Of a stretch of DNA of 32,000 nt, positions 1-32,000 are shown piece by piece. The stretch comes from Raphidiopsis brookii D9 (GTDB lineage: Bacteria; Cyanobacteriota; Cyanobacteriia; Cyanobacteriales; Nostocaceae): contig ACYB01000042.1 in NCBI GenBank assembly GCA_000175855.1, positions 210,001-242,000 of the forward strand, in the 5' to 3' direction. The position numbers and the translations under genes were made by a program. The notes below the pieces were generated by a model. That model made no database searches and was not told where the DNA came from. It worked only from the letters and a program-made list of their open reading frames with translations. Numbering within the stretch: the stretch's first letter is position 1; each line of letters begins with the position of its first letter.

Positions 1-59
1 GGGTAATTTTAGCAGCTTTATATGGTGCAGCTCATCGCTATGAAGGTTCCCATCATTAA
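1..59 (+). CDS. 3' end of a CDS cut by the window edge (...VILAALYGAAHRYEGSHH*), product unknown
   Basis: Frame 3 is open from the window edge to TAA at 57-59. Too short to identify. Confidence 0.25.
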   Translation, partial: VILAALYGAAHRYEGSHH

Positions 60-141
60 CTCCAGCAGGGGATTTTTGTATAAATCCCAGATTTTGTCCT
101 ATTCTATTGGATATCAGCAGTTACAATTTTATGTCTAGTTT

Positions 142-657
142 ATGCCCACTACAGCAGATTTTCTTCAATACTCCCAATGGTCAGGAATCACGACCATAGC
201 ACTTGCAGCACTGACAATTTTGGCTCTTCTATTTAAATGGGGATTACGTTTTCGCTTGGTAGGTGCAACTGGTTTTATGCTTGTGCTCACAGTAGGACTC
301 TTTTCACTATCCCTAGTTCCCCTCAGTCGTACAGTAATTCCTGGTGCTTCTAGATATACTTTAGTTTATGACAATGGTTCCAACCAAGCTGTAATTGCTA
401 CCAGTCCAGATATTACTCCTACCCAGCTAGAAGCAACTTTACGCCAAGCAGCTAGTAATCTCTACTCCTACGGGCGCATGGGATCTGGAAGGAATAACAG
501 TTTGACAATTCGCGCTCGGACAGTTCTCCACCCAGAATCAGGTATATCAACACCTGTCTACTTGGGTAAAGTGGAAAGAACACTAGTTACCCGCGAAGAC
601 CCACAAATGTTGGTGGAAGTCTTCTTGGATAAATTTCCCCAATTACCACCATCCTGA
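142..657 (+). CDS. Ycf51-like (DUF2518) small membrane protein
   Basis: 171-aa ORF with two N-terminal hydrophobic helices and the WGLRFRLVG...IPGASRY...LEATLRQAA pattern I recall for cyanobacterial and plastid Ycf51. Confidence 0.65.
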   Translation: MPTTADFLQYSQWSGITTIALAALTILALLFKWGLRFRLVGATGFMLVLTVGLFSLSLVPLSRTVIPGASRYTLVYDNGSNQAVIATSPDITPTQLEATLRQAASNLYSYGRMGSGRNNSLTIRARTVLHPESGISTPVYLGKVERTLVTREDPQMLVEVFLDKFPQLPPS

Positions 658-734
658 AATCATTTAGGTTTTGACCCATATAGTACATATTTATTATTAA
701 TATTTGTGGTGGTGTTTGCCATACTATATCTATT

Positions 735-1916
735 ATGTCTATCGTGTCTATCATGGCTAGTCTATTATCCACTCCCACCACTAGTTCTTTCTTGACATTA
801 ACTGTTGCTCCAGCAAAGGTAATCCGAGGTGCTGGGGTTCTCAGATCATCTGCTATTTCAGAAATTTCTACCCTAGGGAATCGTCCCCTAATTGTGACAG
901 GAAAACATACTCTCAATATTTATCAGGAGAGTTTACAGACCATCTTCCAAAGTGGGGATTTGGATGCTTTGGCTACTTCCTATAGCCCAGATTGCTGTGA
1001 AGTAAGTTTGAAAGCGTTACGGAAAGCAGTTAAAGAACATAAGGCAAATGTGATTATTGGTCTAGGTGGCGGGAAGTCCATAGACACAGCTAAACTATTA
1101 GGACATCAATTACAGTTACCAGTAGTAACAATTCCTACATCTGCTGCCACCTGTGCAGCATGGACAGCCTTATCTAATGTGTATTCTGCATCGGGGGCAT
1201 TTTTATATGATGTTCCCTTGTGTAGGTGTCCGGATTTGCTAATTTTAGATTATGATTTGATTAAAACAGCACCCCGGGAAACTCTGGTAGCTGGAATTGG
1301 AGATGGGATTGCCAAATGGTATGAAGCATCTGTTAGTAGTGGTAATATGCAGGATACACTAATTATTGCTGCAGTTCAACAAGCTAGAGTTTTACGCGAT
1401 ATACTATTACAAAAGTCCGCAGCAGCTTTAGACTCTCCTGGTAGTCAAATTTGGCAAGAGGTGGTAGATTGCAGTGTGATGTTAGCAGGTGTGATTGGTG
1501 GTTTAGGGGGAGCCCGCTGTCGTACAGTTGCTGCCCATGCAGTACATAATGGGTTAACTCACATTTGTGGACATGGTAGCATTCATGGAGAAAAGGTGGC
1601 ATACGGAATTTTAGTGCAATTGCGATTAGAAGAAATGCTTCAGGGCAATCAATTAGCGGAAACCGCTAGACAGCAGTTATTAAAATTCTATACAGAAATT
1701 GGACTGCCACAAAAATTGGCGGATTTGGGACTGGGAAATATTTCTTTGACTCAATTGCAAACAGCAGCAGAAATAGCCCTAGCTCCTAATTCTGATATCC
1801 ATCGGTTACCCTTTTCCCTATCCTCGGAACAGTTAATGGCGGCCATGATTTCTACTACCGCTCCGGTTCTAAGACAACGGGATTCATCATCGTTAACCAC
1901 CCAAACGACTAATTAA
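735..1916 (+). CDS. Iron-containing alcohol dehydrogenase / glycerol dehydrogenase-like oxidoreductase
   Basis: 393-aa ORF with the GLGGGKSIDTAK nucleotide-binding motif and the HxxxH metal region (AAHAVHNGLTH...HGEKVAYG) typical of the Fe-ADH/GldA family. The true start may be a few codons downstream. Confidence 0.75.
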   Translation: MSIVSIMASLLSTPTTSSFLTLTVAPAKVIRGAGVLRSSAISEISTLGNRPLIVTGKHTLNIYQESLQTIFQSGDLDALATSYSPDCCEVSLKALRKAVKEHKANVIIGLGGGKSIDTAKLLGHQLQLPVVTIPTSAATCAAWTALSNVYSASGAFLYDVPLCRCPDLLILDYDLIKTAPRETLVAGIGDGIAKWYEASVSSGNMQDTLIIAAVQQARVLRDILLQKSAAALDSPGSQIWQEVVDCSVMLAGVIGGLGGARCRTVAAHAVHNGLTHICGHGSIHGEKVAYGILVQLRLEEMLQGNQLAETARQQLLKFYTEIGLPQKLADLGLGNISLTQLQTAAEIALAPNSDIHRLPFSLSSEQLMAAMISTTAPVLRQRDSSSLTTQTTN

Positions 1917-1986
1917 CAATTGGCCATCATTAAAAGTGCTTACAAAAACGTTTACAAAGAGTGACGAATTATTTTGAGGTTGAAGA

Positions 1987-3194
1987 ATGAGTTTAAGTTG
2001 GATTACCCCCGCAGATAGGATAAAGAAACTACCACCCTATGTTTTTGCTAGATTGGATGAGTTAAAGGCCAAGGCTAGGGAGCAAGGACTGGACTTAATT
2101 GATTTAGGAATGGGGAATCCTGATGGTGCAACTCCTCAACCAATTATAGAAGCAGCCAAAACAGCTTTGGCAAATCCTGCTAATCACGGTTATCCACCCT
2201 TTGAAGGTACTGCTAATTTTCGTAAGGCAATTACCGAATGGTACTATCGACGCTATCATGTGCTGTTAGATCCTGACAGCGAAGCATTACCTCTATTAGG
2301 TTCTAAAGAAGGTTTGGCACATTTAGCGATCGCTTATATTAATCCAGGTGACACGGTTTTAGTGCCTTCTCCTTCCTATCCTGTGCATTTCCGAGGTCCA
2401 ATTATTGCTGGGGGAGTAATTCATAATATCATTCTGCAGGAGAAGGATGATTGGTTAATTGATTTAGGGTCTATTTCCGATGAGGTAGCTCAAAAAGCAA
2501 AAATCCTCTATTTTAATTACCCTAGCAACCCCACAGGAGCAACCGCACCACGGGAGTTTTTTGAGGACATAGTTGCTTTTGCTAAAAAGCATGAGATTCT
2601 ACTGGTTCATGATCTGTGTTACGCTGAATTGGCTTTTGATGGTTATCAACCCACCAGTCTGTTAGAAATCCCCGGTGCCAAAGATATTGGTGTGGAATTT
2701 CATACCCTATCTAAAACCTATAATATGGCAGGTTGGCGAGTTGGTTTTGTAGTGGGTAATCGTCATGTTATCCAAGGTTTAAGAACTCTGAAAACTAATT
2801 TGGACTATGGGATTTTTTCCGCATTACAAACCGCCGCAGAAACCGCTTTACGCCTACCAGATTCTTACTTACATACAGTGCAGCAACGTTATAGCATTAG
2901 GCGAGATTTTCTCATTGCTGGTTTAAGCAAGTTGGGTTGGAATATTAATCCTACTAAAGCAACTATGTATTTATGGGTTAAGTGCCCTGCAGGTATGGGT
3001 TCTACGGATTTTGCTCTCAACATCTTGCAAAAACTGGTGTGGTAGTTACTCCTGGTAATGCTTTTGGGGTTGGTGGTGAAGGTTATGTGAGAATTAGTTT
3101 GATAGCAGATTGCGATCGCCTAGGTGAAGCTTTGGAGAGATTTAGGCAAGCGGGTATTTGTTATCAGTCGGATGTGGTTCCGGTATGTTTTTAA
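1987..3194 (+). pseudogene. Class I/II PLP aminotransferase (AspC/DapL-like), broken by one frameshift
   Basis: ORFs 1987-3045 and 2982-3194 are the N- and C-terminal parts of one aminotransferase (KLPPYVFARLDE..., NYPSNPTG, SKTYNMAGWRVG, then TGVVVTPGNAFG...YVRISL). One extra A in the A5 run at 3029-3033 gives ...NILQKTGVVVTPG... in a single frame. Confidence 0.85.
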
Positions 3195-3215
3195 AAAAAG
3201 AAATCACCAACAATT

Positions 3216-4223
3216 ATGGGTAAGCAACGCGTTTTGTCTGGAGTTCAACCAACTGGTAACTTACACTTGGGGAACTATTTAGGTGCTATTCGCAACTGGG
3301 TAGAGATGCAAGATCAGTATGATAATTTCTTTTGCGTGGTAGATTTACATGCTATTACTGTGCCACATAACCCTGCTACTTTAGCGGCTGATACCTATAC
3401 TATTGCAGCTTTATACTTAGCTTGTGGTATTGATTTACAGCACTCGCATATTTTTGTACAATCCCATATATCTGCCCACAGTGAACTTTGTTGGTTACTA
3501 AACTGTATTACTCCTTTAAACTGGCTACAAGATATGATCCAGTTTAAGGAGAAGGCGGTTAAACAGGGAGAAAATGTTGGTACAGGTTTATTGATTTATC
3601 CGGTTTTAATGGCTGCTGATATTTTGCTGTATCAAGCAGATAAGGTACCAGTAGGTGAAGATCAAAAGCAACATTTAGAACTAGCTAGAGATATTGTTAA
3701 TAGGTTTAATTACTTGTTTGCCCAGGAGCATCCCGTATTAAAGTTGCCTGCTCCTTTAATTAGGAAAGAGGGCGCCAGGGTAATGAGTCTAGCTGATGGT
3801 ACTAAGAAAATGTCAAAGTCTGACCCCTCCGAATTGAGCAGAATTAATGTTTTGGATCCACCAGATCAAATTGCCAATAAAATTAAACGGTGTAAAACCG
3901 ATCCAGTTCGTGGTTTGAGTTTTGATGACCCAGCACGTCCTGAATGTAATAATTTGTTGACCTTGTATATGCTATTATCTGGCAAAACCAAGGAAGCAGT
4001 AGCTGGGGAATGTGCTGATATGGGATGGGGTCAGTTTAAACCTTTACTCACAGAAACAACTATTAATGCTCTAGAACCAATTCAAAAAAAGTACAAGGAG
4101 GTAAGAACAGAAAAGGGTTACTTAGAGTCTGTACTGAAAACAGGTAAGGAAAAGGCTCACGCCATAGCCAGTCAAACTTTAGCAGATGTTAAGGGGGCTT
4201 TGGGTTACACAGCACCATTATAA
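3216..4223 (+). CDS. trpS: Tryptophan--tRNA ligase
   Basis: 335 aa. Class I HIGH-type motif (TGNLHLGNYLGA) and KMSKS motif. Length and overall pattern match TrpRS. Confidence 0.95.
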   Translation: MGKQRVLSGVQPTGNLHLGNYLGAIRNWVEMQDQYDNFFCVVDLHAITVPHNPATLAADTYTIAALYLACGIDLQHSHIFVQSHISAHSELCWLLNCITPLNWLQDMIQFKEKAVKQGENVGTGLLIYPVLMAADILLYQADKVPVGEDQKQHLELARDIVNRFNYLFAQEHPVLKLPAPLIRKEGARVMSLADGTKKMSKSDPSELSRINVLDPPDQIANKIKRCKTDPVRGLSFDDPARPECNNLLTLYMLLSGKTKEAVAGECADMGWGQFKPLLTETTINALEPIQKKYKEVRTEKGYLESVLKTGKEKAHAIASQTLADVKGALGYTAPL

Positions 4224-4261
4224 GCCTGAAAATAAGACCTTTCAAGTATAAAACCTTCACC

Positions 4262-5182
4262 ATGCAGGAAAATCACACCACTAACTATACGAGCAATACT
4301 CTCACTAGTTTCCGTGAAGCAGTACAAGCAGGAGAATTTTTAATCACTGCAGAAGTTGCACCACCAAAGGGGGGGGACATTAGCCACACCATTGCCATGT
4401 CAGCGACTCTTAAGGGGAGAGTTCATGCTGTTAATATTACTGATGGTAGTCGTGCTGTTTTGGGTATGTCACCTTTGGCAGTATGCGCCATTTTATGGCA
4501 ACATGGTATTGAACCAGTCTGTCAAATCGCTTGTCGCGATCGCAATAGAATCGGACTGCAAGCTGATTTGATGGGGGCCCATGCTTTGGGTATTAGGAAT
4601 ATTTTAGCTTTGACGGGTGATCCAGTTAAAGCTGGTGATCATCCGGATGCTAGAGCTGTTTTTGACCTGGAATCTGTCCGGTTATTACAATTAATTACTA
4701 ATATGAACCAAGGACTGGACTTTAATCATAGGACTTTAGTTGATGGAGGTTTGGATTTGTTCGCTGGAGCAGCAGTGGATCCTCAATCTAAAAGTTGGTC
4801 TGGGTTACAGAGTCGATTTGAAAGGAAAGTACAAGCAGGGGCACAATTTTTCCAAAGTCAGCTAATTACTGATTTTGAAAAATTGGAGAAATTTATGGAT
4901 AAAATTGCTTCTGGTTACAATAAACCTGTGTTGGCAGGTATTTTTCTGTTAAAGTCAGCGAAAAATGCTCAGTTTATTAATAGGATGGTTCCTGGTGTTA
5001 ATATACCCGATTATATTATCCAGCGCCTAGCCAAAGCCAAGTATCCTTTGGAAGAAGGTATGAAAATTGCCTCAGAACAGGTAAGAATGGCAAAAGATTT
5101 ATGTCAGGGAGTACATATTATGGCGGTTAAAAAGGAAGAGGCGATCGCTCCGATTTTAGACTTAGCTGGTGTTAGCAGGTAG
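4262..5182 (+). CDS. metF: Methylenetetrahydrofolate reductase
   Basis: 306 aa. MTHFR-family pattern (ITAEVAPPKG..., VNITDGSRA, LTGDP, FFQSQLITD). Confidence 0.88.
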   Translation: MQENHTTNYTSNTLTSFREAVQAGEFLITAEVAPPKGGDISHTIAMSATLKGRVHAVNITDGSRAVLGMSPLAVCAILWQHGIEPVCQIACRDRNRIGLQADLMGAHALGIRNILALTGDPVKAGDHPDARAVFDLESVRLLQLITNMNQGLDFNHRTLVDGGLDLFAGAAVDPQSKSWSGLQSRFERKVQAGAQFFQSQLITDFEKLEKFMDKIASGYNKPVLAGIFLLKSAKNAQFINRMVPGVNIPDYIIQRLAKAKYPLEEGMKIASEQVRMAKDLCQGVHIMAVKKEEAIAPILDLAGVSR

Positions 5183-5186
5183 TTAC

Positions 5187-5819
5187 TTATTCTTTTGGAA
5201 TATCAGAAGACCCACGCTGTTTTCGGGTTTCCCCTCCCAGTTGTAGTCTTCCATTAGTGACAATTCGCAACATTTTTTGCAGATCCTCCTCGATATTTTC
5301 CAACACCCGATCCGCATATTCATCCGCGCCATTTTCTATTTCCCTAGCATGGGCGATCGCATTTTGGCGTGTCTCTTCCATTTCCTGGTCACAATCGAGT
5401 CGTTTACGTTCAATTTCTGCCAATGTATCTTGCATTATAGCATCACACTTCTGTTGTGCTTCACGACGGAGTTGAACAGTTTCCCGTTCTACTTGGTGAA
5501 TAATATCGTTATCAGCTAAGATTTGAGACCTTTTGACTTGTGCTGCTTCTATAACCTGTTGTGCATATTCCTCCGCTGACAATATAATCTCCTCCTTTTC
5601 CTGGAGAATTTTTGCTGCTTCCTGAAATAGGGAGGGTAAAGAAACCCGAATAAAATCCAACTGCTCTAGGAATTTATCCTCATCAATAAGGGTACGATTG
5701 ATAAAGGGTATTTGGATACCAGAGAGAATAATATCTTCCAGACGGTTAAGCTCCTGGAGAATGTCTACTACTCTCTGGGGGTGGGAATATTCGGGAACTG
5801 GGGGATTTGGCTGTAGCAT
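5187..5819 (-). CDS. Coiled-coil protein, DivIVA-like / ATP-synthase-b-like (possibly Cdv3-like)
   Basis: 210-aa ORF, highly charged with long heptad-like E/Q/R/A helices. Convergent with metF and lies downstream of coaD. The family assignment is tentative. Confidence 0.55.
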
Positions 5820-6280
5820 TGGTATATATCCATAGCAATGTGCGGAGGAACAAGATGGTCGACAGATCCACCAAACCTGGCAATTTCTTTTACCACACTA
5901 CTACTTAAAAAGCTATGCTCATTAGAGGTGGCGAGAAAAACAGTTTCGACCTGAGTTGAAAGGGTTTTATTAGTATGGGCCATTTGTAACTCTATCTCAA
6001 AATCAGAGACAGCTCGCAACCCGCGTAATAAAACCCCTGCTTGTCGCATTTGGGCATAGTTAACCGTTAATCCGTCAAAACTATCCACCTCTACACTGGG
6101 CAAATGGCTGGTAGCTGAACTAATCTGGTTCAGACGCTGTTCTACGGTAAACAATGGAGTTTTGTTAGGATTTCGCAGAACAGCAACAATAACCCGACTA
6201 AATAGCCGAGTAGCTCGTTCAATAAGATCAAGGTGTCCCAAAGTAATAGGGTCAAAGCTGCCAGGATAAATAGCAATCAT
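5768..6280 (-). CDS. coaD: Phosphopantetheine adenylyltransferase
   Basis: N-terminus [23 protein letters not shown] carries the nucleotidyltransferase T/HxGH motif. The ISSS-type motif ([15 protein letters not shown]) is also present. Confidence 0.93.
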
Positions 6281-6458
6281 GTTGAATATAAATCAGAAAG
6301 CTTTTAGATCTGAGTATACTTTTTAGTACCCTTTGAGGAAGAGGCTTTTTGAGCAAATGATGGAATTTATTGATTAATGTGTCGTGATATTGTACATTAG
6401 TTACATAAATATTGCAATTGTTTCCTGTGAAGTAGAAACATATTGTTAGGTAATTTGC

Positions 6459-7337
6459 ATGGTAGTAGATTTCACCGCCTTACTGTTGGGGTTCGAGTTC
6501 ACCTCCCCAGGTCCCGTAGTACCTGGATTAGAATTTGGACCATTTGTTATTCGTTGGTATGGATTGCTAATTGCATCAGCCGTATTAATTGGTGTTAGTC
6601 TTGCCCAGCATCTGGCCAAACGTCGTCATTTAGATCCTGATATCATCAGTGATTTATCCGTTTGGTTGGTAGTAGGAGCTATTCCAGCTGCGAGATTATA
6701 TTATGTCCTATTCCAATGGTCAGAATATTCCCGTTCTCCTGGGAGAATTCTAGCCATTTGGCAGGGTGGTATAGCCATTCATGGAGCTATTCTTGGCGGT
6801 ATTATAGCCGCTTTAATCTTTGCCAGACTCAAAAGAATATCTTTTTGGCAATTGGCAGATTTAGTCGCCCCTTCTCTGATTTTAGGTCAAGCTATTGGAC
6901 GTTGGGGGAATTTCTTTAATTCTGAAGCTTTTGGTGATCCTACAGATTTGCCTTGGAAACTATACATTCCACCAGAGCATCGTCCTCCTGCTTTGGTAAA
7001 TTTTGAATATTTCCACCCCACTTTTCTATATGAATCCCTGTGGAATTTGATGGTATTTGCTCTATTACTAACTTTATTTTTTCGGAGTTTATCTGGCAAA
7101 CCAGAATTGAAGACCGGAACCTTATTTTTGGTTTACTGGGTAACCTATAGTATAGGAAGATTTGCTATTGAAGGTTTACGTACGGATAGTCTCATGCTAG
7201 GTTCTCTAAGAATTGCCCAATTGGTTAGTTTAACCGGAATAGTAGTGGGTTTAGCTGGTTTAGTCTGGCTTTATTTATACAAACGCTCCCTACCGGATGT
7301 AGTATCTCCCAGTTATAACCGTTATAACCACCAATAA
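6459..7337 (+). CDS. lgt: Prolipoprotein diacylglyceryl transferase
   Basis: 292-aa polytopic membrane protein with Lgt signatures ([33 protein letters not shown]). Confidence 0.93.
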
Positions 7338-7424
7338 AAAATGCCCCAGAGTGTTCTCCAGGGCTTAACCAGGGTGCATCTACCATATCTTTCTACCACT
7401 AGCAAGTGGTGAATCCGGAAAACC

Positions 7425-8261
7425 ATGGCGGAAATATTGAGAAATTTCATGGAAAAATTGGCAGACCTTTCCTATTTTGGGTGCAACATGATTAACTCCT
7501 TAAAACCAGCAGTGTATATTGTGGGTGCAGGACCTGGAGACCCAGATTTATTGACAGTTAAAGCACAAAGGTTATTAGCTGGTGCTGATTTGGTACTTTT
7601 CGCTGACTCTTTGGTTCCCCAACAAATCCTGGATATTTGTCGTCCAGACGCAGAAGTTATCGGTACCGCTACCAAAACTTTAGAGGAGATTGTAGGCACA
7701 ATTATAGCAGCAGTTCAATCTAATAAGTCCGTTGTACGTCTTCACTCAGGAGATGTTAGTTTATACAGTGCCATTCACGAACAAATCGAATTATTGAACA
7801 CATCGAATATACCTTTTGAAATAGTACCTGGAGTTAGTGCTTTTCAAGCTGCTGCGGCAAAATTAAAAGTAGAGTTGACAGTTCCTGATTTGGTCCAAAG
7901 TATTATCCTGACTCGGGTGAGTGGAAGAACAAAAGTACCAAACCAGGAACAATTGGCCAGTTTAGCAGCACATCAAGCCAGTCTGTGTTTATATTTGAGT
8001 GCCCGTCATGTGGCTAGTGCCCAAAACCAACTTTTACAACATTATGCTCCACAAACTCCCGTAGCTATTTGTTTTCGCGTGGGATGGCCCGACGAAAAGA
8101 TCTTTATTGTCCCCCTAGAGAAAATGGCAGAGTCTACCGATGAACAAAAACTGCTGCGCACCACTTTGTATATAATCAGCCCCGCACTGTCTACCGTAAG
8201 TGGGCGATCGCATCTATATGATGCCAGATATAATCATTTATTTCGTGTTTCTACACAATAG
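7425..8261 (+). CDS. cobM: Precorrin-4 C11-methyltransferase
   Basis: Tetrapyrrole methylase fold (VYIVGAGPGDPDLLTVKA, VVRLHSGDVSLYSA, VPGVSAFQAAAA). The likely true start is the ATG at 7488 (MINSLKPAVYIVG). Confidence 0.88.
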   Translation: MAEILRNFMEKLADLSYFGCNMINSLKPAVYIVGAGPGDPDLLTVKAQRLLAGADLVLFADSLVPQQILDICRPDAEVIGTATKTLEEIVGTIIAAVQSNKSVVRLHSGDVSLYSAIHEQIELLNTSNIPFEIVPGVSAFQAAAAKLKVELTVPDLVQSIILTRVSGRTKVPNQEQLASLAAHQASLCLYLSARHVASAQNQLLQHYAPQTPVAICFRVGWPDEKIFIVPLEKMAESTDEQKLLRTTLYIISPALSTVSGRSHLYDARYNHLFRVSTQ

Positions 8262-8268
8262 ATTTCCA

Positions 8269-11200
8269 ATGGAAAAGAGTCATATCCAACTTCCAGGCTA
8301 TAAAATACTTGAGGTAATTCACGTTAGCAGCAGAACCAGTGTATATCGAGGTGAACAAGAAACAACTAAAAGGTCGGTAATTATCAAAACTGCTAACGCC
8401 CAATATCCACCATTAAATGAATTGATAGCCTTAAAAAATCAATTTGCCATTACTCAAAAAATTGACCATCCCCATATTATTAAATCCTATGCTTTAGAAC
8501 CTTATGGTAATAGTTACGCCCTAATTGGTGAGGATATAGGTGGCATATCAGTTTACGACTATGCCCAATCTCAACCACTGGGAATAAATATGTTTTTAAA
8601 AATTGCCATTGCCGTGGTGAAAGCACTGGAGTATTTGTATAATTACAAAGTTATCCATAAAGACATTAAACCAAAAACATTATTATTAATCCAGAAACCC
8701 ATCAAATTAAGTTGACAGATTTCAGTATTTCTTGTCTGCTACCGCAAGAAATAGCAGAAATCAAAAAGTTCAACCCATTGGAAGGAACACTTTCCTACAT
8801 GTCACCAGAACAAACAGGGAGAATGAATTGCGGTATAGATTATCGCAGCGATTTTTATTCTCTGGGGGTGACCTTTTATGAACTACTCACAGGAAGATTA
8901 CCTTTTATCAGTAAAAATCCTCTCAAGTTAGTACATTCTCACCTGGCGAAAATGCCACCACTTCCCCAGGAGATTAATCCAGAAATTCCCGATTTGTTAG
9001 CGGAAATAACTATCAAATTAATGTCAAAAAGCCCAGAAAATAGATATCAAACAGCTAGGGGAATCAGGTACGATCTAGAAAGATTTCAAGAAGCATTATT
9101 AAATCATGGTCAGATTAAGTCTTGGCAATTAGGAAGTAGGGATATAGCAGATAGATTTATAATTTGTGACAAAGTTTATGGCAGAGATAAAGAGATTGCC
9201 ATATTATTGGATGCGTTTGCAAGAGTCAGTCAAGGCAGTAAAGAATTAATGTTAGTGCTAGGTTCTTCAGGTATTGGTAAAACTGCTATTGTCTATGAAA
9301 TTAACCAACCGATTCTGGAACAACAAGGTTATTTTACAGCTGGTAAATATGAGCAACTACAAAATAACAAAAATAATATTCCCGTTTCAGCCTTATTAAA
9401 AGCCTTGGGGAATTTATTACAACAAGTTTTAACCCAAAGTCCAGAAGAATTAGTAGCATGGAAAAACAAGATTTTATTAACGCTAGGAGAACAAGCACAA
9501 GTTATTATAGATGTAATTCCTGAGTTAGAAAAGATTATTGGTTCACAACCAGCAGCGCCCAAGTTGACCGGTAATGCTGCTCAGAATAGGTTCAACGTAT
9601 TATTTGCTAAATTTATCCAAATATTTGCTAATGAAGAACATCCCTTAGTTATTTTTTTAGATGATTTGCAGTGGGCAGATTCCACTTCTTTAAAATTAAT
9701 CCAATTCTTAATTAAAGAACCAGATACCAAATATTTATTACTGATCGGTGCTTATCGCGACCATGAGGTTTATAGTAGACATCCTCTCACAGTCACCCTA
9801 GAGAGTTTGCGAAAAATTGAACCCAAAATTGCCATTAATGAAATTGATTTACAACCTCTAGATAAAAACCAATTAAATCTACTAATCTCAGGCAATTTAG
9901 CCTGTGAAGAAACCCTGTCTTTATCTTTAACCGAATTTGTATTCAATCAAGCACGGGGCAACCCATTTTTCAGCAATCAGTTAATTAAATCTATGCATGA
10001 AGATGGGTTACTCCGTTTTGACTTTCAGTTGGGTTGTTGGCAATGTGACATTTATAAGGCTCAGGCTTTATATGGTAATGATATTCTCCAGTTATTAGCA
10101 ACACAAATCCACAAATTACCCATTGCTACACAAGAAGTTCTAAAGATTGCTGCTTGCATTGGTAATGAGTTTGATTTATTAACCCTAGCCATTGTTTGTG
10201 AGAAGTCTCAGCTGGAAATAGTATCCAACTTGCAGAATGCTTTGACAGCAGAACTGATTATTCCTCAAGACGAAAAACACAATTTATTGTATCCTGAAAC
10301 CCACCAAAATGATCAGAGCAAAAAATACAAATTCTTCCATGACCGAATACAGCAAGCGGCCTATTTATTAATTCCGGATAACGAGAAGGAATCAACCCAT
10401 TGGCACCTTGGTCAATTAATTTATGAATACTCTAAGAATAGAGATAAAAAAGAACTAGAAGAAAAAATATTTATTATAGCTAATCAATTGAATGTCGCCC
10501 AAACAATAATTGACACAGCAAGGGAAGTGGAAAGATATCAATTGGCTGAACTGAACTTAATTGCAGGTCACAAAGCCAAACTATCAACAGCGTATGAAGC
10601 TGCTATTAATTACTTAAGATTTGCCTTGGAACTTTTACCAGCAAATAGCTGGCAAACTCATTATCATCTAACTTTAAATTTGTACTTAGAAGCAGTAGAA
10701 GTAGAATTTCTCAATATCAATTTTGACCAGGCGGAAATCTATATTAAATTGGTCCAACAAAAGGCGGTTACACTCCTTGATCAAGTACCTGTATATGAGA
10801 TACAAATTCAAATATATATGGCAAAAGTCCAAATAAAATTGGCAATTGAAACAGGTATACATATTATCAATATGTTGGGAATTCAATTGGTAGAAGAATC
10901 ACCTAAAATTCTCAATGACCAGAATCAAAACTATGTGGATGAACTGATTAATTTACCTGTCATGACTGCACCCGATAAAATAGCAGCCATGGGAATACTA
11001 GGAAATATTACCACCGCTACTTATTGTTTTGACTTAGAACTATTTGACAGAATAGTTTTTACCATGATCTATTTATCATTACAATACGGTAATTGTTCAA
11101 CTTCTGCTTCTGGTTATGCCCATTATGGTCTGTTATTATGTAAACTTGCTGGCAATATTGACAATGGATACCGTTATGGTCAATTGGCATTGAATTTAGC

Positions 11201-13686
11201 CAACAGGTTTAATGCTCAGGAAGTTAAATGTGTGGTTCTCTTAACTTGTAACTCAAACATTAATTTCTGGAAAAATCACTTACAACAAACCATAGGTAGT
11301 TTATCAGAATGCATGAATTATGGCATGGAAACTGGCGATTTAGAACATGTTGGTTATGCATCTGCTATCTATAATCAAAATAAATTTTTAATTGGTGAAA
11401 ATTTAACCTGTCTTTTACAGGAATTGGAACCCATATAAATTTAATGTATAGATTTAAACAACAGGGCGCAGTTCTAGTACATTTAATTTGGAAGCAATTA
11501 GTTTTAGAGTTGTTAAATTATGATCCCAGTTCTGGTTCTTTTCATAATTCATTTGATAACATTGAATTGTTATCAATCTTAATCCAATCTAAAGCTTCTA
11601 CTCTAATATTCACATTCTACTTGGCTAAAACCATATTTTTCTACCTATTCCATAATTATCAAAAATCTTTAGAAGCTGTTCTTCAAATGACTCAACATTT
11701 GAATTACGTCTCTACTCAGATTGGTTGTAGCCAATATAATTTTTATTATTCTTTGGTTCTACTGGGTGAATACTCCCAAAAATCAAATGCAAATCAAAGA
11801 AAATTTAAGAAAAATACGAAAAATACTTACAAACTGTTAAATTCAATCAAGAATCTATGGCAATATGGGCCAGTAAATGTCCAGAAAATTATCAGCATAA
11901 GTATGATTTAATAGCAGCAGAAATGGCAAGAGTTCTCGGCAATCATTGGCAAGCAGGTGAACTTTATGATCAAGCTATTATGGGTGCTAGAAAAAATAGA
12001 TACATTCAGGAAGAAGCTCTGGCAAATGAGTTAGCTGCTAGATTCTATCTTAATTGTGGTAGGAACAAAATTGCCCAAACTTACTTAATTGATGCTTATT
12101 ATTGTTATCTAAATTGGGGTGCTAGGTCAAAAGTAATAGATCTGGAAATATCTTATCCTGAATTACTTGCTCCTGTCATCAAACCCAGAACAATAATTGC
12201 AGAAGAAACAAGTTTTATGACTAAAATTATGGATAGCAACAAAAATGTATCAGCTATCCTAGATTTGGAAACAGTTACAAAAGCATCCTTAGCCATTTCA
12301 TCAGAAATAAAAATAGATAAGTTACTGGGCACTTTATTGAATGTAATTATTGAAAATACGGGAGCGAAAAAAGCTGCGTTAGTTCTTAAAAAAGAATCCA
12401 GCTTGTTTACTGTAGTACAAGAAAATCAAAATACCGGTTGGGAACTCATACCAATTAAGGATAGTCAGGATATCCCAATTAATATAATCAATTATGTCAA
12501 CAACACTCAAAATGAAATACTTATTGATAGTAATAGTATAGATAAAAAATTTGCTGTAGATCCTTATATTATCAAATATCAGCCCAAGTCTATGCTGTGT
12601 AATCCTATATTAAAACATGGACAAATTATAGGTATAATTTATCTGGAAAATCGCTTGACTACGGGTGCATTTACTCCCGAAAGACTGAAAGTTTTAAAAC
12701 TACTATCTTCCCAAGCAGCTATTTCTTTAGAGAATGCTGAACTATATGAAAATTTGGAAGAAAAAGTCGCCATTAGAACTAAGGAGTTAAATGATAATAA
12801 TCTCTATCTGGAAAAAACTTTACAGGAGTTAAAATCTACCCAAATGCAGTTGATTCACACGGAAAAAATGTCCAGTTTAGGGCAAATGGTAGCTAGTATA
12901 GCTCATGAAATCAACAATCCTGTCAATTTTATATATGCTAATGTTGATCACGCCATTGACTATATTCAATACCTACTAGATTTACTCAATATCTATCAAC
13001 AAGAATATCCCACTCCCCACCAGATAATTGTGGAAAAAAGTAAGTCTATAAATCTTGATTTTTTAGTATCTGATTTACCAAAGGTATTAAATTCTATGTC
13101 CGTAGGTGCGGAAAGAATTCGAGATTTAGTTGTGAGTTTACGTAATTTTTCTCGTGTCGATGAATCAGAAATTAAACCTTTGGATGTTCACCAGAGTATT
13201 GACAGCACCTTAATCCTCTTACAACCTCAATTTAAGGAAAAGTTAGGATCTGCTAAAAATATTATTTTCAAAAATTATAGTAATCTGCCATTAATTACTT
13301 GTTATGCTTCTCAGTTAAATCAAGTGTTTATGAATATGATTAGTAATGCAATTGATGCTATATATGAGCATCGAAAAAATTTGTCAGGAGCAGCAAAAGA
13401 GACTTTTACTGGTCAAATAATCATCTCCACATTAGTGATTAATCGTGATTGGGTGGGTGTTTGCATTAAAGATAATGGTAAGGGGATGACTAACGAAGTG
13501 AAAAACCGAATTTTCGAGCCTTTTTTCACAACCAAACCCGTAGGTGAAGGTACTGGTTTAGGATTATCTATTAGTTATCAAATTATAGTCAATCAACATC
13601 GGGGAAAAATTGATTGTCTATCCCAACCAGGAATGGGAACAGAATTTGTCATCCAAATCCCCACGAATTGTTCTCAATACGATTAG
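8269..13686 (+). pseudogene. Giant multidomain sensor (Ser/Thr kinase - AAA/NTPase - TPR-like - GAF - HisKA/HATPase), broken by three frameshifts
   Basis: Four consecutive ORFs (8200-8715, 8712-11438, 11444-11911, 11857-13686) read as one roughly 1800-aa protein. Order of domains: kinase (HKDIKPK...DFS, SPEQ), P-loop (GSSGIGKT), DDLQWAD Walker-B-like motif, helical repeats, GAF, HisKA (ASIAHEINNPVN), HATPase (N, G1 DNGKGM, G2 GTGLGLS). Each junction is repaired by adding one base: A5 at 8673-8677, C3 at 11430-11432, A5 at 11810-11814. Confidence 0.85.
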
Positions 13687-13798
13687 AATATTGTGGGAGC
13701 GTAAAAGCCCATGAAACTAAATACTATTCATGAGCAGTTAAGTGCAACTAAATGCAATTAAACTTGTTGCAATTATTTAAGGTTATCTAGTTTTTCTA

Positions 13799-14311
13799 TC
13801 AGTCCTCATCTTCCTCATCTTCATATTCTTCATCAAAAATCTCATCTATTAACTCTTCAGCACGATCATCAGAAATCTTTAATGCTTCCTGTAGTGCAAG
13901 TAGATAGTCTTGGTCAGCTTCGGACAATTCCTCATCAATATCCATGATGAGTAGGGCCAGGACGTATGCGATTTCACAATAAATACCTTCATCTTCTAAT
14001 TTTAATAGAGATGAAATAGCACTGGGGATGAGATCCTCAAGTCGGTTCTTGTTTTCATCAATATAGGAATCCACTGTAGATGATAAAGCATTAAATTCTT
14101 CTTCAGTGTATTCATCAAAAATTTGTAAACCATCAAACAGGTCAGGGATGGGATAGTCTTTAGTGTAAATAATACCTTCTTGCTCATTAGCAGCGGAAAA
14201 AAGTCCGAGGATAGAGATAGCTACCTCCGGTTTGAGGTCAAGAGGATTTTGACTGGTGCCCTTAACGAGCTGACTTTTAGACTGTGTTTTGGACATAGGG
14301 ATCCTTGTCAT
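13799..14311 (-). CDS. Acidic hypothetical protein (possibly TerB-like fold) with a poly-D/E C-terminus
   Basis: 170-aa ORF ending in the strongly acidic tail EEYEDEEDED. No catalytic motif recognised. The start may be the internal MSKTQ. Confidence 0.5.
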   Translation of the reverse strand: MTRIPMSKTQSKSQLVKGTSQNPLDLKPEVAISILGLFSAANEQEGIIYTKDYPIPDLFDGLQIFDEYTEEEFNALSSTVDSYIDENKNRLEDLIPSAISSLLKLEDEGIYCEIAYVLALLIMDIDEELSEADQDYLLALQEALKISDDRAEELIDEIFDEEYEDEEDED

Positions 14312-14436
14312 TTAATCAATACTATCCTACCTTGAGAGATGGAAAATACCTAAGTCATATTCCCCAATCCACTGGAAATTAGTGATATGATGTTTTATTA
14401 TCATGACCACCACAAGACCAATTAGAAAACAGACCC

Positions 14437-15390
14437 ATGACAATGGGAAAAAGAACACAGGCCAAAGAGCTGGAAGTTAGACTACTGCGAGAAGGTATTA
14501 TCGAATCTCGACACGTAGTACAAGCTGCAGTTAGCGATCACAGAGGAAGGGTTTTATCTGTAGCTGGTAACGCTGAAACAGCTACATTTGCACGTTCCGC
14601 ATTGAAACCATTTCAAGCTCTAGCTGTGACTAGTACGGGCACCATAGAACGCTATGGTTTGAGCGATCGCGACCTAGCAATTATCACTAGTTCTCACCAA
14701 GGTAGCATTGAACAAGTTAGACAAGTATTTAATATTATCTGGCGGGTTGACTTAGAAACAACTACGTTACAATGCCCCATTCCTTCCGGCAAACGCAGTC
14801 CATTAGAATATAATTGTTCTGGTAAACATGCGGGTATGTTAGCTGTTTGTCAGCAAAGGCACTGGCCTTTAAATAGTTATTTAGATAGAAAACATCCTGT
14901 GCAACAGTTGATTTTGGGCAAAGTAGCAGAACTACTAAGAATGCCAGCAGCAGAATTTATTGGTGTTCATGACGATTGTGGTGCACCGACATATCTCATG
15001 CAAGTCGGTCAAATGGCTTTCTTATATGCTCTCTTAGGATCTAGCAATAACCTGGACATGGAAAGGATTGTGCGAGCAATGAATCACCATCCAGTGATGG
15101 TAGCTGGAGAAGGAGAATTTGACACGGAAATAATGCGATTGGCCCCTGGAGAACTAATTAGTAAGTCTGGATCTGAAGGAGTGCAGTGTATTAGTAGACT
15201 GGGAGAAGGAATGGGATTGGCTCTTAAGGTAACAGATGGAAGCAAACGAGCTAAGTACGCAGCAGCTATTCATCTACTACAGCAAATGGGATGGATTAGT
15301 CCTAGTGTGGCCCAAAGTTTGGGAGATAAATTCATGAACCTGAGTAAATACAAGCGTTTGGAGGTAATTGGAGAATTATCACTTTTATAG
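14437..15390 (+). CDS. Asparaginase family protein (L-asparaginase II type)
   Basis: 317 aa. RSALKPFQALA, SSHQG, CSGKHAGML and GSEGV motifs fit the Asparaginase_II family as I recall it. Confidence 0.8.
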   Translation: MTMGKRTQAKELEVRLLREGIIESRHVVQAAVSDHRGRVLSVAGNAETATFARSALKPFQALAVTSTGTIERYGLSDRDLAIITSSHQGSIEQVRQVFNIIWRVDLETTTLQCPIPSGKRSPLEYNCSGKHAGMLAVCQQRHWPLNSYLDRKHPVQQLILGKVAELLRMPAAEFIGVHDDCGAPTYLMQVGQMAFLYALLGSSNNLDMERIVRAMNHHPVMVAGEGEFDTEIMRLAPGELISKSGSEGVQCISRLGEGMGLALKVTDGSKRAKYAAAIHLLQQMGWISPSVAQSLGDKFMNLSKYKRLEVIGELSLL

Positions 15391-15442
15391 TTGACAAATT
15401 CTAAATTTGGAGTTATATTAAGTGGGTAGAGAAAAAAGGCGA

Positions 15443-15516
<74 letters not shown>

Positions 15517-15541
15517 TTTGTATGGTACAAAAAAACTAGTT

Positions 15542-15570
15542 ACCCCACTGGATTTAAGAAGTGGGGTTTA
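15542..15570. terminator. Hairpin between convergent tRNA-fMet and ribF, probably a bidirectional terminator
   Basis: ACCCCACT (15542-15549) pairs with AGTGGGGT (15560-15567). TTT follows on the + strand, and a T7 run follows on the - strand after a 6-nt spacer. Confidence 0.5.
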
Positions 15571-15573
15571 TGC

Positions 15574-16575
15574 CTACTCAGCGGCAAACAAATTTTTGGC
15601 GCTGACACAGTCTGTTTGAATTTGGCGTTTAAGAGCTTCCAAATTGGGAAAATTTTGTTCAGGACGTAAGAATTTTACTAGCTCTACTACCAGTTGTTTA
15701 CCATATAAGTCGCCTTCCCAATCAAATAAATGTACTTCTACAGATAAAGAATAGCCATTGACTGTAGGGCGATTGCCTATATTCATCACCCCAAGGATAA
15801 CCTGGGGACTCGTGTCTGTTAAAACCCTAACAGCATATACTCCTTGAAGAGGTAAAAATTTATCCTGTGATAGTTGAAGATTAGCTGTGGGAAATCCGAT
15901 AGTTCTACCTAGTTTTTTTCCGGTGACTACTATGCCAGATAGAGTATAAGGTCTTCCCAATAGACGGTTAGCCCTGGGAATATCACCTAGAGATAAAGAT
16001 TCTCGGATTAGGGAAGTGCTAATACGATTATCTTGACCATCTAGTGCCCCATCATTTGCGGGTAAATTAATCATATCCATTTGAATAGGAACTATATTAA
16101 CAGGTATATTGTAAAAACCGGCTAAAATTTGCAAATCCCTAGCAGTGCCAAGACGCTTTTGACCAAAACAAAAGTCTTCACCCACACTAATTTTTTGACA
16201 TTGGAGTTGTTGTACCAGGATTTTTTCTACAAAATCCCGGGGTGAAAGAGCAGATAATTCCCTATCAAAGGGTAGTAATACTAGTTGATCTATACCTAAC
16301 CCTTGTAGACACTCTATTTTTTCCACCAGTGGTGTTAACAGAGTGCGGGGTTGGCCACTAAAAAATTCCTCAGGATGGGGATCAAAGGTAACAACTGTTG
16401 AGTAGATGGACTTTATATTGTCTTGGGTGTGGGAATTTCGAACCGGTTCAATAACTCGTTGATGACCAAGATGAACACCATCAAACTTACCAAGAGCAAC
16501 AGCAGTTGGTGTTAGTATCTGGTCTGTGGAAGCAGCAACCCAGATAGAAGACCTATTTTGAGTCAAATTTAGCAC
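15574..16575 (-). CDS. ribF: Bifunctional riboflavin kinase / FMN adenylyltransferase
   Basis: 333 aa. The N-terminal FAD synthetase has ALGKFDGVHLGHQ. The C-terminal riboflavin kinase has GFPTANL...GVY...MNIGNRPT...EVHLFD. Confidence 0.92.
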   Translation of the reverse strand: MLNLTQNRSSIWVAASTDQILTPTAVALGKFDGVHLGHQRVIEPVRNSHTQDNIKSIYSTVVTFDPHPEEFFSGQPRTLLTPLVEKIECLQGLGIDQLVLLPFDRELSALSPRDFVEKILVQQLQCQKISVGEDFCFGQKRLGTARDLQILAGFYNIPVNIVPIQMDMINLPANDGALDGQDNRISTSLIRESLSLGDIPRANRLLGRPYTLSGIVVTGKKLGRTIGFPTANLQLSQDKFLPLQGVYAVRVLTDTSPQVILGVMNIGNRPTVNGYSLSVEVHLFDWEGDLYGKQLVVELVKFLRPEQNFPNLEALKRQIQTDCVSAKNLFAAE

Positions 16576-16652
16576 TTAGATTTACTTAGTGGTATTAAGG
16601 GGATGGTCGACATGGTCAAATCTATTCAAGGTATGAAATAATAACTGTGTGA

Positions 16653-17051
16653 GTGACCATAAGAGATAAGGATAAAGTTAGGATGTATATGGGCTTTGAT
16701 CAAGACAAACGCAAAATACTCTCCGCCCTGTGCCACGGTGCGATTTTCTTTAGCACTACTGTGATATCTGTGGGTTTACCTGTTGCCATACTAATTATTT
16801 CCGATGACCCAGTTGTTAAAGATAATGCCAAGGAGTCCATAAATTTCCATTTTAACGTTTGGTTTTATGGGGCCATTTTAGCAGGTTTGTTTTTTCTGTT
16901 GGGTTGGTTAGTTTTACCCCTAATAATATTACTTCCTCTAGCGGGTGTGGGATATTTAATTCATTGGGGACTGACAATTTTTGCCATTCTCAAGGTCTTG
17001 GCAAATCCAGACCTGGCCTTTAGCTATCCTTTTATCTTTCGAGTTTTTTAA
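16653..17051 (+). CDS. DUF4870-like small membrane protein
   Basis: ORF with several hydrophobic helices and the ESINFHFNVW motif. The likely start is the ATG at 16683 rather than the GTG at 16653. Confidence 0.6.
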   Translation: MTIRDKDKVRMYMGFDQDKRKILSALCHGAIFFSTTVISVGLPVAILIISDDPVVKDNAKESINFHFNVWFYGAILAGLFFLLGWLVLPLIILLPLAGVGYLIHWGLTIFAILKVLANPDLAFSYPFIFRVF

Positions 17052-17145
17052 AAGTCAACATTAATTTTTGGTAAATTATTTCCGAGAAAGTATCAACCCA
17101 GCTGTAAAATATGAAGTTGCCCCATAGCTTGATTAGCAGTGAAGT

Positions 17146-17173
17146 AAACACAGTTAAGCAGTGTTTTTATTTT
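17146..17173 (+). terminator. Weak intrinsic-terminator-like hairpin after the DUF4870 gene
   Basis: AAACAC (17146-17151) pairs with GTGTTT (17161-17166) across a 9-nt loop and is followed by TTATTTT. The stem is short and AT-rich. Confidence 0.3.
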
Positions 17174-17256
17174 AGCTGAAAGTCCAAGACCCGATTATGG
17201 TGTTTTTGACTGTTTCTTGTATGTTCACCACATTGTCTGAGATCAAATTAGGTTTT

Positions 17257-18234
17257 ATGTTTCCCACCCATCGTCCCCGTCGTTTACGTACCCATCCTCA
17301 ATTACGTCGGATGGTGCGTGAAACAGTCTTAACTAGAAGTGATTTAATCTATCCTTTGTTTGCTGTTCCTGGTCAAAGTATTGCTAATGAGGTAAAATCC
17401 ATGCCAGGGGTTTATCAACTTTCCATAGACAAAATTGTGGAAGAAGCAAAGGAGGTCTATGATTTAGGAATTCCAGCAATTATTTTATTCGGTATACCTG
17501 AAGACAAAGATATAGATGCTACTGGTGCCTGGCATGACTGTGGTATTGTACAAAAGGCAACAACCGCAGTTAAACAAGCAGTTCCAGATTTAATCGTGGT
17601 CACGGATACTTGTTTGTGTGAGTACACTAGTCATGGTCATTGTGGTTACTTACAAACAGGAGACTTAACGGGAAGAGTGTTAAATGATCCCACTTTAGAG
17701 TTGTTGAAAAAAACTGCAATTTCTCAAGCTCAAGCTGGTGCTGATATTATTGCTCCTTCTGGAATGATGGATGGTTTTGTCCAAGCTATTCGCGCTGGCT
17801 TAGATGAAGCGGGTTTTGAAAATATTCCCATCATGTCTTATGCTGCCAAGTATGCTTCTGCCTATTATGGTCCATTTAGAGATGCCGCAGACTCCACACC
17901 GCAATTTGGTGACAGACGCACTTACCAAATGGATCCGGCTAATTCCCGGGAAGCTCTTAAAGAAATAGAGTTGGATATTATTGAAGGTGCTGATATGCTG
18001 ATGGTAAAACCAGCCTTGGCATATATGGATATTATTTGGCAGGTTAAACAAGCAAGTAATTTACCTGTGGCAGCTTACAATGTATCTGGAGAGTATTCTA
18101 TGGTAAAAGCAGCTGCTTTAAATGGCTGGATAGATGAGCAGCGAGTTGTTATGGAAACTCTAACAGGATTTAAGCGTGCAGGTGCTGACATGATTCTGAC
18201 CTATCATGCTAAAGAAGCGGTTAAATGGTTGTAG
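17257..18234 (+). CDS. hemB: Porphobilinogen synthase (delta-aminolevulinate dehydratase)
   Basis: [12 protein letters not shown]-terminus, [14 protein letters not shown] metal site, and active-site lysine regions ([13 protein letters not shown]). The track ORF begins at 17197, but the conserved N-terminus starts at the ATG at 17257. Confidence 0.93.
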
Positions 18235-18269
18235 ATAAATATCTTGGTAGATATATCTTGTATTTACGA

Positions 18270-18524
18270 TCAGGTGGATTCACTGCTTTTTGCTGAGTTG
18301 GTAGTGATTTCAATGAGGAGAACGCATCCAGGGGGAAATTTTGTCTCTTCTACTGCGATCGCAGGCGCATCACCAGACTGAACCAGTTGATGAATGCGGG
18401 CTCGACGCACAGTTACCATAGCAAATTCTGCTGCTACAAAAAAGGCGTTAATTGTTATCAAAATTAGTATTGACAACAATTTTAATCCTATATCTGTCCA
18501 AATTAACTGGGGAAAAGTGATCAC
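18270..18524 (-). pseudogene. Truncated remnant of a DUF21/CBS (CNNM/TlyC hemolysin-family) membrane protein
   Basis: The first ~57 aa (LILITINAFFVAAEFAMVTVRRARIHQLVQSGD) match the DUF21 N-terminus of proteins that are normally 350-450 aa. The reading frame then diverges and stops at 84 aa. No CBS or CorC domain follows. Confidence 0.6.
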
Positions 18525-18619
18525 CTCTCAAGCTCGTGTAGAATAATTTTTATGGGAATTTTAGACTGCTCCCAACTCCCTATTCTAGATGAAATTTGGT
18601 GTTGATTTTTTATTTTTCC

Positions 18620-19333
18620 TTATTTTTCTACGGGAATATCAGACAGCTGTAATTTGAGTTTTTGAGCAGGGTAGTCTGTTAGAGACAAGGTTAAACTACT
18701 CACATCATTAAGTAAAGCAGTGGGGATGCTAATGTTACCCATAAATACGGACCCGTTACCTGGCAGCTCGGCAGGTAAACCTTCCGTAGTAGCAGTTAAA
18801 ACTCTGCCTCTATTATCGGTGACATCCAGAAAACTATATAAAAATCTCACAGATTCATTAGATTGATTGTGCATTTTGACCTTGAGTATGAGTTGACCAC
18901 CGGAATAACTAGCTGACTGTACGGACATATTTACACCCTCACTTTCAGCCACCACAGGAAATCCTGGCTGTGGTGGTTCTTCTGGAAGTTCTTGTGCTTT
19001 TTGTTGAGATTTATCTTTTGTGGATACTGTTTGCTCCTCTTCTTCGACCTTTTTTGTTCGATTAGTTTTAGTCTTGTTTTGTTCTATTCTTTTTTTTACC
19101 TGATTAATTATATCCTCTTCTTTCAAGAAAGATATGGGAACGGATTGCAAATTATTATTCCCACTACTAATTAACTTAGATGTGGGACGACCATCTGGTG
19201 ATGTTACTCCCTTGAGAGCAGAGCTTCCCATAGAAAAACCCAAAAAGGCACTAACCGAACCTGTCATCAGCATGAGGGCCACCAAAATTAAGGTTAGAAC
19301 CGCAGTCGAATTTGTTGTCATCATTGTCATCAC
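18620..19333 (-). CDS. Hypothetical membrane-anchored/secreted protein with a K/E-rich linker
   Basis: 237-aa ORF with an N-terminal hydrophobic helix, a charged low-complexity linker and a beta-rich C-terminal domain. No family recognised. Confidence 0.45.
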   Translation of the reverse strand: MMTMMTTNSTAVLTLILVALMLMTGSVSAFLGFSMGSSALKGVTSPDGRPTSKLISSGNNNLQSVPISFLKEEDIINQVKKRIEQNKTKTNRTKKVEEEEQTVSTKDKSQQKAQELPEEPPQPGFPVVAESEGVNMSVQSASYSGGQLILKVKMHNQSNESVRFLYSFLDVTDNRGRVLTATTEGLPAELPGNGSVFMGNISIPTALLNDVSSLTLSLTDYPAQKLKLQLSDIPVEK

Positions 19334-19999
19334 TGTCAGACCTTGTTTAATAGCGATTTCCAGCCTAAACGAAAAATTTTTTTTTTGGTTGGCGTAAAAT
19401 TCTAAAAACTATGCTATGTTAGTTTGAGTTGGTTTAAACCCCAACCAACTAGCGCCTTTGGCCGATTGGGGAGGCAACGAACTCAGTGCGACAGTCTCAA
19501 CTCCATCCATGAGGGTGAAAGTCCCTCCATCAAGTCAGATGATGACTCCAGTGTACACTTCTCTATTCTGACCCAATAGAGGGGGGAAGCAAGTACACAA
19601 ATCCAACGCCAAGAGAGTCCGCTCAAAGCAGAGGAAAGGGAGTTCATATGGCTAACGAAAGTGAACCTACGTGAGAACTACGGTCAAATACAGCAGTGAA
19701 ATGGACTGACACACTGCGAACAAAAGTTCAATGTGGCAAGTGGAGTAACCCCTATGTTGAGTGATAGGAATTCTGACCTTCCAGACCACACCGTAGAAAG
19801 TAGGAGCCTAAGTGAACACAATAATGGTTGGCGAACAAAGATTGGGAACTAACTGTCTTGTAAACCTTTATAAGGAGGCTAGGTCAAAGCCCTAAGATAG
19901 TTGGGAAGGAACTTACCTCAAGCCAAAGTCTACCTGTAATGGGTAGAATATGCCGAAAGGTAAGTGGCTACATTTGAGGTGAATCAAAGATAAAAGCCG

Positions 20000-21676
20000 A
20001 TGACTAAAGCTCAAGAAGCAGTATGGACACGTTTGGACTGGAGTGAAATCCAATACAAGGTGTCGCGGTTGCAATCCAAGATTTATCAAGCATCTCTAAC
20101 TGGAGACAAAAGTTCTGTTGTTAAATATCAGAAAATCCTAATAAATTCCTACAGCGCCAAACTATTGGCAATTAAAAAGGTCACACAGGATAACAAGGGT
20201 AAAAAAACAGCAGATGGTAAGGAATGGGTCAAACTAGCTCAGAACCTGGAACTAGACGGAAAGGCAAGTCCATTAACATGGGTAAAAGTCCCTAAGTCAA
20301 ATGGAGAGTTCGGAAATCTAGGAGTTCCCACTGGAGAGGATAAAGCTAAACAGGCGTTAGCAAGAATGGCTCTAGAACCAGAATGGGAAGCCAAATTTGA
20401 ACCCAATAGCTATGGGTTCAGACCAGGGAGAAGCTATCATGATGCCATCATCGCCATTGAGGTTCAGGTCCGTACAAGAACTAACTATGTCCTAAGTGTG
20501 GATATGGGCGGTTGCTTTGACAAAATAAAACATGAGGCAATAATTCAAAGGTGTAACACCTTCCCCATAATGGAGCGTCAAATCATAGCATGGCTGAAAA
20601 GCGGAGTAATGATAGGCGACGTATTCTATCCAACGGAAAGGGGTGTGCCGGTAGGAGGGGTTATTTCGCCCCTCTTAGTAAATATTGCACTACACGGACT
20701 GGAAACTCACATCTCTCAGAAATTGCCTAGTGCCAATCAGGCTCAAGGTAAGCTCGGGGGACTGGTGAGATATGCCCATGACTTCCTGGTACTACACTGG
20801 GAAGAAGAAACCATCAAAGCAGCAAAGACTGAAGTGGAGACCTGGTTGGGAGAAATAGGGTTAAACCTAAATCAACAGAAGGTCAGGATGTGCCACACCA
20901 TGGAGGAATACAACGGAGAAAAGCCGGGACTAGACTTTCTTGGATTTAATATCAGGACCTATAAGATAGGCAAGTATAAATCCAGTGAAAAAGTCAATGG
21001 CGAATTTCCGGGGATGTTAACCAAAGTCAAACCATCGGAGAGGTCCGTGGAAAGATTTGTGAATGACATCAAAGAAACTCTAAATCAAGGGCACGACAAA
21101 AACCCCGCGATAATGATCAAGCAATTGAGCTGGATAATCAGAAGCTGGGCAAACTACTTCAAGTCGGGTAGCCACTCCCGGGAAACTTTTGGTGAATTAC
21201 AAAGCCACAGGCTAGATAAAGTGTATCTAAACTGGGGAAGGAAAAGATTTGCCAAGTATGGTCTTGGGTACATACGCAAGAAGATATTCCACGAAACACC
21301 AAGAAAGACTAGTACTTTCGGGTGGAAGGAAGGAAACACTCTCTTCACAGTGCCCACATTATACGAGTTCCCATACGCCCAATATATCAAAGTAGAGGGA
21401 ATAAGAAGCCCCTATGACGGAGATTGGGTATACTGGACGAAAAGAATGGCTGACCACCCGGAAACACCTCAAGACATCAAGTTCGGAATAGCACAACAGA
21501 AAGGTAAGTGCTACTTATGTGGTCAAAACCTAACTGTTGAGGACTCCCTTAAAATCCATTATATAGGCGGAAATAAAAACAACAACAGAAAAACAAAGGC
21601 AGTAGTACATAATCACTGTCATGAAAGTCACCAAAGGATGACGGTATCTCAAACGGAGATATTGGGTGTAGCTTGA
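20000..21676 (+). CDS. Group II intron-encoded protein (RT/maturase/HNH) with a degenerate RT active site
   Basis: RT blocks are present: SYGFRPGRSYHDAI, SVDMGGCFDKIKHE, GVPVGGVISPLLVNIAL, RYAHDFLVL, LDFLGF. The X/maturase region is LSWIIRSWANYF. The C-terminal Cys/His HNH-like region is CYLCGQ...HNHCHESH. Confidence 0.9.
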   Translation: MTKAQEAVWTRLDWSEIQYKVSRLQSKIYQASLTGDKSSVVKYQKILINSYSAKLLAIKKVTQDNKGKKTADGKEWVKLAQNLELDGKASPLTWVKVPKSNGEFGNLGVPTGEDKAKQALARMALEPEWEAKFEPNSYGFRPGRSYHDAIIAIEVQVRTRTNYVLSVDMGGCFDKIKHEAIIQRCNTFPIMERQIIAWLKSGVMIGDVFYPTERGVPVGGVISPLLVNIALHGLETHISQKLPSANQAQGKLGGLVRYAHDFLVLHWEEETIKAAKTEVETWLGEIGLNLNQQKVRMCHTMEEYNGEKPGLDFLGFNIRTYKIGKYKSSEKVNGEFPGMLTKVKPSERSVERFVNDIKETLNQGHDKNPAIMIKQLSWIIRSWANYFKSGSHSRETFGELQSHRLDKVYLNWGRKRFAKYGLGYIRKKIFHETPRKTSTFGWKEGNTLFTVPTLYEFPYAQYIKVEGIRSPYDGDWVYWTKRMADHPETPQDIKFGIAQQKGKCYLCGQNLTVEDSLKIHYIGGNKNNNRKTKAVVHNHCHESHQRMTVSQTEILGVA

Positions 21677-21709
21677 AGCCGTGTGCGGTGAAAGTCGCAA
21701 GCACGGTTT
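21676..21709 (+). ncRNA. Group II intron domain V (catalytic hairpin)
   Basis: AAGCCGTGTGCGGT-GAAA-GTCGCAAGCACGGTTT has the AGC triad, a GAAA tetraloop and a 2-nt AA bulge, close to the DV consensus. Confidence 0.85.
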
Positions 21710-21808
21710 TGCAGCCGAGTTATCCGAGTAATTGGGTAGTTTAGGTAACTAATTCGTCTTCAGGCTGGTTCGATTCCAGCAGGGCGCACTTAACTGCAAC
21801 ACAATTAA

Positions 21809-22489
21809 CTACATACCTTGTTGTTTAACTGGGTCCTCTAGACCCAACTCATGGAAAGCTGCCCAGCGCAACTGACAGGAGTCGCATACACCACAGGGTT
21901 GTTGGTCACCACTATAACAAGACCAGGTTAATTCCCAGGGTACACCTAAAAGGTTACCCAACTGGATAATTTGGCTTTTAGTTAAATTAATCAGGGGTGC
22001 GACAATGTCAATCCTCTTTCCTTCCCGACCCTGTTTAGTTCCTAAACGGAAAACCTCCTGCATGGCATGGATATAATCAGGACGACAGTCAGGATAGCCA
22101 GAATAATCTAAAGCGTTAACACCTATGTATACCCGTTCAGCCCTAATTGCTTCAGCATAGGCGAGAGCAAAGCTCAAAAAAATGGTATTCCGAGCAGGGA
22201 CATAGGTGATGGGAATGGACCCCGACATTTGGTCTAGGGGACGATTCTGAGGAACAGGGATGGAATTATCAGTTAAAGCTGATCCCCCCCAAGAACGTAA
22301 ATCAAAGGTGACCAGTTGATGTTCAACCACTTCTAGAGATTGGGCGATAGATATAGCTGATTGTAACTCTCGTCGATGTCGCTGGTGATAATCAAAAGAA
22401 ATAACATAGCATTCATAACCGTCTGCACGAGCCTGATATAAGACTGTAGACGAATCCAAACCTCCGGACAAAAGAATTACAGCTTTCAT
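21809..22489 (-). CDS. queC: 7-cyano-7-deazaguanine synthase
   Basis: MKAVILLSGGLDSST PP-loop and a C-terminal Cys cluster (CYSGDQQPCGVCDSC). The track ORF extends to 22657, but the conserved N-terminus begins at the ATG at 22489. Confidence 0.92.
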   Translation of the reverse strand: MKAVILLSGGLDSSTVLYQARADGYECYVISFDYHQRHRRELQSAISIAQSLEVVEHQLVTFDLRSWGGSALTDNSIPVPQNRPLDQMSGSIPITYVPARNTIFLSFALAYAEAIRAERVYIGVNALDYSGYPDCRPDYIHAMQEVFRLGTKQGREGKRIDIVAPLINLTKSQIIQLGNLLGVPWELTWSCYSGDQQPCGVCDSCQLRWAAFHELGLEDPVKQQGM

Positions 22490-22638
22490 AATTGATTTTT
22501 GGTAAACTTCAAGGTAAATTGGGAATTGAACATAAAAAAAAACATAAATTTGAAAAATTTTAAAATTCTTCATAAACTGGGCTACTATGTTACCATTTGG
22601 ATGGTTTTGCACGGATAATGTTTGACAGTTTAGTATAA

Positions 22639-23768
22639 TTGCCAACAGCCGTAGCATTTTTTAATTTGGTGGTTGAGGAGAAAACAATAGTGCACAACAA
22701 TAGTATATCAGTTGCGGAACCAAACCTATACTCACAACGCACCCAACCGCGTGCAATTCGCATGGGGGTGATTGGTGTAGGTAACATGGGTCAACATCAT
22801 GCCCGGTTGCTCAGTTCCATGAAAGATGTGGAGCTAGTGGGGGTTTCTGATATTAACGTGGAGAGAGGAATAGAAACTGCCAGCAGGTATAAAGTTAGAT
22901 TTTTTGAAGAATACTGTGATTTATTACCCCATGTAGATGCTGTTTGTATTGTGGTGCCAACGAGACTCCATTATGCTGTAGGCATTAACTGTTTGCTTGC
23001 TGGAATTCACGTACTAATTGAAAACCCATTGCCGCGAGCATTCCCGAAGCAGAGTCTCTAGTAAATGCTGCCGCCCAATCCCAATGTATTTTACAGGTTG
23101 GACACATTGAGCGATTTAACCCAGCTTTTAGAGAACTAAGCCAGGTGTTGAAAACCGAAGAGGTTTTAGCATTAGAGTCCCATAGGATGAGCCCCTATTC
23201 AAGTCGAGCTAATGATGTATCAGTGGTACTAGACCTAATGATACATGACATAGACTTGCTGTTAGAGTTAGCTGGTTCATCAGTGGTCAAATTAACAGCC
23301 AATGGCACACGTTCCCTAGATTCAGGATATTTAGATTACGTCACTGCTACCCTAGGGTTTGCGAATGGCATTGTGGCCACTCTCACAGCTAGTAAGGTCA
23401 CCCACCGAAAAATTCGCCGCATCGTCGCTCATTGTAAAAATTCACTTACGGAAGCTGATTTTCTCAACAATGAAATTTTTATTCATCGACAAAATACCAA
23501 TCCCCAGAACGACCGTCAGACTCTTTATAGACAAGATGGCATCATAGAAAAAGTCTATACTAGTAACATTCAACCCTTAAGTGCCGAGTTGGAACATTTT
23601 GTCAACTGTGTACGTGGGGGTAATCAGCCTTCTGTTGGTGGTGAACAAGCTCTAAAAGCTTTGAGACTGGCCAGTTTAATTGAGCAAATGGCCCTGGAAG
23701 AAAGAGTTTGGAATCCCTTAGAATGGCAGTCTGAATCTGTGTCCCAATCCCTAACCTCTAGCGTTTAG
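22639..23768 (+). pseudogene. Gfo/Idh/MocA family NAD(P)-dependent oxidoreductase, broken by one frameshift
   Basis: ORFs 22639-23061 (Rossmann GVIGVGNMGQHH) and 23145-23768 (C-terminal domain) belong together. Adding one A to the A4 run at 23021-23024 gives ...VLIEKPIAASIPEAESLVNAAAQSQCILQVGHIERFNPAF... in one frame. The N-terminal start is uncertain. Confidence 0.85.
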
Positions 23769-23863
23769 GAATGGCCATGGACTAAACTTACCAGTGGGAA
23801 ATGGGAGACTTATTAACCTAATTCTCCAGCAAGCACCAAGGACACACTTACAAACAATTCAGT

Positions 23864-24493
23864 ATGCTCGAATGGATTACCAACACAATTAACTCTCTAG
23901 GATATATAGGAATTGCTATGATGATGTTCCTAGAAAATCTCTTTCCTCCTATACCCTCGGAACTGATTATGCCATTGGCAGGATTTACAGCCAGTCCCTA
24001 TCAACCAGGAGGAGCAAAACTGAATATCATTGGGGTGTTTTTTTCGGGACTGGTGGGCTCGACACTTGGTGCCCTTATATGGTACTATCCAGGCAAGTTG
24101 TTACAAGAACAACAGTTGAAAAAACTGGCTAGAAAATATGGTAAGTGGTTGGCTATATCCAGCGATGATATTGATAAGGCTAAAACCTGGTTTAATAGAC
24201 AGGGTGGCAAGGCGGTTTTAATGGGTCGTTTAGTACCGGGAATCCGCACCTTGATTTCCATTCCTGCTGGGATGGCCAACATGCCCATGTTGCCCTTCTT
24301 GCTGTATACCACCCTTGGTAGTGCAGTATGGGTTGGCTTTTTGACATATTCCGGATACCTTTTGGGAACCCAGTATAAGCTTGTGGAAGAATACATAGAC
24401 CCCATATCCAAAATTGTTTTGGTTGGTATATTAGTATTATTTTTCTTTGGGTATTTAAGCGCAAAAGTCAACAGATCCGTAGATAAATTCTGA
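23864..24493 (+). CDS. DedA family membrane protein
   Basis: 209 aa. FLENLFPPIPSE motif and GRLVPGIRTLISIPAG motif, typical of DedA/SNARE-associated proteins. Confidence 0.88.
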   Translation: MLEWITNTINSLGYIGIAMMMFLENLFPPIPSELIMPLAGFTASPYQPGGAKLNIIGVFFSGLVGSTLGALIWYYPGKLLQEQQLKKLARKYGKWLAISSDDIDKAKTWFNRQGGKAVLMGRLVPGIRTLISIPAGMANMPMLPFLLYTTLGSAVWVGFLTYSGYLLGTQYKLVEEYIDPISKIVLVGILVLFFFGYLSAKVNRSVDKF

Positions 24494-24598
24494 ATAGATA
24501 ACGATCCGCAACGGCAATTGGTAAGACTAGTTCAGAAACTATGTCAACATGTTAACTTCTTAGAATCAAGACCACCAAGTCAACAAACAGGAGACTTC

Positions 24599-25753
24599 AT
24601 GACAGAATCAACCCCCGTAGCCAATCCAATTAATTTGGCCGCTGTGCCTATGAATAGTGGCATTAGTAGACCAACTGTACCCAGCATCAGCTCTGCTCAT
24701 AAGCCAACTACTACTTCTGGAAAAAATATTCTTAGTGTTGATTTGGGCAGAACTTCTACTAAGACCTGCATAACTCGCGAACCAGGAACTGTAGTTTTTA
24801 TTCCCTCCAATGTTAAGCATATGTCCGCTGAACAGATACGGAGTGGAGTATTTGAAAGTAAAACGGCCGATCCCCTGATGGATTTGTGGTTGGAATATCA
24901 AGGAAGTGGCTATGCGGCCGGTCAATTAGCAGCAGACTTTGGTGCAGATCTAGGTGTTGGCAAATCTAAGGTAGAGGATGCTTTAATAAAAGTATTAGCT
25001 GCTGCTGGTTATTTCAAGCTACAAGAAGAAATTTCTGTAGTTTTAGGCCTACCCTTCCTTTCCCTAGAACAATTTGAAAAAGAAAAAGCACAGTTAATTA
25101 GCTTGTTGACTGGTCAACACATTGTTAACTTTCGTGGTGAGTCTATATCTGTCAGTATTACTAAAGTTTGGGTAATGCCAGAGGGCTATGGTAGTCTTTT
25201 GTGGACAGAGTCTCAACCAAATAAGAGTCCCTTAGTTCCCGATTTAACGAAAATTTCCGTGGGAATTGTGGATATTGGTCATCAAACCATTGATTTGATC
25301 ATGGTTGATCACTTTCGCTTTGCCCGAGGTCTTTCTCAAAGTGAAGATTTTGGCATGAGTGAGTTCTATCAGAGAGTTGCAGGCGAAATTGAGGGTGCTG
25401 ATAGCCAGTCTTTAGCACTTATTTCTGCTGTAAACAAACCAAAAGGTGAACGTTTTTATCGTCCTAAAGGCGTTACCAAGCCAACTAACCTGGATGATGT
25501 TCTCCCCAACTTGACGGAGCAGTTTTCTCGCGAAATTTGCTCTCGTGTCTTAGCTTGGTTGCCAGATCGGGTGACCGATGTAATTATCACCGGTGGTGGA
25601 GGTGAGTTCTTCTGGGGAGATATACAACGATTGCTTAAAGAGGCTAAAATTAACGCTTATTTGGCTGCTCCCTCTCGCGAAGCTAATGCTTTGGGACAAT
25701 ATCTTTATGGTGAAGCTCAATTATCTTCTAGTCGCGGTGTTGCTAGGCAATAA
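24599..25753 (+). CDS. ParM/StbA-like actin-fold ATPase
   Basis: Actin-fold motifs are in the correct order: phosphate-1 VDLGRTSTK, phosphate-2 VDIGHQTIDL, adenosine ITGGGGEF. A ~50-aa P/S/T-rich N-terminal extension precedes them. Start chosen at the ATG at 24599, preceded by AGGAG (24589-24593); the track ORF starts at a TTG at 24518. Confidence 0.65.
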   Translation: MTESTPVANPINLAAVPMNSGISRPTVPSISSAHKPTTTSGKNILSVDLGRTSTKTCITREPGTVVFIPSNVKHMSAEQIRSGVFESKTADPLMDLWLEYQGSGYAAGQLAADFGADLGVGKSKVEDALIKVLAAAGYFKLQEEISVVLGLPFLSLEQFEKEKAQLISLLTGQHIVNFRGESISVSITKVWVMPEGYGSLLWTESQPNKSPLVPDLTKISVGIVDIGHQTIDLIMVDHFRFARGLSQSEDFGMSEFYQRVAGEIEGADSQSLALISAVNKPKGERFYRPKGVTKPTNLDDVLPNLTEQFSREICSRVLAWLPDRVTDVIITGGGGEFFWGDIQRLLKEAKINAYLAAPSREANALGQYLYGEAQLSSSRGVARQ

Positions 25754-25758
25754 AAACA

Positions 25759-26208
25759 ATGTTCCAGTGGTCAAGAAAGACAGTTAAATCCGTAAGTTTT
25801 AGTCCTGGGATTAGCGATGAGAGTCTACTGGCACAGGTGGAAAGTTATTTGCAGGTAAACCCCGGAAAGACTTTTAGTGACCTCTGTAAGGAATCTCTTT
25901 GGCAGTACCTGTGTGGTCTGGAATCCTCCTCGCCCACCCGTGGTACAATCCCCCTGTCTCCAGAGCAAAAAATCAGCGAGTTACAACGTCAGGTCAAGGA
26001 GCTTGAACAGCACTTTTTTGCTAGGGAATCTCATATTCTGCAACTTAGTCAACAGATAGCCCAACTTGCCAACGTGATCAATCAGGGACAATCTGTAGTT
26101 TCACAATTAAGCTTAGGCGCATTGAAACCGTCTGTTTCTCAACCGGTTCCAGTGGAAAAACCTGATCCTGTAATTGATAGGTTAAGCAGTTTAATAGATG
26201 ATTTTTAG
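25759..26208 (+). CDS. Small partner protein: putative N-terminal ribbon-helix-helix, central coiled coil, acidic C-terminal tail
   Basis: 149-aa ORF starting 5 nt after the ParM-like stop. KSVSFSP (beta strand), DESLLAQVESYLQ (helix) and GKTFSDLCKESLWQYL (helix) look like an RHH. ISELQRQVKELEQ...LSQQIAQLANV looks like a coiled coil. The protein ends in LSSLIDDF. Confidence 0.5.
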   Translation: MFQWSRKTVKSVSFSPGISDESLLAQVESYLQVNPGKTFSDLCKESLWQYLCGLESSSPTRGTIPLSPEQKISELQRQVKELEQHFFARESHILQLSQQIAQLANVINQGQSVVSQLSLGALKPSVSQPVPVEKPDPVIDRLSSLIDDF

Positions 26209-26210
26209 CT

Positions 26211-26257
26211 GAAATCGCCGAAAGGTACGAAAACAGAGAGTGCCTTTCGGCGATTTC
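26211..26257. terminator. Perfect 15-bp hairpin between convergent genes
   Basis: GAAATCGCCGAAAGG (26211-26225) pairs with CCTTTCGGCGATTTC (26243-26257) across a 17-nt loop. It lies between the stops at 26208 (+) and 26261 (-). Confidence 0.6.
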
Positions 26258-26260
26258 CTC

Positions 26261-26848
26261 CTAGTACTTTATTTGCCATCTTTTCCACAAATAACTAGCC
26301 AAGCAATTTGTGCAAGTGTGCGCTACAATAGGTACTAGTAAGTTACCACTCCATAGAGCACCATAGGATAGAACTATGCCGATAATTGTTGCCCACACCA
26401 CGTAGGGCCACTGTTTGGTGCCAGTGAGGTGCAGAACTCCAAAACAAAGACTGGAAATTATCACGGCTACATGATCTGAACCTAAAGCGGGTAGCATTAC
26501 ACCACGAAACAACAGTTCTTCGCTTAAACCAGGTAGCAGTCCTAACCATATTAAGTCAGGTAAAACCAAGGGTTTAAGTACCATACGAAGGTAATAATCA
26601 GCACTTTCACGATACTCAGAAGAAAGTCGATAGGCTAAACTGCTGAAAATGGTGATGCTCAAACCCAATCCTAAACCCCAAACTAAGTGTGTGGGTTGCC
26701 AGTACAACCTAAATAAGATAACATCTCCAAACCCTAACCAAAGTTTGGCAACTGTCCATAGGATAATGGCTGTTATTCCCATGGCTATTAGAACTTGGGT
26801 GCGTGAAAGCTCTGGGATCTCTGGTTCTTGTTTTTGTTGCTCTACCAC
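26261..26848 (-). CDS. CPBP family intramembrane glutamic endopeptidase (CAAX protease-like)
   Basis: Polytopic 195-aa protein with the SEELLFRG and FGVLH motifs and a later HTxxN region. Confidence 0.85.
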   Translation of the reverse strand: MVEQQKQEPEIPELSRTQVLIAMGITAIILWTVAKLWLGFGDVILFRLYWQPTHLVWGLGLGLSITIFSSLAYRLSSEYRESADYYLRMVLKPLVLPDLIWLGLLPGLSEELLFRGVMLPALGSDHVAVIISSLCFGVLHLTGTKQWPYVVWATIIGIVLSYGALWSGNLLVPIVAHTCTNCLASYLWKRWQIKY

Positions 26849-26888
26849 GGGTGTTAATTAGTTATCGCAAACGGCTGGGAAAAATAAA

Positions 26889-27917
26889 TTATTCTCTTAA
26901 TAATGCTTGGGGATTTACTCCGGCTTTATGAGATGCCAATACACCTATTGCCTCTAAATAAGAGGTTACTTGTATAGCTTTGATTCCTAAAGATGCAGCA
27001 GGTACGTTGATTAGTGTCTCATTGCCTGTAACCGTGACTATTTGACACTGTTTCTGACTTAGGCTCATGAGCAGACTACTACCACAAGCACCCGCAGGTG
27101 ATATGACAGCGTCTATCTCCTCTACCCAAATATCCCCAGGTAAACTTTTGTTTTTTTCACTGGTAATAAATTGGGGTGCACGACTCAGACCCACTAAAAC
27201 AGATGGCATATAAGTATAACCTATTTCTTCAGCAGCTGCAAGAGGTGATAAATCCAATTCGGGCAGTGATGTTGCTAAAGCTGGAGCATGGGCGCAAGGA
27301 ATTTTAAAATTTCGCACCAATAAATGACTAATTACAGCTTCAGCACCTGCTACCGGGTCCACCCCCTTTCCCTGACGATATTTTTCCTCCCCTTCCATAC
27401 TATCAGGAAATCTCCCTACTATTGCTATGGCTTCTACTTTTTCCGTGGTTACCAATTTTGCCGCCGCCCGTAACAAACTATCTGGGTTAGATATAGTTCC
27501 CCAACTTATTCCAGATGCTGATACACCTATTTCTACCCCTAGTGAAGTATCCGTAACTATACTGTCTACAATGTTTAAACCTAGGGTTGCTCTGGCCCCA
27601 TCCACCGTTTGTAAGTGCCGCAGCATTAAATCTGGCTCTATGGCTTTGTCTAAAATTACCCCTATTTTATTACTACGCACCGGGCGCAGTCCCCACTCTC
27701 CGGAGGCAAACTTATCTAAACCGTATCCCTCTACATAGTAAGAATTGGATATATTCCAGTATAGACTTGCACCATTCAGTACGTTGGGATGGGTAATCAG
27801 GCGATCGCACACCTGCGACATGACCCTAGCTAATGGTATCGCATCACCTGCGTAACCACCAATAGTAGCGCCTATGCCAGTTGGTATAATAAGAACTGCA
27901 GTGTATGGGCGTTTCAT
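26889..27917 (-). CDS. DUF3326-like conserved cyanobacterial/plant protein
   Basis: 342-aa ORF. The N-terminus TAVLIIPTGIGATIGGYAGDA matches what I recall of DUF3326. Function unknown. Confidence 0.65.
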   Translation of the reverse strand: MKRPYTAVLIIPTGIGATIGGYAGDAIPLARVMSQVCDRLITHPNVLNGASLYWNISNSYYVEGYGLDKFASGEWGLRPVRSNKIGVILDKAIEPDLMLRHLQTVDGARATLGLNIVDSIVTDTSLGVEIGVSASGISWGTISNPDSLLRAAAKLVTTEKVEAIAIVGRFPDSMEGEEKYRQGKGVDPVAGAEAVISHLLVRNFKIPCAHAPALATSLPELDLSPLAAAEEIGYTYMPSVLVGLSRAPQFITSEKNKSLPGDIWVEEIDAVISPAGACGSSLLMSLSQKQCQIVTVTGNETLINVPAASLGIKAIQVTSYLEAIGVLASHKAGVNPQALLRE

Positions 27918-27934
27918 CAGGTCAAGGCAATAGG

Positions 27935-28105
27935 TTAACGGGTAACTACTGCTTCCACGGTTGCTTTTTCTCTGATAGTATCTACAGAGGTTACAGCCCA
28001 GCGGAGGGGTTGACCTTGTTTTTTGATTTCTGCTTCAATGGTTTGTTGTAATTCTGCGGGGTTTTCTTGCAGATCTATTTCAGCGGTAATGAAATGGGTA
28101 GTCAT
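27935..28105 (-). CDS. Small 56-aa ORF (MTTHFITAEIDLQENPAELQQTIEAEIKKQGQPLRWAVTSVDTIREKATVEAVVTR), absent from the ORF track
   Basis: ATG at 28105 and TAA at 27937-27935. It ends 17 nt upstream of the DUF3326 start on the same strand. The composition looks coding. Confidence 0.5.
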   Translation of the reverse strand: MTTHFITAEIDLQENPAELQQTIEAEIKKQGQPLRWAVTSVDTIREKATVEAVVTR

Positions 28106-28199
28106 TTTGGTAAAGGTATTGATTTACGGTACTGATTCTAGTGAAGTACGGCCATTAGTTGTTAATTAGTTATTAATTATTAATATTAATTATTGGTTG

Positions 28200-28520
28200 T
28201 TAGTTGGCTGTACCAAATTGCTTTTGATAGACCACTTCTTCCTTTTCCGTTTCAATTTTTAGGTCTGAAAGAGGTTTAGCGACACAAAGCAAAGCATAAC
28301 CTTGGGCTTGCAGTTCTATTCCTACACCCATACCATCTGATTGATCAACAGTCCCTTCTGTAATTAAAGCTGCACAAGTGGTACATACTCCTGCGTGGCA
28401 GGAGGAAGGTAGGTCTAGTCCTGCTTGGTCAGCAACAGACAGTACGGTTTCACCTTTAGGAACTTCTAAATTATACTTTTTGCCTTGATGGTTGATTTCT
28501 ACGTGAAAGGTTTGGGTCAT
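28200..28520 (-). CDS. Plant-type [2Fe-2S] ferredoxin
   Basis: 106 aa. Cluster ligands SCHAGVCTTCAA...LLCVA sit in the canonical C-x4-C-x2-C...C spacing. Confidence 0.92.
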   Translation of the reverse strand: MTQTFHVEINHQGKKYNLEVPKGETVLSVADQAGLDLPSSCHAGVCTTCAALITEGTVDQSDGMGVGIELQAQGYALLCVAKPLSDLKIETEKEEVVYQKQFGTAN

Positions 28521-28592
28521 AAATTACCGATGCGTAAAAATGTGGTCTTTGAAAAAAATGCGAGAAAATAATGATCCGCAAACCATTATATC

Positions 28593-29576
28593 CTAGGAAT
28601 TGGGAAATTGGAAGAAGACCATTTTTGTCCCGACTACGGGACTTCTGGCAATTAGTTGATTCTGAGCATTAAGGATTTTTACATGAATCAGATCCATTTC
28701 TTGACAGCTCTTTAATATTTTTGCTGCTAACTTTTCCTTTTGTGAAGATTCTAATTTATACCAAGCCTCAGTTGTTTTGATAACTATCTCACTTATACGG
28801 AAATTAGTTTTAATTGATTGAACAATTTCTACCTCTATTCTTTGTTTATCTTTGGTTATTATATTTGTTGCGGTGATTTCTTTTAGCTGCTTTTCTATAA
28901 ACCCAGTTACTTCCTGTTGTGGTATTAATTCTGCTTGTGATTTGAGGATCGAATCGGTTGGTGGTTGACCTAATTGGGTTTCAGTTTTACCCTCAACAGT
29001 AGAATCGGTTGGTGGTTGACCTAATTGGGCTTCAGTTTTGTCATCAACAGTAGAATCAGTTAGTGGTTGACCTAGTTGGGGTTCAGTTTTACCCTCAACA
29101 GTAGAATCGGTTGGTGGTTGACCTAATTGGGTTTCAGTTTTGTCATCAACAGTAGAATCAGTTGATGATTGACTTGATTGGGGAACTGATGGAGAACCTA
29201 TTTGGGAAATCAAAGAAGTTGCTGTAACACCAATTGCCAACACTGCAAGAAAGGCAAAAATCATAGTCAAGAAACCATCGGATACATTATTAGCCACCTT
29301 AGAAGGTAAAAACAGACGAAACCCCCGTAAAAACTCATCCCATTTGGTAACAACCCATAGTAGGAGACCTCCTTTTTCTGGAGTCGTAGAAGCGGGGGAA
29401 GTCTCCAACCTAGTTACCATTGTCTCGAGAATTCCTATTGTCCCACGCAGCACCTGAATAATTAAAATTTTCCAAAATAGCGGTTTTTTATGGTATGCTC
29501 CCGAGGGAGATGTTTCTGGCAATTGTTGTTTAGACCTGGGCTTTTTATCTTGGGACATAATTAAATGTGTAAACAC
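28593..29576 (-). CDS. Hypothetical single-pass membrane protein with 17-aa tandem repeats
   Basis: 327-aa ORF with a TM helix (FLTMIFAFLAVLAIGVTATSLI), followed by about 4.5 copies of TDSTV(D/E)(D/G)KTExQLGQP(P/L), then a C-terminal globular region. Confidence 0.55.
   Translation of the reverse strand: MFTHLIMSQDKKPRSKQQLPETSPSGAYHKKPLFWKILIIQVLRGTIGILETMVTRLETSPASTTPEKGGLLLWVVTKWDEFLRGFRLFLPSKVANNVSDGFLTMIFAFLAVLAIGVTATSLISQIGSPSVPQSSQSSTDSTVDDKTETQLGQPPTDSTVEGKTEPQLGQPLTDSTVDDKTEAQLGQPPTDSTVEGKTETQLGQPPTDSILKSQAELIPQQEVTGFIEKQLKEITATNIITKDKQRIEVEIVQSIKTNFRISEIVIKTTEAWYKLESSQKEKLAAKILKSCQEMDLIHVKILNAQNQLIARSPVVGTKMVFFQFPNS
28951..29190. repeat. 51-bp tandem repeat, about 4.5 copies, in frame within the CDS
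   Basis: Units start at 28951, 29002, 29053, 29104 and 29155, an exact 51-bp period. Alternating variants give a 102-bp higher-order unit. Confidence 0.9.
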
Positions 29577-29608
29577 TAGCTAATATATACTAATACATAT
29601 CAACGGTT

Positions 29609-30505
29609 ATGAAAAGACGAAAATTTTTTTTACTATGCGGTTTAGGTGCACTAGGATTAACTGTTGTAAGCAAAAACCTGACTAACAAAAACAGTCAAAA
29701 TGCTACCCCCAAGACTGCTATAGCTGGGAATGTCCAACCCCAGGGACCATTACTGCGATTTGTTTCCGTAGCAGACACGGGGACAGGAGATAAAGGACAG
29801 TATGCAGTAGCAAAAGCGATGAATGAATATCATCAAAAAAAACCCTACAACCTGATTATTTTGGCTGGAGACAACATTTATAACAATGGGGAAATTGAGA
29901 AAGTAGAAGCAGTTTTTGAACGTCCCTATCAACCCTTACTGGAAAAAGGCGTGAAATTTCATGCTTGCTTGGGCAATCACGACATTAGAACCGATAATGG
30001 TGTGCCTCAAGTCAATTATCCCAAATTTAACATGTTAGGGAGATACTATACCTTCACTCGAGAAAACGTTCAGTTTTTTGCTTTAGATACTAATGGCAAT
30101 GCGGACTGGAAAAATCAACTAATTTGGTTGGATAAAGAACTCAACTCCAGCAAAGCTGTTTGGAAGATAGTATTTGGTCATCACCCAATTTATGCTTCTG
30201 GTGTTTATGGGAGCAATGCCAATTTCATCAAAACCTTCACCCCCATATTTCAAAAGTATGGAGTTCAACTTTACATTAATGGTCACGAACATCATTATGA
30301 GCGAACTAAACCCATTAATGGCACAACCTATCTGATTTGTGGTGCAGGTGCGGGAAGTCGTCCCGTTGGTCGCTCCCCATGGACAGAATACTCTACTAGG
30401 GATTTGAGTTTTGCTGCTTATGATGTTTATGCAGATAGGATGGAAATTAACGCTATTGATACAAATAATCGTGTTTTTGATCGAGCAGTAATTCAAAGTA
30501 ATTAA
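29609..30505 (+). CDS. Secreted metallophosphoesterase (purple-acid-phosphatase-like)
   Basis: Signal-peptide-like N-terminus. Calcineurin-like motifs DTGTGD, GDNIY, GNHD, GHHP and GHEHHYER. Confidence 0.85.
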   Translation: MKRRKFFLLCGLGALGLTVVSKNLTNKNSQNATPKTAIAGNVQPQGPLLRFVSVADTGTGDKGQYAVAKAMNEYHQKKPYNLIILAGDNIYNNGEIEKVEAVFERPYQPLLEKGVKFHACLGNHDIRTDNGVPQVNYPKFNMLGRYYTFTRENVQFFALDTNGNADWKNQLIWLDKELNSSKAVWKIVFGHHPIYASGVYGSNANFIKTFTPIFQKYGVQLYINGHEHHYERTKPINGTTYLICGAGAGSRPVGRSPWTEYSTRDLSFAAYDVYADRMEINAIDTNNRVFDRAVIQSN

Positions 30506-31365
30506 GCAATTACTGATTGAAAAACAGTGCTGTTGTCCACCCTGTACATAAACTCCTTAGCCAGCGCTATCATGGTTTCATGGACATCACCATATTTTTG
30601 TTTATAGGTTAACTGGTGGTCAAAATCCAATCCTTCAGCTATTTTCGATCTTTCTGGAATTTTGATCGTAAAAGTGGGAGGTAATAGAGGATTAACAGTA
30701 ATAAAATTCAAATTATGTGTTTGAGAGCTAGTACCATTATAGCGGGAGATTATGGTACCCATAGGAGTGATGTGATGGTCATATTCTTTTTTAAATAGTC
30801 TGAGTTTTTCCAGGAGTAATTCCAGACCATGAATTGACATGCGACTGGGTACACAGGGGATTAAACAAAAATCGCTAGCGTAGAAGGCACTTTTGATCAC
30901 AGTGTTGATGCTAGGTGGACAATCAATGAGAACATAGTCATATTGTTCTTTTAAGGGTGTAAGAATGTTATGTAAAATAGCTACAGCATTAGCTGGTAAG
31001 TACTCTTGAACATCAAATAGTCTGGGACTACTAGGAATTAAATGCAGACAGTTAAAAGAGTTTTTATTTCTGACATTAGAAACCTGGTCTTGAACAATGA
31101 ACCTTGTACTATGGGGTTTTTCCAGGAAGTAATCGACATTTTTCAGTAAGAAAGGTAGAGTTAAACCCTTTTGGTCATATTCCCACTCCCATACATCTTC
31201 CGACATCATAGCACTAGTGAGATTAGTTTGGGGATCCAAGTCAATCAGAAGCACCCGTTTGTCATATATGGTGTCACCTGCTAAATATTCTGCTAAGGTC
31301 ATTACTAGAGTGGTTTTACCCACTCCACCTTTGAGGTTACAGATACTAATTACTTTGGCAGTCAT
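30502..31365 (-). CDS. ParA/MinD-family P-loop ATPase (orphan)
   Basis: Deviant Walker A with the signature lysine (NLKGGVGKTT), DLDPQ and VLIDCPPS motifs. 287 aa. Confidence 0.85.
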   Translation of the reverse strand: MTAKVISICNLKGGVGKTTLVMTLAEYLAGDTIYDKRVLLIDLDPQTNLTSAMMSEDVWEWEYDQKGLTLPFLLKNVDYFLEKPHSTRFIVQDQVSNVRNKNSFNCLHLIPSSPRLFDVQEYLPANAVAILHNILTPLKEQYDYVLIDCPPSINTVIKSAFYASDFCLIPCVPSRMSIHGLELLLEKLRLFKKEYDHHITPMGTIISRYNGTSSQTHNLNFITVNPLLPPTFTIKIPERSKIAEGLDFDHQLTYKQKYGDVHETMIALAKEFMYRVDNSTVFQSVIA

Positions 31366-31412
31366 AGTTTTTGGTAGATGGCTAGGTAGTCAATTATAGC
31401 GTTTCCTTACTT

Positions 31413-32000
31413 ATGGATAATCAGGAAAATAGTTGGCATGGAAAACTCGAGTTAGTCTATGCTCAACGCCAAAACTCCACCCAATTAATGTTCAGTCACA
31501 ATCAAGCACCCTTAAAAGTACAACGCCCTTTTTATCCAGAAGGTGAAAAAATATGTCACAGTGTGATTCTGCATACCGCTGGAGGTGTGGTAGCAGGCGA
31601 TCGCCTGAGTTCAAATATTCACTTACAATCGGAGACGGACGTACTAATAACCACAGCAGCTGCCAGTAAAATTTATCGGAGCAATGGATTGTATGCGAAA
31701 CAAACAGTAAGCATCAAAATAGATAGAGGATCATGTTTAGAATACCTACCTCAAGAGACAATAGTATTTAATGGTGGGAGATATAGACAAGACGTGCGGA
31801 TAGAATTAGGAGAAGGGAGTAGTTTTATAGGGTGGGAAATCAGTAGATTGGGGAGAACAGCAAGAGGGGAAAAATTCCTGGAAGGGGAAATGCTATCCCA
31901 CACAGAAATATGGCAAGGGGAAGTACCACTATGGATAGACAGACAACATATACCTGGTGGTGTAGAAGCATTTTACAACCCTCATAGTTTAAAAGGGAAC
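31413..32000 (+). CDS. ureD: Urease accessory protein UreD, 5' part (runs off the window)
   Basis: Own translation from the ATG at 31413: MDNQENSWHGKLELVYAQRQ...APLKVQRPFYPEG...HTAGGVVAGDRL...YLPQETIVFNGGRYRQ. The frame is open to the window end. It is not in the ORF track because no stop lies inside the window. Confidence 0.85.
   Translation, partial: MDNQENSWHGKLELVYAQRQNSTQLMFSHNQAPLKVQRPFYPEGEKICHSVILHTAGGVVAGDRLSSNIHLQSETDVLITTAAASKIYRSNGLYAKQTVSIKIDRGSCLEYLPQETIVFNGGRYRQDVRIELGEGSSFIGWEISRLGRTARGEKFLEGEMLSHTEIWQGEVPLWIDRQHIPGGVEAFYNPHSLKGN

What the first reader, a model, noticed from the sequence alone, without database searches (positions are those of the whole stretch)
19452..21788. 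Group II intron inserted inside the anticodon of a tRNA(CAU) gene
Removing 19486-21749 joins two short exons into a 73-nt cloverleaf with a 7-bp acceptor stem, U8/A14/G18G19, a T-loop of TTCGATT and an anticodon loop of CTCA|TAA. The intron therefore sits between anticodon nucleotides 35 and 36. It starts with GTGCG, ends in AC, has a near-consensus domain V (21676-21709) and a domain VI with a bulged branch-point A at 21743, so it looks able to splice. From memory, the T-arm and acceptor (GCTGGTTCGATTCCAGCAGGGCGCA) resemble E. coli tRNA-Ile2(CAU), and the D-arm (TGGCCGATTGG..AGGC) resembles plastid trnI-CAU. If so, this may be the lysidine-dependent AUA decoder. Cyanobacterial tRNA genes are known to carry group I introns (tRNA-Leu UAA, tRNA-fMet). 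Group II introns in tRNA genes are known mainly from plastids (trnK, trnV, trnI, trnA, trnG). To my knowledge a bacterial case is unusual, and it is relevant to the origin of plastid tRNA introns. The tRNA cannot function unless it is spliced.
Basis: partly seen in the sequence, partly recalled or inferred. Interest (0 to 1): 0.85.

Follow-up and report, generated by a model that had tools for sequence, protein, structure and literature searches.

The report
Group II intron in tRNA-Ile2 anticodon
A cyanobacterial gene for the tRNA that reads the isoleucine codon AUA is split inside its anticodon by a 2.3-kb self-splicing group II intron; the same tRNA carries the intron at the same site in several other cyanobacteria and in one phage-like contig, and I found no published report of this for bacteria.

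Summary
Removing 19486-21749 joins 19452-19485 and 21750-21788 into a 73-nt tRNA(CAU). That sequence is 100% identical to the uninterrupted gene at the syntenic locus of Nostoc, Dolichospermum and Sphaerospermopsis. The window is from Raphidiopsis brookii D9.

The insert is a complete group II intron:
- 5' GUGCG.
- An EBS1 loop (UGAGU) that pairs with the exon end ACUCA.
- Domain V, and domain VI with a bulged A at 21743. Both are supported by compensatory base changes.
- A 558-aa RT/maturase ORF.

The tRNA is best read as tRNA-Ile2, the lysidine-dependent AUA decoder.

First, this is a family. Every homologous intron I could place in sequence context (protein identity down to about 50%) sits at the same 35/36 site. 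Hosts include Crocosphaera, Tychonema, Phormidium-like Oscillatoriales and a cyanophage-like contig. Only 2 of 120 sampled species carry it. Second, the Raphidiopsis/Cylindrospermopsis protein has lost its RT and endonuclease catalytic motifs (YADD to YAHD), while the ribozyme and the maturase domain stay conserved. This looks like a MatK-type, maturase-only state.

Splicing itself is inferred, not shown. No link to plastid tRNA introns was found.

The parts
19452..19485 (+). tRNA-Ile2(CAU) exon 1: acceptor 5' strand, D arm, 5' anticodon stem and C32-A35 (ends ...CUCA). The last 5 nt (19481-19485, ACUCA) are IBS1.
   Evidence: ARAGORN with introns. Identical to the 5' part of uninterrupted alleles in Nostocaceae.
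19486..21749 (+). Group II intron, 2264 nt (5' GUGCG ... AAC 3').
   Evidence: Homologous introns at the same site in L001, L003, L005, L008, L009, L045, L115, L133, L137, L140 and L141.
19751..19768 (+). Domain I hairpin carrying EBS1. EBS1 is UGAGU at 19758-19762 and pairs with IBS1 ACUCA.
   Evidence: Alignment and RNAalifold. All 5 stem pairs have compensatory changes and the loop UGAG is invariant.
20000..21676 (+). Intron-encoded protein, 558 aa (EFA72127.1, 'hypothetical protein CRD_02650', Raphidiopsis brookii D9), with RT, X/maturase, D and a degenerate En domain. The RT5 motif reads YAHD (20771-20782) instead of YADD. In addition the RT1 TAGVDG motif is partly deleted, PQG has become PVG, and the HNH motif 'HHIDGN' has become 'HYIGGN'.
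   Evidence: Pfam RVT_N, RVT_1, GIIM. TIGR04416 at 242 bits, below its 300-bit cutoff. Motif table. Exact-sequence look-up.
21676..21709 (+). Domain V (AGC triad, 2-nt bulge, GAAA loop).
   Evidence: Rfam RF00029 at 47.5 bits. 14 pairs, 100% paired, 5 with compensatory changes.
21714..21746 (+). Domain VI with an invariant bulged branch-point A at 21743, the 7th nucleotide from the intron 3' end.
   Evidence: RNAfold and alifold. 14 pairs, 99.3% paired, 7 with compensatory changes. The column of the bulged A is invariant.
21750..21788 (+). tRNA-Ile2(CAU) exon 2: U36, A37, A38, 3' anticodon stem, variable loop, T arm, acceptor 3' strand and discriminator A. CCA is not encoded.

Best explanation
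The window is from Raphidiopsis brookii D9. Its gene for tRNA-Ile2 (anticodon CAU, converted to lysidine-AU to read AUA) is interrupted between A35 and U36 by a group II intron. The gene lies at the tRNA-Ile2 locus that is syntenic across related cyanobacteria.

Proposed mechanism:
1. The precursor is transcribed as one RNA.
2. The ribozyme pairs EBS1 (UGAGU) with the exon end ACUCA.
3. The bulged A at 21743 attacks the 5' splice site, the lariat is released and the exons are ligated. This restores the anticodon loop CUCAUAA.
4. Only then can TilS, IleRS and the end-processing enzymes act on the tRNA.

The intron-encoded protein probably acts only as a splicing maturase in this lineage, because its reverse-transcriptase and HNH-endonuclease catalytic residues are gone. 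This copy is therefore an immobile, vertically kept intron that must splice for AUA decoding, much like matK/trnK in plastids.

The intron belongs to a lineage that targets this one site, the very conserved anticodon stem-loop DNA of cyanobacterial and cyanophage tRNA-Ile2 genes. Some relatives, including one on a cyanophage-like contig, keep intact RT and En motifs and so probably still home.

Shown here: anatomy, exact junction, family distribution, motif decay, and sequence constraint. Inferred: splicing in vivo, the maturase-only role, lysidine modification, and that this is the only copy.
For: Junction and tRNA.

Ribozyme elements with covariation.

Constraint:
- The exons are 100% identical to intact alleles, while the flanks are only about 65-75% identical.
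- The 5' ribozyme is 96-97% identical among window, L137 and L001, although ORF dS between window and L001 is 1.1.
- ORF dN/dS is 0.12-0.30.

Maturase-only reading:
- YADD has become YAHD, RT1 is partly deleted, PQG has become PVG and HH has become HY in the window protein and in P0001-P0005 (all Raphidiopsis/Cylindrospermopsis). All six outgroup proteins aligned, from introns not in this clade, keep YADD.
- In this lineage RT1-7 is the least conserved region (80%, against 90% for X and 93% for D). In pairs with intact RT motifs it is the best or near-best conserved.

Same-site family: L001, L003/L004, L005-L007, L008, L009/L010, L045, L115, L133, L137, L140, L141. The next relative checked, P0042 at 43% identity, is not in a tRNA.

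Ile2 identity.

Need for the tRNA: AUA makes up 19.5 per 1000 codons in the long ORFs of the window, including 16 in the maturase ORF itself.
Against: - No RNA data, so splicing and lariat formation are not demonstrated.
- EBS2/IBS2 could not be assigned.
- The whole D9 genome could not be scanned, so a second intact tRNA-Ile2 gene or a tRNA-Ile(UAU) is not excluded.
- TIGR04416 scores below its curated cutoff. That fits decay, but also means the protein is atypical.
- Loss of RT activity is inferred from motifs only.
- Ile2 versus elongator Met rests on published discriminators and on similarity to plastid trnI-CAU. Silva et al. state that this distinction is hardest in cyanobacteria, and no cyanobacterial elongator tRNA-Met was available as a control.
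Confidence: 0.8

Rival explanations
1. The locus is a disrupted, non-functional tRNA gene. A selfish intron landed in it, and AUA decoding is supplied by another gene elsewhere in the genome.
For: The full genome could not be searched. No RNA evidence. The protein has decayed catalytic motifs, which could be read as general decay.
Against: The exons are 73/73 identical to functional alleles in other Nostocaceae, while adjacent intergenic and coding DNA has diverged to about 65-75% identity. The ribozyme is 96-97% conserved against an ORF dS of 1.1. DV, DVI and the EBS1 hairpin are intact and covary. ORF dN/dS is 0.12-0.30. In every related genome sampled this is the one matching locus, and the upstream roughly 230-aa gene is syntenic with it.
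Confidence: 0.07
2. The interrupted gene is the elongator tRNA-Met rather than tRNA-Ile2. That would make it a direct counterpart of the florideophyte plastid trnMe intron.
For: ARAGORN labels any CAU tRNA as Met. Silva et al. note that cyanobacterial Met and Ile(CAU) tRNAs are the hardest to separate. Red-algal plastids carry a group II intron with an RT/maturase ORF in trnMe.
Against: All acceptor-stem variants of this tRNA lack the C3-G70 pair typical of Met and fMet. They have G3-C70, A3-U70 or U3-A70, and the window also has C4-G69 and C5-G68. The allele matches the antisense plastid trnI-CAU model RF04354 at 44.6 bits, E=1e-8. The D arm and T arm match the published Arabidopsis tRNA-Ile-CAU primers. 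The red-algal intron lies after position 36, not 35.
Confidence: 0.1
3. The window copy is still an active retroelement that arrived recently by retrohoming, rather than a domesticated maturase-only intron.
For: Relatives with intact YADD and HNH motifs exist, including the phage-borne P0006. Intron relationships conflict with host tRNA type: L115 groups with L009 and L005 with L008, across the CGGCAGT and GGGCGGT hosts. Only about 2% of sampled species carry the intron. These points argue for horizontal spread of the family.
Against: In this copy the first catalytic Asp of YADD is His, RT1 is partly deleted, PQG has become PVG and the HNH His has become Tyr. The same lesions are shared by all Raphidiopsis/Cylindrospermopsis proteins at 86-96% identity, so they predate the divergence of those strains. 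The exact protein is recorded on a single contig of D9.
Confidence: 0.05

Closest known systems
Florideophyte (red-algal) plastid trnMe(CAU) group II intron with an RT/maturase ORF (Janouskovec et al. 2013, PMC3607583)
   Same: A group II intron with a GTGYG 5' end, domains V and VI and an RT/maturase ORF, inside the anticodon loop of a CAU tRNA and stably retained. [quoted passage not shown]
   Different: It is in a plastid, not a bacterium. Its host is the elongator tRNA-Met, not Ile2. It is inserted after the third anticodon base (36/37), not at 35/36. Sequence relatedness of the two maturases could not be tested here.
Streptophyte plastid trnK(UUU) intron encoding MatK
   Same: A tRNA gene that works only after group II splicing. 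Its intron protein has lost RT function but keeps domain X and acts as a maturase, and that protein's own translation needs the tRNA it helps mature. This description is from established knowledge. Here the parallel is 16 AUA codons in the ORF.
   Different: MatK has lost most RT motifs and serves several introns. Here the RT fold is still recognisable (RVT_1, E=2.8e-32), the decay is recent and lineage-specific, and RT-intact relatives still exist.
Group I introns in bacterial tRNA genes: cyanobacterial tRNA-Leu(UAA) and tRNA-fMet, and Azoarcus tRNA-Ile
   Same: Self-splicing introns in the anticodon loop of bacterial tRNA genes with a patchy distribution in cyanobacteria (PMC4033280). From memory, the tRNA-Leu intron also splits the anticodon (34/35) and the Azoarcus host is also a CAU tRNA-Ile.
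   Different: A different ribozyme class and chemistry (group I, no lariat), no RT/maturase, and much shorter.
Mobile cyanobacterial group II introns with RT-X-D-HNH proteins (for example Dactylococcopsis, Chamaesiphon and Microcoleus copies; P0042-P0120)
   Same: The closest proteins outside the tRNA clade, at about 40-44% identity, with the same domain order and RVT_N.
   Different: Those keep YADD and a recognised HNH domain. The one copy whose context was examined sits next to a second intron ORF and not in a tRNA.

Membership tests
Group II intron ribozyme | 5' GUGYG, and a 3' end in AY | tested here: met
   GTGCG at 19486-19490 and ...AAC at 21747-21749. Homologues have GTGCG or GTACG.
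Group II intron ribozyme | Domain V: a 34-nt helix with the AGC triad, a 2-nt bulge and a GNRA loop | tested here: met
   RF00029 at 47.5 bits against a gathering score of 40. 14 pairs, 100% paired, 5 compensatory.
Group II intron ribozyme | Domain VI with a bulged branch-point A 7-8 nt from the 3' splice site | tested here: met
   A21743 is bulged and invariant in 10 homologues. 7 pairs of the helix are compensatory.
Group II intron ribozyme | EBS1-IBS1 pairing with the 5' exon end | tested here: met
   UGAGU (19758-19762) pairs with ACUCA (19481-19485). The loop motif is invariant in a covarying hairpin.
Group II intron ribozyme | EBS2-IBS2 pairing | tested here: inconclusive
   No positionally conserved complement to exon positions -6 to -16 was found. 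Window and L001 differ at -8 and -9 without a matching intron change.
Group II intron ribozyme | Splicing with lariat formation | not testable with these tools
   Needs RNA data or an in vitro assay.
Retromobile group II intron (active RT/En protein) | RT catalytic YADD, with intact RT1 and RT4 motifs | tested here: not met
   YAHD, TAGVDG partly deleted, PQG changed to PVG. TIGR04416 scores 242 bits, below its 300-bit cutoff.
Retromobile group II intron (active RT/En protein) | HNH endonuclease catalytic His | tested here: not met
   'HHIDGN' of relatives reads 'HYIGGN' here. No Pfam HNH hit.
Group II intron maturase | Domain X / GIIM present and conserved | tested here: met
   PF08388 E=1.5e-7. 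The X region is 90% identical between window and P0005, against 80% for RT1-7.
tRNA-Ile2 (CAU, lysidine) | A canonical tRNA with anticodon CAU | tested here: met
   ARAGORN. RF00005 at 51 bits on the identical uninterrupted allele.
tRNA-Ile2 (CAU, lysidine) | Acceptor-stem discriminators: not C3-G70; C4-G69 and C5-G68 frequent (Silva et al. 2006) | tested here: met
   G3-C70, C4-G69 and C5-G68 in the window. Other host variants have A3-U70, G3-C70 or U3-A70.
tRNA-Ile2 (CAU, lysidine) | Homology to an accepted tRNA-Ile(CAU), namely plastid trnI-CAU | tested here: met
   The RF04354 consensus is the antisense of plastid trnI-CAU. The allele scores 44.6 bits (E=1e-8), the initiator tRNA control 14 bits.
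tRNA-Ile2 (CAU, lysidine) | C34 converted to lysidine by TilS, and charging by IleRS | not testable with these tools
   Needs tRNA mass spectrometry or sequencing. tilS was not looked for.
Plastid tRNA group II introns (trnK, trnV, trnI-GAU, trnA, trnG; red-algal trnMe) | Same host tRNA and same insertion position | tested here: not met
   The host here is tRNA-Ile(CAU) at 35/36. The red-algal intron is in trnMe at 36/37. The other listed plastid introns are in other tRNAs (established knowledge).

The most novel reading that the evidence does not exclude
A lineage of group II introns is specialised on one target, the anticodon (35/36) of tRNA-Ile2(CAU) genes. It moves between cyanophage-encoded and chromosomal copies of that tRNA. 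After it settles in a host it repeatedly loses RT and endonuclease activity and persists as a maturase-dependent, obligatorily spliced intron. This would be a free-living bacterial parallel to the matK/trnK state of plastids, caught at several stages of decay.

The phage-like contig L001/L139 carries the intron with an apparently intact protein. Its ribozyme is 97% identical to the Raphidiopsis copy, but its ORF is closer to another host's copy. That pattern suggests recombination between phage and host copies.
Probability: 0.45. Interest if true: 0.85.

Novelty: new variant of a known kind. Interest (0 to 1): 0.72.

Why it matters
1. The reviews I read list only group I introns for bacterial tRNA genes, and tRNA group II introns are described there as an organelle feature. 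This locus and its relatives show that the arrangement exists in free-living cyanobacteria and probably in a cyanophage.

2. Standard tRNA finders miss the gene. ARAGORN without the intron option found only the initiator tRNA in this window, and the protein is deposited as 'hypothetical protein'. Affected genomes would therefore appear to lack their AUA decoder.

3. The family contains members with intact RT motifs and many members with independently damaged ones: YAHD, YAED, YAND, YADK, YADN, YGDN, YADG and FGAD. It is a natural series for studying how a retroelement becomes a host-dependent maturase, which so far has been inferred mainly from organelles.

4. The maturase ORF has 16 AUA codons, so its synthesis depends on the tRNA it helps to mature. 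This loop is testable.

5. Cyanophages commonly carry tRNA-Ile2-type genes with the same target sequence: 52 IMG/VR contigs, all without the intron. That offers a concrete route for spread of the intron between hosts.

Tried and rejected
- **EBS2/IBS2.** An ungapped complementarity search between exon positions -6 to -16 and domain I in 10 homologues gave no positionally conserved partner. The 'TGTTG' candidate overlaps EBS1. Left unassigned.
- **Promoter and terminator scan of 19250-22000.** Nothing upstream of the tRNA, and hit counts were near the shuffled expectation. Uninformative.
- **Rfam at gathering threshold on the uninterrupted allele (L016 3300-3650).** It returned nothing. The same region with permissive filters gave tRNA at 51 bits, so the miss was a filter effect, not a failing tRNA.
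- **Rfam evalue scan of the intron.** It found no D1-D4 class model, so the structural subclass (IIB or chloroplast-like) is inferred only from the nearest protein relatives.
- **Other CAU tRNAs in 131 fetched loci, to obtain a cyanobacterial elongator-Met control.** Only the initiator tRNA in the window was found.
- **Known phages and IMG/VR, searched with the phage-contig protein P0006.** No close relative. The best hits were 35% and 44% identical.
- **Literature.** No paper in the searchable library links a group II intron to a tRNA gene in Cylindrospermopsis, Raphidiopsis, Crocosphaera or other bacteria. Subscription journals are not covered.
- **Relatedness to the red-algal trnMe maturase or to MatK.** This could not be tested, because those sequences were not retrievable with the tools.
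- **Pseudogene reading.** Considered and rejected; see the rival explanations.
Full report
**1. Observation**

I read 19300-21950. ARAGORN in default mode finds only an initiator-type tRNA(CAU) at 15443-15516 in the window. With introns allowed it calls a tRNA(cat) at 19452-21789 with a 2264-nt intron after position 35 (ARAGORN's call includes one base beyond the discriminator). The joined exons (34 + 39 nt) give a 73-nt cloverleaf. Rfam finds Intron_gpII (domains V-VI) at 21674-21769, 47.5 bits against a gathering score of 40. The ORF at 20000-21676 (558 aa) has RVT_N, RVT_1 and GIIM domains and no HNH hit. It matches TIGR04416 'group II intron RT/maturase' at 242 bits, below the 300-bit cutoff.

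**2. Source and exact junction**

The protein is identical to EFA72127.1, 'hypothetical protein CRD_02650', of Raphidiopsis brookii D9. NsiR1 at 7335-7385 also points to Nostocales.

I made one scan of species-representative genomes with a pattern that matches both interrupted and uninterrupted alleles. Of these, 118 are uninterrupted and 2 are interrupted: Tychonema bourrellyi FEM_GT703 and an uncultured cyanobacterium.

The uninterrupted gene of Nostoc spp., Dolichospermum and Sphaerospermopsis aphanizomenoides is identical to the joined window exons. BLAST shows the exon-1 end directly abutting the exon-2 start at a locus that shares the upstream roughly 237-aa gene. This fixes the junction at CA|U and shows an exact empty site in relatives. 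One such allele scores 51 bits on Rfam tRNA.

**3. The ribozyme**

I aligned 10-12 homologous introns.
- The 5' end is GTGCG or GTACG.
- The halves of an 11-nt-type receptor (UAUGG and CCUAAG; the latter present in almost all copies) are visible by eye.
- A hairpin at 19751-19768 has a stem that covaries at all five pairs. Its loop always contains UGAG(U), which is complementary to the exon end ACUCA.
- Domains V and VI have 28 pairs in total. 99.6% of cells are paired, 12 pairs show changes on both sides, and no shuffle of 500 reaches the observed values. All slid registers collapse to 26-44% paired.
- The bulged A (21743) is invariant.
- EBS2/IBS2 could not be assigned.

**4. Identity of the tRNA**

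Three lines of evidence point to tRNA-Ile2.
- Silva et al. report that tRNA-Met and tRNA-fMet usually have C3-G70, that G3, A3, C70 or T70 indicate tRNA-Ile(CAT), and that C4-G69 and C5-G68 are frequent in Ile(CAT) (PMC1635315). The window tRNA has G3-C70, C4-G69 and C5-G68. The other acceptor variants of the same gene in other orders have A3-U70, G3-C70 or U3-A70.
- Published Arabidopsis plastid tRNA-Ile-CAU primers (PMC9540123) show the same unusual D arm (UGGCYGA..GGUU.A.GC) and T arm.
- The Rfam model RF04354 ('Plastid-ycf2 5'UTR') has a consensus that is the reverse complement of plastid trnI-CAU. The uninterrupted allele hits it end to end on the minus strand at 44.6 bits, E=1e-8. The initiator tRNA of this window gives 14 bits.

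The caveats are that no cyanobacterial elongator tRNA-Met control was available and that this distinction is acknowledged to be hardest in cyanobacteria.

**5. A family, not a singleton**

The protein search shows a distinct clade, P0001-P0041, at 45-96% identity and almost all without a Pfam HNH call. Below it there is a step down to about 42% identity, where the proteins are typical HNH-bearing cyanobacterial intron proteins.

Every clade member whose context I fetched sits in the same tRNA at the same site:

| Protein or locus | Identity to window protein | Host or context |
|---|---|---|
| P0004 / L137 | 89% | metagenome contig 94.5% identical in DNA to the window |
| P0006 / L001 | 73% | cyanophage-like contig |
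| P0007 / L140 | 70% | chromosomal context, host not named |
| P0010 / L141 | 68% | chromosomal context, host not named |
| P0014 / L003-L004, and L133 | 61% | Crocosphaera |
| P0023 / L009-L010 | 54% | metagenome contigs |
| P0026 / L005-L007, L045 | 52% | its cluster includes Phormidium pseudopriestleyi and Oscillatoria sp. |
| P0034 / L008 | 50% | metagenome contig |
| L115 | not computed (partial ORF) | Tychonema bourrellyi |

P0042 (43%) is not in a tRNA. The junction-specific scan of metagenome contigs gave only 6 hits. The element is therefore widespread taxonomically but rare.

Intron relationships conflict with the host tRNA type. L115 (CGGCAGT host) groups with L009 (GGGCGGT host) at 82% ribozyme identity. 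L005 (CGGCAGT) groups with L008 (GGGCGGT) at 73%. At least some horizontal movement is therefore likely.

**6. State of the protein**

In the window and in all Raphidiopsis/Cylindrospermopsis proteins:
- the RT1 motif TAGVDG is partly deleted;
- PQG has become PVG;
- YADD has become YAHD;
- the HNH 'HH' has become 'HY' or 'YY'.

Across the tRNA clade the YADD motif is damaged many times in different ways: YAED, YAND/YANE, YADK, YADN, YGDN, YGND, YADG and FGAD. All six outgroup proteins aligned keep YADD.

The ORF is still under purifying selection. dN/dS is 0.12 between window and L001, and 0.30 between window and L137. In this lineage RT1-7 is the least conserved region (80%), against 90% for X, 93% for D and 97% for the N-terminus. 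In pairs with intact RT motifs RT1-7 is the best or near-best conserved. Retained maturase function with lost mobility is the simplest reading. It is inferred, not measured.

**7. Constraint on the RNA**

The 5' 514 nt of the ribozyme are 96-97% identical among window, L137 and L001, while the ORF reaches dS=1.1. The exons are invariant, while the flanking genes are 65-80% identical to other Nostocaceae. AUA is a common codon in the window, at 19.5 per 1000 codons in long ORFs. The maturase ORF itself uses it 16 times. The tRNA is therefore needed, and it is needed for its own maturase.

**8. Phage connection (unexpected)**

The contig holding L001/L139 (77.8 kb) encodes RIIA, a MazG-like pyrophosphatase, a dNMP kinase, a tail-fibre/virion protein and NblA around the tRNA. 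This is a cyanophage-like gene set. It carries its own divergent tRNA(CAU), with acceptor GCTCCTT and Nostocaceae-type D and T arms. That tRNA is interrupted at 35/36 by an intron whose protein keeps all RT and HNH motifs.

By ORF, this intron is nearer to L141 (81% aa, dS 0.86) than to the window (76%, dS 1.11). By ribozyme, it is 96.7% identical to the window against 77.8% to L141. The ribozyme and the ORF therefore have different histories. Recombination between phage and host copies is a candidate explanation, but it is unproven.

IMG/VR holds 52 viral contigs with uninterrupted tRNA-Ile2-type genes that carry the identical target sequence. Most have non-host acceptor stems. So the homing site is common on phages.

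**9. Comparison with what is known**

Reviews list only group I introns for bacterial tRNA genes (PMC4033280; PMC13578239). The nearest analogue is the florideophyte plastid trnMe intron with an RT/maturase ORF, which is in a different tRNA at 36/37. In function, the D9 copy resembles matK/trnK. The D9 and C. raciborskii genome papers do not mention introns. I found no evidence that ties this family to the origin of plastid tRNA introns.

**10. Verdict**

The finding is real and correctly interpreted. It is part of a previously unremarked family of tRNA-Ile2-specific group II introns. I rate it a new variant of a known kind. Splicing in vivo, lysidine identity and single-copy status remain to be shown.

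Noticed in passing
L001/L139 (JGI 3300042359, Ga0453949_0000014, 77.8 kb); tRNA plus intron at L001 2450-4843: The closest non-Raphidiopsis relative of the intron lies on a cyanophage-like contig (RIIA, MazG-like, dNMP kinase, tail fibre, NblA). The contig encodes its own tRNA(CAU), split at the same site, with an apparently intact RT/En protein.
   Followed up: partly
window 19486-19999 and 21629-21749, compared with L001 and L141: Mosaic history. The ribozyme parts are about 97% identical between the window and the phage-like contig, but the ORF has dS 1.1. By ORF the phage copy is closer to L141, whose ribozyme is only 78% identical to it. Recombination or gene conversion is suspected but unexplained.
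   Followed up: partly
IMG/VR loci L142-L193: 52 viral contigs carry uninterrupted tRNA-Ile2-type genes with the same anticodon stem-loop. Most have a non-host acceptor stem (GGGTTGA, 42 contigs). Phage-encoded AUA decoders of this type therefore seem common.
   Followed up: partly
window 20000-21676: The maturase ORF contains 16 AUA codons, and AUA is its most used Ile codon. Its translation therefore depends on the tRNA whose maturation it presumably assists.
   Followed up: yes
Rfam RF04354, hit on L016 3437-3510 (-) and on window 21711-21789 (-): The Rfam family 'Plastid-ycf2 5'UTR RNA' has a consensus that is the reverse complement of plastid trnI-CAU. It therefore picks up cyanobacterial tRNA-Ile2 genes on the opposite strand.
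   Followed up: yes
window 15443-15516 (+): An initiator-type tRNA(CAU) with a GGG/CCC anticodon stem, uninterrupted, 4 kb upstream of the split tRNA. Some cyanobacteria carry a group I intron in this gene; this one does not.
   Followed up: partly
window 7335-7385 (-): NsiR1 (nitrogen stress-induced sRNA of heterocystous cyanobacteria), 51.4 bits. R. brookii D9 is described as a reduced-genome relative of Cylindrospermopsis.
   Followed up: no
window 18270-18524 (-) and the 18314/18348 breakpoint, compared with L137 10566-11722: Only an 84-aa N-terminal fragment of the CNNM/CorC-type gene that normally lies upstream of this tRNA locus is present. The related contig L137 has about 1.1 kb more here, so D9 appears to carry a deletion.
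   Followed up: partly
L016 3300-3650: Rfam at gathering threshold with default filters missed this tRNA, although it scores 51 bits with permissive filters. The 3-bp D stem and long D loop may make this tRNA easy to lose in filtered scans.
   Followed up: partly

What the first reader, a model, noticed from the sequence alone, without database searches (positions are those of the whole stretch)
20000..21676. Intron-encoded protein looks like an RT-dead maturase (a bacterial analogue of MatK?)
The IEP keeps the overall RT, X and HNH layout, but several residues that are near-invariant in active group II RTs are replaced. The RT5 catalytic box YADD reads YAHD at 20771-20782 (CAT where GAT is expected, a single-base difference). 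RT4 GxPQGG reads GVPVGG. The RT2 block that I recall as K-RPLGIP...DRA-Q reads GNLGVPTGEDKAKQ. The RT1 TAGVDG region is shortened to TADGKE. The HNH HH dyad reads HY. The X/maturase block (LSWIIRSWANYF) and ribozyme domains V and VI look intact. This combination suggests an intron that has lost mobility but is retained because it must splice out of a tRNA. That is the same evolutionary state as plastid matK in trnK.
Basis: partly seen in the sequence, partly recalled or inferred. Interest (0 to 1): 0.75.

Follow-up and report, generated by a model that had tools for sequence, protein, structure and literature searches.

The report
Reverse-transcriptase-dead maturase in a tRNA intron
A cyanobacterial tRNA gene is split by a self-splicing group II intron whose encoded protein has lost the key catalytic residues for copying and inserting itself but is still conserved, so it most likely survives only as a splicing helper; that state is common in chloroplasts and very rare in free-living bacteria.

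Summary
ORF 20000-21676 (Raphidiopsis brookii D9, CRD_02650) is a group II intron protein with RT, X and HNH-like regions. Aligned to the solved T.el4h protein and 115 relatives, it reads YAHD for YADD, GVPVGG for GTPQGG, G for the RT2 Arg, and has a shortened RT1. The invariant HNH general-base His is Tyr.

The intron (19486-21749) lies between anticodon positions 35 and 36 of a tRNA(CAU). In-silico splicing gives a cloverleaf with 11 compensatory pairs across seven hosts. Domains V and VI covary. The 5' ribozyme is 96.5% identical where the ORF is 78%.

Orthologues are syntenic across Cylindrospermopsis and Raphidiopsis, one place in each assembly read. dN/dS is about 0.2, lowest in X. The RT5 His has become Tyr in one strain.

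The wider result is that every relative whose flanks could be read sits at this same tRNA site. Half of this clade (18 of 36) has lost a YADD Asp, in at least 4 and probably 8 or more independent events, against 2 of 79 ordinary cyanobacterial IEPs. RT-only decay and HNH loss accompany this.

Best reading (0.8): a splicing-only maturase in a domesticated intron. It is much less degenerate than MatK. RT death is inferred, not assayed. The tRNA may be Ile2 rather than Met.

The parts
19452..19485 (+). 5' exon of the split tRNA(CAU), tRNA positions 1-35, ending ...ACGAACUCA
   Evidence: In-silico splicing at 19485|21750 gives ARAGORN tRNA-Met(CAT). The cloverleaf is 100% paired, with 11 compensatory pairs across 7 hosts.
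19486..21749 (+). Group II intron, 2264 nt, from GUGCGAC to ...UUUAGGUAAC
   Evidence: Sequence. Rfam RF00029 scores 47.5 bits against a threshold of 40. The same exon-intron junctions occur in all homologous loci.
19486..19999 (+). 5' ribozyme part (domains I-III and the 5' side of IV)
   Evidence: 96.5% identical to L001, where the ORF is only 78% identical at the nucleotide level. Conserved blocks and covarying hairpins appear in the 12-sequence alignment.
19758..19762 (+). EBS1 (UGAGU) in the loop of the hairpin 19751-19768; complementary to IBS1 ACUCA (19481-19485)
   Evidence: The loop sequence is conserved while the stem covaries (CCUAU/AUAGG, CUAGG/CCUAG, CUGAG/CUCAG). The pairing with IBS1 is read by eye.
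20000..21676 (+). Intron-encoded protein, 558 aa (EFA72127.1, CRD_02650)
   Evidence: The AF2 model best matches T.el4h IEP structures.
20201..20224 (+). RT1 shortened: KKTADGKE in place of KxTAGVDGxKxLxxxxR (2 + 6 residues deleted)
20303..20353 (+). RT2 GEFGNLGVPTGEDKAKQ: the Arg of RPLGIP is Gly, and DR is DK
   Evidence: Sister strains carry R, K or G at this Arg position.
20501..20503 (+). RT3 catalytic Asp (D168), retained
   Evidence: Invariant column in alignment A1.
20642..20659 (+). RT4 GVPVGG in place of GTPQGG
20771..20782 (+). RT5 YAHD in place of YADD (first Asp replaced by His, codon CAT)
   Evidence: YAHD is present in every sequenced relative in the genus that was compared (W, P0001-P0005); strain L033 has YAYD.
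21050..21268 (+). Domain X / thumb (maturase domain), intact
   Evidence: Pfam GIIM 31.8 bits against a threshold of 23. Lowest dN/dS of the three regions, about 0.1.
21509..21631 (+). Degenerate HNH-like region (CxxC ... HY ... HNHCH). The HY dyad is at 21557-21562, and the invariant second His is Tyr.
   Evidence: The second His is invariant in 79 of 79 ordinary IEPs.
21676..21709 (+). Domain V (34 nt, AGC triad, 2-nt bulge)
   Evidence: RNAalifold on 8 homologues shows compensatory changes. Rfam.
21715..21745 (+). Domain VI with bulged branch-point A at 21743, 7 nt from the 3' splice site
   Evidence: the helix covaries and the A is unpaired and invariant.
21750..21788 (+). 3' exon of the tRNA(CAU): U36 A37 A38, the 3' anticodon stem, a 6-nt variable loop, the T arm, the acceptor 3' strand and A73; no encoded CCA

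Best explanation
The region is a chloroplast-like (IIB-type) group II intron in the anticodon loop, between nucleotides 35 and 36, of a functional tRNA(CAU) gene of Raphidiopsis brookii D9.

Proposed mechanism. The tRNA precursor is transcribed with the intron. The 558-aa protein is translated from domain IV. It binds its own intron through the RT-fold and X (thumb) surfaces and promotes ribozyme folding. The intron then excises by branching at A21743. EBS1 (UGAGU) holds the 5' exon end (ACUCA). The ligated exons become the mature tRNA.

The protein has lost the chemistry needed for retrohoming. The first Asp of YADD is His. The RT4 Gln and the RT2 Arg are gone. RT1 is shortened. The HNH general-base His is Tyr. 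It therefore acts only as a maturase, and the intron is an immobile, vertically inherited resident of the genus.

Shown: the substitutions, the intron boundaries, the covariation of the tRNA and of domains V/VI, synteny, one copy per assembly read, and purifying selection on the ORF with relaxed constraint confined to RT and En catalytic positions.

Inferred: loss of RT and endonuclease activity, dependence of splicing on the maturase, and essentiality of this tRNA copy.
For: Motif losses are mapped against a solved active relative and 115 homologues.

The losses are fixed across more than 50 Cylindrospermopsis/Raphidiopsis sequences in three clusters. The position keeps drifting: His has become Tyr in L033 and the RT2 Arg varies as R, K or G.

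NG86 dN/dS is 0.18-0.32 for the whole ORF, like the neighbouring genes. X is lowest, at about 0.1.

The locus is syntenic, with one place per assembly.

The spliced tRNA is paired in 140 of 140 cells with 11 compensatory pairs. Domains V/VI show 14 of 28 covarying pairs. The ribozyme is 96.5% identical where the ORF is 78%.

Clade-wide pattern. All relatives with readable flanks sit at the identical tRNA site. RT5 is not YADD in 18 of 36 clade members against 2 of 79 ordinary IEPs (Fisher p = 2.5e-9). RT5-dead members depart at a median of about 21 conserved RT columns, against about 9 in RT5-intact members (p = 1e-4); X/D/En columns show no difference (p = 0.86). The HNH dyad is lost in 10 of 18 RT5-dead members and 0 of 18 intact ones.
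Against: There is no biochemical or transcript evidence. A His at the first YADD position could in principle still bind metal, and two of the three catalytic carboxylates remain.

The RT part is still under purifying selection (dN/dS about 0.2). I attribute this to RNA binding, but it is also what a weakly active RT would show.

Copy number was checked only through exact-protein look-ups, not by scanning a whole genome. Whether a second, uninterrupted copy of this tRNA exists in the genome was not checked.

The statistics are not corrected for phylogeny. Several RT5-dead sequences are single metagenome contigs.

The AF2 model has only moderate confidence (pLDDT 70).
Confidence: 0.8

Rival explanations
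1. The protein is still a working, if atypical, reverse transcriptase, with His260 substituting for Asp in metal binding. The intron remains a mobile retroelement that homes into intron-less tRNA(CAU) alleles.
For: The RT3 Asp and the second RT5 Asp are kept. The RT domain has dN/dS of about 0.2. RT-intact relatives occupy the same tRNA site in several cyanobacterial orders, which fits homing at some time. L038 carries a Cylindrospermopsis-like tRNA with a divergent IEP.
Against: Several dNTP- and template-binding residues are lost together (RT2 Arg, RT4 Gln, RT1 deletion). The His itself is replaced by Tyr in a sister strain. The invariant HNH base is lost. There is one syntenic copy per assembly. 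The excess loss of conserved residues is confined to the RT part.
Confidence: 0.08
2. The ORF is a decaying pseudogene with no function. The intron splices on its own or with host factors.
For: TIGR04416 scores below its cutoff and Pfam finds no HNH. Many conserved residues are replaced.
Against: The full-length ORF is uninterrupted in five orthologues compared at the DNA level, which are up to dS = 0.33 apart, and full-length proteins of 558-566 aa make up most of three clusters totalling 62 members. dN/dS is 0.18-0.32 overall and about 0.1 in X. Two neighbouring genes in the same draft window do carry frameshifts while this ORF does not. Departures in X/D/En are no greater than in RT-intact relatives.
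Confidence: 0.05
3. The apparent catalytic substitutions are sequencing or assembly errors in a draft genome, or a misregistered alignment.
For: The window shows frameshifts in two neighbouring genes relative to a 97%-identical strain.
Against: The same YAHD, GVPVGG and RT1 deletion occur in independent assemblies and metagenomes (L007, L008, L009, L033, L035, P0001-P0005). HMMER, MAFFT and the fold search all agree on the register.
Confidence: 0.01
4. The intron cannot move by itself but is still mobilised in trans by an active IEP from another group II intron in the same cell.
For: Cyanobacteria often carry many group II introns; this is general knowledge and is not shown for this genome. 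The ribozyme and EBS1 are intact.
Against: Only one syntenic place was seen per assembly. No other Cylindrospermopsis IEP appeared among the 120 best homologues. IEPs are generally specific for their own intron's domain IVa (established knowledge).
Confidence: 0.06

Closest known systems
MatK in the plastid trnK(UUU) group IIA intron
   Same: An intron-encoded protein inside the anticodon loop of an essential tRNA. RT catalysis is lost, domain X is conserved, the ORF is kept open, and inheritance is vertical (PMC4424553).
   Different: MatK aligns with RTs only over motifs 5-7, has no En domain, sits in a IIA intron and serves several introns in trans. Here RT0-RT7 are all alignable, an HNH-like region remains, the intron is chloroplast-like/IIB (closest to T.el4h), and no trans role is shown. 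A Pfam scan to E = 1 gave no MatK_N or Intron_maturas2 hit.
Florideophyte red-algal plastid trnMe group II intron with an RT/mat ORF (Janouskovec et al. 2013, PMC3607583; PMC5057469)
   Same: A group II intron with an RT/maturase ORF in the anticodon loop of a CAU-anticodon elongator-type tRNA. It is retained across a whole lineage. Its RT/mat is reported to fall within the cyanobacterial and plastid radiation.
   Different: The reported position is after the third anticodon base; here it is between the second and third. The host is a plastid, not a free-living cell. Homology could not be tested: no red-algal sequence was retrievable. A profile of the clade-specific C-terminal half finds only three 50%-identity representatives, followed by a drop from 275 to 149 bits.
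O.i.I2 of Oceanobacillus iheyensis (in radC)
   Same: According to the 2015 review it is the only known bacterial group II IEP that lacks YADD while keeping an open ORF in a host gene (PMC4424553).
   Different: It belongs to the ML class, sits in a protein-coding gene and is a single case. Here the class is chloroplast-like, the host gene is a tRNA, and a whole clade shows repeated losses.
T.el4h intron of Thermosynechococcus (6me0 / 8fli)
   Same: The closest solved relative by sequence (E = 8e-60) and by fold. It has the same RT-X-D-En layout.
   Different: T.el4h has YADD, GTPQGG, RPLGIP and HH, and is an active retroelement with many copies.
[quoted passage not shown]
   Same: Self-splicing introns in the anticodon loops of cyanobacterial tRNA genes, with patchy distribution (cited in PMC13578239 and PMC3978253).
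   Different: They are a different ribozyme class and encode no maturase.

Membership tests
Group II intron ribozyme | 5' GUGYG; a 34-nt domain V with AGC triad and 2-nt bulge; domain VI with a bulged A 7-8 nt from the 3' splice site | tested here: met
   GUGCG at 19486. Rfam RF00029 scores 47.5 bits against a threshold of 40. Domain V/VI consensus structure has 14 of 28 covarying pairs and an invariant bulged A at 21743.
Group II intron ribozyme | EBS1-IBS1 pairing with the 5' exon | tested here: met
   UGAGU sits in a covarying hairpin loop (19758-19762) and is complementary to ACUCA at the exon end. EBS2/IBS2 was not identified.
Group II intron RT/maturase (Pfam RVT_1 + GIIM; NCBIfam TIGR04416) | RVT_1 and GIIM domains above the Pfam thresholds | tested here: met
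   RVT_1 112.5 bits (threshold 29.6), RVT_N 76.8 (28.1), GIIM 31.8 (23). The fold search returns T.el4h IEP first.
Group II intron RT/maturase (Pfam RVT_1 + GIIM; NCBIfam TIGR04416) | Equivalog-level score for TIGR04416 | tested here: not met
   242.2 bits against a cutoff of 300. NCBI names it only 'reverse transcriptase domain-containing protein'.
Active reverse transcriptase | Three catalytic carboxylates (the RT3 Asp and both Asp of YxDD), plus the RT2 Arg and RT4 Gln | tested here: not met
   The RT3 Asp and the second RT5 Asp are present. The first RT5 Asp is His, the RT2 Arg is Gly and the RT4 Gln is Val. Activity itself cannot be tested with these tools.
HNH endonuclease (En) domain | The (H/D)-H dyad with an invariant second His as general base, a structural Asn and a distal metal-binding His; a Pfam PF01844 hit | tested here: not met
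   The dyad reads HY. The second His is invariant in 79 of 79 ordinary IEPs and in 18 of 18 RT5-intact clade members. There is no PF01844 hit. The CxxC and HxxCH pairs are kept.
MatK / plastid-type maturase | Sequence membership (Pfam MatK_N, Intron_maturas2) | tested here: not met
   Neither family appears in the Pfam scan to E = 1. The resemblance is functional and evolutionary, not familial.
MatK / plastid-type maturase | Acts as a splicing factor without RT activity | not testable with these tools
   Inferred from the conserved X domain (dN/dS about 0.1), the open ORF and the lost catalytic residues.
Functional tRNA | A cloverleaf with conserved core (U8, A14, G18G19, GTTC T-loop, 7-nt anticodon loop) maintained by compensatory change | tested here: met
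   ARAGORN calls a tRNA after in-silico splicing. 140 of 140 cells are paired, 11 pairs show double changes, and 0 of 500 shuffles reach this.
tRNA-Met (elongator) versus tRNA-Ile2 (CAU, lysidine) | Isoacceptor identity beyond the CAU anticodon | tested here: inconclusive
   The D-arm and T-arm resemble Arabidopsis plastid tRNA-Ile-CAU primer sequences (PMC9540123). BLAST found no match in E. coli genomes, and the phage tRNAs it matched carry mixed Met and Ile labels. The initiator tRNA is a separate gene at 15443-15516.
Florideophyte trnMe intron lineage | Same host tRNA, same insertion site and a monophyletic IEP | not testable with these tools
   No red-algal sequences were retrievable. The published position differs by one nucleotide.

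The most novel reading that the evidence does not exclude
The window shows one tip of a discrete cyanobacterial lineage of group II introns. The lineage is found in Nostocales, Oscillatoriales and Chroococcales and lives only in the anticodon loop of one tRNA(CAU) gene.

It behaves like an organellar intron in free-living cells. It is mostly inherited vertically, and it has lost RT and endonuclease catalysis at least four and probably eight or more separate times, while always keeping the maturase and the ribozyme.

It would then be a natural, replicated series of the retroelement-to-splicing-factor transition that produced MatK. It might also be the source of the florideophyte plastid trnMe intron.
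Probability: 0.45. Interest if true: 0.8.

Novelty: new variant of a known kind. Interest (0 to 1): 0.66.

Why it matters
Bacterial group II introns are regarded as selfish retroelements that avoid housekeeping genes. Degenerate, splicing-only IEPs are treated as an organellar trait. The 2015 review names a single bacterial exception, O.i.I2 (PMC4424553).

This case is a bacterial intron in a tRNA needed for decoding, with a maintained but catalytically stripped IEP. It belongs to a clade that offers both RT-intact and independently RT-dead members at the same site. That provides replicated natural experiments on how a retroelement becomes a host splicing factor, in organisms that can be cultured.

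There is also a practical point. ARAGORN misses this tRNA in every locus examined, so the gene may well be unannotated in these cyanobacterial genomes; record annotations were not examined. I found no report of a group II intron in a bacterial tRNA gene in the searchable literature. That literature does not include most subscription journals.

Tried and rejected
(1) tRNA identity by BLAST. The spliced tRNA gave no match in E. coli genomes. Phage hits were short and labelled inconsistently as Met, Ile, Trp or Gln. Both were uninformative. No second elongator CAU tRNA occurs in any fetched locus.

(2) Red-algal link. A profile of the clade-specific X/D region returned only short fragments and ordinary cyanobacterial IEPs. 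The exhaustive search of representatives showed three clade representatives and then a gap from 275 to 149 bits. The next full-length hits carry no informative names. The link is neither supported nor excluded.

(3) P0121, a 218-aa ORF with only a GIIM domain, looked like an even more reduced maturase. It is a contig-end fragment of a Microcoleus-type IEP and was rejected.

(4) EBS2/IBS2: no covarying partner was found by eye in the domain I alignment.

(5) The promoter scan found nothing upstream of the tRNA. The scan covers only sigma-70 consensus sites.

(6) The genome-contig scan found 13 cyanobacterial species but no Cylindrospermopsis or Raphidiopsis, although the pattern is present in the window and in L007-L009. 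This is probably masking of the source genome. It is not evidence of absence.

(7) The AF2 model had only moderate confidence (pLDDT 70), so I used it only for fold assignment.

(8) The absence of a Pfam HNH hit is not itself a sign of decay, because nearly all clade members lack it, including those with an intact HH...N...H.
Full report
WHAT IS THERE. The window comes from Raphidiopsis brookii D9. The ORF product is identical to EFA72127.1, 'hypothetical protein CRD_02650'. ORF 20000-21676 (+) encodes 558 aa with Pfam RVT_N, RVT_1 (112.5 bits) and GIIM (31.8 bits). It has no HNH hit, and TIGR04416 'group II intron RT/maturase' scores 242 bits, below its cutoff of 300. Rfam finds group II domains V/VI directly after the stop codon.

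Reading the sequence, the intron begins with GUGCGAC at 19486. It ends with ...UUUAGGUAAC at 21749, with a bulged A at 21743, 7 nt from the end. Removing 19486-21749 in silico joins ...ACGAACUCA to UAAUUCGU..., and ARAGORN then calls a tRNA with anticodon CAU. The intron therefore lies between anticodon nucleotides 35 and 36. ARAGORN does not see the gene in the unspliced DNA. The Rfam alignment overruns the 3' splice site by 20 nt.

CHECK OF THE OBSERVATION.

The register was tested in three ways. First, phmmer against PDB sequences aligns the protein over residues 2-543 to the IEP of the active T.el4h retroelement (6me0_C, E = 8e-60). That alignment places YAHD on YADD, GVPVGG on GTPQGG, GEFGNLGVPTGEDKAKQ on GKQRPLGIPTTKDRAMQ and T--ADG on TPGVDG. 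Second, MAFFT alignments with 25 and with 115 homologues agree. Third, an AF2 model (pLDDT 70) finds T.el4h IEP structures as its best fold matches.

The RT3 Asp (D168) and the second RT5 Asp are retained. In HNH nucleases the second residue of the (H/D)-H dyad is the general base; this is established knowledge from colicin E9 H103. That residue is invariant in 79 of 79 ordinary cyanobacterial IEPs (65 DH, 14 HH) and is Tyr here.

At 155 columns that are at least 95% conserved in those 79 proteins, they depart at a mean of 1.2 positions (maximum 6). The window protein departs at 40, of which 24 are in the RT part.

THE HOST GENE IS A LIVE tRNA. The same intron is at exactly the same site (...CUCA|GUGCGAC ... 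AGG(U/C)AAC|UAAUUC...) in every homologous locus whose flanks could be read. These are other Cylindrospermopsis strains, four Crocosphaera, Microcoleus, Laspinema, Oscillatoria and other Oscillatoriales MAGs, and several metagenome contigs; Tychonema and a 'Richelia' MAG show the 5' junction only, because their loci are cut short.

Seven distinct spliced tRNAs form the cloverleaf in 140 of 140 pair cells, with 11 pairs changed on both sides. None of 500 shuffles reaches this, and slid controls fall to 29-44% paired. The tRNA is therefore under selection and the intron must be removed.

An initiator-like tRNA(CAU) is a separate, uninterrupted gene at 15443-15516. The split gene is thus an elongator-type CAU tRNA. 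Its D-arm (UGGCCGA..GG..AGGC, with G13·A22) and its T-arm resemble the Arabidopsis plastid tRNA-Ile-CAU primer sequences printed in PMC9540123. It may therefore be tRNA-Ile2 (lysidine) rather than tRNA-Met. I could not decide this.

THE RIBOZYME IS INTACT. Domains V and VI from eight homologues fold into the canonical structure: a 34-nt domain V with AGC triad and 2-nt bulge, and a domain VI with an invariant bulged A. 14 of 28 pairs show compensatory change.

In domain I a hairpin with a covarying stem carries an invariant UGAGU loop (19758-19762). It is complementary to the last five exon nucleotides, ACUCA, so I call it EBS1.

Between the window and L001, the 5' ribozyme part is 96.5% identical and domains V/VI are 96% identical. 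The ORF is only 78% identical at the nucleotide level. The RNA is therefore more constrained than the protein.

THE ORF IS MAINTAINED BUT THE CATALYTIC SITES ARE FREE TO DRIFT. Orthologues in C. raciborskii assemblies and a lake metagenome are syntenic with the window over 12 kb, in the order CNNM – hypothetical – split tRNA – queC – GFO/IDH. Each exact protein is found in one place per assembly, including a 3.48 Mb contig. More than 50 sequences from the genus fall into three clusters of 558, 560 and 566 aa, including strain CS-505 and C. curvispora.

Nei-Gojobori dN/dS among five orthologues is 0.18-0.32 for the whole ORF, like neighbouring genes such as queC (0.24-0.29). By region it is 0.17-0.29 in RT0-7, mostly 0.07-0.15 in X, and 0.17-0.6 in D/En.

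All members of the genus share YAHD, G(V/M)PVGG and the RT1 deletion. The catalytic positions nevertheless keep changing. His260 is Tyr in L033. The RT2 Arg is R, K or G in different strains. The HNH dyad is HY or YY. This is the pattern expected if polymerase and nuclease function were lost in the ancestor of the genus while another function was kept, with the strongest constraint on domain X.

THE CLADE-WIDE PATTERN. The window protein belongs to a discrete clade (P0001-P0040, 45-96% identity). Ordinary cyanobacterial IEPs are about 42% identical. In an exhaustive profile search of 1.8 billion representatives, the clade-specific C-terminal half finds three representatives at 275-323 bits, and the next hit scores 149 bits.

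Within the clade RT5 is YADD in only 18 of 36 full-length members. The others read YAHD, YAED, YAND, YANE, YADK, YADN, YGDN, YGND, YADG or FGAD, and a sister metagenome strain (L033) reads YAYD. Among ordinary IEPs 77 of 79 are YADD (Fisher p = 2.5e-9).

On a neighbour-joining tree the losses fall in at least eight places. Four of these rest on multi-member clusters or isolate genomes or MAGs: Cylindrospermopsis, Crocosphaera, the P0023/P0024/L012 Oscillatoriales group, and P0027.

RT5-dead members depart at a median of about 21 of 114 conserved RT columns, against about 9 in RT5-intact members (Mann-Whitney p = 1e-4). Departures in X/D/En columns are the same in both groups (p = 0.86). The HNH dyad is damaged in 10 of 18 RT5-dead members and in 0 of 18 intact ones. 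These tests treat related sequences as independent and are indicative only.

The RT5-dead members P0027 (YGND) and P0031 (YAHD) were confirmed to sit at the same tRNA site. Domestication thus appears to be a recurrent fate of this tRNA intron lineage, not a peculiarity of one genus.

MECHANISM PROPOSED. The precursor tRNA is transcribed with the intron and the IEP is translated from domain IV. The protein binds its own intron and promotes folding. Excision proceeds by branching at A21743 with EBS1-IBS1 pairing. The ligated tRNA is then processed and CCA is added, because none is encoded.

Without a competent RT active site or an HNH base the RNP cannot carry out target-primed reverse transcription, so the intron is immobile and inherited with the chromosome. 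The steps shown are the anatomy, the conservation and the selection pattern. The steps inferred are the loss of enzymatic activities, the dependence of splicing on the maturase and the essentiality of this copy.

COMPARISON WITH WHAT IS KNOWN. The Zimmerly & Semper review states that degenerate IEPs are common in organelles (MatK, nad1I4, psbCI4) but rare in bacteria, 'the only known example' being O.i.I2 in radC of Oceanobacillus (PMC4424553).

Group II introns in tRNA genes are described for streptophyte plastids and for the florideophyte plastid trnMe gene. The latter intron carries an RT/mat ORF and is retained in all florideophytes (PMC3607583, PMC5057469, PMC13578239).

Six literature searches found no report of a group II intron in a bacterial tRNA gene, or of this element in Cylindrospermopsis. 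The library does not include most subscription journals.

The element works like MatK/trnK but is not a member of the MatK family and is far less degenerate. The florideophyte intron is the closest analogue in host gene and position. Common origin could not be tested.

VERDICT. The element is a new variant of a known kind: a bacterial, tRNA-resident, catalytically stripped maturase. The added finding is that its whole intron lineage shows repeated RT/En loss. Confidence in the splicing-only reading is 0.8.

Noticed in passing
window 7335-7385 (-): Rfam NsiR1 (nitrogen stress-induced sRNA 1), 51.4 bits against a threshold of 39. This fits a heterocyst-lineage (Nostocales) genome.
   Followed up: no
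window 15443-15516 (+): An uninterrupted tRNA(CAU) with initiator features (a GGG/CCC anticodon stem and unpaired C1), 4 kb upstream of the split tRNA(CAU). Two of the three expected CAU tRNAs are therefore neighbours.
   Followed up: partly
window 17142-18524 (-) and 22690-23768 (+): The CNNM/CorC-type gene and the GFO_IDH_MocA oxidoreductase gene are broken by frameshifts relative to C. raciborskii L007, at 97% nucleotide identity (22 and 24 in-frame stops). These are either indel errors of the draft assembly or pseudogenes. L008 shows similar breaks in other genes.
   Followed up: partly
window 20000-21676 compared with L007: Divergence along the IEP gene is mosaic. dS is 0.0145 in the RT part but 0.10-0.14 in X and D/En. 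This suggests recombination between strains inside the intron.
   Followed up: no
window 21750-21769: The Rfam RF00029 alignment extends 20 nt into the tRNA 3' exon and mis-draws domain VI. The covarying domain VI is 21715-21745.
   Followed up: yes
L038 (Logan SRR25375732 contig, P0031): The tRNA exons are almost identical to the Cylindrospermopsis tRNA, including the unusual 6-nt variable loop. The IEP is only 52% identical and independently reads YAHD. Either two old intron lineages exist in related hosts or the intron was replaced by homing.
   Followed up: partly
window 21750-21788 and A3 alignment: The Cylindrospermopsis/Raphidiopsis tRNA has a 6-nt variable loop (CUUCAG). All other hosts have 5 nt.
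   Followed up: no
Genome-contig scan: No Cylindrospermopsis or Raphidiopsis species representative was returned, although the searched pattern is present in the window and in L007-L009. This is probably masking of the source genome in the collection and is not a biological absence.
   Followed up: no
L001-L037 (all loci with the intron): ARAGORN reports none of the split tRNA(CAU) genes, so this tRNA may be missing from the annotation of all these genomes; record annotations were not examined. The IEP is labelled only 'reverse transcriptase domain-containing protein' or 'hypothetical protein'.
   Followed up: partly
P0041-P0120 (ordinary cyanobacterial IEPs): Two of 79 ordinary IEPs also lack a YADD Asp (YAND, YAED). 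Occasional RT-dead copies therefore exist outside the tRNA clade. Their contexts were not examined.
   Followed up: no
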